Source: an uncultured Gemmatimonadales bacterium | Lineage (GTDB): Bacteria; Gemmatimonadota; Gemmatimonadetes; Gemmatimonadales; GWC2-71-9 | Direction of reading: 5' to 3' | NCBI GenBank assembly: GCA_963711915.1 | Contig: CAVQGA010000019.1 | Location: forward strand, 19,186 to 83,185 | Length of the DNA: 64,000 nt | Shown here: positions 1 to 64,000 of the stretch, in pieces | How positions within the stretch are numbered: position 1 is the stretch's first letter | How the letters are laid out: every line of letters begins with the position of its first letter | Position numbers and translations under genes: made by a program | The notes under the pieces: generated by a model | What the model saw: the letters and a program-made list of their open reading frames with translations, nothing else | What the model was told of the DNA's origin: nothing | The model's database searches: none

Positions 1-817
1 CCTCGAACGTGGTCTGGAGAACCTGACCGATTCGGCTGGCGAACGCCCAGGCACCGGCGATGTCAAGCCCGAAGAGGCGGGTCAGGAGAACCGGCGTACC
101 CGACTCGCGAACCTGATACAGAAGCAGGGACACCGAGAATCCAGCCGTCTGCCGGGCCAGGGGACGGAGAACCGCGAGATCGAAGGACAGGTGCAGAGTC
201 GGCGCCAGACGGAGGAGGTAGAGGGTGTTGAACACCGACATCAGGATGAGGACGACGAAGATCCCAAGCTCGAAACGCCCCCGCAGCGCGAACGCCACCA
301 GACCGACGCTCTGGACCGCCAGGCTGGTTACCTCGTAACGGGAGAGCGCCGCGTAGTTGAGACTTCGCTCAAGCCGGACCCGGCATCCGACCTGGAATGC
401 CGTGAGCACGAGCGAGGCCAGAAGTGCGAGCATCCAGCCACGCCACTCCGGCGGAATCGCCGCCAGCCCGGTCACCCCCGGGGGGAGCACCAGGACCAGC
501 AGCGCCACACCCGACAGCACGAGCACGCGGAAGCCGGCGATGGCACCCAGCTCCTCGTCGGTGGTATCCACCGTCCGTCGGAGTGTGGCGGACTCGAATC
601 CTAGCTCCCCGGCAAACGACGCCAATGCCAACAGGCCGCGCACGACGCTCAGCAGGCCGTATTGGGCCGGAGTGACCAGCCAAGCGAGGAGCAGCGCGGT
701 CGGAATGCTGATCCCGCGAAAGGCGATGCCGCGGAGCAGCAGCTGGCGACTTCCGCGGACGGACTCCCCGAGGATCCTCGCGCCCTCCTCCACGGGGGTT
801 TCAGTGGTCGCGGGCAT
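1..817 (-). CDS. Polysaccharide flippase (Wzx / MOP superfamily-like), N-terminal part only; runs off the left window edge
   Basis: Own translation of the minus strand from ATG at 817 gives MPATTETPVEEGARILGESVRGSRQLLLRGIAFRGISIPTALLLAWLVTPAQYGLLSVVRG..., open to position 1 with a multi-TM hydrophobic pattern. It is absent from the ORF track because there is no stop in the window. Its start overlaps the stop of the upstream glycosyltransferase. Confidence 0.55.
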   Translation of the reverse strand, partial: MPATTETPVEEGARILGESVRGSRQLLLRGIAFRGISIPTALLLAWLVTPAQYGLLSVVRGLLALASFAGELGFESATLRRTVDTTDEELGAIAGFRVLVLSGVALLVLVLPPGVTGLAAIPPEWRGWMLALLASLVLTAFQVGCRVRLERSLNYAALSRYEVTSLAVQSVGLVAFALRGRFELGIFVVLILMSVFNTLYLLRLAPTLHLSFDLAVLRPLARQTAGFSVSLLLYQVRESGTPVLLTRLFGLDIAGAWAFASRIGQVLQTTFE

Positions 818-1928
818 CCGTCACCAGCGACTCGAACAGCCGGAGGTACTCTGCGGCCACATGACTCACGGAGTATTTCGCGAGGGTCGACTCTGGAGGA
901 CGTGCCCGGGTACCGTCGCCGGCCGCATCAACCAGGGCCTCTCCCATCGCCGTCGCGTTGCCCACGGGGATCAGGGCGCCCCAGCGGCCGCTCTCCAGAA
1001 TCTCGCGCGGGCCCGCGGGACAGTCGGTCGAAACGACGCGTGAGCCCAGGGCAAGCGCCTCGACCAAGACCGTGGGAAGGGCCTCGCTCAGCGACGAAAG
1101 CACCACGACCCGCGCGCGAGCCATGTAGCGGTAGGGATTCGCGACGAAACCCGGCAGGCGGACCTGCGCCTCGAGGCCGAGCTCCCGAATCAGCCGTTCG
1201 AGCGCCGGACGCTCCTCTCCTTCGCCCAGAATGACCAGCCGCATGGCGCGGCGACTCCGCGCGTAGGCGAACGCATTGATCAGCGTCGGCAGGTCCTTGA
1301 CCTGGGTCAGCCGGGCCACGGCCAGCACCACCGGCGGCTGGCCGGCCTCGAACCACGGGTCCGCCACCGGCTCAGCCGCGAGCGTCGCGAGGTCGGCGGG
1401 GAGGGCAGCATTGGGCATGACCCTTACACTTGCTTCCTCGAGGCCGAGGAAGCGCACAAGATCCTCGGCCGCACCCTGTGACACGGCCACCAGTGCGTCG
1501 GCGCGGGGGTACCACCTTCGCGCCAGCCACGGCAACGCCGTTCGATCCCGCCAGCCGCGGGCCCTCGACCACTCCTCGGACATGGCGACATGTGTGGCAG
1601 CGACGGTGCGGGTCTCCCCTCCGGCCAAGCACGCGGCCCACAGCGCCACGACATTGGATTGGCTGATGGCCGACACCAGCACCCCTGGCCTCGTCTCGCG
1701 GAGGTATCGGCCCAACGGCACGGTCGCAAAGGCCAGCCGGCGCGCCCGGAGGTCGACCAGTCGTACGGCGGCCGGGACGCGCTCCCGGAGCGGCCCTTTC
1801 CCCTGCGCCACAACCAAGTCCGTGGACATCCCCTGGGCTGCCAGACCCGCCGCTAGATTCACCGTGACGCGCTCGGCCCCTCCGCCGACGAGGGAGGGGA
1901 TGAAAAGCGCGACGCGGACGTTCCTCAT
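801..1928 (-). CDS. Glycosyltransferase family 4 (GT-B fold)
   Basis: Track ORF 801..1994. N-terminus MRNVRVALFIPSLVGGGAERV and C-terminal VVLSSLSEALPTVLVEALALGSRVVSTD are typical GT4. Start set at ATG 1928, which forms an ATGA overlap with the upstream methyltransferase stop. Confidence 0.85.
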   Translation of the reverse strand: MRNVRVALFIPSLVGGGAERVTVNLAAGLAAQGMSTDLVVAQGKGPLRERVPAAVRLVDLRARRLAFATVPLGRYLRETRPGVLVSAISQSNVVALWAACLAGGETRTVAATHVAMSEEWSRARGWRDRTALPWLARRWYPRADALVAVSQGAAEDLVRFLGLEEASVRVMPNAALPADLATLAAEPVADPWFEAGQPPVVLAVARLTQVKDLPTLINAFAYARSRRAMRLVILGEGEERPALERLIRELGLEAQVRLPGFVANPYRYMARARVVVLSSLSEALPTVLVEALALGSRVVSTDCPAGPREILESGRWGALIPVGNATAMGEALVDAAGDGTRARPPESTLAKYSVSHVAAEYLRLFESLVTDARDH

Positions 1929-2809
1929 GCCCGCGGCCGCCCGACGACATGGGACACGCCGGACCGATCGCCGAACCACTCGGCGGACCCGCACGGCTCA
2001 CCCGCTCTCTTGGCGACGTAGACGAATGCCGAGGCAAGGCCGGCGTGTTCCAGGAGTGTGCGCAGCCGGTCGAACCCGAAGCCGTACCCCGAGGTGACCA
2101 CGCCCTTCTGCACCGCCACCACCTCGAATCCGCACGCCCGGAACAGGCGCACCCATCGTGAGCGGCGGAAGGCCAGAAGCTCTTGCACGTGTCCCCTGGA
2201 GACCCCGTGAATTCCCGGCACCAGGAGACGTCTCAAGCGACTTCCCACTCCCTCTCGGCTGGTCTCCGTGAGTGGCGTCGCCTCGGTGCGGGCTGACTCC
2301 ACCATAGATTGGGTCGCCGGTACCTCGCGAGAAACCGCGCGCCTGGCGCGCCACCGCTCGACCGCCTGACCGAAGTGTGCGGGAACATGAAGGGATAGCG
2401 TGGACAGCTTCCAAAAAGGGCTCGGCATCACGTGGATGGTAATGCCGCCAGGCGTCAGGACCCGATGAATACCGCATAGAGCGGCGGCCGGGTCCTCCAG
2501 ATGCTCCAACATGTTCGAGGAGAACACGACATCGAACCGACGAGTGCCGAAGTGCTCCGCCAGCCGCTCGGCGTCGCACACCTCGTAGGCGAGGACCTCG
2601 TCATCGACGTTCTGAAGGATCTTGCGATCGCGATCGGTGCTGACAACCTGGCGCGCGTAGTTCGCGAGGTGACGAGCCTGAAAGGCACGCCCTGCCCCCA
2701 ATTCCAGGATGCTATCGAACGCCTTAGGCGGACAGCCCTGGAAGATCAGCCGGACCTCTCGGGTCCGCAGCTGCTTCACGTAGGCGGTCCAGTCGGTGAA
2801 CAGCGCCAC
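1925..2809 (-). CDS. Class I SAM-dependent methyltransferase
   Basis: C-terminal part of track ORF 1925..3373: ILELGAGRAFQARHLA...FDVVFSSNMLEHLEDPAAALCGIHRVLTPGGI (Methyltransf_11/25-like motifs). The upstream part of that ORF is off-frame overlap with the next GT. GTG start at 2809 is 7 nt after the GT stop. Confidence 0.75.
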   Translation of the reverse strand: MALFTDWTAYVKQLRTREVRLIFQGCPPKAFDSILELGAGRAFQARHLANYARQVVSTDRDRKILQNVDDEVLAYEVCDAERLAEHFGTRRFDVVFSSNMLEHLEDPAAALCGIHRVLTPGGITIHVMPSPFWKLSTLSLHVPAHFGQAVERWRARRAVSREVPATQSMVESARTEATPLTETSREGVGSRLRRLLVPGIHGVSRGHVQELLAFRRSRWVRLFRACGFEVVAVQKGVVTSGYGFGFDRLRTLLEHAGLASAFVYVAKRAGEPCGSAEWFGDRSGVSHVVGRPRA

Positions 2810-2816
2810 CGACCGC

Positions 2817-4052
2817 CTACATGGTTCCCCGCCCCGCGGAACGGCCCGCGGGAGCGAGGTCCGGCGATGCGCCCGGCGAGCGTGCGTCCAGGACCTCCTG
2901 GTAGGCCGCGAGCGTGCGCGCCGCCACCACGTCCGCGTGGAATCGGGCCAGTGCGATGTCGCGTCCCCGCTCTCCCATTCGCGCGCACGCCGCCGGATCG
3001 TCCAGCAGCGCCACGATGCGCCCGGCCAGGCCCGGGAGATCTCCAACATCGACCAGAAAGCCCGACCGGCCATCCTCCACCAGCTCGGGCACCCCCCCGA
3101 CGCGAGTCGCCACCACGGGGCGCCCGGCAGCCATGGCTTCGGCAATGACCATCGGCGAGGTCTCCTGGCCGGAGCACAACACCAGGCAGGTAGAGCGCCG
3201 CAGCTCTTCCAGCATGCCCGCCTGGTCCAGGCCGCCAAGCAGCACGACGCGCTGACCAAGCCCTCGTCCTTCGATCTCCCGCAGCATCGACCGATGGTAG
3301 GCCCGATCCTCGATGGGCCCGACGATGCGCAAGGTCGCCTCGGGCCGGCGGGCGAGCACGAGGGGCATGGCACGGATCATGTCGACAGCGCGCTTCCGCC
3401 GATTCAGGGCGCCGGCGAGGAGTATGCGGTCGCGCTCCCCGCATCCCTCGACCAGAAAGCATTCCTCACTCACTGGGTTCGCGATGTCGTGCAGCCGCCC
3501 AAGCAGCGAGGCCCCAAAATACCGGCGGACGTAGCCGCTGCTGATCACAATCAGATGTCGGGCGCGCCGCACGACCGCGCGCTCACAGAGGACATGGGCC
3601 ACAAGACCGCGCAGCCGCTGCATCGGCGTCCGGAAGTAGCGAGCATCCTCCCGCATGATGCCGTGGAGCGTGACGATCGTCGGGTCCCAGACCCGCAGGC
3701 ACGCATACCCATATGGCGACGATCCCACCGCATGCACGAGGTCCGGCCGCAGCGTTCCCAAGTACTTCACCAGTCGCCGGCGTAACGCGGCCTGACGGGT
3801 GACCACCTCGAAGCGGCGGTTGGTGGCGAGGAAGTGAAACTGAGCTCCTTCGAGCACGGGATGCTCGTCGGCGACGAGATCGCCAAGGCACGAGATCACA
3901 TGCAACTCGATGTCGTCGCGCCGGCGCAGACCCGCGACTAGAGCCATCGTAGCGGTCTGAACGCCGCCGGTGGCATCCCGGAGGTCACGTGGGATGTCCC
4001 CGACAAGCGCCACCCTTGTCCGCCGGTTCTGGATGGCCAGTGCTGGCGCCAT
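2817..4052 (-). CDS. Glycosyltransferase family 4
   Basis: C-terminal 411 aa of track ORF 2817..4631, from MAPALAIQNRRTRVALVG, with ...LCSGQETSPMVIAEAMAAGRPVVATRVGGVPELVEDGRSG (GT4 E-x7-E region). ATG 4052 lies 2 nt before the upstream gene stop. Confidence 0.85.
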   Translation of the reverse strand: MAPALAIQNRRTRVALVGDIPRDLRDATGGVQTATMALVAGLRRRDDIELHVISCLGDLVADEHPVLEGAQFHFLATNRRFEVVTRQAALRRRLVKYLGTLRPDLVHAVGSSPYGYACLRVWDPTIVTLHGIMREDARYFRTPMQRLRGLVAHVLCERAVVRRARHLIVISSGYVRRYFGASLLGRLHDIANPVSEECFLVEGCGERDRILLAGALNRRKRAVDMIRAMPLVLARRPEATLRIVGPIEDRAYHRSMLREIEGRGLGQRVVLLGGLDQAGMLEELRRSTCLVLCSGQETSPMVIAEAMAAGRPVVATRVGGVPELVEDGRSGFLVDVGDLPGLAGRIVALLDDPAACARMGERGRDIALARFHADVVAARTLAAYQEVLDARSPGASPDLAPAGRSAGRGTM

Positions 4053-4054
4053 GG

Positions 4055-4735
4055 TCACTTCTGGCCCACCAAGTAGACGGACGGAAAGGTTATGTGCCGG
4101 AGTCCGGTCCGGTCCAGGAACCGCACCGCCTCTGCCCAGCGTGGGTATACTTCCGTGTAGTACCGCGGGGTCACGTCCCAGACCGAGCGAAACGCTCCCC
4201 CGACTGCTCGCCGGAGCTCCGCGGCCGAGAAGCCTGCATGTGCGCCATCTTCGTTCCTGAATCTGCCCGCCAGGCGGGCACGCCAGTCGACCACATTCCA
4301 CCACACGCGCTGCCTCCACGTGGCATCCTTGCTGCCCAGATACCCGATGAGGCGACTGCGATTCGGCGTGCCGACGCAGCACACGCCGGAGACGCGCAGG
4401 ACCCGGCTCATTTCGGCGAGCGCACGGTGGAAATCCGGAATGTGCTCCAGGGCATGGAAGCAGTAGACCAGGTCGAACGTGCCCGATGGGAAGTCGAGTC
4501 GGGTAGCATCTCCCTGCCGGAGCTCCACCGCCTGCGCAGCGGCGGGGGCGAAGTCGTCCCGCAGGTCGATGCCGACGACGGCCGCGTCGAATTCCTGGCC
4601 TAGCACCGCGGCTTCCAGGCCTTCGCCACACCCCACGACGAGAATGCGCTCCGGGCCTTCATGTCCGAGCCCCCGAAGCACGCGGGCCAGAGCGGAAGTC
4701 TTCGGTTCGCGGAACGCGGTGGCCGTGCCGCTCAT
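4055..4735 (-). CDS. Class I SAM-dependent methyltransferase
   Basis: VVGCGEGLEAAVLG (motif I), FDLVYCFHALEHIPD. ATGA overlap with the downstream Wzy-like gene. Confidence 0.8.
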   Translation of the reverse strand: MSGTATAFREPKTSALARVLRGLGHEGPERILVVGCGEGLEAAVLGQEFDAAVVGIDLRDDFAPAAAQAVELRQGDATRLDFPSGTFDLVYCFHALEHIPDFHRALAEMSRVLRVSGVCCVGTPNRSRLIGYLGSKDATWRQRVWWNVVDWRARLAGRFRNEDGAHAGFSAAELRRAVGGAFRSVWDVTPRYYTEVYPRWAEAVRFLDRTGLRHITFPSVYLVGQK

Positions 4736-6126
4736 CCCGCCGGCCGGCTGCCGAAGGCGAACACCGCGGCCTCGGCTTGGGCCTGCAAGTCAGCGACCGG
4801 TACCGCGGTGATCGAAACGCGGTCCAGTTCCAGGTGCACCCGCTGGCTGAGCGCCGCGAACACCCACAGCAACGCGTTGGGCGTCAGGGTATACCGCAGC
4901 TCGACCGTCACCGCGTTCACGAGAAAGGCCAGCCCCACGAGCGTGGCTGTGAGCAGCAGTCCAGCTTGATCCGGGCGCAGCCGGGGGCGGCGGGAAAGGT
5001 ACGTTCTCACGCCCCCCAGAGTAGCGAAGCCCAGAATACCGGCATACAGGCTCCCGAAGACGATGCCGAGCTCGGCCAGGGCCGTGAGCAGCGTGTTGTG
5101 CGACCCCCCCTCCCAGAATCCCTTGCTGAAGGCGATGCTGAGAAAATGGGAGAACTCGAAGTAGTCGCTCATCACATTGCCGAAGTTTCCATAGCCGACG
5201 CCGAGCAGCGGGTGGGCGTACACCATCTCGGCCGTCGCGACGAGCAGATTCAGGCGATCATTGATGGGCTCGGATTCCTTGAGCCGGGGTACGAGCTCCA
5301 AGGAGCCGAACATGACGACCGCGACTCCCACCGCGGACAGACCAGCCAGAATGCGATACACGCCAGACCCCGGCCAGCGAAAGCAGGCCCCGACGAGAGC
5401 CATGAGCGTCAGCGCGAGGAGGACCGCGCGAGTGTCAGTGAGGTACGCCCCCACGCAGAGCAAGGTGATAACGGCGGCGGCTGCGACCCGCTGCGGACCG
5501 CGGCTGAGCGTGCGCAACAGGACGGTGGCGGCCAGGAGCTGGACCATCACCGTGCCGTTGAATGCAGCCTGAAGAAAGGGTCCCCGCGCGCGGCCGAAGT
5601 GAATTCCGACATTGGGATCGCCGATCGAGGACGGCACCAGCGCCCAGGTGAGCGACGCCTTCTCGCAGAGCGCGGTGAGCCCGAGGTAGGCGCCGAACAC
5701 CGCGAGTATCGCACAGAAGCGCCGGATGTCCCGCACCGTGATGTGCGTCCGGAGCACGATCGAATAGGCGACGGCGGGAAAGAGAAGGGCGTTGCAGAGA
5801 ACGTTGACGTCCCCCGACTCGGCGCCGCTGGCGAACCCACCGCCGAACACTCCGGAGGCGCCGGCGAACAGGGTCACGATCCAGAGCATGAGCTCCAGCC
5901 CGTGGAGCGATCCCGGCCCGGCTTTCCGGATCGCGAAGGTGGTGATGGCGAAGAGCAGCAGACCGAGGAAGAGCACCCGCTCGACGGTCACGTCGGGAAG
6001 TCCTGGCACGCCGGTCAGTCCGAAATCGCGTGTGCAGGAGAACGCGATCCACAGCGCCAGCACTGGGAGGACGACGCGCCCGGGAAGGACCGTGGTGGGG
6101 GAGGCAGCCCTACGCAAGCTGGCCAT
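4732..6126 (-). CDS. O-antigen ligase / Wzy-like polysaccharide polymerase (multi-TM)
   Basis: 464 aa, about 10-12 hydrophobic segments. HPLLGVGYGNFGNVMSDY...GGSHNTLLTALAELGIVFG resembles the Wzy_C/O-antigen ligase motif. Confidence 0.75.
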   Translation of the reverse strand: MASLRRAASPTTVLPGRVVLPVLALWIAFSCTRDFGLTGVPGLPDVTVERVLFLGLLLFAITTFAIRKAGPGSLHGLELMLWIVTLFAGASGVFGGGFASGAESGDVNVLCNALLFPAVAYSIVLRTHITVRDIRRFCAILAVFGAYLGLTALCEKASLTWALVPSSIGDPNVGIHFGRARGPFLQAAFNGTVMVQLLAATVLLRTLSRGPQRVAAAAVITLLCVGAYLTDTRAVLLALTLMALVGACFRWPGSGVYRILAGLSAVGVAVVMFGSLELVPRLKESEPINDRLNLLVATAEMVYAHPLLGVGYGNFGNVMSDYFEFSHFLSIAFSKGFWEGGSHNTLLTALAELGIVFGSLYAGILGFATLGGVRTYLSRRPRLRPDQAGLLLTATLVGLAFLVNAVTVELRYTLTPNALLWVFAALSQRVHLELDRVSITAVPVADLQAQAEAAVFAFGSRPAG

Positions 6127-6150
6127 GGCTGATCGCGGTGTCCGCCGAAG

Positions 6151-7680
6151 TCACAGCGCCCCGCGACCTGCGATGACCGCCCACGGAGTGCGCGCCAGGA
6201 TCCGCAGGTCGAGGCCCAGTGACCATTCATCGATGTACTTGAGATCCAGGGCGATCCATTGATCGAACCCGATCTCGGATCGGCCGCCGACCTGCCACAG
6301 GCCGGTCAGGCCCGGGAGCACGCTGAACCGGCGCATCAGCCACGCCTCGCTGAAATTCCGGACATCCCTGAGCGGCAATGGTCTGGGCCCGACCAGCGAC
6401 ATCTCTCCACGGAGGATGTTCGCGAGCTGCGGCAACTCGTCGATCGAGGTTCTCCTGAGGAAGCGGCCGACCCGCGTCGTGCGTGGATCTGCCCGCATCT
6501 TGAAGACGGGCCCCCCGGCATCGTTTTTGTCCTCGAGTTCGGCCTGGCGCATCTCTGCGTCCGCGACCATCGTGCGGAACTTGTGCATCGAGAACCGGCG
6601 GCGCTTGTAGCCGAAGCGCTCCTGAGAGAAGAAGATCGGCCCTGGGCTGGTCAGCTTGATGGCCACCGCGGCTCCGAGCATGACAGGGAGACAGACCACG
6701 AGCAGCACCGTGGCGCCCAGGAGATCGATGGCCCGTTTCAGCGGCAGGTTGTAGGCGTCCGGGGTCGTGCGCACGGTGATCTCGGAGCCATCGCCCGTCG
6801 CACGATACGGCCGGCCGGGCAGCGCCGGCCGGAAGACATCGCCGAGGTAGGTGCATTGGACACCCTGGCGCGCACACACCTCGAGGGTCTCCTGAATCTG
6901 CGAGTAGCACGAACGGACGGGCAGCGCGATCAGAACCTCATCGACCGAGCGCTCCATGATGATCCGGTCGAGGTGCTCCAACGTTCCCAGCACACTCGAG
7001 TGCAGCTCCTCGCTGCCGGCGTAGCCCTCGACGTCGACGAAGCCGACCACACGCGGGGGAGTGCGCCCATCGGCTTCGGCCATCTGGCGGGACACCCGCA
7101 AGGCCCGCGGGCCGCTTCCCACGATGAGCACCTCCTGCGCCATCTTGACCTGCAGCCGCGAGACTCGGCGGGCGACCGCGCGAGCCACAATACTCCCGAG
7201 CACGCTGGTGACCCAGAACGACAGCACGGCGATCAGGTCGAAGGCGCCGGTCCTGCTGATAAGCGGGAACACCAGGGCGCAGCAGCTCCCGACAGTGCAG
7301 GCAAGCACGACCCGCCACATCTCCTCGCGCGGCCGCCGGAGGACCTTCCATTCGTACAAGCCGGCCAGGTTCCAGATGGCGCGCCAGAGGACGGCGAACA
7401 CCGCAAGCAGTAGGAGGTTCTTCACGGTCAGGCGCAGCGCCAGAAACTCCGCCATGCCCTTGGGCATGTGGTTCACGTTGGTGATCACGTACGACAACAC
7501 CAGCGCCAAGGCGGCAACGACGGCGTCGCTGAAGCGATAGAGCTGCAGCAGGGGCTGGCGGTCAATCCACCGGCCCTCGGCAGCTCCGGGCGCGCTCCCC
7601 GACAGTCCAGGACGCATGGCGGCGCCGAGTCCGTCCAGGGGCGGTGCGGGATTGGGCGAGGCTGCGGGAAGTGACGTCAT
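6151..7680 (-). CDS. Polyprenyl-phosphate glycosyl-1-phosphate transferase (WbaP/EpsB-type priming sugar transferase)
   Basis: [57 protein letters not shown]...[23 protein letters not shown] is the canonical bacterial sugar transferase domain. Confidence 0.9.
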
Positions 7681-7682
7681 GG

Positions 7683-10256
7683 CTATTGGGGACCGGTCAC
7701 GTCGATGTACCGGTCGTACTGGTGGTACTGGTACGCGCGATCGTAGAGCGCGTCCTTGCGGAAATCGATATCGTTGAGCAGTACGCCCAGCACGGGGGCA
7801 CTCACGCGATTGAGCTGCTCCATCGCGTACTCCAGCGCGCCTTGCTCGGTCCAGCCCGAGCGCGCCACCAGGATGATGCCGTCCGCGCTGATGCCGAGAA
7901 GCGTGGCATCCGTGATGATGTTGACCGGTGGCGCATCGATGATGATGGCGTCGTAGTCCTGCCGGAGCTGCTGGAGCAGGGTGGTGACCGCTTCCGACTC
8001 GAGCAGTCCCGGGGCATTGGGCGGTAGCGCGCCGGTTGTGAGGTAGTCCATGGCCCCGCCGTTCTCGACCGACACCGTTCTCACCGCCTGCTCGAACGTG
8101 CTTCTGGCACTGAGCACGTCCGCGAACCCCGGCTCCCTCGCCGTCTCGAACACGGTGTGGATCACACCCCGCCGGAGATCGGCATCGATCAGGAGCACGC
8201 GAAGGTTTCGCTGTGCCAGTGTGATAGCGAAATTCACGGTGCTCGTGGTTTTCCCTTCTCCCGGCAGCGCGCTAGTGAATACCAGCACCTGCACCGGCGT
8301 CTCGGAGCGGGAGTAGGCGATATTGGTCTGCAACGCGCCGTAGGCCTCTGTCGCAGCGCCGCCCGGACCCAAGACCGTCAGGTGCCGCACCCCCGCGCGT
8401 ACCGGCGCAGGCGTGCGCGGAGTAGGCGCACGTGACGTGGGCGCGAGCGCCTCTGGCTCGGCCGCGGCGGCCGGTGGCGGACCCAAGAACGTCCAGCTCC
8501 GCTCGTGCGACACCGGCGTCGGTGCGGGGGGCTTCGATTCCTGTGCGAGCACCTCCCGAAACGGACGCTCCTTTCGAGGCTGCCCGATGAGGGCGATGCG
8601 GCCGCCGCGCTGCTCGATCCTCGGGATCAAGCCGAGCACTGGCAGGCCCGTGACCGCTAGGATTTCCTTGCGGGAATGCACCGACTTATCGAAGTACTCC
8701 CGGCCGAAGGCGACGAAGGCGCCCAGGATGAGCCCGCCCAGCAGGCCCGCAGTGAAATTCACCAGCGGCCGGGGGCTCACGGGGAGCGTGGGCGGCGCGG
8801 CGCGGTCTATCACTCGAATGCTCGCGTCCCGCATGGCCTCGGTGATCTCCGCCTCCTTGAGGCGGGTCTGCAGCATGGTGTAGATGTCCTCCAGCACCCT
8901 GGGCTTCCGCTCCAGCCGGGCCACCTGCAGCTCGGTTTCGGGGATGCCGGAGAGCTGCTGGCCGAACTGGCGCAGCCCGCTGTCGATCGAGGACACCTGA
9001 TTCGTGAGCCCCTCAAGATAGGTCGACGCGATGCCGCGCAACTGGCTCTCGAGCTCGGTGATGCGTCCTTGCAGGGCCTGGACGTCCGGGTCGCGCGGCT
9101 GCCGCCGCGCCAGGAGCGCCGTCCGCTGCTCCTCCACCTGCGCGAGCGACTGAAGCACGTCCGACGCGGCGCGATTCTGCAGCAGGCTCGGGAAGGCCAG
9201 CAGCTGGCGATAGGAGAAACCCGCGGTGGACGCCTTCGCGGCCGAGTCGCTTTCGGCCATCAGCTTGGCAAGCGCGGACCGCTCGGCCTCCATCGTACTG
9301 CGCTGGGCCTGCATCCCGACCAGCCGATTGACTTGGCTGCTCGCTTCGGCCGCGGGACTGACGACGCGATGCGCCTCCCGGTACCGCCGCAGTGCGTCCT
9401 CCGCGGTGTTGAGCTGGACGGACACCGTGTCGAGCTGCTGACGCAGAAAGACGATGGTCGAGCGAGCTTGGGTGTTCCGCACCTCCTGCCGCTGGGCCAT
9501 GAACCGATCGACAATGGCGTTCGGTACGGAGGCGGCCAGGCCCGGGTCCGGGTCCCGGTAGACGACCGTGATGACCTCCGCGTCACGATTCTGGCGAACG
9601 ATCTGGAGCATGCTGCTGATCGCGCTGGTCACCGCGCCAGGCGAATCGACGACGAGCGTGAACCGCGGGAGCCCTGCCGCCCCCGGAGCGAGGGTGAACT
9701 CAGCCCCCGCCAACCGGACCCGGTCGCCCGGCGCCACCGGTGCCCCGACTACGTTGCCCAAGGTGTCGGCGAGCGTGAACCTGCCGTCGGCGCCCTTCCA
9801 GAAGACGAACGGACCAGCTTGAGAGTCCGCCGACACCTGCGCATCCACGATGACGCGGCTGCGCGGCATCTTGCGAGGCTCCAGAACCCGAAGCCTCAGC
9901 CCGCCGAGCTTCGCGGCCTCCTCGACCAGCTTGCGGCTCCGCAGCTCTTCCATCGCGGTGGGGATCTCGCCGCCGGTCACGTAGGATCGGTAGATCTCGG
10001 GAAGGCTCGACTGCTTCTCCTCGACACTCAGGGTCGTGGAGGCTTCGTACAGTGGGGTGACGTGCCGGGTATAGAGAACGCTCGCGGTGAGGCCCAAGGC
10101 GGCGAATCCCAGCAACGAGACCCGATGCCGCGTCAGGACCGCGACTACCTCATGCAACCATTCGCTCTCCCCCTCGGGCTCGGCGAGAGGCGGCGAAGAG
10201 GGGCTTCGCAGGGGGTGCAGTGCGCGTCCCGGCGGCAGTCGCTTCACGGGCCGCAT
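7683..10256 (-). CDS. Polysaccharide co-polymerase / tyrosine autokinase (Wzc/GumC-like, PCP-2a)
   Basis: 857 aa. N-terminal Wzz-like region with coiled coils. C-terminal P-loop ALPGEGKTTSTVNFAITLAQRNLRVLLIDADLRRG and DYDAIIIDAPPV. Confidence 0.9.
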   Translation of the reverse strand: MRPVKRLPPGRALHPLRSPSSPPLAEPEGESEWLHEVVAVLTRHRVSLLGFAALGLTASVLYTRHVTPLYEASTTLSVEEKQSSLPEIYRSYVTGGEIPTAMEELRSRKLVEEAAKLGGLRLRVLEPRKMPRSRVIVDAQVSADSQAGPFVFWKGADGRFTLADTLGNVVGAPVAPGDRVRLAGAEFTLAPGAAGLPRFTLVVDSPGAVTSAISSMLQIVRQNRDAEVITVVYRDPDPGLAASVPNAIVDRFMAQRQEVRNTQARSTIVFLRQQLDTVSVQLNTAEDALRRYREAHRVVSPAAEASSQVNRLVGMQAQRSTMEAERSALAKLMAESDSAAKASTAGFSYRQLLAFPSLLQNRAASDVLQSLAQVEEQRTALLARRQPRDPDVQALQGRITELESQLRGIASTYLEGLTNQVSSIDSGLRQFGQQLSGIPETELQVARLERKPRVLEDIYTMLQTRLKEAEITEAMRDASIRVIDRAAPPTLPVSPRPLVNFTAGLLGGLILGAFVAFGREYFDKSVHSRKEILAVTGLPVLGLIPRIEQRGGRIALIGQPRKERPFREVLAQESKPPAPTPVSHERSWTFLGPPPAAAAEPEALAPTSRAPTPRTPAPVRAGVRHLTVLGPGGAATEAYGALQTNIAYSRSETPVQVLVFTSALPGEGKTTSTVNFAITLAQRNLRVLLIDADLRRGVIHTVFETAREPGFADVLSARSTFEQAVRTVSVENGGAMDYLTTGALPPNAPGLLESEAVTTLLQQLRQDYDAIIIDAPPVNIITDATLLGISADGIILVARSGWTEQGALEYAMEQLNRVSAPVLGVLLNDIDFRKDALYDRAYQYHQYDRYIDVTGPQ

Positions 10257-10258
10257 CC

Positions 10259-10888
10259 TCAGCGGGCGAGGTTGACGACAAGGCTGGCCGCAGCGGTGAT
10301 GGCCGCGGCTACCACCCAGGGGTTTCGGCTCATCCAGCCCCGTTGCGGCACGAAGAGCTGATCGCCGGCTCTGAGCGGGGTGCTGCGAATAGGAGTCTTG
10401 GCGGTCAGGGTGACGCTCAGGCGCTGGCCGCCGCGAATCAGCTCGACCTTGTCGGGCTTCCCGTCGTCCCCGACCCCGCCGGCCACCGCTAGGGCGTCCG
10501 CGATGGTCATCGTGGGGTCGACGTTGTAGAGCCCCGGTTTGCGTACCGCGCCGGAGACGTTGATGCGCCGAAGCGGGACCACGGTGATGGACGGATTCCG
10601 CAGATAGGTCTCATAGCTCTCGAGGAGTCTGCTCTTCAGCGACTCGACCGGCATACCCGTCACGGTCACGGCCCCGATCTTCGGCAGCGTTACGGTACCG
10701 GCCTCATCCACCATGAAATCGCCTGACAGATCCGGCTCGCGCCAGATCTGGACGTGAACGTAGTCGCCGGGCAGCAGTACGCCCATCCCGGGGCCGGATG
10801 ACCCCGCCGCAGCGGACTCGGTCTGAGCCTGCACCGAGAAAGTGCAGAGCGTAAGTGCCGCGACGAGACTGAATAGCCAGGGAAGCAT
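10259..10888 (-). CDS. Polysaccharide export protein (Wza-like, Poly_export + SLBB)
   Basis: MLPWLFSLVAALTLCTFSVQAQ signal, GDYVHVQIWREPDLSGDFMVDEAGTVTLPKIGAVTVTGMPVESLKSRLLESY, VSGAVRKPGLYNV. Start moved to ATG 10888, where the signal peptide begins. Confidence 0.85.
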   Translation of the reverse strand: MLPWLFSLVAALTLCTFSVQAQTESAAAGSSGPGMGVLLPGDYVHVQIWREPDLSGDFMVDEAGTVTLPKIGAVTVTGMPVESLKSRLLESYETYLRNPSITVVPLRRINVSGAVRKPGLYNVDPTMTIADALAVAGGVGDDGKPDKVELIRGGQRLSVTLTAKTPIRSTPLRAGDQLFVPQRGWMSRNPWVVAAAITAAASLVVNLAR

Positions 10889-11412
10889 TTTTGTGCCGGA
10901 TAGGGTCGCGAGAGAGTAGGCGGCAAAGCCTGCATCGTTCCCTCGCGCGAGCATACCTGAGGGGTGATCGCGACCGAAACGCGTAGCGTGCGCCGAGCGC
11001 TCTCCCGCAGGTCGACGCGGTTGCGTGGAGTTCGGACTCGGCGGGCTAGCCCTAAGCCAGGCAACCCGGGATTGAATCTGAACGTACGGCACGGTGGGCC
11101 ACGGAGGATGGGCATTTTCTGCCTACGGGTCGTCGGTAAGCCACTTTCTGAGATGCTGTTAGCTGCACCCTACTCCACTATGGACCCGGCTCAAGCCCTT
11201 CGCACAAAGCGTGAAGAGCCGACGCTTTCGCGCGTGCCCTGGGGCCGGGCTGTGGCGCGCCGGCAACTGCAATGGCTTAGACGGACGCGTCCCGCCCCCA
11301 TCAGCTTGCGCACCCGCTTAACGGCCGCGAAATTGGCGGGGATTCCCTCAGGCGGCTGGGAAGCCCTCGCCGGGCAACCAATCCGCCGACCCCCAGGTCA
11401 ACTCGCGACGGC

Positions 11413-12258
11413 ATGGCTTTGCAGTCTCCAGAGGTTCCAGTTCAGTCTCCCGCCCAGCTCCGGGAGCACTATCAGCTCGAACGCGAGCTGTCGGACAGAC
11501 TACGCCATGCCCCGAAGGGCCAGCGCCGGCTTCTATATGCTTCGGTGTATGAAGAGTTGTTCACGAGACTTCCGCATCACCCTCAACTCGTTCGCAAGCT
11601 CTCTCGGCAGGACACTCGCGAGTATGTCGAGCAACAGCTGGGATTTCTCGGTCCGTTCCTGTCCCCTGCGAGTGTGTTCCTCGAAGTAGGTGCCGGCGAT
11701 TGCGCCCTTTCACATGCGGTGGCAGGGCGGGTGAAACAAGTGTATGCCCTGGACGTGTCGGATACCATTTCGCGACAGGGCGCGCCGCCTCCCAACTTCG
11801 AGCTCGTCCTGTTCGACGGCATCGACATTCCGCTGCCGGACCATTCCGTCGATGTGGCTTACAGCAACCAACTCATAGAACATCTCCATCCTGAGGACGC
11901 TCTCGATCAGCTTCGATCCATCCACCGCGTCCTCGTGCCTGGAGGCGCGTACCTGTGCATCACGCCGCATCGCCTGTCCGGTCCACACGATGTGTCGAAG
12001 TACTTCGACAAGGTGGCGACAGGTTTTCACCTCGTCGAGTACACGCCGCTCGAGCTTGCGCGGCTTTTCCAAGCGGCCGGATTTGCCGAGCCGCGCTCCT
12101 ACCTCGGAGGACTGGGCCGCTACATTGGGATCCGGCCGGAGCTGATGCAGATGGCCGAGCTGCCGTTCCGGTTGCTGCCACGTTGGGCGAGGTCGCCGAT
12201 CTGCGCGATCAGCCGTTTTGGTTTCCTGCGTACCGTCAGGCTCGCGGTGCGGGCATGA
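11413..12258 (+). CDS. Class I SAM-dependent methyltransferase
   Basis: FLEVGAGDCALSHAVAGRVKQVYALDVS, VDVAYSNQLIEHLHPEDALDQLRSIHRVLVPGGAYLCITP. Confidence 0.8.
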   Translation: MALQSPEVPVQSPAQLREHYQLERELSDRLRHAPKGQRRLLYASVYEELFTRLPHHPQLVRKLSRQDTREYVEQQLGFLGPFLSPASVFLEVGAGDCALSHAVAGRVKQVYALDVSDTISRQGAPPPNFELVLFDGIDIPLPDHSVDVAYSNQLIEHLHPEDALDQLRSIHRVLVPGGAYLCITPHRLSGPHDVSKYFDKVATGFHLVEYTPLELARLFQAAGFAEPRSYLGGLGRYIGIRPELMQMAELPFRLLPRWARSPICAISRFGFLRTVRLAVRA

Positions 12259-12786
12259 CGGGCGGGCTCGATCGCCGGGAGCTGGAGTCACGGCGTTCTG
12301 CTCAGCTGCTCCGCGAGACCGACTTCCGGCGACCACGCCGGGATTGGGGCTGATCCAGCTGCGCTGTGGGTAAATAGAGCTGGTTCCCCGACTGGACCGA
12401 TTGAATAGCGCTCGACCAGCAGTGCCTTGAGCGAGGAGACCGCCTGCTCGCGGACAAGGGCCAGCCGATCTTGGGCAGTATCACCGTGCCCTGCTCGAGC
12501 TAAAGCTCAATGAAACAGCGGCTTCGGTGCTCTGGTGCCACCCGATTCCGGACTTCGAATGGCCCGTCGTCATCGTGTGGGGCCCGGTCCACAGGCGCTT
12601 GTGGCGGCCCCTCACAACGCCGCCGAACCCAATCTCCCAACCCATTTGTGAGCTAGCACTTGCACGTTTCCCATTCACGCCGCAAGTTGGCCCTTGGCTT
12701 GCTTGAGATGCGCCCACAGCCACGTGCCCACGCTGGACCCACGGGCCGCGAGTGGCTCCCTTGGCATCTCAAAACCGACCCGTGCT

Positions 12787-13198
12787 ATGTCTCGAGCTGC
12801 CCGTTCAGCTCTCTACGAATCCGAAGCAATTTTGCCGGGGGTGCAGCTGCCGCGAGGGCAACTTCTCCACATGCGTTCCACGCTGCGCGAGCTCCTGGCT
12901 CAGCGGGCCGGCGCGCGCGCCGGCCAGTGGCGTCAGGCGGTGCTCCGCAGTCTTCGCATCCTGACCGGTTCGGACCGGGCCGTCCTCGTGGTTCGGACCG
13001 GGCCGGAACCCGTCGCCTATGGCGAGGACGTGAGCCAGGATCTGCTGGCAGCCTACGTGCAGCGCTACGCCGACCTCGACCGGAGCCGCCTCGCGGTGCG
13101 CGACCACGGCCTCGAGACCTGGACCCTGAGCGCAGCTCTGGCCCACGGGCGAGCTCGAGCGCAGTGCCTACTACCGTACGTTCGCGGCGCCCAACCGG
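12787..13198 (+). pseudogene. N-terminal portion of a LuxR-type regulator, in a different frame from its C-terminal part
   Basis: From ATG 12787 the frame reads protein-like MSRAARSALYESEAILPG...AYVQRYADLDRSRLAVRDHGLETWTLS, then degenerates into an Arg/Pro/Gly run after about 13130. The +1 frame becomes coding exactly there (see next feature). Confidence 0.5.
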
Positions 13199-13945
13199 TT
13201 GCTCGACACGGTGGGCGTGACACTCCACTTCACAAGCCCGCGGGCCGAGGTCTGTTTCCTCTTCCACAAGACCGGGCGCTCGCTCTCGGCGACCACGGAA
13301 CACCGGCGCGAGCTGCTCACCCTGCTGCTCGAACCGATTCGGGCCGGGTTCGCCGTGGAGCTGGCGACCGAAGATCCGATCCCTCACCTGTCGTCGCTGA
13401 TCGACGTGACCGGCCAGGCCCTGGCGCTGTTCGGGATGGACGGGCGCGAGCTCAGTCAGAACCCGGTCATGCGCCGGGTGCTCGCCCAGGATCAGCAGCG
13501 CGAGGCCATCCTGGACCAGATCCGGGGCGTCGCGCGCTCGGTGCTCGACCGCGTGGCCAGCGGCGGCCAGTCCCGCGGCCGGACGCACCGGTCGGATGAC
13601 GGCACCCGGCGCGAGGTCGCCACCTCACAAGCGGCCTACCGCCTCCGGGGAAACCTGGTGGGCCGAAACGCCCTTGGCCACGGCACCGCGGTCGTGGTCT
13701 CGCTCGACCGGGTCGCCTTCCAGGTGCCCGCCCCCGACAGCATCCGCGCGCGCTATGGGCTGACCGTGCGCGAGCTCCAGGTCGCCTCGCTCCTCATGCA
13801 CCGGCTCACGAACGCCGAGATCGCCCGGATGCTCGGCATCAGTCCGCACACCGCGCGGCATCACACCGAGAGCGTGCTCGCCAAGTTCGGGGTCCGCTCG
13901 CGCGAGGCGCTGCGGCGCGCCATCACGGAAGCGCCGCCCACCTAG
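13199..13945 (+). CDS. LuxR/FixJ-family HTH transcriptional regulator (C-terminal frame)
   Basis: C-terminal LTVRELQVASLLMHRLTNAEIARMLGISPHTARHHTESVLAKFGVRSREAL is a GerE/LuxR HTH. The coding-looking sequence GELERSAYYRTFAAPNRLLD extends upstream to 13130 with no start codon. Confidence 0.8.
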   Translation: MLDTVGVTLHFTSPRAEVCFLFHKTGRSLSATTEHRRELLTLLLEPIRAGFAVELATEDPIPHLSSLIDVTGQALALFGMDGRELSQNPVMRRVLAQDQQREAILDQIRGVARSVLDRVASGGQSRGRTHRSDDGTRREVATSQAAYRLRGNLVGRNALGHGTAVVVSLDRVAFQVPAPDSIRARYGLTVRELQVASLLMHRLTNAEIARMLGISPHTARHHTESVLAKFGVRSREALRRAITEAPPT

Positions 13946-15894
13946 CCGCTCGCTCCCGGCGACTCGGCCGCCCGGGTCGCAGCCTCCCAGCCTGCGAACG
14001 CGGCGTCCAGCCGGCCGCGCGCCAGCTCCAGCTCCCGCCCGAGCTCACTCGCTCGCTTCGCGCCCTCCGGCGTCAAGTAGAGGTGTGGATCCTCGAGCTC
14101 GGCCCGGAGCGCGCCGACCCGCGCCTCCCAGTCGGCCACCAGCGTTTCGGCCTCCGCGACCACTTGCTCCGCCTTCCGTCGCGCCGCGTGCCGCTGCTGG
14201 CGCTCGTCCTCCGGACGGCGGGTCTGCTTCCGCTCCTTCACCCTCCGGAGCGACTCCGCCTCGGCCGCCGCCACGGCGGCCGCGTGGGCCCGCTCCTGGC
14301 TCGCCGCCTCCCACGCCTCGAAGCCGCCTGGATAGTCGGTGATCCGCCCCTCGTGCAGCACCCATACCCGGGTCGTGAGCCCGCGCAGGAGCGCCCGGTC
14401 GTGGCTCACCAGCAGCACGGTGCCGTCGTACGCCTCGATCGCGTCCTCGAGTGCCTCGATCGACTCGACATCGAGGTGGTTGGTGGGCTCGTCGAAGATG
14501 AGCAGGTTGGCACCCGACAGCATGATCATGGCGAGCGCCACGCGCGCCCGCTCCCCGCCCGACAGGGTCGCGGCCCGCCGCCGGACCGCGTCGCCCGAGA
14601 ACCCGAACCGCCCCAGGTGCCCCTGAATCGGCCCGCGGCCCCACTGCGGCCTGAGGTGGGCGATGATGTCGTACAGCGTCTCGTCCGCCGGCACCTGGGC
14701 CAGATCCTGGCGGTAGTAGCCGATCCGCACCGAGTCGGGAATGCGGAGCTCGCCCCCGTCGGCCGGGCGCTCGCCCGTGATGGCGCGGAGCAGCGTGGAC
14801 TTCCCCGCCCCGTTCGGCCCCACCAGCCCCACCACGTCGCCCCGCATCAGCCGGACGTCGAAGTCCCGGAGCAGTGTCCGGCCGCCGATGGCGAGCGCCA
14901 GCCGCTCGGCCACCAGCACCTGGTCGCCCCCGCGCTCGTCGGCCGCGAGTCTCAGGGCCATTGTCCCATCCTCGCCCGGCGGCGGGCTCAGGCGGCTCAC
15001 GCGCTCGAGCCGGCGCCGGCGCCCCTTGGCCTGCGCGCTGTTGGTGCCGGCGATGTTCCGGCGGATGAAGTCCTCCTCCGCCGCCAGGGTGCGGGCCTGC
15101 TTGGCGAACGCCCGCTGCTGCGAGAGCCGGCGCTCGGCGCGCTGCCGGAGGAACGACTCATAGTCGCCGGCATAGGCCACGGCGGTGCCGGCGTCGAGAT
15201 GGAGCACGTGGTCCACGACCGCCTGCAGGAACGCCCGGTCGTGGCTGATGAGCAGGACGGTGGCGTCCAGCCCGCGCAGGTAGTCCTCGAGCCAGCGGGT
15301 CGTCTCGAGATCGAGATGGTTGGTGGGCTCGTCGAGCAGGAGCACGTCGGCCGGCGCCACGAGCTGCTGGGCGAGTCCGAGGCGCCCGCGCTCGCCACCG
15401 CTCAGCCCGGCGAGCGCCCGGGTGCGCGCCTCGTCTGGATCGAAGCCCAGACCGTCGAGCACGGCGTCGATTCGCGCGGCCAGGGTGTAGCCGCCCTCGC
15501 GGTCGAACCGGTCGAGATCGCGATCGTAGGCCGCGAGCATCTGCGGCGTGCACCGGTCGCCCGCCTCGGCCAGCGCGGTCGCCTGGGCCGCCAGCGAGTG
15601 CTCGAGCGCGAGCAGTTCGGCGAACGCGCCGGCCGCCGCCTCCCAGACCGTCGTGGCCCCGGCGAAGTCTCGGTGCTGCTCCATGACGGAATAGCGGAGC
15701 CCGCTCGACCGCGCCACGGTGCCCGCGCTGGGCTCGGCTTCCCCGGTGATGAGGCGGAAGAGCGTCGTCTTCCCGGAGCCGTTCCGCCCGATGATTCCCC
15801 ACTTCTCCCCGCGCGCGACGGTAAAGGTGACGTCGCCCATGAGGCGGGTGGCCCCGAACTCGACGACGATGCCCGACAGCGATAGCTGGGTCAT
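13942..15894 (-). CDS. ABC-F family ATPase (two ABC domains plus C-terminal coiled coil; Uup/YheS/EttA-like)
   Basis: Two Walker A motifs (GRNGSGKTT, GPNGAGKST) and two signatures (LSGGERGR, LSGGERAR). No TM domain. Start set at ATG 15894, an ATGA overlap with the upstream gene stop. Confidence 0.9.
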   Translation of the reverse strand: MTQLSLSGIVVEFGATRLMGDVTFTVARGEKWGIIGRNGSGKTTLFRLITGEAEPSAGTVARSSGLRYSVMEQHRDFAGATTVWEAAAGAFAELLALEHSLAAQATALAEAGDRCTPQMLAAYDRDLDRFDREGGYTLAARIDAVLDGLGFDPDEARTRALAGLSGGERGRLGLAQQLVAPADVLLLDEPTNHLDLETTRWLEDYLRGLDATVLLISHDRAFLQAVVDHVLHLDAGTAVAYAGDYESFLRQRAERRLSQQRAFAKQARTLAAEEDFIRRNIAGTNSAQAKGRRRRLERVSRLSPPPGEDGTMALRLAADERGGDQVLVAERLALAIGGRTLLRDFDVRLMRGDVVGLVGPNGAGKSTLLRAITGERPADGGELRIPDSVRIGYYRQDLAQVPADETLYDIIAHLRPQWGRGPIQGHLGRFGFSGDAVRRRAATLSGGERARVALAMIMLSGANLLIFDEPTNHLDVESIEALEDAIEAYDGTVLLVSHDRALLRGLTTRVWVLHEGRITDYPGGFEAWEAASQERAHAAAVAAAEAESLRRVKERKQTRRPEDERQQRHAARRKAEQVVAEAETLVADWEARVGALRAELEDPHLYLTPEGAKRASELGRELELARGRLDAAFAGWEAATRAAESPGASG

Positions 15895-16238
15895 CGCCCG
15901 GTCCAGGTGCGCCAAGTGGTCTCGGCCTCGCCGACCGTCAGTTGCTGCTGCTGGCGCACGAGCGGCAGCCGGAGCATGAGTGGCTCCTCCGCCAGCTTGT
16001 CCAGCCAGCGCTCGTCGGTCAGCCGCGCGGCGCCGAGGCCGAGCTCGGCGAAGCGCCGCGAGCCGCGGTCGAGCAGCGCCTCGACGCCGAACCTCTGCGC
16101 GAAGCGCCGAAGCTCGCCGGGTGAGGCGGCCCGCTCGGCGAGGTCCACGAAATGGGTCTTGATGCGCCGCTCGGCGAAGAAGCGGAGCGCCCGCCGGGTG
16201 TCGGAACTCTTTCGGATGCCGAAGATCTGCACTTCCAT
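15891..16238 (-). CDS. ArsC/Spx/MgsR-family protein (YffB-like)
   Basis: MEVQIFGIRKSSDTRRALRFFAERRIKTHFVDL...LMLRLPLV; size and N-terminal pattern fit the ArsC family. Confidence 0.7.
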   Translation of the reverse strand: MEVQIFGIRKSSDTRRALRFFAERRIKTHFVDLAERAASPGELRRFAQRFGVEALLDRGSRRFAELGLGAARLTDERWLDKLAEEPLMLRLPLVRQQQQLTVGEAETTWRTWTGR

Positions 16239-16248
16239 GGGCGGGAAC

Positions 16249-17040
16249 TTATACCAGCACGGCCTCGCCGACCCGGAGCCGGCCGCCGGTGTCGTGCACG
16301 ACGTTCTGGCCGAAGTACACTTTGCCGTCGCGCCGGCGGTAGGTGGCGAGGGTCCTGAGCGGTTCGTGACCGCGCTCGGCCGTGTCCTGGTCCGTGGTCG
16401 TGACCACGCATCGGTCGCAGGGCTTCACGACCCGGAAGCGGAGGTCCCCGAGCTGGAAGGCACTCATGCCGTCCTCCTCGAAGGCCTGGCCGCCCGAGAT
16501 GACCAGGTTGGGGCGGAACCGGTTCATCGGCAGCGGAGCCGGCAGCCGCCGGTTGAGGTCCGCGAGCGACTCCTCCGACAGCAGGAGAAACGGAAACGCG
16601 TCGGCGAAGCTCACGCGGGTCCCGTCGGGCGCGTACGCCGGGTCCGCCGGCCGGAGGGTGTCGTCGGGCATGTAGACCAGGCTGCAGTCGGCCTCGAGCA
16701 CCTCGGAGAACCAGCGCGCCGGCCGCTCGCCGGTCCAGAGAGCGGCGCAGCGGTCGTCCCAGATCGTGACCGCGGCGCGGACGGGCCCCGCGGGCCGGAG
16801 CGGCAGCTCCAGCGGCGGCATGCCCGGCGTCCGGACCGTCATGGTCTCCTCGCCCAGCGACGGCCGCACCAGGGCCAGGCGCGGATGGGTGCGCTGCGAG
16901 AGCATCCGGCCGCTGGTGTCGACCACCATCCACCGGCGGTCGTGGCGGAGGCCGAACGCGTCCACCTCCCACTCGGCCGGCGCGAGGCCGCCGGCGGACT
17001 TGATCGGGTACACGTGCAGGGCGGCGAGGCGGAGGCTCAA
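16249..17040 (-). CDS. MOSC domain-containing protein (YcbX-like)
   Basis: LAALHVYPIKSAGG (MOSC_N), RFRPNLVISG, VKPCDRCVVTTTDQDT (MOSC Cys motif). TTG start. Confidence 0.85.
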   Translation of the reverse strand: MSLRLAALHVYPIKSAGGLAPAEWEVDAFGLRHDRRWMVVDTSGRMLSQRTHPRLALVRPSLGEETMTVRTPGMPPLELPLRPAGPVRAAVTIWDDRCAALWTGERPARWFSEVLEADCSLVYMPDDTLRPADPAYAPDGTRVSFADAFPFLLLSEESLADLNRRLPAPLPMNRFRPNLVISGGQAFEEDGMSAFQLGDLRFRVVKPCDRCVVTTTDQDTAERGHEPLRTLATYRRRDGKVYFGQNVVHDTGGRLRVGEAVLV

Positions 17041-17171
17041 GGTATCCTGCCGTTCGGGGGGTCGGGCACGGTGCCGAACAATGTAACCACCTTCTGATCG
17101 GCGACGTTCGTGAGTAGTCTACGGCAGCCGCCGGCCACCGGCGGCGCTCCACCGACCGCCCGGGTGCCCCC

Positions 17172-17726
17172 ATGGCTCGCATTCCCCCGCTCGAGTACGA
17201 CGAGGCGCCGTCCGACGCGCGCGCCGCGCACGACCACCACCAGCGCGAGGTCGGGCGCATCACCAACATGAAGCGCACGCTGCTCCACTCGGTGCCGGCT
17301 TTTCGCGCCCTCATGGAGTGGTACCCGCTGCGGGACACGGTGCAGCCGTTCCTCGGCGAGCGCCTGACCCACCTGTTCGCCCACGCGGTCTCGACCGAGA
17401 CCGAGTGCCTCATCTGCTCGACCTTCTTCCGCCGCCTTCTCATCCAGTCGGGCGAGAATCCCGACGCGCTCGAGCTCAGCGAGCGCGACCGGGTCGTCGT
17501 CGACTACGGCCGGCAGCTCGGGAAGGATGCCCACGGCGTGAGCGACGCCATGTACGCCGAGCTGGCGCGCCTGTTCACGCCGGAACAGATGGTGGCCCTC
17601 ACCGCATTCGGCGCCGTCATGCTCGCCACCAACGTGTTCAACAACGCGCTGCGGGTGGACCTCGACGGCTACCTCGAGCCGTTCCGGGACCGGGCGCGGA
17701 CCGCGCCCGCGGCGGGGAGCGCCTGA
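17172..17726 (+). CDS. Carboxymuconolactone decarboxylase / AhpD-like family protein
   Basis: 184 aa helical protein. The N-terminal MARIPPLEYDEAP...NMKRTLLHSVPAFRALMEW pattern is typical of CMD-family proteins. No exact motif check is possible here. Confidence 0.55.
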   Translation: MARIPPLEYDEAPSDARAAHDHHQREVGRITNMKRTLLHSVPAFRALMEWYPLRDTVQPFLGERLTHLFAHAVSTETECLICSTFFRRLLIQSGENPDALELSERDRVVVDYGRQLGKDAHGVSDAMYAELARLFTPEQMVALTAFGAVMLATNVFNNALRVDLDGYLEPFRDRARTAPAAGSA

Positions 17727-18529
17727 TGCTGCGCTTCGCGGGCAAGGTGGCGCTCGTCACCGGCGCCGCCCACGGACAGGGGCGCGCCGCGGCGCTGGCG
17801 CTGGCGCGGGAGGGCGCGCGCATCGCAGCACTCGACGTGGCCCGCCCGCTCGCTTATCCGGGTTATGGCCTCGGCACGCCCGACGACCTCGCGACCCTCG
17901 CCGCGGCCTGCCGCGAGCTGGGCGCCGACTGCCTGACGTTCGCCGCCGACGTGCGCGACGACGCGGCCGTGAGCGCGGCGGTCGAGGCCACCCTCCGCGC
18001 GTTCGGCCGGATCGATATCCTGTTCAACAACGCCGGCATCTGCGCCTACGGACTGGCCCACGAGCTGACCGAGGACGCGTGGGATGCGATGCTCGACATC
18101 AACCTCAAGGGCAGCTGGCTGGTGGCCCGCCGCGTGATCCCGGCGATGATCCGGCAGCGGTCGGGCGTCATCCTCAACAACTCGAGCGTGGCGGGCCTGC
18201 GCGGCATGGGCCGGCTCAGCCACTACGCCGCGTCCAAGTGGGGGCTCACCGGCCTCACCAAGTCGTGGGCGATCGAGCTCGCGCCGCACGGCATCCGGGT
18301 CAACTCGCTCCACCCGACCGGCGTCAACACGCCCATGAACGACGGCCTGGCCGCGCTCGAGGGGCTCACGCCCGGCGAGATCGCCGAGCGGTCCGCGGGG
18401 AACCTGCTGCCGGTGCCGTGGGTCGAGCCGGAGGACGTGGCCGCCGCGGTCGTCTATCTGGCGTCGGATGACGCCCGCTACATCACCGGCGCCCAATTCG
18501 TCATCGACGCCGGCCTGCTCAGCCGGTGA
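17726..18529 (+). CDS. SDR-family oxidoreductase (mycofactocin-coupled/carveol dehydrogenase-like subgroup)
   Basis: GKVALVTGAAHGQGRA, NNAGI, YAASKWGLTGLTKSWAIELAPHGIRVNSLHPTGVNTPM. ATG 17726 overlaps the TGA of the previous gene. Confidence 0.85.
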   Translation: MLRFAGKVALVTGAAHGQGRAAALALAREGARIAALDVARPLAYPGYGLGTPDDLATLAAACRELGADCLTFAADVRDDAAVSAAVEATLRAFGRIDILFNNAGICAYGLAHELTEDAWDAMLDINLKGSWLVARRVIPAMIRQRSGVILNNSSVAGLRGMGRLSHYAASKWGLTGLTKSWAIELAPHGIRVNSLHPTGVNTPMNDGLAALEGLTPGEIAERSAGNLLPVPWVEPEDVAAAVVYLASDDARYITGAQFVIDAGLLSR

Positions 18530-19838
18530 CCGCCCATGGCTGACGCGCCGCGAGCGCCAGTTCGGCTTTGAGACCCGCATGCTCCACGCCGGCCACGTGC
18601 CGGACGCGCTGGTGGGCGCCCGCGCCGTGCCGATCTACCAGACGACGTCCTACGTCTTCGACGACGCCGACACCGCGGCCCAGCTGTTCGAGCTCAAGCA
18701 GTACGGCAACATCTACACCCGCATCGGCAACCCCACCACCGCCGTGCTCGAGGAGCGCCTCGCCTCGCTCGAGAACGCCACCGGTGCCGTGGCCGTGGCG
18801 AGCGGGATGGCGGCGCAGTTCGTCGCGCTCATGACGCTGCTCTCCCCGGGGGACGAGATCGTCGCCTCGTCGCACCTGTACGGCGGAACGGTCACCCAGC
18901 TCACGCATACCTTCCGGAAGCTTTCGGTCGACGTGCGGTTCGTGGACCCCACCGGGCTGGAGCACTGGGAGGCGGCGATCACGCCCCGCACCCGGGCACT
19001 CTACGGCGAGACGGTGGGCAATCCCCGGGGGAGCATCCTCGACCTCGAGCCGCTGAGCGCGCTGGCCGTCCGGCACCGCATTCCGCTGATCGTGGACAAC
19101 ACCTTCGCCACGCCCTATCTCTGCCGCCCGATGGACTGGGGCGCCACGATCGTGGTCCACTCCGCGACCAAGTTCATCGGGGGTCACGGCAACAGCATCG
19201 GCGGGGCCGTCCTGGAGTCGGGGCGGTTCGACTACAGCCACGTGCCTGCCGTCGCCGACCCGTCGCCCTCCTATCACGGCCTCCGCTTCTTCGATACCTT
19301 CGGCCACTACGGCTACCTGATGAAGGTCCGCGCCGAGACCGTGCGCGACACCGGCGCCTGCCTGTCGCCGACCAACGCGTTCCTGCTGCTGCAAGGGCTC
19401 GAGACCCTCTCGATCCGAATGGAGCGGCACACCGCCAACGCGCTCGGTGTCGCCCGCTTCCTCCGCGACCACCCGCGCGTGGCCTGGGTGGCGTACGCGG
19501 GGCTCGAGGACCACCCCGAGCACGCGCTGGCCCTCAAGTATCTCGGCGGCCGGCCGGGCGCGGTCTTCGCGTTCGGTCTCCGGACGGCGGACGGCGACGG
19601 CCGGGCCGCGGGCCGCCGGTTCATCGACGCCCTGCAGCTCTTCTCCCACCTCGCCAACGTCGGGGACGCCCGCAGCCTCGTCATCCATCCCGCGTCGACC
19701 ACGCACCAGCAGCTCAGCGAGGACGAGCTGGCGCGCGGCGGGGTAGCGCCGGAGTTGATCCGGCTCTCCGTGGGCCTCGAAACGCTGGAGGACTTGCTGT
19801 GGGACCTGGATCAGGCCCTGCATGCGACCTTCGCCTGA
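18468..19838 (+). CDS. metY: O-acetylhomoserine/O-acetylserine sulfhydrylase (PLP, Cys/Met metabolism family)
   Basis: FETRMLHAGH...PIYQTTSYVFDDADTAAQLF...GNIYTRIGNPT...HSATKFIGGHG. True start uncertain: ATG 18468 overlaps the SDR gene by 62 nt, and ATG 18579 is the alternative. Confidence 0.88.
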   Translation: MTPATSPAPNSSSTPACSAGDRPWLTRRERQFGFETRMLHAGHVPDALVGARAVPIYQTTSYVFDDADTAAQLFELKQYGNIYTRIGNPTTAVLEERLASLENATGAVAVASGMAAQFVALMTLLSPGDEIVASSHLYGGTVTQLTHTFRKLSVDVRFVDPTGLEHWEAAITPRTRALYGETVGNPRGSILDLEPLSALAVRHRIPLIVDNTFATPYLCRPMDWGATIVVHSATKFIGGHGNSIGGAVLESGRFDYSHVPAVADPSPSYHGLRFFDTFGHYGYLMKVRAETVRDTGACLSPTNAFLLLQGLETLSIRMERHTANALGVARFLRDHPRVAWVAYAGLEDHPEHALALKYLGGRPGAVFAFGLRTADGDGRAAGRRFIDALQLFSHLANVGDARSLVIHPASTTHQQLSEDELARGGVAPELIRLSVGLETLEDLLWDLDQALHATFA

Positions 19839-20392
19839 ACACCACGCTCACCGAGGCGGAGCGGCGGCGGTATCAGGACCCGGCGGTGATCCGCCGCCTG
19901 ATCCGCGGCGCGCGCACGGTGGCCATCGTGGGCATGTCGGCGGATCCGCAGAAGGCCAGCGCGTTCGTGGCGAGCTACCTCCAGCACGAGGGCTATCGGA
20001 TCATCCCGGTGAACCCGCGCGGGGGACGGGTCCTCGGCGAGACGATCTACCCCGACCTGGCGAGCATCCCGGTCCCGGTGGACATCGTGGATGTCTTCCG
20101 GCCGCCCGCGGAGGCGCCCGGCTTCGCGCGCCAGGCCGTGGCCATCGGCGCCAAGGCGCTCTGGCTCCAGCTCCGGATCGTGAACTTCGAGGCGGGGGAG
20201 ATCGCGGCGGCGGCGGGACTCGACGTGGTGATGGATCGCTGCGTGAAGATGGAGCACGGCCGGTTCAACGGCACCCTTCACTGGGGCGGGATGAACACCG
20301 AGATCATCAGCGCGCGGAAGGGGCGGTTGTCCGGAAGCGCGCACCGCCGACGGATGAACTTGAATCGGACCCAGCGACCGCGTCGTGGGTGA
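19799..20392 (+). CDS. CoA-binding domain protein (YccU/YneT-like)
   Basis: ARTVAIVGMSADPQKASAFVASYLQHEGYRIIPVNPRG...IVDVFRPPEAAP-like...ALWLQLRIVN. The start is uncertain. Confidence 0.75.
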   Translation: MGPGSGPACDLRLNTTLTEAERRRYQDPAVIRRLIRGARTVAIVGMSADPQKASAFVASYLQHEGYRIIPVNPRGGRVLGETIYPDLASIPVPVDIVDVFRPPAEAPGFARQAVAIGAKALWLQLRIVNFEAGEIAAAAGLDVVMDRCVKMEHGRFNGTLHWGGMNTEIISARKGRLSGSAHRRRMNLNRTQRPRRG

Positions 20393-20401
20393 TCCGCGAT
20401 A

Positions 20402-20671
20402 CTAGGGATCCGTGACCCTGCGGGTGAGGTCGGTTCGATCGGTCTCCGCGACCTCCGCGCCACGAAAAATGAAGTGCCGATCGGACAGGACGCGAGGGCC
20501 ATCGTGAGGCCAGCTGCGCGCACCAGCCATGATCCCGCCGAGGATGGCGAACGACGCGCTGAGGGCGGTCACCCAGATGCCGGGCGGTATCTCCGGATAC
20601 AGATCGGCGAACGCAGGGTTCAGCAGGGCTTGTCTTCGGCCGGGGTCGGTTGACCGCCCAAGGCAGAACAA
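20402..20671 (-). CDS. Hypothetical small protein (weak call)
   Basis: Only the segment LLNPAFADLYPEIPPGIWVTALSASFAILGGIMAG looks protein-like. TTG start, no family recognised. Confidence 0.2.
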   Translation of the reverse strand: MFCLGRSTDPGRRQALLNPAFADLYPEIPPGIWVTALSASFAILGGIMAGARSWPHDGPRVLSDRHFIFRGAEVAETDRTDLTRRVTDP

Positions 20672-20791
20672 CGGCGAGTTGCCGTGCCATAGGGAAGCAC
20701 CTGGTTAGGTGACAGGGGGTGTCGAGAGTATAACTGGGGGCGGATAGCGACTTCCAGGGTGTGGCGGCGTCAATTCCTGGAAGGAGCCCAG

Positions 20792-20874
20792 TGCCCGAGG
20801 CGAGAGTCGAACTCGCACGGGGTTGCCCCCGGAGGATTTTGAGTCCTCTGCGTCTGCCATTCCGCCACTCGGGC
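20792..20874 (-). tRNA. tRNA-Leu(CAA): tRNA-Leu, anticodon CAA (type II, normal 14-nt variable arm, A73)
   Basis: Hand-folded minus strand: GCCCGAG-UG-GCGGAAUGGCAGACGC-A-GAGGA-CUCAAAA-UCCUC-C-GGGGGCAACCCCGU-GCGAG-UUCGACU-CUCGC-CUCGGGC-A. CCA is not encoded. Confidence 0.9.
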
Positions 20875-20982
20875 CTCGGGGTATCTTCGCCGGGCCCGGT
20901 CGCGATGGCAAGCACCGAGCCGGCCCTTGGTCGGACCTCGAGGAGTGCGATAGACTTCCGCAGTCTCCGACCAGGACCTGCC

Positions 20983-21540
20983 GTGCCCGTCGTTCGACCT
21001 CGCAGCTTCCATCCCTGGCACGACATCCCGACCGGCCCCCGGCCCCCCGAGGAAGTCACCGCCGTCATCGAGATCCCCACCAACGAGCGCAACAAGTACG
21101 AGCTCGACAAGGAGCTCGGCGTCTTCCGCCTCGATCGCGTGCTCTACAGCGCGATGCACTACCCCGGCGACTACGGCTTCCTGCCCCGCACCCTGGGTGA
21201 CGACGGCGATCCGCTCGACGTGCTGGTGCTGATGACTATCCCGGTCTTCACCGGCTGTCTCGTGAACGCGCGGCCGATCGGCCTGTTCCACCTGGTGGAC
21301 CGCGGTGCGGCCGACGAGAAGGTCCTCGCCGTGCCGACCGGCGATCCCTATTCCGACGGTCTCAACGACCTGGGCGACGTCCCGCCGCACTACCTGAAGG
21401 AGATCGAGCACTTCTTCCAGGTGTACAAGGACCTGGAGGGGACGCGGACCGTGACCCGCGGGTTCGAGGGCGCCCCGGCGGCGCGGGCGGCGATCGTGTC
21501 GTCGATGGAGACGTACCTGGAGAAGTTCGGGAAGGACTGA
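20983..21540 (+). CDS. ppa: Inorganic pyrophosphatase (family I)
   Basis: FHPWHDIP...VIEIPTNERNKYELD...YPGDYGFLPRTLGDDGDPLDVLVL...KVLAVP. The track ORF start (20761) overlaps the tRNA. GTG 20983 is preceded by AGGA at 6-nt spacing; ATG 20905 is the alternative. Confidence 0.9.
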   Translation: MPVVRPRSFHPWHDIPTGPRPPEEVTAVIEIPTNERNKYELDKELGVFRLDRVLYSAMHYPGDYGFLPRTLGDDGDPLDVLVLMTIPVFTGCLVNARPIGLFHLVDRGAADEKVLAVPTGDPYSDGLNDLGDVPPHYLKEIEHFFQVYKDLEGTRTVTRGFEGAPAARAAIVSSMETYLEKFGKD

Positions 21541-21582
21541 CCGGCCGGGTGGACTGATCGGCTGGGTGGTCGGATGGTCCGA

Positions 21583-21648
21583 GTCATCCTGAGCGAAGCG
21601 AAGGAGACATGACCTAAGGCATACCTCCTTCGCTTCGCTCAGCGAGAC
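21583..21648. repeat. REP/MITE-like palindromic element, copy 1 (66-bp subfamily)
   Basis: GTCATCCTGAGCGAAGCGAAGGAGACATGACC...CCTCCTTCGCTTCGCTCAGCGAGAC. The arms are inverted repeats. Lies downstream of ppa. Confidence 0.8.
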
Positions 21649-22283
21649 TCGCTACTCCCCCTCCCCCTCCCCCGCAGCGACACCGGCGGCCCCAGAATTT
21701 CCCGCCATACGAATGCCTGCCTCAACTGCCTGAGCGTGAGCGTCCGGGTAGCGATCTTGTCGGCCGGCTCCTGCCTGATCCTGGCGTCGAACGCCCTGTG
21801 GTCCGCCCCGGTCAGCGGCGCGGCGTTCGCCTCGGCGGCGGCGATCCGCTGCGCCACGATCCGCTCGGCCTCGTCGTCCTGATCCACCACGGCACGCTCA
21901 CCGCGCACCGGGCCGGACTCGAGGCTTCGCACGACGGGAGCCACCTCCAGCGACCTGCCCTCCTCCACGTCCTTCGCGGCCGGGAGCTGCCGGTCCGGCC
22001 GCCGGACGGCCGGGCCGGCCGTCTGGTCCAGGGTCCGGCCGAGCTCGCGCAGGAGCTGCTCCAGCCGCATCCCTTCGCGCTGGGTGGCGTCGGCGCCTGC
22101 CACTGGCATCCGGCCACGGGTCTGGACGACTCCGCCGCCGGGGCGTGGCCCCTGCGGAGGCGGCGTCGGCCGGGGCAGCGCGGGGGGCACACGCGGCTTC
22201 TCGGACGAGCCGCGGCCCGCCTTCGCGATGGCGTTCACCACCAGCCATCCGAGTCCGAGAAGCAGCAGTGGACCGAGATCCAC
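21639..22283 (-). CDS. Hypothetical membrane-anchored Pro-rich protein (third gene of the nfeD-floA operon)
   Basis: N-terminal TM MDLGPLLLLGLGWLVVNAIA, a Pro-rich linker, then a helical C-terminus. Its start is 3 nt after the floA stop. Confidence 0.5.
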   Translation of the reverse strand: MDLGPLLLLGLGWLVVNAIAKAGRGSSEKPRVPPALPRPTPPPQGPRPGGGVVQTRGRMPVAGADATQREGMRLEQLLRELGRTLDQTAGPAVRRPDRQLPAAKDVEEGRSLEVAPVVRSLESGPVRGERAVVDQDDEAERIVAQRIAAAEANAAPLTGADHRAFDARIRQEPADKIATRTLTLRQLRQAFVWREILGPPVSLRGRGRGSSESR

Positions 22284-22286
22284 CGC

Positions 22287-23285
22287 TCAGCTCCCGCCGT
22301 TCGGCGCGGCGTCGGCACCGCCCGCGATGGCCGTCCGCATGGTGGTATCGGCCTGCACGTTCCGGTAGCGCTGGTAGTCCATCACGCCGAGGTGCCCGCT
22401 CCGGAACGCCTCCGCGATCGCGAGCGGGATCTGCGCCTCAGCCGCGATGACCTTCGCGCGCTGGTTCTGCGCCTCGGCCTTGAACTCCTGCTCGACCGCC
22501 ACGGCGAGCGCGCGCCGCTCCTCCGCCTTGGCCTGCGCGATCCGCTTGTCCGCCTCGGCCTGGTCGGTCTGCAGCTCGGCCCCGATGTTCTTGCCCACGT
22601 CCACGTCGGCGATGTCGATGGACAGGATCTCGAACGCCGTGCCCGCGTCGAGCCCCTTGGCCAGCACGGTCTTGGAGATCAGGTCGGGATTCTCCAGCAC
22701 CGCCTTGTGCGACACCGCCGAGCCGATCGTGCTCACGATCCCCTCGCCAACGCGGGCGAGAATGGTCTCCTCGCCGGCGCCGCCCACCAGCCGGTTGATG
22801 TTGGCCCGGACGGTGACCCGTGCGAGCGCCAGGAGCTGGATCCCGTCCTTGGCCATCGCCGCCACCTTGGGCGTGGTGATGACCTTCGGATTCACGCTCA
22901 CCTGCACCGCCTCGAACACGTCGCGGCCGGCGAGATCGATCGCCGTCGCCTGCTTGTACGTCAGCGCGATGCCCGCCTTGTCGGCCGAGATCAGCGCGTT
23001 GACGACGCGCTGCACGTTGCCGCCGGCCAGGTAGTGGCCCTCGAGATCGTTGACGCTGAGCGCGATCCCCGCCTTGTGCGCGCTGATGAGGGGGAACACG
23101 ATCGCCTTCGGGTCGACCCGGCGGAACCGCATGCCGAACAGCGTGAAGAACGACACCCGCACGCCCGAGAACAGCGCCGTGAGCCAGAGCCCGAACGGAA
23201 TGAACTGGAAAAAGACGATGAGGATGATGACGGCGATGAACGCCAGCGCCAGCACCACGCCCAGACTGAGCATCGATTGGTCCAC
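22287..23285 (-). CDS. floA: Flotillin-like protein FloA (UPF0365/YqfA, SPFH superfamily)
   Basis: [30 protein letters not shown]...ISAHKAGI...[24 protein letters not shown]...IDLAGRDV matches the B. subtilis YqfA pattern. Confidence 0.9.
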
Positions 23286-23317
23286 GGGTTGCCCTCGGTC
23301 TGAAGGAAAAGAGTCGG

Positions 23318-24634
23318 CTACTGGAGGCCGCGCACGACGTGGCGGTAGCCCTCGCTGCGCACCACCCGCACCGCCCGGCCCTGCGAGACGTACTCGCCCT
23401 CGGTGACCACGTCGACCCGCTCGTGCCCGATCTGCGCCGTGCCCGCCGGGCGGAGGTCGGTCACCGCCACCCCATCCTGACCGACGAGATCGGACCGCGG
23501 GGTCGCCGCGATGTATCCGTCCGCCTGGTGAGCGCCGCCCCGGAGGAAGAGCCCCGCGAAGCGCCCGCTGTTCGGCAGGTGCCGGAGCCAGGCATAGGCC
23601 ACCGACGCCGTGATGGCGAGACTGGCGCCGAGGACGATCAGCGCCTGCGTGATGTCCGCGACCGAGGGTGAGGTCCCGACCAGCGCGAGCATCACGGCGG
23701 CGGCGAGGGCCATCAGCCCGAGCACGCCGGCCGCCCCGAAGCCCGGCAGCACGAAGACCTCGATCGCCAGTGCCAGGAGCCCCACGCCGAGGAGAATGAC
23801 TTCCTCCCAGCCGGCCAGCCCCACCAGGAAGCTCGAGCCGAAGAAGAGCCCGAGCGACGCCAGACTGATCAGGCCGCCGAGGCCGAACGCCCCGGTCTTG
23901 ATCTCGAACACGAGGCCGAGCAGGCCGAGCGAGAGGAGCAGCGGCGAGACCAGGGGGTTCGTGAGGAACCGGACGACGAGCTCCGCCCAGTTGGGAGCGA
24001 GCGACACCACGCGCGCGCCCGGGAGCCCGATCGCCGCGAGCAGCCCGGGCTCGTCGGCCGGCGCCCCCCTGGCGTAGCCCACCCGCAGAGCCTCGTTGGT
24101 GCTCAGCGTGAGCAGCTCGTCGGCCCGGTCCAGCCCGGGAATCTCGACCCGCTCGTCCACCATCGCCTCGGCGACGCGCGGGTCGAGCCCGCGCGCTTCG
24201 GCGAGGGCGCGGAACTCGCCCCGCAGCGCGGACACGATCTTCTCCGAGGCGCGCGTGCCGTTGCCGTCAACCGGCGTGGCGGCGCCGAGCACGGCGCCGG
24301 GCCGCATGTAGACCGCCCGGGCGGAGAGCGCGATCAGCGCGCCGGCGCTGTAGGCCCGTGGGTTCACGTAGGCGTAGACCGGGAGGCTCGCCCGGCCGAC
24401 CGCGTCGGCGATCCGCTCGGCGGCGTCGATCCGGCCGCCGGGAGTATCGATGTCGAGATAGACGGCGTCGGCGTGGGCGGCGGCGGCCTCGCTGAGGCCG
24501 CGGGCGATGAAGGGGGCCAGGCCGTTTTCCACGACGCCCGAGACGGGCAGCCGGTAGACCAGCGGCGTCTGGGCCGCCGCGGGCAGGGCACCTGGGACCA
24601 GCACGGCGAGCGTCAGCAGCATACGGCGCCGCAT
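23318..24634 (-). CDS. NfeD-family membrane protein with ClpP-class serine protease domain
   Basis: From [22 protein letters not shown]: ...[33 protein letters not shown], then multiple TM segments and a C-terminal OB-like domain. ATG 24634 is preceded by GAAGGA. Confidence 0.85.
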
Positions 24635-24665
24635 GGACCAATCCTTCGAGGGGGGACGCCGGAAT

Positions 24666-25169
24666 CTACTCCGGTCGGGCCCTCCGTTCCATGAACGGCC
24701 GGCGGCGCCCCAGCTCCTGCGCCCGATTGAGGAGCCGCTCCCGGAGCACCGTGATCTTGGCTCGCTGCACCGGATCGAGATACTTGGACATCTCCGCCTG
24801 CTCGCCGCGGAAGCTCTCCGCATAGCGCACACGCAGCGCCATGAGCTCGTCCGTCAGATGGGCCACGCTGTCGGGTGAGGCGGCGATGCCGGGCCTGAGC
24901 TGCTGCACCAGGGCCGATCGGAGGTCGCGCTGCCGGGCTTGCATGTCGCGTCGCGAGGCGCCGTAGCTGCCGACGGTGGTCCGGAGCCGGCGCATCTGGT
25001 CGTCCGTCAGGTCGAGCTCCTGCCGCACCCGCTGGGCATAGCGCTCGCGGACCCGGCGGCGAACCTCCTCCAGCCGGCGATGGGTGGGCTCGGGCTCCTG
25101 GGCCCGGAGCGGCACGGCTCCCGCGAGCACCAGCACCGCGAACGGCCACCAGGTCGTGAGTCGCATCAT
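24666..25169 (-). CDS. Periplasmic Spy/CpxP-family (LTXXQ motif) protein
   Basis: Signal peptide MMRLTTWWPFAVLVLAGAVPLRAQ, LTDDQMRRL motif, helical and Arg-rich. ATGA overlap with the anti-sigma gene. Confidence 0.6.
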   Translation of the reverse strand: MMRLTTWWPFAVLVLAGAVPLRAQEPEPTHRRLEEVRRRVRERYAQRVRQELDLTDDQMRRLRTTVGSYGASRRDMQARQRDLRSALVQQLRPGIAASPDSVAHLTDELMALRVRYAESFRGEQAEMSKYLDPVQRAKITVLRERLLNRAQELGRRRPFMERRARPE

Positions 25170-25756
25170 CCCTCCAATCCCGAGAGGGCGCGCGCGAGCG
25201 CGCCGTCGCCGCCGTCGTCGAGCGGGGCGTCGTCGCCGCCGGCGCTGGCGAACGGCTCGTCCAGCACGTGAAGGATCGAGTCGAGCGCCTCGACCGGCAG
25301 GCTATCGAGCTCCGGGATGGGTAGCTCGCCGGCCGCGCTCGCGGACTGCGCCGTCGCGACCACGGCCGTGTCCCCGCTCGGGTGCCCGGGCGACGGCGCG
25401 GACGCGACCGGGACCGGCGTGGGCGCGGGCTCCGGCTCCGAGCGCCAGGGCCGGACGACCAGCGCGAGCGCCGCCGCGGCGGCGAGTCCCGTCCCGAGGA
25501 ACATCCGGGCCCTGATCCGCTTCCTCGCGTGCTCCGCGGCGAGCCGCTCGCGCACGCGCGCGACGACGACCGTGGGAGCCGCCGGGCCGGGCAACGATGT
25601 CCCGAGGTTCTGGACGGCACGGACGACCGCCCATTCGGCCCGGCACTCGGCGCAGCTCGCCAGATGCCGCTCCTCCTCTTCGGTCCAGTGCGACCGGCCC
25701 GACGCGATCTCGGGCATCCGGTCGGACAAGGCGGTGCATGGCGTCGATGGCGTCAT
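25166..25756 (-). CDS. Anti-sigma factor (zf-HC2 type, single TM)
   Basis: HLASCAECRAEW (zf-HC2 pattern), central TM FLGTGLAAAAALALVV. Translationally coupled to the ECF sigma gene. Confidence 0.65.
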   Translation of the reverse strand: MTPSTPCTALSDRMPEIASGRSHWTEEEERHLASCAECRAEWAVVRAVQNLGTSLPGPAAPTVVVARVRERLAAEHARKRIRARMFLGTGLAAAAALALVVRPWRSEPEPAPTPVPVASAPSPGHPSGDTAVVATAQSASAAGELPIPELDSLPVEALDSILHVLDEPFASAGGDDAPLDDGGDGALARALSGLEG

Positions 25757-26301
25757 CGGATCAGCTCCTTCAACCGCTTCACCGCGTGGTGGTAGTGCAC
25801 CCGGGCGGCCCCAGGCGTGGTGCCGAGCGCCGCGGCGATCTCCTCGTAGCCGCTGCCCTCCTGGACCCGGAGCAGGAACACTTCCCGCTGCAGCCGTGAC
25901 AGGCCGGCGAGCCCGTCCAGCACGCGCTGCTCGGCTTCGGCCGCGGCCAGATCGGCATGGGGGTCGGCGTGGTCCGGCAGGTCCCGGTCCTCGAGCGAGA
26001 GCATCTGGCGACCCTTCCGGCGGCGGAACTCGTCCTTGAGCAGGTTGCCGCCGATGGTGAACAGCCAGCTTCGGAAGGAGGCCTCGCCCCGCCAGCGGTC
26101 GAGCGCCCGGAACGCCCGGAAGAAGGTCTCCTGCACCAGGTCGTCCACATCGCTCACGCCGGCGCCGGAGCTGTACAGGTAGCGCCCCACCGCCGCCGCA
26201 TGGCGCCGCACGAGCTCGGTGGCCGCTCGCTCGTCACCGCGACGATAGGCGTCCGCCAGGCTCGCATCTGTCGCGGGGTCGGGGGTGGCGCGCGCGCTCA
26301 T
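25753..26301 (-). CDS. ECF (group 4) RNA polymerase sigma-70 factor
   Basis: DDLVQETFFRAFRALDRWRGEASFRSWLFTIGGNLLKDEFRR (region 2); LSRLQREVFLLRVQEGSGYEEIAAALGTTPGAARVHYHHAVKRLKE (region 4). Confidence 0.9.
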   Translation of the reverse strand: MSARATPDPATDASLADAYRRGDERAATELVRRHAAAVGRYLYSSGAGVSDVDDLVQETFFRAFRALDRWRGEASFRSWLFTIGGNLLKDEFRRRKGRQMLSLEDRDLPDHADPHADLAAAEAEQRVLDGLAGLSRLQREVFLLRVQEGSGYEEIAAALGTTPGAARVHYHHAVKRLKELIR

Positions 26302-26358
26302 CCGATCCCGGGGGACGGCGGTTGGACGGTTCTGTTAAGGGGGACTACCTTAGGGACC

Positions 26359-27063
26359 ATGCGACGACCGAGCGTGATCGCCCATCGCGGCGCCTCAGGA
26401 TACGAATACGAGAATTCGAGAGCCGCGTTCCGGCGCGCCCTCATGCTGGACGCCAACGGCGTCGAGCTCGACGTGCATACCACGCGGGACGGGGCATTCG
26501 TCGTCCACCACGATCCCGACCTTCCGGGCGTCGGGCCGATCGCCGACCTCACGGAGGCGGAGGCCCGGCAGGTCCGGATCCGGAACGGCGAGACGCTGCC
26601 GCTCCTGCGCGAGGTCCTGGAGCTGGTCGGTGAGCACGAGGTCTGGGTGGAGGTGAAGACGCTGCCTGCGGCCCACGACCGGGCCCTGCTCGAGGTGCTC
26701 GACGCCGGACCCGCCCCCGGGCGCTATGCCGTCCACGGCTTCGACCACCGCGTCATCCGCCGCCTGGGCGAGCTCCGGCCGTCGCTCCGCCGGGGGATCC
26801 TGCTCTCCGCCTACCTCGACGACCCGGTCGGGGCACTGCAGGCCGTCGGCGCCACGACGCTCTGGCAGGAGTGGCAGCAGGTGGATGCCGAGCTGGTCCG
26901 GCAGGTCCACGCGGCCGGGGCCCAGATCATCGCGTGGACCGTGAACGAGGTCGGCGACATCGAGCGCCTGGGCCGCATGGGCGTGGACGGGCTGTGCGGC
27001 AACTATCCGGACCGCATCCGCGTGGCGCTCGCCGCGCGGGACGAGTCGCCCGCGCGCGCCTGA
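26359..27063 (+). CDS. Glycerophosphodiester phosphodiesterase (GDPD/UgpQ-like)
   Basis: MRRPSVIAHRGASGYEYENSRAAFRRALMLDANGVELDVHTTRDGAFVVHHDP. Start at ATG 26359; the upstream part of the track ORF is antisense to the sigma gene. Confidence 0.88.
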   Translation: MRRPSVIAHRGASGYEYENSRAAFRRALMLDANGVELDVHTTRDGAFVVHHDPDLPGVGPIADLTEAEARQVRIRNGETLPLLREVLELVGEHEVWVEVKTLPAAHDRALLEVLDAGPAPGRYAVHGFDHRVIRRLGELRPSLRRGILLSAYLDDPVGALQAVGATTLWQEWQQVDAELVRQVHAAGAQIIAWTVNEVGDIERLGRMGVDGLCGNYPDRIRVALAARDESPARA

Positions 27064-27066
27064 GCC

Positions 27067-27375
27067 TCAGACCGCCGCGGCGCCCGCGGTGGGCCGCTGC
27101 CGGCGGGCCTCGGCGATCTGGCCTTCGCGCCGCGCGATGTCGGCCTCGTGGTCGTCGAGCCGGAGCAGCAGCGCCTCCACCCGGGCCGGCTCCACCTCCC
27201 CGCCCCGCTCCCGGCGATGCACCAGCAGGCCGAGCTCCCGCGCACAGTTGTCCCGCCGCCGCCGCGCCCGCAGCAGCTCGATCTGCAGCTTGCCCTCGTC
27301 GAGTGCGGCCTGAGCCTTCTTGCTGAACGCCTCGAGCTCGTGGTTCAGGCGATCGAAGAGCGTGGACCTGGTCAT
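27067..27375 (-). CDS. Hypothetical coiled-coil protein (102 aa)
   Basis: MTRSTLFDRLNHELEAFSKKAQAALDEGKLQIELL...; ATG 27375 is preceded by GGAGGA. Confidence 0.5.
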   Translation of the reverse strand: MTRSTLFDRLNHELEAFSKKAQAALDEGKLQIELLRARRRRDNCARELGLLVHRRERGGEVEPARVEALLLRLDDHEADIARREGQIAEARRQRPTAGAAAV

Positions 27376-27473
27376 GACGTCCTCCCCGGGACATGCGCCC
27401 GCACGGCGACGAGCGGAATCGGGATGTGTCGGACCGCGCCGACCCGTACGCAACTGCCTGAATCATAAGCACG

Positions 27474-27503
27474 AAAAAGGGGGGCGCGGAGACCGCGCCC
27501 CCC
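27474..27503 (-). terminator. Intrinsic terminator of rplU-rpmA
   Basis: Minus strand GGGGGGCGCGG-UCU-CCGCGCCCCCC followed by UUUUU; an 11-bp GC stem, 24 nt after the rpmA stop. Confidence 0.8.
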
Positions 27504-27526
27504 TATGACCGTCGCGTGCGCTCCGG

Positions 27527-27799
27527 CTAGGAGGCCGCGCCCGCCGCCGCCGGATAGACCGACACCTTCTGCCGGTCCTTGTCCTTGAACTCGAACTTGA
27601 CCACGCCGTCCACCAGGGCGAACAGGGTGTCGTCGTTGGCGCGGCGGACGTTCTTGCCCGCATGGAATCGGGTGCCGCGCTGGCGGACCAGGATGTTGCC
27701 CGCGAGGACCTGCTCGCCCCCGTAGCGCTTCACGCCCAGGTACTGCGGGTTGCTGGTCCGGCCATTCCGGCTGGAGCCTACGCCCTTCTTGTGTGCCAT
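27527..27799 (-). CDS. rpmA: 50S ribosomal protein L27
   Basis: [51 protein letters not shown]. Confidence 0.97.
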
Positions 27800-27806
27800 G
27801 TCTGCC

Positions 27807-28121
27807 TCAGCCGAGCGTGACGTCGGTGATGCGGACCTCGGTGTACTTCTGCCGATGTCCGGTCTTGCGGCGGTAATTCTTCCGCCGCTTGAACTTGAAC
27901 ACGTAGATCTTGGGCTCCTTGCCCTGGCCCACCACCTCGGCGACGACCTTGGCGCCCGACACCAGCGGGGCGCCGGCACGGATGGTCTCCCCGTCGGAGC
28001 TGAGGAGGACTTCGTCGAAGGTGACCTTGGACCCCGCCTCGGCATCCATGAGCGGGAGACGGATGGTCTGGCCCTTCTCGGCCCGGAACTGCTTGCCCAA
28101 GGCCCGGAAAATCGCGTACAT
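27807..28121 (-). CDS. rplU: 50S ribosomal protein L21
   Basis: [23 protein letters not shown]...[25 protein letters not shown]. Confidence 0.97.
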
Positions 28122-28162
28122 AGGATACCCGCTTGCTGGGTGAGCTGCGACGTTAGCCGCTA

Positions 28163-28191
28163 AACTTAGATGGGGGTGTGGGTTGGGGCAA
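28163..28191 (-). promoter_or_regulatory. Candidate sigma-70 promoter for rplU-rpmA in the 88 bp left between rplU and the transposon end
   Basis: Minus strand TTGCCC-17 nt-TAAGTT. Pattern match only. Confidence 0.25.
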
Positions 28192-28220
28192 GGGGCGGAG
28201 AGGACGGAGGTGGTGTCCGG

Positions 28221-29084
28221 TTATGACCGTAACAGAGTCGCCGGGTCCATCAGGGCAACGATGTCCTTGACTGTCCAGACCTTGTCCGCCAGCCCCGATG
28301 CCATTGCCGGGGTTGTCTTAGTGCCGCCGGCGGCCTTGGTGAGCGTCTGGTGGGGCCGGCAATAGTTGTAATACAGGAAAAATAGGCTCACCGCGTGCGC
28401 GTGATTTTCGGCCTTCTTTGAGAAGCCGTTGGTCAACCTCGTGAAGCGGCGGCTTTGCATCCTGAGCGTCAGGTTGCTGCGCTCAACGTAGGAGGTGGAC
28501 ACAAGCTCCATGTCGGGGCGACCAATTAGGCGGACCTTTTCCGCGCCGATGCAAACCGGGGGCGAGTACCGGCGCGAGGCGTCGGCCGGATTATCCGTCT
28601 GCCCGTACTCCTTCACGAGCATGGCGTAGTCCACCTCGCCAACCTGGAAAGCACTCCGCACGGCGGTCAGATACATGCCGTGCCCGTCGGTCGTGAGCTG
28701 AATGCGCCGAGCCAGCCGCGAACGGAGGTCGCGCATGAACGTGATCGCGTTCTCCTGGCTCCGAGCCCCAACCAGCCACGTGAGCATCAGCTTTGAATCG
28801 CTGTCTACCGCCGTGAACGTCCAAATATCGCCGTCGCCCGGGCGGATTGCCCGGCGCTGCTTCGCGCCACAAAACGCCCAGATTTCATCCGCTTCTGCAC
28901 GGACTGTTTTCAGGTTGCGATGGGCGAGGTCCTGGTAGGTCGAAGCAAACTCCCCCGCTTCGACCAAGAGCTTCATTACCGTTTCTTTGTTGGCCCCGGT
29001 GAGCCGAGCGGTTGCCCGAATGCCGTTGCCCTCACATAGGGCGGCAATAATCGCGGCACGGCGGTCGGCGGAGAGCCTGTTCAT
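28221..29084 (-). CDS. IS1-family transposase (single ORF, ISMhu11-like organisation)
   Basis: N-terminal HTH MNRLSADRRAAIIAALCEGNGIRATARLTGANKETV. DDE core ADEIWAFCGAKQRR..WTFTAVDSDSKL..LTTDGHGMY..YVERSNLTLRMQSRRFTRLTNGFSKKAENHAHAVSLFFLYYNYCRPH matches the IS1 InsB pattern. The stop codon lies inside the left IR. Confidence 0.85.
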   Translation of the reverse strand: MNRLSADRRAAIIAALCEGNGIRATARLTGANKETVMKLLVEAGEFASTYQDLAHRNLKTVRAEADEIWAFCGAKQRRAIRPGDGDIWTFTAVDSDSKLMLTWLVGARSQENAITFMRDLRSRLARRIQLTTDGHGMYLTAVRSAFQVGEVDYAMLVKEYGQTDNPADASRRYSPPVCIGAEKVRLIGRPDMELVSTSYVERSNLTLRMQSRRFTRLTNGFSKKAENHAHAVSLFFLYYNYCRPHQTLTKAAGGTKTTPAMASGLADKVWTVKDIVALMDPATLLRS

Positions 29085-29183
29085 TGTAACGCTCAATATA
29101 GCCAAATGCTGACGCATAGTCAAGCACAATGTGTGTGCGTGGCTAGCGTGTGCGCGGTTGCACAGGATGCTACAGCACTTGAC

Positions 29184-29223
29184 CTATTAGAGCATTAGCG
29201 GTACATTACTAATGCTCTAATAG
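29184..29223. repeat. Perfect AT-rich palindrome (15-bp arms, 10-nt spacer) upstream of the transposase
   Basis: CTATTAGAGCATTAG-cggtacatta-CTAATGCTCTAATAG. Confidence 0.9.
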
Positions 29224-29302
29224 CTCAAGCCTCGACAGCACAGAGAGTTAGGGCACTAAGGCGGCGGCATCTTGGCCTCCTTGGTCGAAAGTGAAAAGAG
29301 GG

Positions 29303-29403
29303 CGGGACGTGTGGGATTCGAACCCACGGGGGCTACCGGCCTAGACAGCTTTCACCCCGTCGGATTTTGAGTCCGCTGCAATCGGCCACTCTGCCAACGT
29401 CCC
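29303..29403 (-). tRNA. Atypical tRNA gene: anticodon CAA, G73 discriminator, about 32-nt variable region (101 nt without CCA)
   Basis: Hand-folded: GGGACGU-UG-GCAG-AGUGGCCGA-UUGC-A-GCGGA-CUCAAAA-UCCGA-[CGGGGUGAAAGCUGUCUAGGCCGGUAGCCCCC]-GUGGG-UUCGAAU-CCCAC-ACGUCCC-G. U8, G18G19, U33, A37 and the T-loop UUCGAAU are all canonical. Confidence 0.7.
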
Positions 29404-29476
29404 CGAAGTTGTCTCTGCGAAGCCGCCCGGTCCCCCCAAAGGTCAGGCGGCTTTCGCATATCCTGCTGCTTCTCTC

Positions 29477-29926
29477 CTAGAGCGCGTAGATCAGACCCTG
29501 CTCATCCCGCAGAAGCCGTTTCCGGTGAACCAGGTTACTGACGGTGTTCACCACGATCCGGCGCGGGTTGTCGGAGCTGGTGTGGATGCGGCTCTCCAGG
29601 GCGTCGGCAATGTCCTCGATTCGGACACCGTGCCCGCGCTTTCCGTTCACGTAATCCAGCACCGCCTCCACCGCGCCGGGACGATCCCCGTTTTCAGCGT
29701 GCGCGACCGACGGCGGAAAGAGCTGGCTCTGCGCGATCCCGTTCACGCTCGGCGGCCCGACCGCAATCGTCGCCGCCCCCGGTACTGACACCGCCATCCT
29801 CTTGAGCGACAGCAACCATTTGCGCTCCGCCTCGATCATCTGCGCTTGCCGCTCCAGCTCGGCCAGCTTCTGGTCGATCACGGCGATGGGGATAACCTGC
29901 TCCACCTCGGCCACGGCAACCTCCAT
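29477..29926 (-). CDS. Hypothetical protein (passenger ORF; N-terminal coiled coil, possible C-terminal winged-helix)
   Basis: 149 aa. QKLAELERQAQMIEAERKWLLSLK, then AVLDYVNGKRGHGVRIEDIADALESRIHTSSDNPRRIVVNTVSNLVHRKRLL, which is reminiscent of Mrr_N/HARE-type wHTH. Resemblance only. Confidence 0.5.
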   Translation of the reverse strand: MEVAVAEVEQVIPIAVIDQKLAELERQAQMIEAERKWLLSLKRMAVSVPGAATIAVGPPSVNGIAQSQLFPPSVAHAENGDRPGAVEAVLDYVNGKRGHGVRIEDIADALESRIHTSSDNPRRIVVNTVSNLVHRKRLLRDEQGLIYAL

Positions 29927-30048
29927 GTAGGGCCAACCTTCCCAAGTGCGTTGAATTTACCTGGCGCGTGTGCGTTGCGCAAGCGCCACGGGCCAGCCGT
30001 GTGAGCGGGCTGGCCCGTGTTTCACGTGTAACAGGGTGTGTGACTGGA

Positions 30049-30291
30049 CTACTCCGGGCGGCCTCTCCATCGTGCATTGGCGGCATCCCGGGCAATGCGG
30101 GACCGTTCCTCAGGGCTCAGCTTGGCGCGTCCGCCCTTCTTGCCGCCCATTGAGCCCCGGGCGACGGCCTCCGGGTTTTTCTCGCGCTGGCCGGGCGGCG
30201 GCGTCTTTTCCGCTTGACCCGTGGCCTCCAACATGGTGCGGAACGCGATCTCGGCCACGTCGGGCCGGAGCTTGGTCGGTTTCTTCGGCAT
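30049..30291 (-). CDS. Hypothetical small basic protein (passenger ORF)
   Basis: 80 aa. The C-terminal GGKKGGRAKLSPEERSRIARDAANARW motif recurs in small phage/plasmid-associated DNA-binding-like proteins. Confidence 0.5.
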   Translation of the reverse strand: MPKKPTKLRPDVAEIAFRTMLEATGQAEKTPPPGQREKNPEAVARGSMGGKKGGRAKLSPEERSRIARDAANARWRGRPE

Positions 30292-30349
30292 GACGGAATC
30301 TAACGCCCGGCGCGGCGGTCATTGTACCAAGTCATAACCGGACATCACC

Positions 30350-30439
30350 GAGGACGGAGAGGACGGAGAGGACGGAGAGGACGGAGAGGACGGAGAGGAC
30401 GGAGAGGACGGAGAGGACGGAGAGGACGGAGAGGACGGA
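30350..30439. repeat. Perfect tandem repeat (GAGGACGGA) x10
   Basis: Counted directly; 9-nt unit. It generates the artefactual RRGRRG / SVLSVL ORFs in the track. Confidence 0.95.
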
Positions 30440-30450
30440 GCCGAAGGTAC

Positions 30451-30534
30451 TGTCATCCCGAGCGCAGGGAGGGATCTTGCCCGGGAAGGCTCGAACCCCG
30501 GCGGAGCAGATCCCTCGCTCCGCTCGGGATGACA
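30451..30534. repeat. REP/MITE-like palindromic element, copy 2 (84-bp subfamily)
   Basis: TGTCATCCCGAGCGCAGGGAGGGATCT...AGATCCCTCGCTCCGCTCGGGATGACA. Confidence 0.85.
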
Positions 30535-30553
30535 CCGCTGACCCCGGATTCCT

Positions 30554-30590
30554 TCCGTCCTCTCCGTCCCTCCGTCCTCTCCGTCCCTCC
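30554..30590. repeat. Inverted copies of the 9-mer (TCCGTCCTC/TCCGTCCC x4) on the other side of the REP
   Basis: Reverse complement of the GAGGACGGA units. Ends 8 nt from the RNase E/G stop codon. Confidence 0.85.
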
Positions 30591-30598
30591 CCTGCCCC

Positions 30599-32311
30599 CT
30601 ACGCCACCGCGTACAGCTCCGTCACGTCCCGCCCCGCCGGCCGGCTCATCAGCCGGAACTCGTCGAGCCGCATCATCGGATCGTCGCGCAGCTCGAGATC
30701 GAGACCGGTGAGCTTGGACAGCGTCTGGAGCAGTTTGGGCTCCTCCTCCAGCAGGTACAGCGCGACCTCGGGGTGCAGCCGGACCGTGAGCTGGCGCTCG
30801 CGGTGCTCGTGGCCGGCGCGCTTGAGGGCCCGCTCGAGCCGCCGGGCCACCACCTCCGGCGTGAACACCCGGCCGCTGGCCGCACACGTGGGACAATCCG
30901 TGGTCATCGAATGCCAGAGCGAGGGTCGGACTCGCTGGCGCGTCATCTCGACCAGGCCCATCTCCGAGACCGCCAGCGCCTTGGTGCGGGCGCGGTCGCG
31001 GCCGAGGTGGGTCCTCAGCTCCTGGAGCACCTTGTCGCGATTGGTGCGGGTCTCCATGTCGATGAAGTCGCACACGATGATGCCGCCGATGTCCCGGAGC
31101 CGGATCTGGCGCGCGATCTCGCGCGCGGCCTCCAGGTTCGTGCGGAGGATCGTCTTTTCGGGATCCTTCTTGCCCGTGTAGCGTCCGGTGTTGACGTCGA
31201 TGCTGATGAGCGCCTCGGTCGGCTGGATGATCAGCGAGCCTCCCGTCGGCAGCTCGACCCGGGCCTTGAACAGGTCCCGGATCTCGGACTCGATGTCGAA
31301 CTTGTCGAACAGCGGCGTCGCCTCGGTGTAGAACTGTACCCGGCCCATCAGCTCGGGATCGATCTGGTTCAGGTACTGCTCGATCTCGTTGTAGAGCTCG
31401 CGCGAGTCCACATGCAACGCGTCGACCTTGGCGCTGAAGAGGTCGCGGATGATGCCGCGCGTGAGGCTGGTCTCGCGCTGCAGCAGCGCCGGCGCCCGGC
31501 GGACGAAGGTCTTCTTCCGGTTGATCTTCTTCCAGAGCGCCAGCAGCGAGTCGATCTCCCGGCGGAAGTGCTCCTCCGTGACGCCTTCCGCCACGGTCCG
31601 GACGATCACGCCGCCGGCATCGGCGGGCAGCAGCTTGGTGACCATCTCCCGCAGCTTGGCCCGCTGCTCCCGGCTTTCGATCTTCCGGCTCACGCCCACC
31701 TTCGAGGCGTAGGGCATGTACACGAGGAAGCGGCCCGGGAGGGAGATCTGCGCGGTGACCCGGCAGCCTTTTGTGCTGATCGGCTCCTTGGTGACTTGGA
31801 CCGGAAGGGTCTGCCCCTTCTTGAGGATGTCCTGGATGTTGGGGACGGCGCGGCGGGGGGAAATCTCGCGCTGCCTGACCTCCCCGCCGTTGGCGGGGCG
31901 CTCGGTGGCGGCGGCAGCGCCGTTGCCGCGGCCGCGCCGGCGGCGCTCGCGCCCGCGCCAGCCGGCCTTCCGCTCCTGCGGCTCTTCGGCCGGAGGCGTC
32001 ACGTCCAGCGACTCCGCGCCCTCCCCTTCCGCGGCGACGGCGGGGTCGTCCTCGGCCTCCTCCGCCGGGTCCTCGTCCTCGTCGGGCTCGAGCAGGTCGG
32101 AAGCGTGGAGAAACGCGCTCTTTTCCTGACCGATGTCGACGAACGCCGCCTGGATGCCTGGCAGGACGGCCTCGACCCGGCCCAGGTAGATGTCTCCCAC
32201 CGTCCGCCGGTGGTCCGGGCGGTCGACGAGCAGCTCGACGAGACGGTCGTCTTCCAGGATGGCCACGCGGGTTTCCCGCTGGCTCCCGTTGATCAGGATC
32301 TCGCGCTTCAA
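30599..32311 (-). CDS. Ribonuclease E/G family endoribonuclease (Rne/Rng)
   Basis: MKREILINGSQRETRVAILEDDRLVELLVDR...GDIYLGRVEAVLPGIQAAFVDIGQEKSAFLH...VQVTKEPISTKGCRVT..ISLPGRFLVYMP...TEALISIDVNTG. Confidence 0.92.
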   Translation of the reverse strand: MKREILINGSQRETRVAILEDDRLVELLVDRPDHRRTVGDIYLGRVEAVLPGIQAAFVDIGQEKSAFLHASDLLEPDEDEDPAEEAEDDPAVAAEGEGAESLDVTPPAEEPQERKAGWRGRERRRRGRGNGAAAATERPANGGEVRQREISPRRAVPNIQDILKKGQTLPVQVTKEPISTKGCRVTAQISLPGRFLVYMPYASKVGVSRKIESREQRAKLREMVTKLLPADAGGVIVRTVAEGVTEEHFRREIDSLLALWKKINRKKTFVRRAPALLQRETSLTRGIIRDLFSAKVDALHVDSRELYNEIEQYLNQIDPELMGRVQFYTEATPLFDKFDIESEIRDLFKARVELPTGGSLIIQPTEALISIDVNTGRYTGKKDPEKTILRTNLEAAREIARQIRLRDIGGIIVCDFIDMETRTNRDKVLQELRTHLGRDRARTKALAVSEMGLVEMTRQRVRPSLWHSMTTDCPTCAASGRVFTPEVVARRLERALKRAGHEHRERQLTVRLHPEVALYLLEEEPKLLQTLSKLTGLDLELRDDPMMRLDEFRLMSRPAGRDVTELYAVA

Positions 32312-32518
32312 GTAGTGACCTCAGCCGCGGTGGGGCGCCGGCACACGCGCGGCACACGCCTTCGCGTCGGAATGCCGCGGCTCGCAAGGAAGTTGGTGCC
32401 TGATTCGAGCACGAGCGCGCCGCCCCGGTGAGCGGACCCGCCGGCGAGCGTACGTCAGCCCAGGGGGCGGCGCCTCAGACCTGCGCCAATTATATGTCGC
32501 ACCGAGGCTTAGGGCAAC

Positions 32519-33736
32519 TCAGTCCACCACCTGTCCCAGGATCTGCCGGGCGATGACCAGCCGCTGGATCTCGCTCGTCCCCTCGCCGATCTCGCACACC
32601 TTGGCATCCCGCATCATGCGCTCGACCGGGTAATCGGTGGTGTAGCCGTAGCCGCCGAAGATCTGGACCGCCTTGGTCGTGTTCCGCATGGCCAGCTCCG
32701 AGCAGAAGAGCTTGGCCATGGCCGCTTCCTTCTTGAACGGCTTGCCGTTCTGCTTGAGCCAGGCGGCGTGGTACAGGAGATGGGCGCCGGCCTCGAGCTC
32801 CAGCGCCATATCCGCCAGTTGGAAGTTGATGCCCTGGAAGCTGCCGATGAGCCGGCCGAATTGCTTGCGCACGCCGGCGTAGTGGAGCGCCTCGTCGTAC
32901 GCCCCCTCGGCGATGCCGAGCGAGAGCGCCGCGATCCCGATCCGGCCGGCGTCGAGGGTCTTGAGGAAGTTGATGAAGCCGTATCCGACCCGGCCCAGGA
33001 CGTTCTCCTTCGGGACCACGGCGTCCTCGAACACGAGCTCGCGCGTGTCGCTCGCGCGCCAGCCCATCTTGTCCTCCTTCTTCCCCGCCCGGACGCCCTT
33101 GATTTTGGGAAGGTCCTCGGCGTGACCGATCCCCAGGGCCCTGGTCTGCTCGAGATCGACCGTATCCTTGGTGACGATGAAGCTGGTGATCCCCTTGTTG
33201 CCGCCGCCGGGCTCGGTCCGGGCCGTCACCGAGAAGATCTCCCCGACGCCCGCGTGGGTGATGAAGATCTTGGAGCCGTTGAGGAGGTAGTGATCGCCCT
33301 TGTCGACCGCGGTCGTGGCGGTGCCGCCGGCGTCACTGCCGGCACCCGGCTCGGTGAGCCCGAAGCCGCCCATCACCTTGCCCGAGGCGAGCAGCGGGAC
33401 GTATCGGCGCTTCTGCTCGTCGGTGCCGAACTCGACGATGGGCGACGTGCCGAGGTTGGTGTGCGCGCTGATGGTGAGCGCGTGGCTCGCGTCCACCTTG
33501 GCCATCTCGTGGATCGTGATGTAGTAGGAGAGCTGGTCCATGCCGGCGCCGCCCAGCTCCTCGCTCCAGGGCACGCCCAGCAGGCCGAGCTCCCCCATGG
33601 CCTTGATGTTGTCCCAGGGAAAGGTCGAGGTGCGGTCCAGCTCGCGCGCAACCGGCGCGATCCGGGTGCGCGAGAAGTCCCGAACCATCTCGCGGACCTG
33701 CAGGTGCTGCTCCGAGAAATACAGCGAATCGTCCAT
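32519..33736 (-). CDS. Acyl-CoA dehydrogenase
   Basis: From [22 protein letters not shown]: ...[13 protein letters not shown]...ITHAG...[17 protein letters not shown]. Start ATG 33736. Confidence 0.9.
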
Positions 33737-33776
33737 GGGCCGATCGGTGATGGGGTGACGGAATGTAGTCGGGCCG

Positions 33777-36008
33777 TCAACGCCGCCCGCGGCGATCCTC
33801 CTGGCGGCGGCGCTCCTCCTCCCTGCGCTCGGCGAGGGTGAGCGGCGCGCCGCCCGCGTCGGCTGCACGCCGGTCGCCTCTCCGGCGCTCGCCCCGGCGG
33901 CGGTCGCCGCGGCGAAACTCATCCAGCTCCTGGCGGCCCCGCTCGGTCACGTAGCAAGGGCCGGCCATCAGGTAAGCCCCGGAGCCCTCGTCCTCCGCGT
34001 AGGCCACACTGCGCTCGGGCATGTCGATCAGGCCGCGCTCCCGGAGCGCCCGGAGGTGCTTGACCAGCGACTCGAAGCCCCGGCGTGCCGGCTCGCCTGC
34101 GGCACCGGGGCGGAAGACCCGCTCCCCCGCAACGATCCGCTCGAGGATCTCGGCGTCGCCCTGATCCATGGGCAGAAGATAATCTCCGGGGGAGTGAGCC
34201 GCGATCAGGCGCAACAGCTCCTCGCCGTGCTTCGCGAGCGCGCGCGGGCCCACGCCCGGGACGGTGGCGAGCGCGGCACCGTCACGCACATCGGCCACGG
34301 CGAGCGCGTCGAGGGCGGCGTTCCGGAGCACCAGGAACTCCGGCACGCCCGCGGCCCGCGCCGCGCGCCGGCGCCACGACACTAGTGCGCGGCGTCGTGG
34401 ACTGTCGGCCGGCGCGGGCGGCGCGGGCCCCCGTGCGTCGAGCGCGCCCAGGATGAGCCCGCCCCAGCGCGCGGCCAGTGCGGCGCCGACGCCGGGGACG
34501 TCGGCGAGCGCCGCGCCGTCTACCGGAGGGTCGCGGGCGAGCGCGAGCAGGACCTCGGGCTCGAGGATCGCCGCGCCCCACGGCCCCGCGCGGGCGCCGA
34601 GCGCGGCGCGAAGCCGTGTGAGCCGCGTGGCCACCGCCGGCTCTCGCGGGGCGGGAACGCTTCGCCGCCGGCAGCGGTCGCAGCCGCTGCAGGCCTCGAG
34701 CGCCTCGCCGAAGTATCCGACCAGGGCCTTCCGGCGGCACCCTCGCCCGGTGGCGTACGCCTCGACGGCGTCGATCCGCGCCTCGGCGCGCCGGCGCCGC
34801 TCGCTCACCACGGACCAGTCCACCGGTCCGCGCTCCGGCCTGAGCTCGCGCCGGAGCCGCTCCGCCGATGCCACGACATTGGCCGGCACGCCCGCGCAGG
34901 TGGAGTCGGCGCGCCAGAGCCGCTCCAGCAGCGGCCGGGGAGGAAACGTCACCTCGAGCTGGCGGCGGTGGAGCGCGGCATCGCCCCGGCGCCAGAGCAG
35001 GACGCAGCGGGCGAGCTGGCCGTCCCGGCCCGCGCGTCCGGCCTCCTGGTAGTACGCCTCCGGCGTGGGCGGAAGCGTCCAGTGGACGACGAGCCGGATC
35101 TGCGGCTTGTCGATCCCCATCCCGAACGCGCAGGTGGCGACGATGACGTCCAGGCGATCCTCCAGGAAGGCGTCGAGCGTGCGGCCGCGGCGGTCCCGCG
35201 TGAGGCCCGCGTGGTAGGGGGCCGCCCGGTGGCCGGCCTCGACCAGGGCGCGGGCGATGCCCTCGGTCAGGCTCCGCGTCGGGGCGTAGACGATCACCAT
35301 CCGGTCGTCGTCGGCCAGGAGCCGCGCGAGCGCCGCCAGCCGCTCGCGCTCACCGGCGACGGGAACGACGCCGAACCAGAGGTTGGCGCGGTCGAACGAG
35401 CCGACGTACTCGGCGAACCGGCCGGGGCGAAACCGGAGCGCGCGGGCGATGTCGGCACGCACCCCGGGCGTGGCGCTACCGGTGAGCGCCACGGCGGGCG
35501 GGCGACCGAGCCGATAGCGCGCCGCGCCGAGGGTCCGGTAGCTCGGGCGGAAGTCGTGGCCCCACTCGGCGATGCAGTGGGCCTCGTCGACCGCGAGCAG
35601 TGTGGGGGTGAGCTCGCGCTCAAAGAGCTCAGGCGTCAGCCGCGCGAGGCGCTCGGGCGACACGTACAGCAGGCGGAGGGTGCGGCTCCGAAGCGCGTCC
35701 CACACGCGATCCCGGGCGGCGCCGGCCACGCCGCTGTGCAGCGCGGCCGCCGGGATGCCCCGCGCCACCGCGGCGGCCACCTGGTCCTGCATCAGCGCGA
35801 TGAGGGGCGAGACGACCAGCGTGAGCCCACCCGAGACCAGGGCCGGGATCTGGAAGCACACCGACTTGCCCCCGCCGGTGGGCAGGATGGCGAGCGTGTC
35901 CTGTCCATTCAAAACCGATTGGATCACCGGCGTCTGGGCGGGACGGAAATCGGCGTGGCCGAAGTGGTGGCGGAGGAGGCGCCGGGCTTCGTCCATCGGG
36001 TCGGGCAT
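33777..36008 (-). CDS. recQ: ATP-dependent DNA helicase RecQ with extra C-terminal region
   Basis: [59 protein letters not shown], an RQC Cys cluster and an HRDC-like segment, then about 140 extra residues ending in an Arg/Glu-rich tail. Confidence 0.92.
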
Positions 36009-36148
36009 GGAGCGAAGATGGAAGCGCGACGAGCGAGAGCGGGCATTCGGAACCCGCTCGGTGGATCTTTGGGACGCAAAAACAGGCGACGTTGAGGGCA
36101 GAGACGGGCACCGCGCTCACGTCGGGACGGCGGCAGACTCCAATGTGC

Positions 36149-36289
36149 GTGTCATCCTGAGCGAGCCCTTCGGCGGAGTTCGCCCTGAGCACCGGCGAAG
36201 CTCAGGGCAAGCTCCGCGAGCGAAGCATCTGCTCCGCCGCGCTCGGGCCGTTCCCGGGCAAGATCCCCCGCGTTCGCTCAGGATGACAC
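36149..36289. repeat. REP/MITE-like palindromic element, copy 3 (141-bp composite)
   Basis: GTGTCATCCTGAGCGA...TCGCTCAGGATGACAC termini with an internal nested hairpin CCCTGAGC-n9-GCTCAGGG. Confidence 0.85.
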
Positions 36290-36372
36290 ATGGCCGTCAA
36301 CCGCTATACGCGAAGCTCAGGAGCAACGCTCCCGTCAATCGCCATTGGTGACGCTCAATTGGGGCCCAGATC

Positions 36373-37977
36373 TCACCCTCGCCGCGGCGCCACGAAGCGC
36401 CGCGACTGGCGCTCGTACGCCTGCGCCAGGGCGAGCACCCGCGCGTCCTCGCCCGGGAGCCCGACCACCGACAGGTTGAGCGCGGGCATCCCATCCGCGC
36501 CGAGCCCCGCGGGGACCGACACCTCCGGCAGCCCGAGCCAGTTGCCGTAGCCGAGCGCGGTGCGGATGTCCGGCCAGTTGTCGACCGCGCGGGGGGCGTT
36601 GAAGGGCATGGTCGGGTAGACCATCGCCGCGACGCCGGCCGTCCGCATCGACTCCGCGAGCGCCGGCATGACCTCCGCCCGGGACCGCGCGAACGAGCGT
36701 GCCGCCTGGTCCTCCGCGAGCGGCCGCTGGAGAAGCGGCTCGCACTCCTCGAATGTGTCGGGGAGCACGTCGTAGAAGGCGCGGTAGGCCGGGTAGCCCA
36801 GGCGCACCGCCGCGCGGGGATTGCCGGAGCGCCCGGCGAAATAGCGGTAGAGCGCGTGGGCCGTGGTGGCCGCCGACTTCGGGTCCCCTACGACGTCGCC
36901 GCGCCGGCCGGCCGCGGCGGCGAAGGCGCCTCGATAGGTCGCGAGCGTGACCGCCGGCGCGAAGGCCTCGACCGTGGCGCCCGCGGCGCGCAGATCGCCC
37001 ACGGCCCGGTCCCACACCGCGAGCGCCTCGGGCGTCATCTGCGCGCGGGGAACGTGCGCCTCGACCAGGCCCAGCCGGACGCCGGCGAGTGCATCCCCTC
37101 GCTCCGCTCGGGGAAGGCTCTCGCGGAGGGCCGCGAGCGGTGCGGCAGCCTGCCTGACGGTGCGCGCGAGGGGATCCGACGGGTCGGCCCCCGCGATGGC
37201 GGCGAGCAGGAGCGCCGCGTCCGCCACCGTGCGCGCGAGCGGCCCATGGGTGTCGAGGTAGGGCCACGTCGGGATCACGCCGGAGCGCGGCACCAGCCCG
37301 AAGGTCGGCTTCATCCCCACGACGCCGGTGAACTGGGCCGGGATGCGGTTGGATCCGCCGTCGTCGGTGCCGAGCGCCGCGAACGCCATTCCGCCGGCGA
37401 CGGCGACCGCGGAGCCCGCGCTGGACCCGCCGGGCGTGCGGGCGCCCGCGGGGTCGTGCGGGTTGAGCACCTGTCCCGTGTGGCTGCTGGTGCCGTTGCC
37501 GCGATAGGCGAAGTCGTCGGCGGCGGTCTTCCCGAGGACGACCGCCCCGGCCGCGCGGAGCCGCGCCACCTCGAGCGCGTCCCGCCGCACCGGGCCGGGG
37601 AAGAGCCGCGCCCACTCGGCGCTGGCGCCGGTGGTCGGGTACCCGTTCATGTCGTAGATCGCCTTGGCGAAGACGGGAACGCCGTCGAGCGGGCCGCGCA
37701 CCCGGCCGGCGCGGAGCCGGGCGTCGGCAGCGCGCGCCTCGGTGAGCGCAGTGCCGGAGAGCACGTCGATGGCCCGCCACCGCATCCCGTCGCCGCGGCA
37801 GCGCTCGAGCGCCCGGGCGGTGACCTCGGCGGCCGTCCACGCGCCCCGGCGGCGGCCGGCCTGGTAGTCGGCGATGGTGCCGTCGAGGGGGTCCTGGTCG
37901 GTGCGGCCGCGGACCGGAAGCGGCAGGACGACGAGGGCGGCGAGCTGGGCCAGGACTTCGCGTCGAGTCGGCGACAT
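36373..37977 (-). CDS. Amidase (amidase-signature family), probably exported
   Basis: GGSSAGSAVAVAGGMAFAALGTDDGGSNRIPAQFTGVVGMKPTFG. Start at MSPTRREVLAQLAALVVLPLP (Tat/Sec-like leader). Confidence 0.88.
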   Translation of the reverse strand: MSPTRREVLAQLAALVVLPLPVRGRTDQDPLDGTIADYQAGRRRGAWTAAEVTARALERCRGDGMRWRAIDVLSGTALTEARAADARLRAGRVRGPLDGVPVFAKAIYDMNGYPTTGASAEWARLFPGPVRRDALEVARLRAAGAVVLGKTAADDFAYRGNGTSSHTGQVLNPHDPAGARTPGGSSAGSAVAVAGGMAFAALGTDDGGSNRIPAQFTGVVGMKPTFGLVPRSGVIPTWPYLDTHGPLARTVADAALLLAAIAGADPSDPLARTVRQAAAPLAALRESLPRAERGDALAGVRLGLVEAHVPRAQMTPEALAVWDRAVGDLRAAGATVEAFAPAVTLATYRGAFAAAAGRRGDVVGDPKSAATTAHALYRYFAGRSGNPRAAVRLGYPAYRAFYDVLPDTFEECEPLLQRPLAEDQAARSFARSRAEVMPALAESMRTAGVAAMVYPTMPFNAPRAVDNWPDIRTALGYGNWLGLPEVSVPAGLGADGMPALNLSVVGLPGEDARVLALAQAYERQSRRFVAPRRG

Positions 37978-38155
37978 AGGAGGACCGGGTGCGCGCGTGG
38001 TGGCAGAGTGGCGCGGGCCGCGGACCACTCTGGAGGGTCGCAAGGACGCCTGGCGCCGTGCGCCCTCCGGGGGAACTCAGATGCCGATGGCTTGCACGCC
38101 TGAGAGAGATGCTAATCAGGAGCAAGCGATCGGCCTAGGCTGCGTGTGACAAGGA

Positions 38156-38220
38156 GTCGTCCTGAGCGGAGCGAAGGAGCCATGACCCGACGCATGCCCC
38201 TCTTCCTGCGCTCCGCGTGG
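38156..38220. repeat. REP/MITE-like element, copy 4 (right arm degenerate)
   Basis: GTCGTCCTGAGCGGAGCGAAGGAGCCATGACC..GCATGCCCC matches the left half of the 66-bp subfamily. Confidence 0.7.
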
Positions 38221-38375
38221 CTCCCACTCCCCCTCGTTGCTAGCTTACCGGCGGCTCACCCAAGGGGGCGCTCATCCAACTCACCTCCGGCCAGGCGCGC
38301 AGAATCTGGCTGCATGCCCAGGGTCTGGACACCACCGAACCCTTCGGCTCCGGCCCGCAGGCCACGCCGGCAGCA

Positions 38376-39410
38376 GTGGCGCACCTGGGCTATTTGCAGA
38401 TCGACACCATCTACGTCATCGAGCGCAGCCATCACCACATCCTCCACACGCGCATCCCTTCGTATCGGCGCGAGCATCTGCATCAGGCACAGAGCATCGA
38501 CAAGACGGTTTTCGAGTATTGGACGCACGCCCTCTCGTACCTGCCGACGGACAGCCTGCGGTTTCATGTGCGCCAGATGCGCCAGGATTGGCAGCGGCAC
38601 GTCGTCTGGTTCGGCCAGGTTTCGAACGCGGATCTGCGCAGAGTGCTGTCGCGCATCCGCAGACACGGCGCGATCACCATTCGCGACATCGACACCGACG
38701 CGCTGGTAGACAAAGACTACGCGTGGGCCAGCCGCAAGCCTTCCAAGCGCGCGCTGGAGGTGGCCTTCTACAAGGGCTTGGTGACCATTAGCCGGCGGGC
38801 TGGCATGCTCAAGACTTATGAGCTCCTGACTCGCCATTTCAGCTGGGACCGTCGGCCACGCGCAGCGACCGCAAGGGAAACGCTCAACTACCTGCTCGAT
38901 CGTGCCCTGCGATCGCAGGGGATCGTGAGTGTGGACTCGATCTGTTATCAGGACGCTCCGCGCAAACCGGCGATGAGGCGCCTGCTGGAAGCGCGAGTCC
39001 GTCGCAGGGAGCTGATACCGGTGCAAGTGGAAGGAGCGGGTCAGTCGCTGCACTGGATCCGTCCGGATGCCCTCGACACCATTCCCGATCCGGAGCGGGA
39101 GGCGATTCATATCCTGTCCCCCTTCGACCCGCTCATCATCCAGCGCAAGCGACTCCGACTCTTCTTCGATTACGAGTATCGCTTCGAAGCGTACGTTCCC
39201 AAGCACAAGCGGGTATTCGGCTATTTCGTATGCCCGGTTCTTATCGGGGATCGGATCGTTGCCGCCCTCGACCTCAAGACCGACCGGCAGCGGCAACAAC
39301 TTCTGGTGCAGCGCTGGCACTGGGTCGGCCGGGGCGCGTCCCACGATCATCGGCAGGGGGTGGAAGCGGCGTTGCACAGGTTCGAGCAGTTTCAGTTGTG
39401 TCGGAGTTAG
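38376..39410 (+). CDS. YcaQ/AlkZ-family (DUF1006) winged-helix DNA glycosylase-like protein
   Basis: GYLQIDTIYVIERSHHHILHTR...FEYWTHALSYLP...KRVFGYFVCPVLIGDRIVAALDLKTDRQ. Family-like sequence (LTSGQARRIWLHAQGL) continues in frame upstream to 38244 with no canonical start. Confidence 0.8.
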   Translation: MAHLGYLQIDTIYVIERSHHHILHTRIPSYRREHLHQAQSIDKTVFEYWTHALSYLPTDSLRFHVRQMRQDWQRHVVWFGQVSNADLRRVLSRIRRHGAITIRDIDTDALVDKDYAWASRKPSKRALEVAFYKGLVTISRRAGMLKTYELLTRHFSWDRRPRAATARETLNYLLDRALRSQGIVSVDSICYQDAPRKPAMRRLLEARVRRRELIPVQVEGAGQSLHWIRPDALDTIPDPEREAIHILSPFDPLIIQRKRLRLFFDYEYRFEAYVPKHKRVFGYFVCPVLIGDRIVAALDLKTDRQRQQLLVQRWHWVGRGASHDHRQGVEAALHRFEQFQLCRS

Positions 39411-39530
39411 ATCGAGCGCTCGCCGGTCGGCGCCGAATAACCGGCATGCGTCCACCCCTGGCCGGCACTTCGGCTGTGGCGGGCAAGACGTCCGCGGTGG
39501 CATGCTGCCGTAGAAAGGGACCGCCCTCCA

Positions 39531-39662
39531 GACGGCCGCACATCAGCTGCAAGCGACCCGCTCCGCGGTCGCCAACAATCGTTCCCTGGATCCAACACCA
39601 CGCGGCGGCGTGCAGCAGAGTCTCGCGCGGTGGCGCTTGGCGGCTACATGCGCTTGTTAGGC
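39531..39662 (-). repeat. attC-like site C (terminal; distal box degenerate)
   Basis: Ends in GTTAGGC (39656-39662). Arms CATCAGCTGCAAGCG / CGCTTGGCGGCTACATGCGC are imperfectly complementary and homologous to sites A, B and D. Confidence 0.55.
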
Positions 39663-39728
39663 GCCAACGCTTCTCAGGTCCAACTGCTCACGATTCGCCG
39701 AAGCTCGACGCGCCGCGCCCGCACCATT

Positions 39729-40082
39729 CTAGAGCACTGGGGCCGGCCCCATGATCCAGAACAACACCGCCAAGCCGCCCACGATGGCCCCCACCGTGCC
39801 CAGCAACACCAACAAACCTTGAGCCACCAGGATCCATCGCGAGTGGGGCACGGCCGCCCGCTGCTCGAGCAGCCCCCAGGCCCCTACCGCACTCGCCACC
39901 AGGACCAGTCCAGCGAGGGGGCCTCGGCGCCAGTCGGTCAGGACCACGGCCATGCCGACCACGATCCCCGCGATCGTAAGGCCGACCAAGAAGCGCTGGC
40001 GGGCATGGGACGCCCAGCCCGTGATCCCATCGTAGACCGACGGGTGGAATGGATCGTTGAAGTGTGGTGGAGAGTGGATCAT
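39729..40082 (-). CDS. Hypothetical membrane protein (cassette ORF, 117 aa, 3 TM)
   Basis: MIHSPPHFNDPF...FLVGLTIAGIVVGMAVVL...LAGLVLVASAVGAWGLL...LLVLLGTVGAIVGGLAVLFWI. ATG 40082 lies 18 nt after the attC-D box. Confidence 0.5.
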   Translation of the reverse strand: MIHSPPHFNDPFHPSVYDGITGWASHARQRFLVGLTIAGIVVGMAVVLTDWRRGPLAGLVLVASAVGAWGLLEQRAAVPHSRWILVAQGLLVLLGTVGAIVGGLAVLFWIMGPAPVL

Positions 40083-40099
40083 GAGGTCTTCCGTTTGGC

Positions 40100-40382
40100 G
40101 TCCAACGAATGGGCGCATCAGGGCGCCCCCGCCGGTCCACCGCTATGAGCGCGCCCTCCCCGGGGCGCCGGTCCACTTGGACATCAAGAAGCTGGGCCGC
40201 TTCCGTCGGGTGGGGCACCGCATCCACGGGGATCACGGCGGGCGCAGCCGCGGCAGTGGTGTGGAGGTTCTGCACATCGCCATCGACGATCGGACGCGCT
40301 TGGCCTATGCGGCGCTCTTCCCCGATGAGTCGGCGGTCAAAGCGGCGGCCTTCCTGAACCTCGCGCACAATTACAGTTAGGC
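40100..40382 (-). repeat. attC-like site D, interrupted by an IS481-family fragment
   Basis: GTCCAACGAATGGGCGCATCAGG at 40100 is homologous to the left arms of A and B, and GTTAGGC lies at 40376-40382. The interior is replaced by a transposase fragment. Confidence 0.55.
40126..40380 (+). pseudogene. Internal fragment of an IS481-family transposase
   Basis: YERALPGAPVHLDIKKLGRFRRVGHRIHGDHGGRSRGSGVEVLHIAIDDRTRLAYAALFPDESAVKAAAFL matches the conserved IS481 catalytic-core start. Both the N- and C-termini are missing. Confidence 0.7.
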
Positions 40383-40419
40383 CGCGGCCCGCACCCTCAC
40401 TCCCGATAGCCGATCCCGT

Positions 40420-41027
40420 TCACGAGCTCCACGATAGCCGCAGCACGCCGGACCTCCGACTCTGGTGCGGTCGCCTCGGGCATCCAGTAGCTGTAGGTGC
40501 GATAGCTTCCGCCTCACGAACTTCCACGACGACACTCCACCCATCGAGCCCCAGTGCCGTGCCGTTTGGGAGCGCGTCTACTCCCAGCGAGTCGAGTGGC
40601 CGCAGGGTGCCTTGCCACGACTGGCCCGCCGCGAGTGTCGCCGTGCACATCTCGTACTGGCCGCGCCGGCGTCGTGGCCCGCATCCCGCTGTCTTGTTCA
40701 AATTGGCATGCAGCTCGCGGTTGCTGATTAGGTTGTGATCGCGGTCCGCATTCGCCTCCGCGGTTCCGTCTGTGGCCCTGCTCCACCAAAGATCTTACTC
40801 CCACGCACCGAGGCACCGTCAGAGCGAATTCTCGTGAACGTCTCCGGTTCGATCAGTCCGAAGCCGACCCAGATCTGGACTTCCCGGTGACCGCTCGGTC
40901 GCTCGCTCCCAGCGTGAAGCGGTTTCACACCTACGACCCGCGCGATCTCGTCGATTCGGTACACGTAATCTTGCGCCCACGCGACCCTCGCGAGCGTGAG
41001 AGTCAAGGCAACGCAAGTGCTTACCAT
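40420..41027 (-). pseudogene. Frameshifted cassette ORF encoding a secreted hypothetical protein
   Basis: Signal peptide MVSTCVALTLTLARVAWAQ in frame 1 (to about 40790). The protein-like continuation ...YEMCTATLAAGQSWQGTLRPLDSLGVDALPNGTALGLDGWSVVVEV is in another frame. Confidence 0.45.
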
Positions 41028-41065
41028 ACCACAAGCCAGAGGAAACCTCCGCGTCCACTGCAGCG

Positions 41066-41255
41066 GCCTAACGGATGGCGCATCAGCTGCAGGCGATCAT
41101 CCGCGCGGCCGCACCGCGGCTCCGCACCGCGGGCAAGCCAGCCACGGTGGCGCTGGTCGCCTGCATGCGGAAGCTGCTCACGATCCTCAACGCGATGGCG
41201 CGCACGGGCACCACCTGACCCACCCCTGCCTGTCGGCTGCATGTGCGGGTTAGGC
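41066..41255 (-). repeat. attC-like site A (190 bp; interior carries an IS110/IS1111-family 3' remnant)
   Basis: GCCTAAC (41066-41072) ... GTTAGGC (41249-41255). The arms TGGCGCATCAGCTGCAGGCGATCAT / CCTGTCGGCTGCATGTGCGGG are complementary with bulges. Confidence 0.6.
41075..41218 (+). pseudogene. C-terminal remnant of an IS110-family transposase
   Basis: ...LRTAGKPATVALVACMRKLLTILNAMARTGTT* matches the conserved IS110/IS1111 C-terminus (AGKP.KVAL.ACMRKLL..LNAM). Confidence 0.6.
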
Positions 41256-41606
41256 GGCCCGGCCGGTGTGCTCGGCGATGGTCGCGCTCAGGTGAGCCGC
41301 GGTGTGTTGGACCTCAGGCCATTCCGGGTGATCTGCGCCCAGATGACCTGCGGCAAGTTCCTGAGTTAACGCGCGACAGAACTCGGCCGCACGGCGCAGC
41401 CGAAAGCGCTCCGCCGTGGCTCGTGGCGCCTCCGCCCCGGCTGCGGTAAGCAACGCCCAGACCCGGAGCCGGATCTCGTCGACAGTGCTCTTGAATTCCG
41501 GTAGGCCGTCAGGCGGAACCTCCCCGGCGTCCAGTCGACTCTCCAGATCCTGGAGGATGATGCGCATTCGTGCGAGTTCCTCTTGCACTGTGGCGGCCAT
41601 CGGCAA
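41250..41606 (-). CDS. Hypothetical helical protein (cassette ORF, 118 aa)
   Basis: MPMAATVQEELARMRIILQDLESRLDAGEVPPDGLPEFKSTVDEIRLRVWALL... The stop TAA lies inside the GCCTAAC box of site A. Confidence 0.5.
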   Translation of the reverse strand: MPMAATVQEELARMRIILQDLESRLDAGEVPPDGLPEFKSTVDEIRLRVWALLTAAGAEAPRATAERFRLRRAAEFCRALTQELAAGHLGADHPEWPEVQHTAAHLSATIAEHTGRAA

Positions 41607-41742
41607 GCCTCCTCGAGAGGAGAAGCAGAAGCGGGCGGCGGTCTGGACTGTCCCGAATCCTACCGACTTCCCGGACGCCTCAAAAGCCTTCGTAGCATGG
41701 CGGTGCGTCCGACGTTATGTGACCAGGCTGAGATGTGGGTCC

Positions 41743-41879
41743 GCCTAACGACTGGCGCATCAGCAGCAGGCGATCATGCCGGCGTCCGCACAAATAGACG
41801 TTCCGCGTCGGCCTCGAGGAGCGGCGCGCCCGCGTAGCGCCGGCCCGTCCGGCCTGTCGGCTGCATGCGCGGGTTAGAC
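41743..41879 (-). repeat. attC-like site B (137 bp, intact)
   Basis: GCCTAAC (41743-41749) ... GTTAGAC (41873-41879). CTAAC/GTTAG, GCGCAT/ATGCGC and CAGC/GCTG pair, with unpaired bases between them. Confidence 0.6.
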
Positions 41880-41916
41880 AGCACGTTGGTACAGTCTCAG
41901 CTGATCGGTAACACTT

Positions 41917-43168
41917 TGTTCTCACCTGATGGGTGACACCTCCATAACCTAGGGGCCTCAGAGGAGGCCCCGATGCCCTGGAGAGTCACGTCACCCATGC
42001 ATGAGCGCCAGCGATTTGTGCTCGACGCCGAGCACAGCCCTGCATCCTTCGCCGAGCTCTGCCGGCGTTACGGCATCAGCCGCAAGACCGGCTACAAGTG
42101 GCTCGAGCGCTATGCCCGCCTCGGGCCCGAGAGCCTTGCCGATCGCTCGCATCGGCCCCAGTGCTGCCCTCACGCCACCGCGCCTGCCCTCATCCGCGAG
42201 ATCCTCCAGCTGCGCAAGTCCTGGCGCTGGGGCGCCCGCAAGCTCCACCAGCTGCTCCTCGACACCCACCCGGCTGACGAGGTCCCCGTCCGATCGACGA
42301 TTCACCGCATCCTCGTCCAGCATGGCCGCGTCCCACGCCGCCGCCGCTCGCAGCGCCGAGCTCATCCGGGCCCGCCGCGGACCCCGATCACCGGCCCGAA
42401 TGCCGTCTGGTCGGTTGACTTCAAAGGCCAGTTCAAGCTGGGCGATGGCCGCTACTGCTATCCGCTCACGGTCCAGGATGTGTACTCCCGGTATCTCCTG
42501 GCCTGCGAGGGCCTCGATGGCCCGCGCCTGCAGCCGACGCAGCGGGTTTTCCGCCGCTTGTTTCGCGAGTCTGGCCTCCCGGCGCGCATCCGCTCCGATA
42601 ACGGCCAGCCGTTCGCCTCGTGCGCGCTGGGTCGCCTCTCCCAGCTCAGCGTCTGGTGGCTCCAGCTCGGCGTCCGCCCCGAGCTCATCGAGCCCGCCTC
42701 ACCCCAGCAGAATGGCCGCCACGAACGGATGCATCGCGATCTCAAGGCCGAGACCACGCGGCCGGCGGCCGGCTCCCTCCGCGCCCAGCAGCGCCGCTTC
42801 GACGCCTTTCGGCGTACCTTCAACGAGGTGCGCCCCCACGAGGCGCTCGGGCAGCGCCGGCCCGCTACGCTCTACACGCCGTCCGACCGCCTCTATGTGC
42901 CGCGGCGGCCGCCGATCACCTACCCCGAGCACTTCGAGGTCCGGCGCGTCTCCACCAACGGCGGCATTCGCTGGAACCGGCGCTGGGTAAACGTCTCACA
43001 CATCCTGGCCACGCTGCCGGTCGGCCTCGAGCCCCTCACGACCGGGACGTGGAACGTCTTCTTCGGTCCCATCCACCTCGGGGGGCTCGATGAACACGAC
43101 TATCGCATTCACGACCGCCGAGGTCGAATCCAGCGCGAACGCCACCTGTCACCCATCAGGTGAGTACA
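41917..43168 (+). mobile_element. IS481-family insertion sequence (1252 bp)
   Basis: IRL TGTTCTCACCTGATGGGTGACA (41917-41938) and IRR TGTCACCCATCAGGTGAGTACA (43147-43168), 21/22 complementary, with TGT...ACA termini. A second, degenerate copy of each IR lies just outside (41895-41913; 43171-43189). Confidence 0.85.
41973..43163 (+). CDS. IS481-family transposase (HTH + rve integrase core)
   Basis: FAELCRRYGISRKTGYKWLERY; WSVDFKGQF..YPLTVQDVYSRYLLA..IRSDNGQPF...PQQNGRHERMHRDLK (DDE). Confidence 0.92.
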   Translation: MPWRVTSPMHERQRFVLDAEHSPASFAELCRRYGISRKTGYKWLERYARLGPESLADRSHRPQCCPHATAPALIREILQLRKSWRWGARKLHQLLLDTHPADEVPVRSTIHRILVQHGRVPRRRRSQRRAHPGPPRTPITGPNAVWSVDFKGQFKLGDGRYCYPLTVQDVYSRYLLACEGLDGPRLQPTQRVFRRLFRESGLPARIRSDNGQPFASCALGRLSQLSVWWLQLGVRPELIEPASPQQNGRHERMHRDLKAETTRPAAGSLRAQQRRFDAFRRTFNEVRPHEALGQRRPATLYTPSDRLYVPRRPPITYPEHFEVRRVSTNGGIRWNRRWVNVSHILATLPVGLEPLTTGTWNVFFGPIHLGGLDEHDYRIHDRRGRIQRERHLSPIR

Positions 43169-43197
43169 CCTGTCACCCATCAGTTGAGACGTTCAGT

Positions 43198-43500
43198 TCA
43201 CCGGGGATTAACTGCAATCCAGGCTGCCACGAGTTTGCGATAGTCTAGGAACGTGAGTTCGGCTGGCCGTAGACCTTCCCGTTTACACATGAACGGCAGT
43301 TGCCTTCTGAACTCGACGTACCGCGCTGCAAGAGTCGAAGGCCCGGAATCTTGCTGTGAGAGGGTAGGTTGGCCTGGAGCCGGTTCCGCACTGCCGTAAG
43401 TGCCTGACTGACCTCGTTCGCGTGGGCACGAATATCCTGCCCTGAGATGTCGGAGCAGAAGATCTGATACCTGTAGCGATCCCGGTCCAAGATCAGGCAT
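43198..43500 (-). pseudogene. Frameshifted hypothetical cassette ORF
   Basis: Protein-like stretches lie in two frames: DRDRYRYQIFCSDISGQDIRAHANEVSQALTAVRNRLQ, then YVEFRRQLPFMCKREGLRPAELTFLDYRKLVAAWIAVNP. Separated from its attC (site B) by the IS481 element. Confidence 0.4.
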
Positions 43501-43505
43501 GACGA

Positions 43506-43571
43506 GTCATCCTGAGCGCAGCGAAGGAGCCATGACCGTAGGCATGCCCCCTTCGCTTCGCTCAGGGTGAC
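43506..43571. repeat. REP/MITE-like element, copy 5 (66-bp subfamily)
   Basis: GTCATCCTGAGCGCAGCGAAGGAGCCATGACC...CCCCCTTCGCTTCGCTCAGGGTGAC. Confidence 0.85.
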
Positions 43572-43607
43572 TCCCCGACGCAAGCAGCCGCGCCGCGCCG
43601 GCGGTGG

Positions 43608-44474
43608 TCATGCCTGGGGCCGGGCGTCCATGCCGAAGTCGGCTTCGATGCGATCGTACCACGCGGCGTCGTCGAGGCCGCCCATCGCCACCCACGCCTC
43701 GTCACTCATCCCCCGGCGCCAGCCCAGGAACGGCTCGGCGTCCGGCCCCACCGGATGCCGGAGCTGCGCGGTGTCGCCCACGGCGATCTCGAGAATCTTG
43801 TCGGCGACCACCGCAGGGGACACCGGAGACTTGAGCGCCGTGGTGAACAGGGCCGCGATTCGGCGCTGCTGGGAATACGGGGTCGGGGCTCGCGCCGTCC
43901 CGATGTTCCTGGCCATCTGGGTGTCGATGATCCCCGGCTCGACAATGGCCACCCGGATGTTGAACGCCTTGCCCTCCTGGGCCAGGCACTCGCTCAGCGC
44001 TTCCAGCGCGAACTTGGACGCAGTGTACGCGGCCATCGGCGCCACGGCGACGTGTCCCGCGACCGAGGCGACGTTGATGATGCATCCACTCCGCCGCTCT
44101 CGCATCGCCGGCAGGACGGCCTGGCAGCACCGGATGACCCCGAAGTAATTCGTTTCCATGACCGCGCGGAACTCCGCCAGCGGCAGCTCCTCGACCGACC
44201 CCAGGCGCTCGATGCCGGCGTTGTTGACCAGCACGTCGATCGGGCCGATCTCGCGGTCGATCCTCGCCATCGCGTCGCGCACCGAGGCATCGGTGTCCAC
44301 ATCCATCGGGATCACGGTGATGGCGAGACGCTCCCGCGCGGCGGCTTCCGCCAGCGCGGGGGCGCCGGCCGGGTTGCGCATGGTGGCGGCCACACGGTGG
44401 CCGGCCCGGGCACACGCGAGCGCCGTGGCCAGGCCGATGCCGGTGCTGCTCCCGGTGATCAGGACGGTCGTCAT
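43608..44474 (-). CDS. SDR-family oxidoreductase (classical)
   Basis: VLITGSSTGIGLATA, NNAG, YTASKFALEALSECLAQE. Confidence 0.88.
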   Translation of the reverse strand: MTTVLITGSSTGIGLATALACARAGHRVAATMRNPAGAPALAEAAARERLAITVIPMDVDTDASVRDAMARIDREIGPIDVLVNNAGIERLGSVEELPLAEFRAVMETNYFGVIRCCQAVLPAMRERRSGCIINVASVAGHVAVAPMAAYTASKFALEALSECLAQEGKAFNIRVAIVEPGIIDTQMARNIGTARAPTPYSQQRRIAALFTTALKSPVSPAVVADKILEIAVGDTAQLRHPVGPDAEPFLGWRRGMSDEAWVAMGGLDDAAWYDRIEADFGMDARPQA

Positions 44475-44764
44475 GTGGTTCGCTCCAGGGGATGGGGGTC
44501 GAACACTAAGGATGCATCGCTAGCGGACGGGCCGCTGTTCCCGGGCCTGTCGCCTGGGGGCGAGGGTTCGGCCGCAGAGGGCGCGCTCCACCAACTTACG
44601 TGCCTTCCCGCGTTCCGGGAGAGGAGTCGCCCGGCAGACAGATCGGTCCTGCGCTGATGAATTAACTTGCGACATTGGCCCCCGATTCGGCCCGCCGCGT
44701 CGCGCGCCCGCGCGCCCGCCCGGCGACTGGAGACCAGCTTTTTACAGTCGGGGAGCTGTCATCT

Positions 44765-44863
44765 GTCATCCTGAGCGGAGCGAAGGATCGGCCCGGGCAT
44801 GCGAGTGAGCCTCAGGCTCCCACTCGGTCCACCGACCCGATCCTTCGCTTCGCTCAGGATGAC
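44765..44863. repeat. REP/MITE-like element, copy 6 (99 bp)
   Basis: GTCATCCTGAGCGGAGCGAAGGATCGG...CCGATCCTTCGCTTCGCTCAGGATGAC. Confidence 0.85.
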
Positions 44864-44890
44864 TCGGACCACCACGAAGGAGACCCATCC

Positions 44891-45691
44891 ATGACCACGA
44901 CTACCCAGACGACGACCCACCGCACCGGCACCCGCGACGAATGGCTCGCCGCCCGGCTCGCGTTGCTCGAGGAAGAGAAGGCGCTGACTCACCGGGGCGA
45001 CGAGGTGGCCCGCCGCCGCCAGGCGCTGCCGTGGGTCCGGGTGGACAAGCCGTACCGGTTCGAGACCGAGGAGGGCCCCGCCGCGCTGGCCGACCTCTTC
45101 CGCGGCCGCTCGCAGCTCCTGGTCTACCACTTCATGTTCGGTCCCGACTACACGGCGGGATGCCCGGCCTGCTCGTCGATCGCGGACGGGTTCAATCAGT
45201 CGGTCCCCCACCTGGCCCACCACGACGTGATGTTCTGGGCGATCTCGCGGGCGCCGCTGGCCAAGCTCCAGGCCTACCGGCGGCGGATGGGGTGGAGCTT
45301 CCCCTGGGCGTCCTCCGGCGGCAGCGACTTCAACCTCGACTTCCACGCCGGCCTCACCGAGGAGCAGCAGCGCACGGGCAATTTCGAGTACAACTACCGC
45401 CCGGGCACCCCCGCCCCGCGTGCCAACGAGACCGGCACCACCGGCGCGTCGGCGCCGCCGGGAGCGGAGTTCGCGGCGATGTCGGGCGTGGACTGGGCGA
45501 CGTACATCCGCGAAGAGCCCGGGATGAGCGCCTTCGCCCTCGAGGACGGCGTGGTCTACCACACCTACTCGGCCTACCAGCGCGGCCTGGACACGCTCTG
45601 GCCCATGTACCAGTGGCTCGACCGGGCGCCGCTCGGCCGGAACGAGACCGGCCTCTGGTTCCGGCGGCGGGACGAGTACCCGAAAGGGTGA
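44891..45691 (+). CDS. DUF899 thioredoxin-like family protein
   Basis: RDEWLAARLALLEEEKALTHRGDEVARRRQALPWVRVDKPYRFETEEGP..LADLFRGRSQLLVYHFMFGPDY..GCPACS. ATG 44891 is preceded by GAAGGAG; the upstream part of the track ORF is REP-derived. Confidence 0.8.
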   Translation: MTTTTQTTTHRTGTRDEWLAARLALLEEEKALTHRGDEVARRRQALPWVRVDKPYRFETEEGPAALADLFRGRSQLLVYHFMFGPDYTAGCPACSSIADGFNQSVPHLAHHDVMFWAISRAPLAKLQAYRRRMGWSFPWASSGGSDFNLDFHAGLTEEQQRTGNFEYNYRPGTPAPRANETGTTGASAPPGAEFAAMSGVDWATYIREEPGMSAFALEDGVVYHTYSAYQRGLDTLWPMYQWLDRAPLGRNETGLWFRRRDEYPKG

Positions 45692-45799
45692 GGCGAGCGC
45701 GGGATCTGTCTCTGCGGTCCAGAGAAGTGAGCATCCGCGAAGTGAGGCCCGCCGGATAATCCGAGTCAGCTCGACTCGGCGAAACGCCCCAGCCGGCGA

Positions 45800-47023
45800 T
45801 CAAGGGCGACTGAACACCGCCCCGTGCGGGATCGCCTTCGCGTTCCCGCCATGGGGCCAGGTCTTGTCATCCATCCGGAAGCCGGGCTCGGTCGCCCCTT
45901 GCTCCCGGAAACGCTCATCGAGCGACAGCCGCCCGGTCGCGGAGTCGAAGCGCGCGATCATCACGCGATGCTTGAGGCTGCCGTAGCCGGTGATCACCAC
46001 TCGTCGCTGGTCCTCCGAAATGGCGATCCAGTGCGGCACGTCGTCCGGGCCGAGCGTGACGCGGCCCGCCTCATGCGGAGCGGAGGGATCGCTGATGTCG
46101 AGGCTCACGACGGCGCTCCAGGCGGGAACGGTCACCAGGTAGTAGTGCCCCGAGATGACCGGGATGGCGCAGTACGTCCCCGCCTTCCGGGGGAACGACG
46201 CCACCAGGCGGGCCGATGGTGCGTCGCTCTCCAGGCCCTCCATTAGGTACAGCCCGCAGGCGAAGGTGGAGACCAGGACGGTCCGGCCGTCGGCCAGGAC
46301 CCGCGGCTCCGCGGTCATCATCGACTCATCGCCGGCCGGGCCGTTGGGCAGCGTGATGGTGTGGAGCGGCGTCAGGTCGGAGAGCCGCCAGATCTGGAGC
46401 TGGCGCGAGGCGGGGGACGATCCGTGCATGTCGGTCGTGGTCGTCACGATCCGGTCGAGCCTGGGGACGATGCCGGCGCTGTAGACCCGTGTCTCCGGAT
46501 CGAGGCCCGGAGTGTCGGCCGAACCGGAGCGCACCGGCTGCCCGGCGGGCGTCAATTCGACGAGCCCGCCGGGCGTCATGCCGGCCGGCCCATGCCGCAT
46601 CTGGAAGGTCGCGAGGACGTGGCCGTCGGGCAGCCGGAGGAACGAGTGCGGGTGGCTGTAGCCCTCGACGTCGCCGAACTGCCCGGCGAGGCGGGGATGG
46701 CCGGGGTTGGTCAAGTCGAAGATGAAGCTCTCGCCCGAGCCGAAGCCGTTGGCGAAGAGCTGCCGGTCGGCCGGCAGCTCGTGCTCGGTATGGTGCGGCC
46801 CGTTATGGAGGCCCGGCACCGGGAGCGTGGTGACGAGACGGCCGTAGCGGGCGGAGTCCTCGCTGACGTCGAGGACGGCGAGGAAGTCGGGCTTCGTGGA
46901 GTCGGCGGATCCGGTCCACAGATAGAGATACGTGGGTGCGGGCGCGGGCCTGGCCGGTGGGCGGGGGCCGCAGCCGAGCAGTGAGAGGAGGGCTGCCGCC
47001 AGAACGCTTTTGATCGTCGTCAT
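45800..47023 (-). CDS. Beta-propeller lipoprotein, selenium-binding protein (SBP56)/methanethiol-oxidase-like
   Basis: Lipobox LLSLLGCG. YLYLWTGSAD...DFLAVLDVSEDSARYGRLV..LPVPGLHNGPHHTEH resembles the SBP56 N-terminus. Family call is tentative. Confidence 0.5.
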   Translation of the reverse strand: MTTIKSVLAAALLSLLGCGPRPPARPAPAPTYLYLWTGSADSTKPDFLAVLDVSEDSARYGRLVTTLPVPGLHNGPHHTEHELPADRQLFANGFGSGESFIFDLTNPGHPRLAGQFGDVEGYSHPHSFLRLPDGHVLATFQMRHGPAGMTPGGLVELTPAGQPVRSGSADTPGLDPETRVYSAGIVPRLDRIVTTTTDMHGSSPASRQLQIWRLSDLTPLHTITLPNGPAGDESMMTAEPRVLADGRTVLVSTFACGLYLMEGLESDAPSARLVASFPRKAGTYCAIPVISGHYYLVTVPAWSAVVSLDISDPSAPHEAGRVTLGPDDVPHWIAISEDQRRVVITGYGSLKHRVMIARFDSATGRLSLDERFREQGATEPGFRMDDKTWPHGGNAKAIPHGAVFSRP

Positions 47024-47065
47024 GCCGTTCCTCAGCCTGGGGTTGCCGCACAAACGGAAGCCCGG

Positions 47066-47221
47066 TCAGCGTCGCTTCCGCTTGGCGGCCTTGGCGCCCT
47101 GCTTTCCCAGCGCCGCGCGGGTCTTCTTCGGAAGTCGGGAGATGGTCTTCTTCGTCCTGGCGGCCTTGGCGGCCCGCTTGATGTTCTTTCGTGCCGCCGC
47201 CTTCTGCTTTGCCGTCGCCAT
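47066..47221 (-). CDS. Small Lys/Ala/Arg-rich basic protein (51 aa, histone H1-like composition)
   Basis: Below the ORF-track size cutoff. Own translation gives MATAKQKAAARKNIKRAAKAARTKKTISRLPKKTRAALGKQGAKAAKRKRR, preceded by GGAGGA at 5-nt spacing. Confidence 0.5.
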   Translation of the reverse strand: MATAKQKAAARKNIKRAAKAARTKKTISRLPKKTRAALGKQGAKAAKRKRR

Positions 47222-47289
47222 TGGTCCTCCATTGTAAGGGATTCACCTGGTGTTCGCGCAACGAGCCGCGCATCAGCCACGGGCCACGC

Positions 47290-47727
47290 TCAGACCGCGC
47301 CGTCGAGGTGCTCGCGCAGCGGCCGGTCGTCCCGCACCATGTGATCGCTGATATGGAACACGTCCGCCAGTCGCTCGTGCTCCAGGGCCTCCGCTCGATC
47401 CAGCATCCGGCCCAGCAGCGCGATCCCGTTCCAGGGCGACTCGGCCGCATCCACCACCGTGACCTGGTACTCCGACTCGGCGGACCGCAGTCGAAGCGCG
47501 ATGGCGACGCGGTCCCAGGGCCTCGAGCCCTCGCTCCAGTCGCCGACCGATACGACCGCGTCGACTACGCGCGGCTCATGCCCCTCTCCGAAGCGCGCGT
47601 AGTAAATGGCGTAGGCATCCCCGTCTTCGTAGACGAAGCGCGTCAGCGACCTGGTGAGGCCACCGCAGCACTCACACTTCACGGCGCTGGGTTCGGAGAA
47701 TTCAATGGTCAGCATGAAGGCTCGCAC
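47290..47727 (-). CDS. Hypothetical protein
   Basis: 145 aa with protein-like composition (LTIEFSEPSAVKCECCGGLTRSLTRFVYEDGDAYAIYYARF...). No family recognised. Confidence 0.5.
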   Translation of the reverse strand: MRAFMLTIEFSEPSAVKCECCGGLTRSLTRFVYEDGDAYAIYYARFGEGHEPRVVDAVVSVGDWSEGSRPWDRVAIALRLRSAESEYQVTVVDAAESPWNGIALLGRMLDRAEALEHERLADVFHISDHMVRDDRPLREHLDGAV

Positions 47728-47980
47728 GGAACGAGGTCCGGGACCTCAATCGCCCGTGACATGCTCGGGGCCCTGCGCCCGGCCCGCCACGGGCGCCACC
47801 AGCAGGACGATACCGAGCAGGGCTCTCGACAATTCCGGGTCCCTGTGCCCTGCAGCGCCCAGGTCCGCCGGTGCATCATGCCGTCAGGCGATTTCCTCGA
47901 GAGCCCAACCGCCAGGCAACGCCCGAGCGGAGTCTTGCGACTGTCCGGCCGATCGGCTGCGCCGGCTGCCCGGCTCTGGG

Positions 47981-48190
47981 TCAGCCGCCATTTCCGGGGC
48001 GCTCCTGCCTGGCGCGCCGCACGGCCTGCATCCATGACACTCCTGCAGTCATACTCAGTCCGATGATCGTCAGCAGGTGCACCAGTCTGAGCGGCTCACC
48101 AAGCCGCGCCATGCCGGTGGCGACGGCAAGCATGAGCGAGAGACCGGCGAGCACAAGCGCGGGTATGGCAGATCGAGTACTGGGTCTCAT
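47981..48190 (-). CDS. Hypothetical small 2-TM membrane protein
   Basis: MRPSTRSAIPALVLAGLSLMLAVATGMARL...LLTIIGLSMTAGVSWM. Confidence 0.35.
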   Translation of the reverse strand: MRPSTRSAIPALVLAGLSLMLAVATGMARLGEPLRLVHLLTIIGLSMTAGVSWMQAVRRARQERPGNGG

Positions 48191-48275
48191 CTGGTGACCT
48201 GGGTTAGCTGCGTAACGACCGGCCAAGCGGCTGCAACCCACCGCGTGCCCGCGTGCGATGTCGACGCATCCGTGA

Positions 48276-48827
48276 CTAGGTGGCGCGCCGCGAGACCTGC
48301 CCGTGTTTCGCCTGATTAAAGGCCTTGGAATGACCTCGTGGAATGGTCAAGGTCTGCCACTCACTCCCTGCCCAATGCTTTGCCAACAGTACGATCTGCC
48401 CGACGTGGTACGCCAAGTGACTGAGGTGACGGGTGAGCGCTTGGGCAACCGTGTGTGGTTCAGCGCGAATGTAGATCGTTCGCCGCAAGTCGCCGGGCGT
48501 CAACGCTTCCACGGTCGCGGCAAGCAGATCCCATGCGGTGGTCCATCGATCCAACAGGTGCGCGCGTGTGTCGTGCGAGTGAACCTCAAACTCACCGTCC
48601 CGGTCACGGTCGGGCTTCTCGCCATCGGAGGTCAGAAAGTTTGTGCATCGGGACAGGAGATTGCCACTTATATGCTTGACGGTAATCGCGATGCTGTTGG
48701 TCTCTGGATCGAGCGCCTTGGCAAAGTCATGGTCACCGACCTGCGCCATGGCCTGCTCCGCGGTGCTGCGAAGCTTGGCAAACTGGGTCCGCATGCCGAC
48801 CAGATACTCGTGGTGGAAATCAGACAT
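48276..48827 (-). CDS. DinB-superfamily protein (DUF1572-like)
   Basis: MSDFHHEYLVGMRTQFAKLRSTAEQAM...NSIAITVKHISGNLLSR...LSHLAYHVGQIVLLAKHW. Confidence 0.7.
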   Translation of the reverse strand: MSDFHHEYLVGMRTQFAKLRSTAEQAMAQVGDHDFAKALDPETNSIAITVKHISGNLLSRCTNFLTSDGEKPDRDRDGEFEVHSHDTRAHLLDRWTTAWDLLAATVEALTPGDLRRTIYIRAEPHTVAQALTRHLSHLAYHVGQIVLLAKHWAGSEWQTLTIPRGHSKAFNQAKHGQVSRRAT

Positions 48828-49333
48828 GACTCAACCTCGGACGGCGTAACCGGGATGCCTGCACGTCCATCTCACCCCTATCCGCATTCACGCCCTGCCG
48901 GAGTCTCCGCGCCATCCACGGCCACTGGTCCAACCGCGTCAGGACTGCTCCGCTCTTCCCGCGGCCGCTCCCCAGCCCAGGGGCCACCTGCTTTGACCAT
49001 CCGCAAATCTGTCAGGCCGGCGCCGCGAGGCGGCCAGTCTAATATGACTTCATCGGGGGTGGCCCGTATAGCTTCGCAAGCAACTCCTTGCCGCTCTGGG
49101 CGTGGAGTGGCCGCGACCTGGCGAAGCGCGCCGGCGCGGGAGGCCGAGCTGGGGGATTGGGAGGGGAGCCATGTCGAGCTCGACCTCACAGGCGGTCGTC
49201 AGAATGGTCAACGTGTCTTTTTCACTCAGGACAGTTTCGACCGCTGGCCTCTGGAGAGGACGGAATGGCTTGCCTGAAGCGGTGCTTGGGAAGGCGTCCG
49301 GCCCTCCAGGTGGCAACTGCGCGACTCTGCGCC

Positions 49334-49371
49334 AGAAAAGGCAAGAGCCGCCCGCGGTTCACGGGCGGCTC
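49334..49371 (-). terminator. Intrinsic terminator after the first OMP gene
   Basis: Minus strand GAGCCGCCCG-UGAACCG-CGGGCGGCUC followed by UUGCCUUUUCU. Confidence 0.7.
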
Positions 49372-49390
49372 CTGGACGCTGGGAGGAGGC

Positions 49391-49963
49391 TCAGACGCCG
49401 CCGCCACCGCCCCCAAACCGAACCCCCACGCTGATCGGAATGAAGTGGAAGTCGGAGCCGGTCACGAACACGTTGTGGAACCGACCTTCGACGAAGAATG
49501 ACGTGGCCGACGAGCCGAAGTTGAAGCCGGCGCCGGCATTGACGCCGAACTTGGTCTGGGAGGCGGAAGGGAAATTGTCAGGCTTCGCCTTGACGTTGTA
49601 AACCCCACCTCCGCCGATCAGATACGGGCGGAACTTCGTGTCGGGCGAGACACTGAACTCGTACACGACGTTCGCCGTGCCGTTGATGATCTGCTCCTTG
49701 CCGTCAAAGCCGGTCTTGGCCGCATCGAACTTCAGTTGCTGATACATCCCATCGATTCTGAACCCCACGGGGCTCGAGGCGGGCTTGAACTGGACCAAGG
49801 CCAGGCCGTGCCACCCGGTCTTGAGCCCGGTGCCGGACGACCCGCTGGGGATCGTGACGCCGCCGCCGAGACCGAATTGGACGGGCGTCTGCGCGGCGAG
49901 CATTGTCGCACCGACGCTGAGGCCCAGGCCAATGGAGAGAGCAGCTTTCGCGAAGCCCTTCAT
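49391..49963 (-). CDS. Outer-membrane beta-barrel protein (OmpW/OmpA_membrane-like small porin family)
   Basis: Signal MKGFAKAALSIGLGLSVGATMLAAQ, alternating beta-strand pattern, C-terminal ...IPISVGVRFGGGGGGV. ATG 49963 is preceded by GGAGGAAG. Confidence 0.7.
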   Translation of the reverse strand: MKGFAKAALSIGLGLSVGATMLAAQTPVQFGLGGGVTIPSGSSGTGLKTGWHGLALVQFKPASSPVGFRIDGMYQQLKFDAAKTGFDGKEQIINGTANVVYEFSVSPDTKFRPYLIGGGGVYNVKAKPDNFPSASQTKFGVNAGAGFNFGSSATSFFVEGRFHNVFVTGSDFHFIPISVGVRFGGGGGGV

Positions 49964-50171
49964 ACTTCCTCCTTCTGACGATGCCGGTTCGGATTGAGCA
50001 GGGGAAAGACCGATGCGAGTCAGCCGGATGCAGGATCCGGCCGGCGGTAACCTGTGGGGGCAATAGTAGTACCACATTTCCCAGATACAAGATGTCGCGG
50101 AGGAACGTTTGGACCGCGTGCCTCCTCCCTACCGCACATCAGCCGCCCCGGGGGGGCGGCCGATGGTGAGA

Positions 50172-50206
50172 GTCACCCTGAGCGCAGCGAACGGGCCCAG
50201 GGTGAC
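50172..50206. repeat. REP-related short hairpin, copy 7
   Basis: GTCACCCTG-AGCGCAGCGAACGGGC-CAGGGTGAC. Confidence 0.6.
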
Positions 50207-50232
50207 TCGTCGGGAGGTTTCGCAACGCACTC

Positions 50233-50793
50233 TCAGTGACCGCCGAAGCGAATCCCGACCGTGATCGGAATGAACGTCGCGTCCTTGCCGGACGTGAACA
50301 CGTCGTGGAACCGTCCCTCCACGAACAGTCCGGCGCTTCCCGCCTTGAAATCGAACCCCGCGCCGCCATTGACACCGAACTTGGTGGTCGATCCCGTCGT
50401 CGAGAAGTTGCCGCCGACGGTGCTGCTGCCCGTGCCCTTGAAGTTGTACACCCCGCCGCCGGCGATCAGATAGGGCCGGAAGCGACTCTCCTCGGACGTC
50501 TTGAACTTGTACACGACATTACCGGTCCCGATCAGGAAGCGCTCGTGACCCGAGAACCCGTCGAACGGATACTGGTGATATTGGCCATCGATCTGAAATC
50601 CAACCGGCGATCCCGTCGGCACGAACGAGACCGCTGCCAGACCCATCCAGCCAAGCTTGGTGGCGTCGTTGAACGTGCCCAGCGGATTCGCGATCCCGCC
50701 GCCCAACGAGAACTCGGCCCCCTGGGCGTGCAGCGCCGATGCGCTCACCATCAGGCCCAGAGCGAGTGCCGCAACGGCCTTCGGAACCCTCAT
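50233..50793 (-). CDS. Outer-membrane beta-barrel protein, paralog of 49391-49963
   Basis: Signal MRVPKAVAALALGLMVSASALHAQ. Colinear with the neighbouring OMP (...RPYLIAGGGVYNFK..., ...FIPITVGIRFGGH). Strong AAAAGGAGGAGG RBS. Confidence 0.7.
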   Translation of the reverse strand: MRVPKAVAALALGLMVSASALHAQGAEFSLGGGIANPLGTFNDATKLGWMGLAAVSFVPTGSPVGFQIDGQYHQYPFDGFSGHERFLIGTGNVVYKFKTSEESRFRPYLIAGGGVYNFKGTGSSTVGGNFSTTGSTTKFGVNGGAGFDFKAGSAGLFVEGRFHDVFTSGKDATFIPITVGIRFGGH

Positions 50794-50917
50794 ACCGCCC
50801 CTCCTCCTTTTAGGTAGAACGGGACACCGGGTTCGATGCCCGCGCGCGTGGACCCGCTTGCAATCGGCGGGCCGCAGGCAAACTAGCTTCGGCCGCGCAC
50901 GCGCCATGTGACCAGGG

Positions 50918-51106
50918 TCACACCGGCGGGCCATCCCGTCGCTGAAGGAGGCGGACGATCAGCGAGCCGGCGAGGAGCGCGATCGCGGCCCAGGTGAGGC
51001 GCCGGTCCTCGAGCGCGACCGCCAGCAGCGCCGCCACGAAGCCGGCCAGCGACAGCCCGACGCGGAGCCCGGTGAACCGCCTCGAGAAATCGGGGAGGAC
51101 GCTCAT
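50918..51106 (-). CDS. Hypothetical small 2-TM membrane protein
   Basis: MSVLPDFSRRFTGLRVGLSLAGFVAALLAVALEDRRLTWAAIALLAGSLIVRLL. ATGA overlap with the enoyl-CoA hydratase stop. Confidence 0.45.
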   Translation of the reverse strand: MSVLPDFSRRFTGLRVGLSLAGFVAALLAVALEDRRLTWAAIALLAGSLIVRLLQRRDGPPV

Positions 51107-51867
51107 TGCTTGAGGAACTGCGCGATCGCCGCGCGGAAGTCGGGTGTCTCCCGCGCCAGGGCGTTGATCCGGGCGCCGAGCGCGATGCCATCGTCCAGCG
51201 TCCGGCCGTCGAGCTGGTAGAAGAGCTGCTTGGTGAGCGCGAGGGCGGAGAGGCTGGCCGAGGCCAGGGCGCCGATCTGGGCGCCGGCCTCCCGGTCGAG
51301 TTCGGCGTCCGGCACGACCCGCGCGACGAGCCCCACGGCCTGGGCCTCGCCGGCGGCCAGGACCCGGCCGGTGAGCACCATGTCGAGCGCGACCTTCTCG
51401 CCTACCGCGCGCCGGAGCAGGGTCATCACCATGGCGGGCACGAATCCCCGCTGGATCTCGGGGTAGCCGATCTGCGCGCCGGCCCCGGCGATCGCGAGGT
51501 CGCAGGCGGTGACCAGCCCCGCCCCACCGGCCAGGGCCCGGCCCTGCACCACCGCCACCACCGGCTTCGGCAGGCTCCGGATCCGCGAGAACAGCGTCCC
51601 CAGCCGAAGCGCCGCCGCCTCGTTCTCGGCCAGGCTGAGCTCGGCCGACGCCAGCAGCTCCTCGAGGTCGGCGCCGGCGCAGAAGTCGCGCCCCGCGCCC
51701 CGCATCACCACCACCCGGACGTCGGCGTCGAGATCGGCGCGCTCGAGCCCCGCGTGGAGCGCGTCCACCAGCGCCGCGCTCAACGCGTTCCGCTTGTCGG
51801 GCCGGTCGAGCGTGAAGGTGAGGACGCCGGCCTGGAGCGCGGTCTGGAGGGGGGCCGCGCCGGTCAT
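51103..51867 (-). CDS. Enoyl-CoA hydratase/isomerase (crotonase) family
   Basis: VLTFTLDRPDKRNALS...VVVMRGAGRDFCAGADL...PVVAVVQGRALAGGAGL. ATG 51867 overlaps the upstream stop. Confidence 0.88.
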   Translation of the reverse strand: MTGAAPLQTALQAGVLTFTLDRPDKRNALSAALVDALHAGLERADLDADVRVVVMRGAGRDFCAGADLEELLASAELSLAENEAAALRLGTLFSRIRSLPKPVVAVVQGRALAGGAGLVTACDLAIAGAGAQIGYPEIQRGFVPAMVMTLLRRAVGEKVALDMVLTGRVLAAGEAQAVGLVARVVPDAELDREAGAQIGALASASLSALALTKQLFYQLDGRTLDDGIALGARINALARETPDFRAAIAQFLKQ

Positions 51868-52241
51868 CGGGGAACGAGCCGCCGGGCGAGCGCGACGGGC
51901 ACCGGGATCTCCATCCGGAGCAGGGCCGTGGAGTACACCTTTCCCTGCGCGTCGGTCTTGAGCGAGATGGTGCCGCCGCCGTCGAGCGCGTCGTGCAGCA
52001 GGAAGTTGAGCGCACGCAGGTTCGGCAGCTCGAACCGGTCGACCGAGCTCACCATGCCCTTGAAATGCCGGGCCACGCGCGCGGTCGTGACCTCGCGCAC
52101 CAGGAGGTCGTAGTACGCGGGCTCGAGCGCGATCAGGCCCACGTTGGCGGTATTGCCCTTGTCCCCCGAACGCGCGTGGGCCAGATAGCGGAGCTGCACC
52201 GGGCGGGTGGACGCCCGCTTGACGGCTTTGGCCACGGTCAC
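51864..52241 (-). CDS. AtuA-associated small protein (DUF4387-like)
   Basis: [66 protein letters not shown] start at 52241 or 52235, after GGAGG. Confidence 0.65.
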
Positions 52242-53623
52242 GCCTCCAGGATGTCCACACGCACGTGGGGCTCGATCTCCCGCCGGTCGATGAGCGCCGG
52301 CCAGTAGGCCACCACCTCTTCGACCGCGGGCCGCCCGCCGGCGAAGCCGGTGACGCTGGGCGGGCCGGTCAGCACCAGCGGCGCGATCTCGCGGGTGAAG
52401 CGCTCGACCGCGGCCCGCTCCCGGCCCCGCACCCCGACCCGGAGCTGCACCTCGGGCAGGTCGGGGCCGGGGCGACCGCTCAGCCGGCCGTGGGTGGCGT
52501 CCACGCCGACGTATTCGGTGAGGATCTGCTCGAACTCGAGGCCGAGGTCGGCGAGCCGGCGCCGGAGGACGGCGTCGGCCGCCTTCGCTTTGTCGTACGC
52601 CTCGGGCCAGGCGTACACCAGCGTGCCGACCGCCTTGTAGCCCCAGAAATACGCGATCGACACCTTGAGCATCGGCGTCCGCGGCCCGCCCCGGATGCCG
52701 CTCACGTGCACCCGGTTGCGCCCGGCCTGCCGAAGCTGGATCGTGGTGAAGTCGGCGACGCCGTCGGGCGTGATGTAGCTGTGGGGATCGCCCATCTCGT
52801 ACACGAGCTGCTCGGTGACCGACGCCACCGAGACGACGCCGCCGGTCCCGGGGTGCTTGGTGATGACGAAGCTCCCGTCCGGCGACGCCTCGGCGATCGG
52901 GAAGCCGGGATCGCCGAGGCCCTTCACGCTCCGCCAGCCCTTCAGCAGGTTGCCGCCCGATGCCTGGGCGCCGCACTCGATGATGTGCCCGGCCACGGTG
53001 CCGGCCGCCACCTTGTCCCAATCCTCGGGCGACCAGCCGAACTCGTGGAAGATCGGGCCGAGCGTGAGGCCGGTGTCGGTCACCCGTCCGGTCACGACGA
53101 CGTCGGCCCCGCCGCGCAGCGCCTCGACGATCGGCGCCATGCCCAGATAGGCGTTCGCGCTCAGGACCTTGTCGCGCACGTCGGAGAGCGGGCGGCCGGT
53201 CTCCATGTCGCTGAGCGGGTGCCCGCGGGCGATCAGGTCGTCGAGCCGCTCCAGGATGTCGTCGCCGGAGACGAGCCCGACCCGAAGCCGCCGCGGCAGC
53301 TTGAGCCGCCGCGCGACCGCCAGCACCGCCTCGGCGCACCCGCGCGGATTGACGCCGCCGGCGTTCGAGGTGACCCGGATGCCGCGCTCCACCACGTCGG
53401 GCAGGATGCGCTCCATGAGCGGCACGAAGTCGCGGGCGTACCCGGCGGACGGGTCCCGGGACTTCTGCTTCTGCATGATGGACATGGTCACCTCGGCGAG
53501 GTAGTCCATCATCAGATAGTCGATCGGGCCGCCGCGCACTTGGCGCACCGGCGCCTCGAGCCAGTCGCCCCAGAAGCCCTGCCCCGCCGCGATCCGGACG
53601 ACGTCCTTCCGCGCCGCGCTCAT
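52238..53623 (-). CDS. Acyclic terpene utilisation AtuA-family protein (DUF1446)
   Basis: [42 protein letters not shown]...[11 protein letters not shown]. Confidence 0.8.
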
Positions 53624-56505
53624 GGCACCAGCGCCCGGCCCGGCGGGGCCAGCTCGACCTCGCGGGTCCAGCTCCGGCCGTCGGCGCGCGCCACCAGCAG
53701 GCCGAGCGGCACGAATTTGGGACCGAGCGGCCAGGGAGGCGCCGGAAGCGTGAAGTCCGCCGTCGCGGTGGCGTGCGGCGCGATCGTCTGCTTCGTCGTG
53801 TCGGCCCGGGCCAGCACCACGGAGGTGTCGGCGTAGACCCGGATCGAGGTGCGGAGGCTCCAGCGCTGGTCACCGCTCGCGTCGGCGAAGCCGGGGAACA
53901 GGCCCAGCGTCACGGGAACGTCGCCGTGGCCCTCGGGCAGCTCGACCTGCAGCCGGCCGAAGGCGTAGTTGAGCGGCTGCTTTCCGAGCTGGTGCCCGAG
54001 CGAGTCGAACAGAGTCACGCCGAAGTCGGTGAACCGGTCCCACTGCGCCCGGTCCATCGTGATGTCCACCACCACGCCGCGGGACCAGCGCGGGACGACG
54101 AACGGAATCCGCTGTTCCGCCGAGCCGGTGGCCGAGACGCTCTCGACCCGGGCCGCGCCGCCGAGATGCATCCCCACCTGAGCCTCGACCGGAACGGCGG
54201 TGACGTTGGTCAGCGAGGCGCGCACCGACTCGCCGCGGCGCGTCGCGCGCAGCAGGAGCGGCGACTGGCTCACGCTCACCGAGGCGGTGAGGGCCTGGTT
54301 GGGCGGTGCCACGACCACCGCCTCGTATGGGCCGGTCACGACGTCCCGCGAGTCGGCCTCGTACTCGGCCGATTGCGGGCCGAAGCCGGCGGGGCGCGCG
54401 CTCTCGTCGCGGAACGGCATCCCGTCGGGCTCGTGCAGGAAGGCCAGCGCGCGGTCGGCGCGCCCGCCGGTCTCGACCGTGAGCAGGAAGGGCCGTCCGC
54501 TGTCCGCCTGGAAGAAGGTCCGGAGCGTCGTGCCCGCGCGGAGTGTCACGCTGTCGCGGAGCTTCTGCGTGCCGGCCGCGAGCGGCGCCGCCGCGGCCAC
54601 CGTAGTGACCAGGCGGAACGCGGGTCCGGCCATCGAATCGCCGGTCCAGCCGGTGACCGTCCCGACGTAGGCGCCGGGGGCCGCGAGGCCGCGGCGCGCG
54701 ACCTTGAGCCGGACCGCGGTCCGCGGGCCGCGCAGCGCGAGCGTCGCCGGCGCGGTGAGCCAGGGCGCGTCGCTTCGCAGGGCGTAGGTGGTCGCCGGCG
54801 CCCCGGCCGGCGCCTCGATCTCGAACTCCTGCACCGTGTCCGTCGTGCCCCCGACGCCGCGCAGCAGCGCGCCCGAGACGTCACCCGGGCCGACGGCGCG
54901 GACCTGGAGGTCGGGGACCGGAGCCGCGGTCGACAGCCAGCGGTAGGCGCGATCCACGTCGGCGAGCCCCGAGCCCTCGTCGATGATCGTGGCACCCGGC
55001 GTGGGCTGGGCGGTCACCATCAGCGCCTGGCGGATGTCGCGGGCCGTGGGCGTGCGCCCCGCCGGCTTCATCGCCGACAGGAGCAGCGCGACGATCCCGC
55101 TCGCGTGCGGCGCCGCCATGCTGGTGCCCTGCTCCACCTCGTCGCCCGCATTCCAGGCCGGCACGGTGCTGTAGGCGACACCGGGCGTCACGAGGTCGGG
55201 CCGGGTGAGCTCGCCGCCGCGCGCGCTGAAGTACGCGAGCAGGTCGGCCGACGGCGCGCCGTTGACGCCCGGCGGGAGGAAGCTGCCCGGCAGCGTGGCG
55301 CCGACGCTGAGCGCGCGGATGGCGCTGCCGGGGGCGCCGATGGTCGAGAGGCCGGGCCCGTCGTTGCCCGCGCTGATCGCGAGCACGATCTCCGGGTGCT
55401 GGCCCAGCACCGAGTCCACGAGCTCGTCGATCCGCGCCTGGCCCTCGATCTGGTTGCCGACGCCGAAGCTCATGTTGAGCACGAGCGGCAGCCGGCGCGC
55501 CTGGGCGAAGCGGATGGCATAGTCGATCGCCCGGAGCTTGCTGCCGGTGGTCGAGATGCCGCCTTGCGCGTCGTTCGCGATCTTGAGGCCGAGGAGCTGG
55601 GCGCCCGGCGCCACGCCGTTGAACCCGGGAACGCCGTAGAGATCGTGCCCCGCGGCGATGCCGGAGACATGTGTCCCGTGGCCGAAGGTGTCGAAGAAGA
55701 GATCGAGCGTCGGCGCGCCGCCCTGCTCGCCGAGGTTGGCCGCGACGTTGACCTTGGGCACGGCGCCCTTGGGCGCCCAGCCGAAATGCTCGCGGCCGGC
55801 GAGGTAGTCGCGGACCGGCCGCTCGCCGGCGAGCGAGCCGTCGCCATCGGTATCCGCCACGAGCACCCAGCCGTCGCTGGCGCGGACCACCACGATGGGC
55901 AGCGTGTCCCGCACCGCGCCGTTCCCGTTGAGGTCCGCGGCCGGCAGCTCGCCCAGCGGGATCTCGGCGATGGTGCCAGCGTAGTACGGTCCGGCGGTGT
56001 TGAGCCCCGCGACCCGGCCGAACCCGCCGAGGGTGTGCCCTCCGATGTCCACCGAGTCGCCGCGGGGCGTCACCCGGGCGAGCGCGACGGCGCCTTCGCC
56101 CGAGAAATCCCGCAGGTCGAGAATCTTGGGATTGCCGGTGCTGGTGCTCTCGAGCCCGGCAACGCCCGGATCGATGCCGGTATCGATGATGCCGATGAGC
56201 ACGCCGCGGCCGTCGAAATCGGGGTGGGCGCGCAGGAACCGGTCCACGCCGGTGCTGGCGAGCGGCATCCAGCCGTGGGCATACGCCACGGCCGGCGGCG
56301 CGACCCGTCGCACCGAGTCGTGGGCCGGCGCGGCGGCCGGGCCGGTGTCCGGCCTGACCGCGGCGGGCCGGCGCAGCGACACGGAGTCGGCGCGGGGCGC
56401 GGGCACCGGCGCCGAGGCTTCGTGGTGCCCCGGAGCGCAGGCAAGGGCGAATATGAGGGCACCGGCGAAGAGACGCGTCGGGGGCATGCGAGTCCTAGGG
56501 AGCAT
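53620..56505 (-). CDS. Secreted S8-family (subtilisin-like) serine peptidase, large multi-domain
   Basis: [13 protein letters not shown] (Asp), [11 protein letters not shown] (His), [11 protein letters not shown] (Ser). Start at [25 protein letters not shown]; the upstream 43 codons of the track ORF are REP sequence. Confidence 0.9.
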
Positions 56506-56530
56506 CACGGAGGTTCGTTGACAGCATGGT

Positions 56531-56612
56531 GTCATCCCGAGCGGAAGCGAGGGATCTACTCGCCCGGGTTCGAACTCGGCCCAGCAAGATCCCTCGCTCC
56601 GCTCGGGATGAC
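56531..56612. repeat. REP/MITE-like element, copy 8 (same subfamily as copy 2)
   Basis: GTCATCCCGAGCGGAAGCGAGGGATCT...AGATCCCTCGCTCCGCTCGGGATGAC. Confidence 0.85.
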
Positions 56613-56667
56613 AGAGGACAGGTGACAGCCGCAAGGGACAGCCCTCCGCCCGACCACGTGACTCCCA

Positions 56668-58311
56668 TCAGCGAAGGGAGGCCGAGTCCTGCGGCGGCAG
56701 CACGAACGGACCGAGGTGGGGCCCGGCGAAATTGGCGGCGACGCGCAGGGCGAAGGCGAGCAGGTCGCGGGTCTCCTCGGGCGTGACGATCGCGTCCACG
56801 TGGCCGCGCGCGGCGGCGTAGCGCGCGTCGAGCTGGGCCTCGTAGTCGGCGCGCATGGAGTCGACCGACGCCTTGACCTCGGGCGCGATCTCGCGCCGCT
56901 CGCGCTGGGCGCGCTCGATCTCGGGGCCGTGGACGGCCATCACGGCGGACTCGCCCTCCATCACGCCCATCCGGCCGGTGGGCCAGGAGAGGATGAAATC
57001 GGGATCGAACCCCTGCCCGGCCATGGCGTAGTAGCCGGCGCCCGAGGCGTGATTCACGGTGAGAACGAGCTTCGGCACCAGGGCGGTGGCCATCGCCTCG
57101 ACGAACCTCGCGCCGGCGCGGATGATGCCGCTGTGCTCGGCCTCGGGGCCGACCATGAACCCGCTCACATCCTGCACGAAGAGAATGGGCAGGTGCTCGC
57201 GGTTGGCCGTCTCGATGAAGTAGGCCACCTTTTCGGCGCTGCCGGTGTAGACGATCCCGCCGAAGCGGGGGCGCTCGTCCGGGCGGCCCTTGATGACGCC
57301 GCGCTGGTTCGCGATGACCGCCACGGGCCAGCCCTCGATGTGCGCGTGCCCGCAGATCATCTCGCGGGCCACGCCAGGCTGGAACTCGTCCAGCGCGCCG
57401 CCGTCGAGCAGGGCCTCGAGCACGTGGCGCATGTCGTAGGACAGCCGGTGGTCCCGCGGCAGCATGTCGTACAGGCTCTCGGGCGGGCGCGACGGGGGCA
57501 GCGGTGAGCGGACCTGGTGCCGGATGCCGTCGAGCCGGGGCAGCCGTGCGACATACTCGCGGATCCGGACGAGGCAGTCGGCGTCATTGGCCGCGCGGTA
57601 GTGCGCGACGGCGCTCAGCTCGGTGTGGGTCACCGCCCCGCCCAGCGTCTCGGCGTCGATGGTCTGGCCGGTGGCGCCCTTCACCAGGTTCGGGCCGCCG
57701 AGGCCCATGAAGGTCGTTCCCTCGACCATGAAGATGACGTCCGACAGCGCGGGCAGGTACGCGCCACCGGCGATGCAGCTCCCCATCACCGCGCTGATCT
57801 GCGGCACGTGCAGGTAGCGCCGCATGATCGAGTTGTAGTAGAAGATCCGGGCGGCGCCGTACTGGCCCGGAAAGACCCCGCCCTGGTAGGGCAGGTTCAC
57901 CCCGGCGCTGTCCACGAGATAGATGATGGGAATCCGCTGGCGCATGGCGACTTCCTGCGCGCGGAGGATCTTGCGGATGGTCTCGGGCCACCAGGAGCCC
58001 GCCTTCACCGTGGCGTCGTTGGCCACGACGACCGCTTCGCGGTCCCCGACCACGCCCACGCCGGTGATCACGCCCGCGCCGGGTGCCTGACCGTCGTACT
58101 GATCGTAGGCCACCAGCAGCCCGAGCTCGAGCCAGGGCGAGCCCGGGTCCAGCAGGCGCTCGACCCGCTCGCGCGGCGCGAGCTTGCCCTGCTGGTGCAT
58201 CTTGGCGACGCGCGCCGCTCCGCCGCCGGCGCGGAGGCGCTCGGCCAGGGTGCGGTACTCGTCGGTGAGCGCCCGGAGGCGGCTCACCGCTCGAGGTGTT
58301 CGGACGCCCAC
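56668..58311 (-). CDS. Acyl-CoA carboxylase carboxyltransferase (beta) subunit (MccB/AtuC/PccB-like)
   Basis: [28 protein letters not shown]...[41 protein letters not shown] at 58287 (GTGA overlap) is an alternative start. Confidence 0.9.
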
Positions 58312-58712
58312 GAGGTGATGTAGGTGACGAGATCCGACGTGGGCGTCCCCGGCCCGAACAGCCGGCCGACGCCCCGGGCGCGCAGTGCCTCCATGTCGTC
58401 GGCCGGGATGATCCCTCCGCCAGTGACCAGGACGTCCGGCCGGCCCATGTCGTCGAGCAGTTGCCGGACGCGAGGAAACAGCGTCATGTGGGCGCCGCTC
58501 AGGATCGAGAGCCCGACGACGTCCACGTCCTCCTGCACCGCCGCGGTGGCGATCATCTCGGGCGTCTGGTGCAGGCCGGTGTAGACCACCTCCATGCCGG
58601 CGTCGCGCAGCGCCGCCGCCACCACCTTGGCCCCGCGGTCGTGGCCGTCGAGCCCCGGCTTGGCGACGAGCACGCGGATCGGCCGCGCCGGCGGCCGGAC
58701 AGCAGCAGTCAT
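58284..58712 (-). CDS. Cobalamin-binding subunit of methylmalonyl-CoA mutase-family enzyme
   Basis: [57 protein letters not shown] (DxHxxG B12 motif). Confidence 0.92.
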
Positions 58713-59413
58713 GAGGCCAATCTCTCCTTGAGCAGGTCGTCCACCAACGCGCCGAGGGAGCCGACGGCGGCGCAGCCGGGCGGCGCCGAGGCCCCCGGGG
58801 GAACGAGCAGCACGGCCGGAATCCCGGCGGCGTTGGCGCCGATCACGTCCACGTCGTACAGGTCGCCCACGTAGAGCGCCTCGGAGGCCCGGACGCCGAG
58901 CACCTCCAGCGCGGCCCGGAAGATAGCCGGATCGGGCTTCTCCACCCCGGCCAGAGTCGAATCCACGACCACGTCGAAGTACCCCCTGAGACCGGAGGCC
59001 TCGAGCGCTTCCTCGACCCGGCCGTCGCTGTTCGAGACCACGCCGAGGCGGAGTCCGGCCCCGCGCAGGCGCGCGAGCGCGTCGTGGGTGTCCGCGGCGA
59101 TGCCGGTCCAGAGGTGGCCCTCGGCGTGCAGCCGCGTGAGCGTATCGCGGACCTTGTCGAGACGGGCCGCGGGGACGCCGGCCGCGAGGAAGAGCGCTTC
59201 CAAGTATGCCGCGGCGCGCTCCCGGTCGGTCGCGCGGGCCCGCTCCATGGAGCGCGCCGCGATCGACCGGCCCTCGGCCAGCCCGGCCCCGGTGAGCGGC
59301 AGACCCACCGCCGCGCCGACCGCGTCGGCCATTCTCCCGTAGTCGAGAAAGAGCAGCGTGTTGCCGGCATCGAACAGCACCGCCCTCAGTGGAACGCGCG
59401 TGTCGGTCGTCAC
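58709..59413 (-). CDS. HAD-superfamily hydrolase (subfamily IA)
   Basis: [10 protein letters not shown] (motif I), VVSNSD (II), [27 protein letters not shown] (IV). Confidence 0.85.
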
Positions 59414-59417
59414 GCGC

Positions 59418-60554
59418 TCAGCGGAAACGGAGCAGTCCGGCCAGGCCCTCGACCGAGGTGCGGGCGTCGGGCTCGTAGACGACGTTCACCTCGACCCCCT
59501 GGCGCAGGGCCTCTTCGATCGCGTCGTCGACCACGTCGAGCACCGCCAGCGGCTCCCCTTCGTCCCGGCACTCGCGCTCGGTCCGCGCCAGGCGGCCCGA
59601 CTCGCCGCAGCGGAATCCCGGCTCGCTCGCGTCGGCGTCGACCAGGAGCGAGCGCACCTGGCCGCGCGCCAGGGCGCGGAGGGTGCGGTCGAGGCCGTTC
59701 ACCGCCCACCCGCTGCCGAGACCCTCGAGCATCTCGTGCACGGCCGCGCGCTCGGACTCGCGCTCCCAGGCCTCCCGCACGGCCAGCGTGGCGGCGTGCA
59801 CCGCGGCCGGCGTGGCCTCCTTCAGGTTGAGCCGCGCCGTCCCGATGACGCGCTCGACCAGGTAGTTGTGCAGGAACGGCTCGACCGCCCGGGCCTCGCT
59901 GCCCGTGCCGGCGAGCACCAGCCCGTGGGCCGGCTGCCGCCGATCGATGGCGAACAGCTCGCGGGCCACGGCCTCGAAGTGGCGCTGCTTCTCCTGGCGG
60001 ATCCGGTTGTGGTAGGTGTGCTCGCCCCACATCGTGCCGGCCTGACCCCCGCGGAAGCGCCTGCCGCGGGTGTTGTCGGCCCGCAGCCCGGACAGCTCCC
60101 GGGTCTCGTAGGCCGTGACCTCGAAGAACCGGGCCGCGGTCCGGTCGAGCACCACGGTCAGCAGCCGTCCGAACTCCTCCTCGACCGACGCCAGCTCGCG
60201 CACCAGCGGCGAGCGGTCCACGGCGAGACGCGAGCGGTGAACGACCGGCAACGCCAGGGCCTCGAACAGGCCGATCCCCTCGCACGCGAAGATCGCGAGC
60301 CCCTGGGTCGAGGGCAGGTTGTTCGGCGTGCGGACATACTGCTGGACCCGGTCGAGGTCGCGCGCGATCTCCTCCTGGATCGGGCGCTCGAGCCCGAGCC
60401 GCGGCAACGCCTGCATCGCGGCCCGGACCCGGTTCTTGAGCTTGATGAGGTATTTCCCGCGGCTCCGATCCCGCGGCTCGAGCTTCAGGTAGCAGGTCAC
60501 CACGCGGTGCGGCCCGACCTGGACCGCCGTCAGCCGCGCGAGCCGCTCCGCCAC
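59418..60554 (-). CDS. Bacterial eRF1/Pelota-like (baeRF-type) protein with GGQ motif
   Basis: Real part of track ORF 59418..61352, starting at GTG 60554 after GAAGGAGG. Three-domain layout with FRGGQAG (about 60042-60050) and a C-terminal ...GLDRTLRALARGQVRSLLV...VVDDAIEEALRQGVEVNVV resembling the eRF1/Pelota domain 3. Confidence 0.65.
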   Translation of the reverse strand: MAERLARLTAVQVGPHRVVTCYLKLEPRDRSRGKYLIKLKNRVRAAMQALPRLGLERPIQEEIARDLDRVQQYVRTPNNLPSTQGLAIFACEGIGLFEALALPVVHRSRLAVDRSPLVRELASVEEEFGRLLTVVLDRTAARFFEVTAYETRELSGLRADNTRGRRFRGGQAGTMWGEHTYHNRIRQEKQRHFEAVARELFAIDRRQPAHGLVLAGTGSEARAVEPFLHNYLVERVIGTARLNLKEATPAAVHAATLAVREAWERESERAAVHEMLEGLGSGWAVNGLDRTLRALARGQVRSLLVDADASEPGFRCGESGRLARTERECRDEGEPLAVLDVVDDAIEEALRQGVEVNVVYEPDARTSVEGLAGLLRFR

Positions 60555-60621
60555 GGCCGGCGCCGCCTCCTTCGCCCGTCCCCGCCCGTTGCCGCCCGGC
60601 TTGAGCGCCGTCCGCCTGGCT

Positions 60622-62330
<1,709 letters not shown>

Positions 62331-62334
<4 letters not shown>

Positions 62335-63407
62335 ATCCGTTCGCCTTGTTTGAGCCCTTCGACCACCTCGGCCGCCACCTCGTACGGACTCACCCGCCCC
62401 GCCACGATTTCCTCCAGCCGGCCGGCGATGCGCTCGTCCGCGCGGGTCTCGTCCCAGACCCAGCGCCGGGTCGCGCGGTCCACGACCTCGCGCGTGCGGT
62501 CGAGCAGGCGCCGCCGGCGCCGCTCGGCGAGCGTGCCGCTCCGGGCAAGCCACTCGTGGTGCCGCTCGAGCGCCTCGATCAGCTCGGCGACGCCTTCGCC
62601 TTTCGCCGCGACCGTGAGGACCACGGGCTGCTGCCAGGGCGGCGCGGCGGGCGGCGAATCGAGGGGGGTCTCGCCCGCGCCGTTGCCGGCGCCCTCGGCC
62701 CCGCGGGCCACGCGCACGCCGGCCCGGATGCCGTGGTGCGCCGGGACGTGGCGGAACGCGTTGCCCCGGCGGATGCCGAGCGTGATCTCGATCTCCTGCC
62801 GCAGCTTCTCGGCGCCCGGGCGGTCGGCCTTGTTGACGACGAACAGGTCGGCGATCTCCATGATGCCGGATTTGAGGGTCTGGATCCCGTCGCCGGACTC
62901 CGGTACCAGCACGAGGACGGTCGCGTCGGCCATGCGGGCCACGTCCAGCTCGGACTGCCCGACGCCGACGGTCTCCACCAGGATGCGGTCGAATCCCGCC
63001 GCATCGAGCAGGTCGCAGACCTCGCGGGTGGTCGTGGCCAGGCCGCCCAGCGAGCCGCGGCTCCCCATGGAGCGGATGTACACCCCCTGGTCGAGCGCCA
63101 CGGATTCCATGCGGATGCGGTCGCCGAGCAGGGCGCCGCCGGTGAAGGGGCTGGTGGGGTCCACGGCGACGACGGCGACGCGGAGCCCGGCCTGTCGGTA
63201 GGCCCCGATCAGGCGTTCGACGAGCGTGGATTTGCCGGAGCCCGGCGGCCCGGTGATCCCGATGCGGCGCGCCCGGCCAAGCAGGGGGTGGGCCTCGGCC
63301 AGCAGGCGCTCGAATCCGGGCCGGCCGTTCTCGACCACCGAGATCGCGCGTGCCAGGGCGGCCGTATTGCCGGCCTGCAGGCCCGCGAGCAGGAGGTCGG
63401 GATCCAT
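62331..63407 (-). CDS. meaB: Methylmalonyl-CoA mutase-associated G-protein chaperone MeaB/ArgK
   Basis: [19 protein letters not shown]...[24 protein letters not shown]...VVNKADR. ATG 63407. Confidence 0.9.
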
Positions 63408-63454
63408 GCTGAAAAGTCGCCTGCCGCCGGGGCGGAGGCAAGCGAGCGGCAGGC

Positions 63455-64000
63455 TCACCCGGCGTCGTCCGCCGAGTCGTCTATGTGCAACTCCTTCTTG
63501 GCGGTCCAGTTGATGATGACCACCAGGAAGACGCCCACAACCAGGGCGCCGAGGAGCCAGAGCTGAACCCGGCGGACCTTGCCCAGCAGCAGCGTGGCGC
63601 TGCCGCTCACGAGGTACCCCAGGCCCGTGAACACCCCGGCGCCGACCACGGCGCCGATGCCGTCGATCGCGACGAACTTGGCGAGGGCCAGATTGTGGAG
63701 TCCCCAGAACAGCATGCTCGCGGCCTTGGTCCCGTAGACGAACCGGGCGGCGATGAGCTCCGCCGGGCCCATCCGGCGCGCCAGCGCCTCGATCCGATGC
63801 CCGACCCGGCGGTACAGCCCTCCCGCCCGGAACCGGGGTCCCCGCACCCGGCCGAGGGTGTACCAGGCGAGATCGCCGACGAAGCTGCCGATGGCGCCGG
63901 CGCCGACGGCGAGGGCGAAGGGGAAGTAGCCGAGATGGGCGGCCACGCCGGCCAGGATCAGGGTGAAATCACCTTCGATGGCGGAGCCCAGGAGCACGGC
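63455..64000 (-). CDS. DedA/SNARE-associated family membrane protein (probably N-terminally truncated by the window edge)
   Basis: [19 protein letters not shown]...[17 protein letters not shown]; multi-TM. The frame is open to the right edge. Confidence 0.6.

What the first reader, a model, noticed from the sequence alone, without database searches (positions are those of the whole stretch)
59418..60554. eRF1/Pelota-like GGQ protein embedded in a B12-mutase / acyl-CoA catabolic operon
A 378-aa protein with a three-domain eRF1/Pelota-like organisation and an FRGGQAG motif sits between the mutase large subunit and a HAD hydrolase. GGQ is the catalytic peptidyl-tRNA hydrolysis motif of class I release factors. 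The protein is co-directional and tightly spaced with both neighbours. Bacterial archaeo-eukaryotic release-factor homologs (baeRF families) are described mainly from conflict or ribosome-rescue contexts, so a conserved position in a metabolic operon would be unusual. It also splits the two mutase subunits.
Basis: partly seen in the sequence, partly recalled or inferred. Interest (0 to 1): 0.6.

Follow-up and report, generated by a model that had tools for sequence, protein, structure and literature searches.

The report
Balon-like ribosome factor inside mutase operon
The gene is a real, conserved bacterial relative of release factor eRF1. It most resembles the Balon proteins that park idle ribosomes. 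Its GGQ motif is a one-lineage accident rather than a catalytic site, and the only unusual feature is that a whole branch of Gemmatimonadales keeps the gene between the two halves of a vitamin-B12 mutase.

Summary
It lies between the mutase large subunit and a HAD hydrolase, and it contains FRGGQAG.

- **Family:** it passes Pfam baeRF_family10. Its nearest solved relatives are the Balon ribosome hibernation factors, with Msmeg1130 best by profile (E 2.5e-34) and by fold (TM 0.68-0.71). aRF1 comes next.
- **GGQ:** only 2 of 110 unique orthologues at the same genomic position have it. Most read GDQ, relatives at 89-91% identity read SDQ or SAQ, and the loop length varies from 8 to 21 residues. 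The constant element is G177-E178-H179. E178 aligns with the glutamine of GGWSQ in distant family-10 members.
- **Neighbourhood:** a mutase large-subunit gene lies directly upstream in 109 of 117 readable loci, across two Gemmatimonadales families. This appears to be one lineage-specific event.
- **Other copies:** paralogues sit beside HPF-cold-shock fusions, BON, Hsp20 and RtcB. Homologues in other classes sit in an M19-NYN-RtcB cluster.

Most likely this is a non-catalytic A-site ribosome factor made together with a catabolic operon. No biochemical test was possible. This scan has already reported the same arrangement in at least eight other genomes.

The parts
59418..60554 (-). Gene for a 378-aa baeRF family-10 / Balon-like protein (GTG start, TGA stop included)
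   Evidence: Translation. Pfam PF18854, 54.4 bits against a cut-off of 27.1. Profile against PDB: Msmeg1130 Balon E 2.5e-34, aRF1 E 7.4e-27. AF2 model pLDDT 94.3. Foldseek: Msmeg1130 TM 0.68-0.71.
60210..60554 (-). N-terminal domain (residues about 1-115), with the conserved motif EPRDRxRGKYLIKLKNR; no NIKS motif
   Evidence: Secondary structure of the model. Conservation among 81 orthologues. In the alignment to aRF1, its NIKS segment falls opposite a non-conserved stretch.
59775..60209 (-). Middle (RNase-H-fold, eRF1 domain 2-like) domain, residues about 116-260; this is the part matched by the Pfam model
   Evidence: PF18854 matches residues 116-260.
60021..60080 (-). Loop of the middle domain (residues 159-178) that corresponds to the GGQ loop of eRF1. 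It has lower model confidence, and its length and sequence vary among orthologues.
   Evidence: DSSP shows coil at 159-174 with pLDDT about 70. Loop length between F167 and E178 is 8-21 residues in 110 orthologues. Longer loops occur in genera g3, g8 and g9.
60042..60050 (-).
   Evidence: GGQ in 2 of 110, GDQ in 52 of 110. Position 170 is D in 85 and G in 4. Position 171 is Q in 58, R in 19 and N in 9. Closest relatives read SDQ or SAQ.
60018..60026 (-). Codons of G177-E178-H179, the truly conserved element of the loop. E178 is invariant and aligns with the Gln of GGWSQ in distant family-10 members.
   Evidence: E178 in 110 of 110, G177 in 107, H179 in 96. Alignment A1 columns.
59421..59774 (-). 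C-terminal (eRF1 domain 3 / Pelota-like) domain, residues about 261-378. It has a two-strand insertion (313-338) carrying the near-invariant C316 and C329, probably a degenerate zinc ribbon.
   Evidence: Near-invariant columns in A1. Strands 313-315 and 336-338 in the model. The profile consensus shows CxxC...CxxC in some relatives.
60566..60573 (-). Shine-Dalgarno-like GAAGGAGG, 11 nt before the GTG start, inside the 67-nt spacer after the mutase stop
   Evidence: Sequence read directly.
60622..62334 (-). B12-dependent acyl-CoA mutase, large (substrate-binding) subunit; its ATG overlaps the MeaB stop
   Evidence: PF01642 E 2.7e-224. TIGR00641, 760 bits. Start read.
62331..63458 (-). MeaB, the G-protein chaperone of the mutase
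   Evidence: PF03308 E 5.6e-93. TIGR00750, 328.6 bits against a cut-off of 240.75.
58709..59413 (-). HAD-IA family hydrolase; starts 4 nt after the stop of the Balon-like gene and is dispensable in about 30% of orthologous loci
   Evidence: PF00702 and PF13419. Adjacent in 74 of 105 readable loci.
58284..58712 (-). Mutase small subunit (B12-binding domain)
   Evidence: PF02310. TIGR00640, 175 bits against a cut-off of 57.
56668..58311 (-). Acyl-CoA carboxylase carboxyltransferase (beta) subunit; overlaps the end of the B12 subunit gene
   Evidence: PF01039 E 7.3e-126.

Best explanation
The gene encodes a three-domain bacterial homologue of aeRF1, a divergent member of Pfam baeRF family 10.

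**Proposed mechanism.** It most likely works like Balon. It would occupy the ribosomal A site and reach the peptidyl-transferase centre with its middle-domain loop, without releasing the peptide. It would thereby silence or protect ribosomes when growth stops.

**The GGQ.** The tripeptide in this genome arose by a recent Asp/Ser-to-Gly change in a variable loop and is not a functional release motif.

**The location.** In one branch of Gemmatimonadales the gene was fixed between the large and small subunit genes of a B12-dependent acyl-CoA mutase. It is therefore probably transcribed with a MeaB-mutase-carboxyltransferase catabolic operon. That could tie production of the factor to growth on, or starvation-type use of, propionyl- or branched-chain acyl-CoA substrates.

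**Shown:** family, fold, non-conservation of GGQ, conserved gene order, and the stress-type context of paralogues.

**Inferred:** ribosome binding, lack of catalysis, co-transcription, and any physiological link to the mutase pathway.
For: **Family and fold**
- PF18854 scores above its cut-off. There are weak full-length hits to all three NCBIfam Balon-type hibernation-factor models.
- A profile of 60 homologues finds Msmeg1130 Balon first in the PDB (E 2.5e-34, residues 7-380). Next come aRF1 (7.4e-27), Rv2629 Balon (9.3e-20), P. urativorans Balon (2.5e-14) and Pelota (5.6e-14).
- The AF2 model (pLDDT 94.3) superposes best on ribosome-bound Msmeg1130: TM 0.68-0.71, against 0.49 for aRF1 and about 0.4 for Pelota.

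**The loop**
- GGQ is found in 2 of 110 orthologues, and the loop length varies from 8 to 21 residues. Burroughs & Aravind (PMC6514570) associate this pattern with non-catalytic baeRF-1 families.
- Balon, Rv2629 and Msmeg1130 also lack GGQ and NIKS (PMC10901736).

**Genomic context of other copies**
- Sister paralogues in the same bacterial family lie beside HPF-cold-shock fusions, BON/OsmY-like proteins, Hsp20 and RtcB.
- Homologues in other classes lie next to RtcB.
- These are the neighbourhoods reported for Balon genes.

**Synteny with the mutase**
- The mutase large subunit lies directly upstream in 109 of 117 readable loci. The B12 subunit lies downstream in 97 of 105. This holds down to 42-51% protein identity and in a second family, f3.
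- Gene spacing is tight: a 4-nt gap to HAD and overlapping starts elsewhere.

**Copy number**
- This is the only family member in a 99.6%-complete genome.
Against: - No experiment or ribosome-binding evidence exists for this clade.
- Scores against the NCBIfam Balon equivalogs are far below their cut-offs: 53 against 330, 48 against 480 and 37 against 320.
- The Balon-specific HP motif, bL27 trap and EF-Tu hairpin could not be identified here.
- The loop carries an invariant G-E-H, usually P-G-W-G-E-H, at the position of the eRF1 GGQ region. That degree of constraint is unlike what Burroughs & Aravind describe for the non-catalytic families. It could mark an activity of its own.
- The metabolic context is not the stress-operon context described for Balon.
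- The quick tree indicates one origin of the mutase linkage, or at most two. Conserved order may therefore be inheritance rather than selection.
- A nested subclade lost the mutase genes from the locus yet kept this gene with HAD, the carboxyltransferase and the S8 peptidase.
Confidence: 0.65

Rival explanations
1. It is an active peptidyl-tRNA hydrolase or ribosome-rescue factor, as Burroughs & Aravind suggested for baeRF family 10. It would use either the local GGQ or the conserved (P)GWGE loop to release peptides from stalled ribosomes.
For: - Family 10 was singled out as retaining a conserved catalytic-loop glutamine (PMC6514570).
- Distant members of alignment A1 carry QGGWSQxRYQRH. This lines up residue for residue with GGQSAQRFARL of aRF1.
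- E178, at the position of that Gln, is invariant in 110 of 110 orthologues, and G177 is present in 107.
- This genome happens to have a literal GGQ in the same loop.
- From general knowledge, not tested here: in bacterial release factors the two glycines matter more for catalysis than the glutamine side chain.
Against: - GGQ itself occurs in 2 of 110 orthologues, with Asp at the second position in 85.
- The Gln of the family-10 core motif is replaced by Glu throughout this clade.
- The Gly-Gly pair before Trp is Pro-Gly in most orthologues and Thr-Met in this genome.
- Loop length is not constrained.
- There is no NIKS-type stop-codon motif.
- The closest solved relatives are the non-catalytic Balon proteins.
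Confidence: 0.15
2. The protein is an ordinary Balon-type factor, and its place in the mutase operon has no functional meaning. It would be a single ancestral insertion, together with the HAD gene, that has simply been inherited.
For: - The linkage is confined to families f1 and f3 of one order. The tree does not exclude a single origin.
- The sister family f2 has MeaB and the mutase large subunit with no such insert and no B12 subunit downstream.
- HAD was lost from 31 of 105 loci.
- One subclade lost the mutase genes but kept this gene.
- Paralogues and distant homologues are never mutase-linked.
Against: - Gene order is retained across protein divergence down to 42% identity, in more than 40 genera and 109 of 117 loci.
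- In every case the gene splits the two subunits of one enzyme, and the spacing is tight. That is longer retention than neutral gene order usually shows.
- Genomes that hold a second, stress-locus paralogue still keep the mutase-linked copy.
Confidence: 0.45
3. The protein has left the ribosome and acts on the mutase pathway itself, for example as an assembly or regulatory partner of the split mutase or of the HAD hydrolase.
For: Only its position between the two subunit genes and the tight coupling to the HAD gene.
Against: - All three eRF1 domains are retained, together with the basic helix after the loop (NRIRxEKQRH) and the C-terminal LLRFR that is shared with aRF1 and Msmeg1130.
- The gene persists where the mutase genes have gone and where HAD has gone.
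- Mutase operons in the sister family work without it.
Confidence: 0.04

Closest known systems
Balon ribosome hibernation factors: Msmeg1130 of M. smegmatis (PDB 8v9j, 8v9l), Rv2629 of M. tuberculosis (8v9k), Balon of Psychrobacter urativorans (8rd8, 8rdv, 8rdw); Helena-Bueno et al. 2024, PMC10901736
   Same: - Three-domain aeRF1 fold.
- Best profile hit (E 2.5e-34, full length) and best structural hit (TM 0.68-0.71).
- No conserved GGQ or NIKS.
- Paralogues of this gene sit with HPF, Hsp20, OsmY-like BON and RtcB genes, as reported for Balon.
   Different: - Only 16-19% identity in the structural alignments.
- Far below the NCBIfam equivalog cut-offs.
- Carries an invariant G-E-H loop element and two conserved cysteines in the C-domain insertion. 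Msmeg1130 lacks both in the alignment.
- This copy sits in a metabolic operon, not a stress operon.
- HP motif, bL27 trap, EF-Tu hairpin and ribosome binding were not verified.
Pfam PF18854 baeRF_family10 (bacterial aeRF-1 clade, family 10; Burroughs & Aravind 2019, PMC6514570)
   Same: Scores above the gathering threshold (54.4 against 27.1 bits). All 60 aligned homologues match it, with a best E-value of 1.9e-46. The full three-domain architecture is present.
   Different: The family's noted feature is a well-conserved catalytic-loop glutamine. In this clade it is an invariant glutamate (E178), and the preceding Gly-Gly is not kept.
Archaeal and eukaryotic class-I release factor aRF1/eRF1 (for example PDB 4af1, 3agk, 1dt9)
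   Same: Homologous over the full length (E 7.4e-27), with the same domain order. Some relatives keep the CxxC...CxxC zinc ribbon in the C domain. The C-terminal LRF/LRY motif is shared.
   Different: - No conserved GGQ and no NIKS.
- Lower structural agreement (TM about 0.5).
- Bacterial host that should already have RF1/RF2 (not checked here).
Pelota/Dom34 ribosome rescue factors
   Same: Same superfamily, and a non-catalytic middle-domain loop.
   Different: Weaker and only partial similarity (E 5.6e-14 over residues 176-310; TM about 0.4). The N-terminal domain is of a different type.

Membership tests
Pfam baeRF_family10 (PF18854) | HMM score at or above the curated gathering threshold | tested here: met
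   54.4 bits against 27.1, residues 116-260. All 60 of 60 aligned homologues match.
Pfam baeRF_family10 (PF18854) | Three-domain aeRF1 architecture (N domain, RNase-H-fold middle domain, Pelota-like C domain) | tested here: met
   Full-length alignments to aRF1 and Msmeg1130. AF2 model pLDDT 94.3. Foldseek hits.
Pfam baeRF_family10 (PF18854) | Well-conserved glutamine in the catalytic loop (Burroughs & Aravind 2019) | tested here: not met
   Q171 is present in 58 of 110 orthologues, and GGQ in 2 of 110. The column aligned with the Gln of GGWSQ in distant members is Glu in 110 of 110.
Balon-type ribosome hibernation factors (NCBIfam NF052287, NF052288, NF052289) | Score above the equivalog cut-off | tested here: not met
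   53.3 against 330, 48.0 against 480 and 37.1 against 320 bits.
Balon-type ribosome hibernation factors | aeRF1-like fold closest to solved Balon structures | tested here: met
   8v9j_z: E 4.5e-24, TM 0.68-0.70. 8v9l_z: TM 0.70-0.71. 8rdw/8rd8/8rdv: TM 0.60-0.64. 8v9k: TM 0.60-0.62. Profile E 2.5e-34.
Balon-type ribosome hibernation factors | Absence of the GGQ and NIKS motifs as conserved features | tested here: met
   GGQ in 2 of 110 orthologues. There is no NIKS, and the aRF1 NIKS segment aligns with a non-conserved stretch. This one genome does spell GGQ.
Balon-type ribosome hibernation factors | HP motif in the N domain, bL27-trap loop in the middle domain, EF-Tu-binding beta-hairpin in the C domain | tested here: inconclusive
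   A two-strand insertion (residues 313-338) stands at the expected C-domain site. No residue-level structural alignment to Balon was available, so the HP motif and bL27 trap could not be located.
Balon-type ribosome hibernation factors | Binds the A site of 70S ribosomes and inhibits translation | not testable with these tools
   Needs biochemistry or cryo-EM.
Balon-type ribosome hibernation factors | Typical location in stress-response operons (RaiA/HPF, Hsp20, OsmY, RtcB) | tested here: not met
   This copy lies in a MeaB-mutase-carboxyltransferase operon. Its paralogues and distant homologues do have the typical context.
Class-I release factor aRF1/eRF1 | Conserved GGQ in the middle-domain loop | tested here: not met
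   2 of 110; closest relatives read SDQ or SAQ.
Class-I release factor aRF1/eRF1 | NIKS-type stop-codon recognition motif in the N domain | tested here: not met
   There is no NIKS in the sequence. The aligned segment is not conserved.

The most novel reading that the evidence does not exclude
In Gemmatimonadales, a Balon-type ribosome-silencing factor has been wired into a B12-dependent acyl-CoA catabolic operon. Ribosome shut-down or protection would then be induced together with a starvation-type carbon pathway. The clade-specific invariant (P)GWGE-H loop would be a new way for an eRF1-fold protein to engage the peptidyl-transferase centre.
Probability: 0.3. Interest if true: 0.5.

Novelty: new member of a known kind. 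Interest (0 to 1): 0.3.

Why it matters
Balon was described only in 2024, and its relatives are uncharacterised outside Psychrobacter and mycobacteria. A clade in which the sole Balon-like gene is co-encoded with a catabolic enzyme would be a natural system for asking how ribosome hibernation is coupled to metabolism in slow-growing soil bacteria. The negative result also matters. A literal GGQ in an eRF1-fold protein is not evidence of release activity unless orthologues keep it. Here they do not.

Tried and rejected
- **EF-Tu complex.** Complex prediction was run with this genome's EF-Tu (L142:1501-2700) and residues 116-378 of the protein. It returned no verdict, with score 0.00. This says nothing either way.
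- **Sequencing runs.** 21 runs hold parts of the stretch, and two of them are metatranscriptomes with 6-7% of the words. When laid, the RNA contigs fell almost only on the conserved part of the mutase large-subunit gene. Near-identical pieces lay at 61336-61667 and 62040-62318. None usefully covered or bridged the Balon-like gene, so nothing can be said about co-transcription. Identical DNA contigs do bridge both gene junctions (59401-59771 and 60339-60689), but they may come from the source sample.
- **The look-up of encoding contigs.** Neighbourhoods of homologues outside the phylum could therefore not be sampled, and independent mutase linkages elsewhere remain untested.
- **Rfam.** At gathering thresholds over the whole window it found only two tRNAs. 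There is no cobalamin or other riboswitch.
- **Promoter and terminator scan, 56400-64000.** No promoter-like site was found. One weak terminator-like hairpin lies at the mutase stop, which is no more than expected by chance.
- **Sequence search of the PDB.** A single-sequence phmmer search found only aRF1 4af1, at E 8.4e-4, and aligned GGQ with GGQ. The profile search shifts the aRF1 GGQ three to five residues downstream. The loop alignment is therefore ambiguous, and I rest the argument on conservation instead.
- **Balon paper supplements.** The supplementary text held for the paper has no mention of Gemmatimonadota or of a mutase. No paper linking Balon to a mutase operon was found.
- **Tree.** The careful tree search did not finish in the time allowed, so the quick IQ-TREE result was used. 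The branch joining the stress paralogues to the f1 mutase-linked clade has only 86% SH-aLRT support. The order of duplication and relocation is therefore not settled.
- **The 410-aa start.** This upstream ATG start, used in many database records, was considered and rejected. It lies inside the mutase coding region, whereas the GTG start has a strong Shine-Dalgarno sequence.
Full report
**1. The observation**

The coordinates 59418-60554 hold a real open frame, but on the minus strand. The plus-strand reading is a low-complexity artefact of the high G+C content.

- The frame begins with GTG at 60554. GAAGGAGG precedes it by 11 nt, and it ends with TGA at 59418-59420.
- It encodes 378 residues and contains FRGGQAG (G169-G170-Q171).

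The minus-strand gene order is as follows:

| Gene | Coordinates | Junction with the next gene |
|---|---|---|
| VTT/DedA-like membrane protein | 63455-63997 | 4-nt overlap with MeaB |
| MeaB | 62331-63458 | ATGA overlap |
| Mutase large subunit | 60622-62334 | 67-nt spacer |
| This gene | 59418-60554 | 4-nt gap |
| HAD-IA hydrolase | 58709-59413 | 4-nt overlap |
| B12-binding small subunit | 58284-58712 | overlapping |
| Carboxyltransferase | 56668-58311 | followed by an S8 peptidase |

Many database homologues are annotated at about 410 aa. Their extra N-terminus starts from an ATG inside the mutase coding region. I take the GTG start as the real one.

**2. What the protein is**

- Pfam assigns it to baeRF_family10: 54.4 bits against a gathering threshold of 27.1. 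Families 2, 3 and 12 give weaker hits.
- NCBIfam gives only sub-threshold but full-length hits to the three Balon-type 'ribosome hibernation factor' equivalogs.
- A search of 1.84 billion cluster representatives found 2110 relatives at E ≤ 0.001. I aligned 60 full-length ones (A1), and all 60 match PF18854.
- The A1 profile searched against PDB sequences gives this order:

| PDB hit | E-value |
|---|---|
| Msmeg1130 Balon (residues 7-380 of the profile) | 2.5e-34 |
| aRF1 4af1 | 7.4e-27 |
| Rv2629 Balon | 9.3e-20 |
| aRF1 3agk | 3.1e-18 |
| eRF1 structures | about 1e-14 |
| P. urativorans Balon | 2.5e-14 |
| Pelota | 5.6e-14 |

- An AlphaFold2 model built on A1 is confident (pLDDT 94.3, pTM 0.85). 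The one softer stretch is the loop at residues 160-180.
- Foldseek against the PDB ranks ribosome-bound Msmeg1130 first (E 4.5e-24, TM 0.68-0.71). It is followed by aRF1 (TM 0.49), P. urativorans Balon (0.60-0.64), Rv2629 (0.60-0.62), eRF1 (about 0.5) and Pelota (about 0.4).

The three-domain eRF1-like organisation is therefore confirmed. The nearest characterised relatives are the Balon hibernation factors (Helena-Bueno et al. 2024, PMC10901736).

**3. The GGQ**

- Among the 119 closest cluster representatives with a readable loop (at least 77% identity), 83 read GDQ and only 2 read GGQ. One of those two is a fragment of the window's own protein.
- Relatives at 89-91% identity read SDQ or SAQ.
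- Among 110 unique orthologues at the same genomic position, including this one, GGQ occurs twice. Position 170 is Asp in 85 and Gly in 4. Position 171 is Gln in 58, Arg in 19 and Asn in 9.
- The number of residues between F167 and E178 ranges from 8 to 21. Several genera have much longer loops.
- What is constant lies a few residues further on: G177 (107 of 110), E178 (110 of 110) and H179 (96 of 110), usually as P-G-W-G-E-H.
- In the wider alignment, distant family-10 members read QGGWSQxRYQRH. This matches GGQSAQRFARL of aRF1 almost position by position. In that register E178 of this clade stands where those members have Gln.

Burroughs & Aravind (PMC6514570) had already pointed out that family 10 keeps a conserved glutamine and might be catalytic. 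They also noted that most baeRF-1 families lack it and show unconstrained loop lengths. The clade in this window behaves like the second group, except for its invariant G-E-H.

The literal GGQ here is thus a recent change in a variable segment. The pairwise alignment that put it opposite the aRF1 GGQ is not backed by the profile alignment.

**4. The neighbourhood**

- A scan of species-representative genomes returned 80 loci, all labelled Gemmatimonadales or Gemmatimonadota except one labelled as a Bacillota MAG. They share 60-83% identity with the query.
- A search of 301 genomes of the phylum found the gene in 117 of 125 genomes of the window's own family (f1) and in 3 of 3 of family f3. In the sister family f2 it gave only weak hits, in 6 of 69 genomes.
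- I annotated 118 orthologous loci with the window's neighbouring proteins as queries; 109 of these loci are unique.
  - The mutase large subunit lies directly upstream in 109 of 117 loci where the flank can be read.
  - The B12 subunit follows in 97 of 105.
  - The HAD gene is present in only 74 of 105.
- The arrangement extends to family f3 at 42-48% identity and to genera with 47-51% identity and long loops.
- Eight loci (seven unique) lack MeaB, the mutase and the B12 subunit but keep this gene with the carboxyltransferase, and in all but one (L111) also the HAD gene. The four of them placed in the tree form one nested subclade. In the loci examined, unrelated transporter genes lie upstream.
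- In family f2, MeaB and an orthologous large subunit (72% identity) are followed by unrelated genes.

The linkage is therefore real and old, but it belongs to one lineage. The quick tree does not exclude a single origin.

One locus in these counts (L083, genome G057) comes from an unpublished genome. G057, G182 and G097 also enter the tallies. No conclusion depends on them.

**5. Paralogues and distant homologues**

- Eleven second copies in family f1 (40-47% identity) form a well-supported clade next to the mutase-linked one. None is near a mutase.
- Their neighbours are a fusion of a ribosomal S30AE/HPF domain with a cold-shock domain, a three-BON-domain protein, Hsp20, RtcB and a histidine kinase.
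- Four further copies match only the middle and C-terminal domains. They lie next to, or within about 2 kb of, the HPF-cold-shock gene.
- Six homologues from other classes of the phylum (25-31% identity) share a conserved cluster: M19 peptidase, NYN/YacP-like nuclease, this gene, then RtcB.
- These are the contexts reported for Balon genes: RaiA, Hsp20, OsmY and RtcB. A 2025 preprint adds that chimeric HPF genes often lie beside Balon genes (10.1101/2025.11.04.686544).
- The window's genome is 99.6% complete. It has only the mutase-linked copy and one canonical short HPF next to hprK.

**6. Most likely mechanism**

By homology and fold, the protein should bind the ribosomal A site as Balon does. 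The N domain would sit at the decoding centre, the middle-domain loop would point towards the peptidyl-transferase centre, and the C domain would face the factor-binding site. I expect no peptide release, because the release motif is not kept.

Placement in the operon, tight spacing downstream and a separate strong ribosome-binding site suggest co-transcription with the mutase genes. Production would then follow the expression of an acyl-CoA catabolic pathway.

All of this is inference. I put the non-catalytic ribosome-factor reading at about 0.65 and a catalytic role for the conserved GWGE-H loop at about 0.15. Whether the operon position has adaptive meaning is close to even odds.

**7. Comparison, novelty and score**

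The protein family (baeRF family 10, Balon-like) and the caveat about its catalytic loop are already in the literature. I found no paper that mentions a mutase-operon location.

Earlier agents of this scan have reported the same arrangement on at least eight other genomes and reached the same reading. I reached it here independently before looking.

I class it as a new member of a known kind, with an unusual conserved context, and score interest at 0.3. The tools that led nowhere are listed under Tried and rejected: EF-Tu complex prediction, RNA runs, the closed contig look-up, Rfam and the promoter/terminator scan.

Noticed in passing
L124:8230-9012 (-); also L121:2386-3003, L123:5061-5729, L127:4947-5552, L156-L159: Paralogues of the Balon-like gene lie beside a chimeric protein that joins a ribosomal S30AE/HPF domain to a cold-shock domain. 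In L124 the two genes overlap. A 2025 preprint reports that chimeric HPF genes are often adjacent to Balon genes.
   Followed up: partly
L156:3353-4120, L157:5064-5807, L158:5062-5829, L159:5018-5761: In genera g8, g9 and g21, the second copies match only residues about 123-378 (middle and C domains). They sit next to, or within about 2 kb of, the HPF-cold-shock gene. They may be two-domain forms that lack the N-terminal domain.
   Followed up: no
L115-L120 (families f11 and f12 of the phylum): Distant homologues (25-31% identity) share a conserved cluster: M19 dipeptidase, YacP-like NYN nuclease, the baeRF gene and RtcB RNA ligase. L115 shows no M19 match and L116 no RtcB match; the L116 contig is only 4.8 kb.
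   Followed up: partly
L067, L068, L069, L072, L076, L104, L105, L111: One subclade has lost MeaB, the mutase large subunit and the B12 subunit from the locus. It keeps the Balon-like gene with the carboxyltransferase, and in all but L111 the HAD gene too; the S8 peptidase is seen where the flank is long enough. In L067, L068 and L076, SulP or MgtE transporter genes lie upstream.
   Followed up: partly
window 60622-62334 (-): The mutase large subunit reads ...PTMYRGRLW... and ...KEYMAQHAW.... As I recall, these are the positions that distinguish methylmalonyl-CoA mutase (Tyr, Arg) from isobutyryl-CoA mutase (Phe, Gln). The Tyr-plus-Gln mix suggests the substrate may not be methylmalonyl-CoA. 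This rests on memory of the literature and was not tested.
   Followed up: no
window 60555-60653 (-) and proteins P0003-P0015: Most database homologues are annotated about 32 residues longer, from an ATG inside the 3' end of the mutase gene. The apparent conservation of that extension (MAAIGSRS...) reflects the overlapping mutase reading frame.
   Followed up: partly
window 63455-64000 (-): A VTT/DedA-family membrane protein gene overlaps the MeaB start by 4 nt. The co-directional, overlapping gene string therefore runs on beyond the end of the window.
   Followed up: no
L133:3169-3621 (-) (family f2 genome G257): In the sister family, the gene after the mutase large subunit is convergent and 150 aa long. 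By eye its sequence looks like a BLUF-type blue-light sensor. There is no B12 subunit nearby, so the split mutase is organised differently there.
   Followed up: no
L144, L145, L146, L148 (families f4 and f8): Profile matches to homologues in these genomes each include one in-frame stop codon (TGA or TAG) within the matched span. I did not check whether these are match over-extensions, broken genes or recoding.
   Followed up: no
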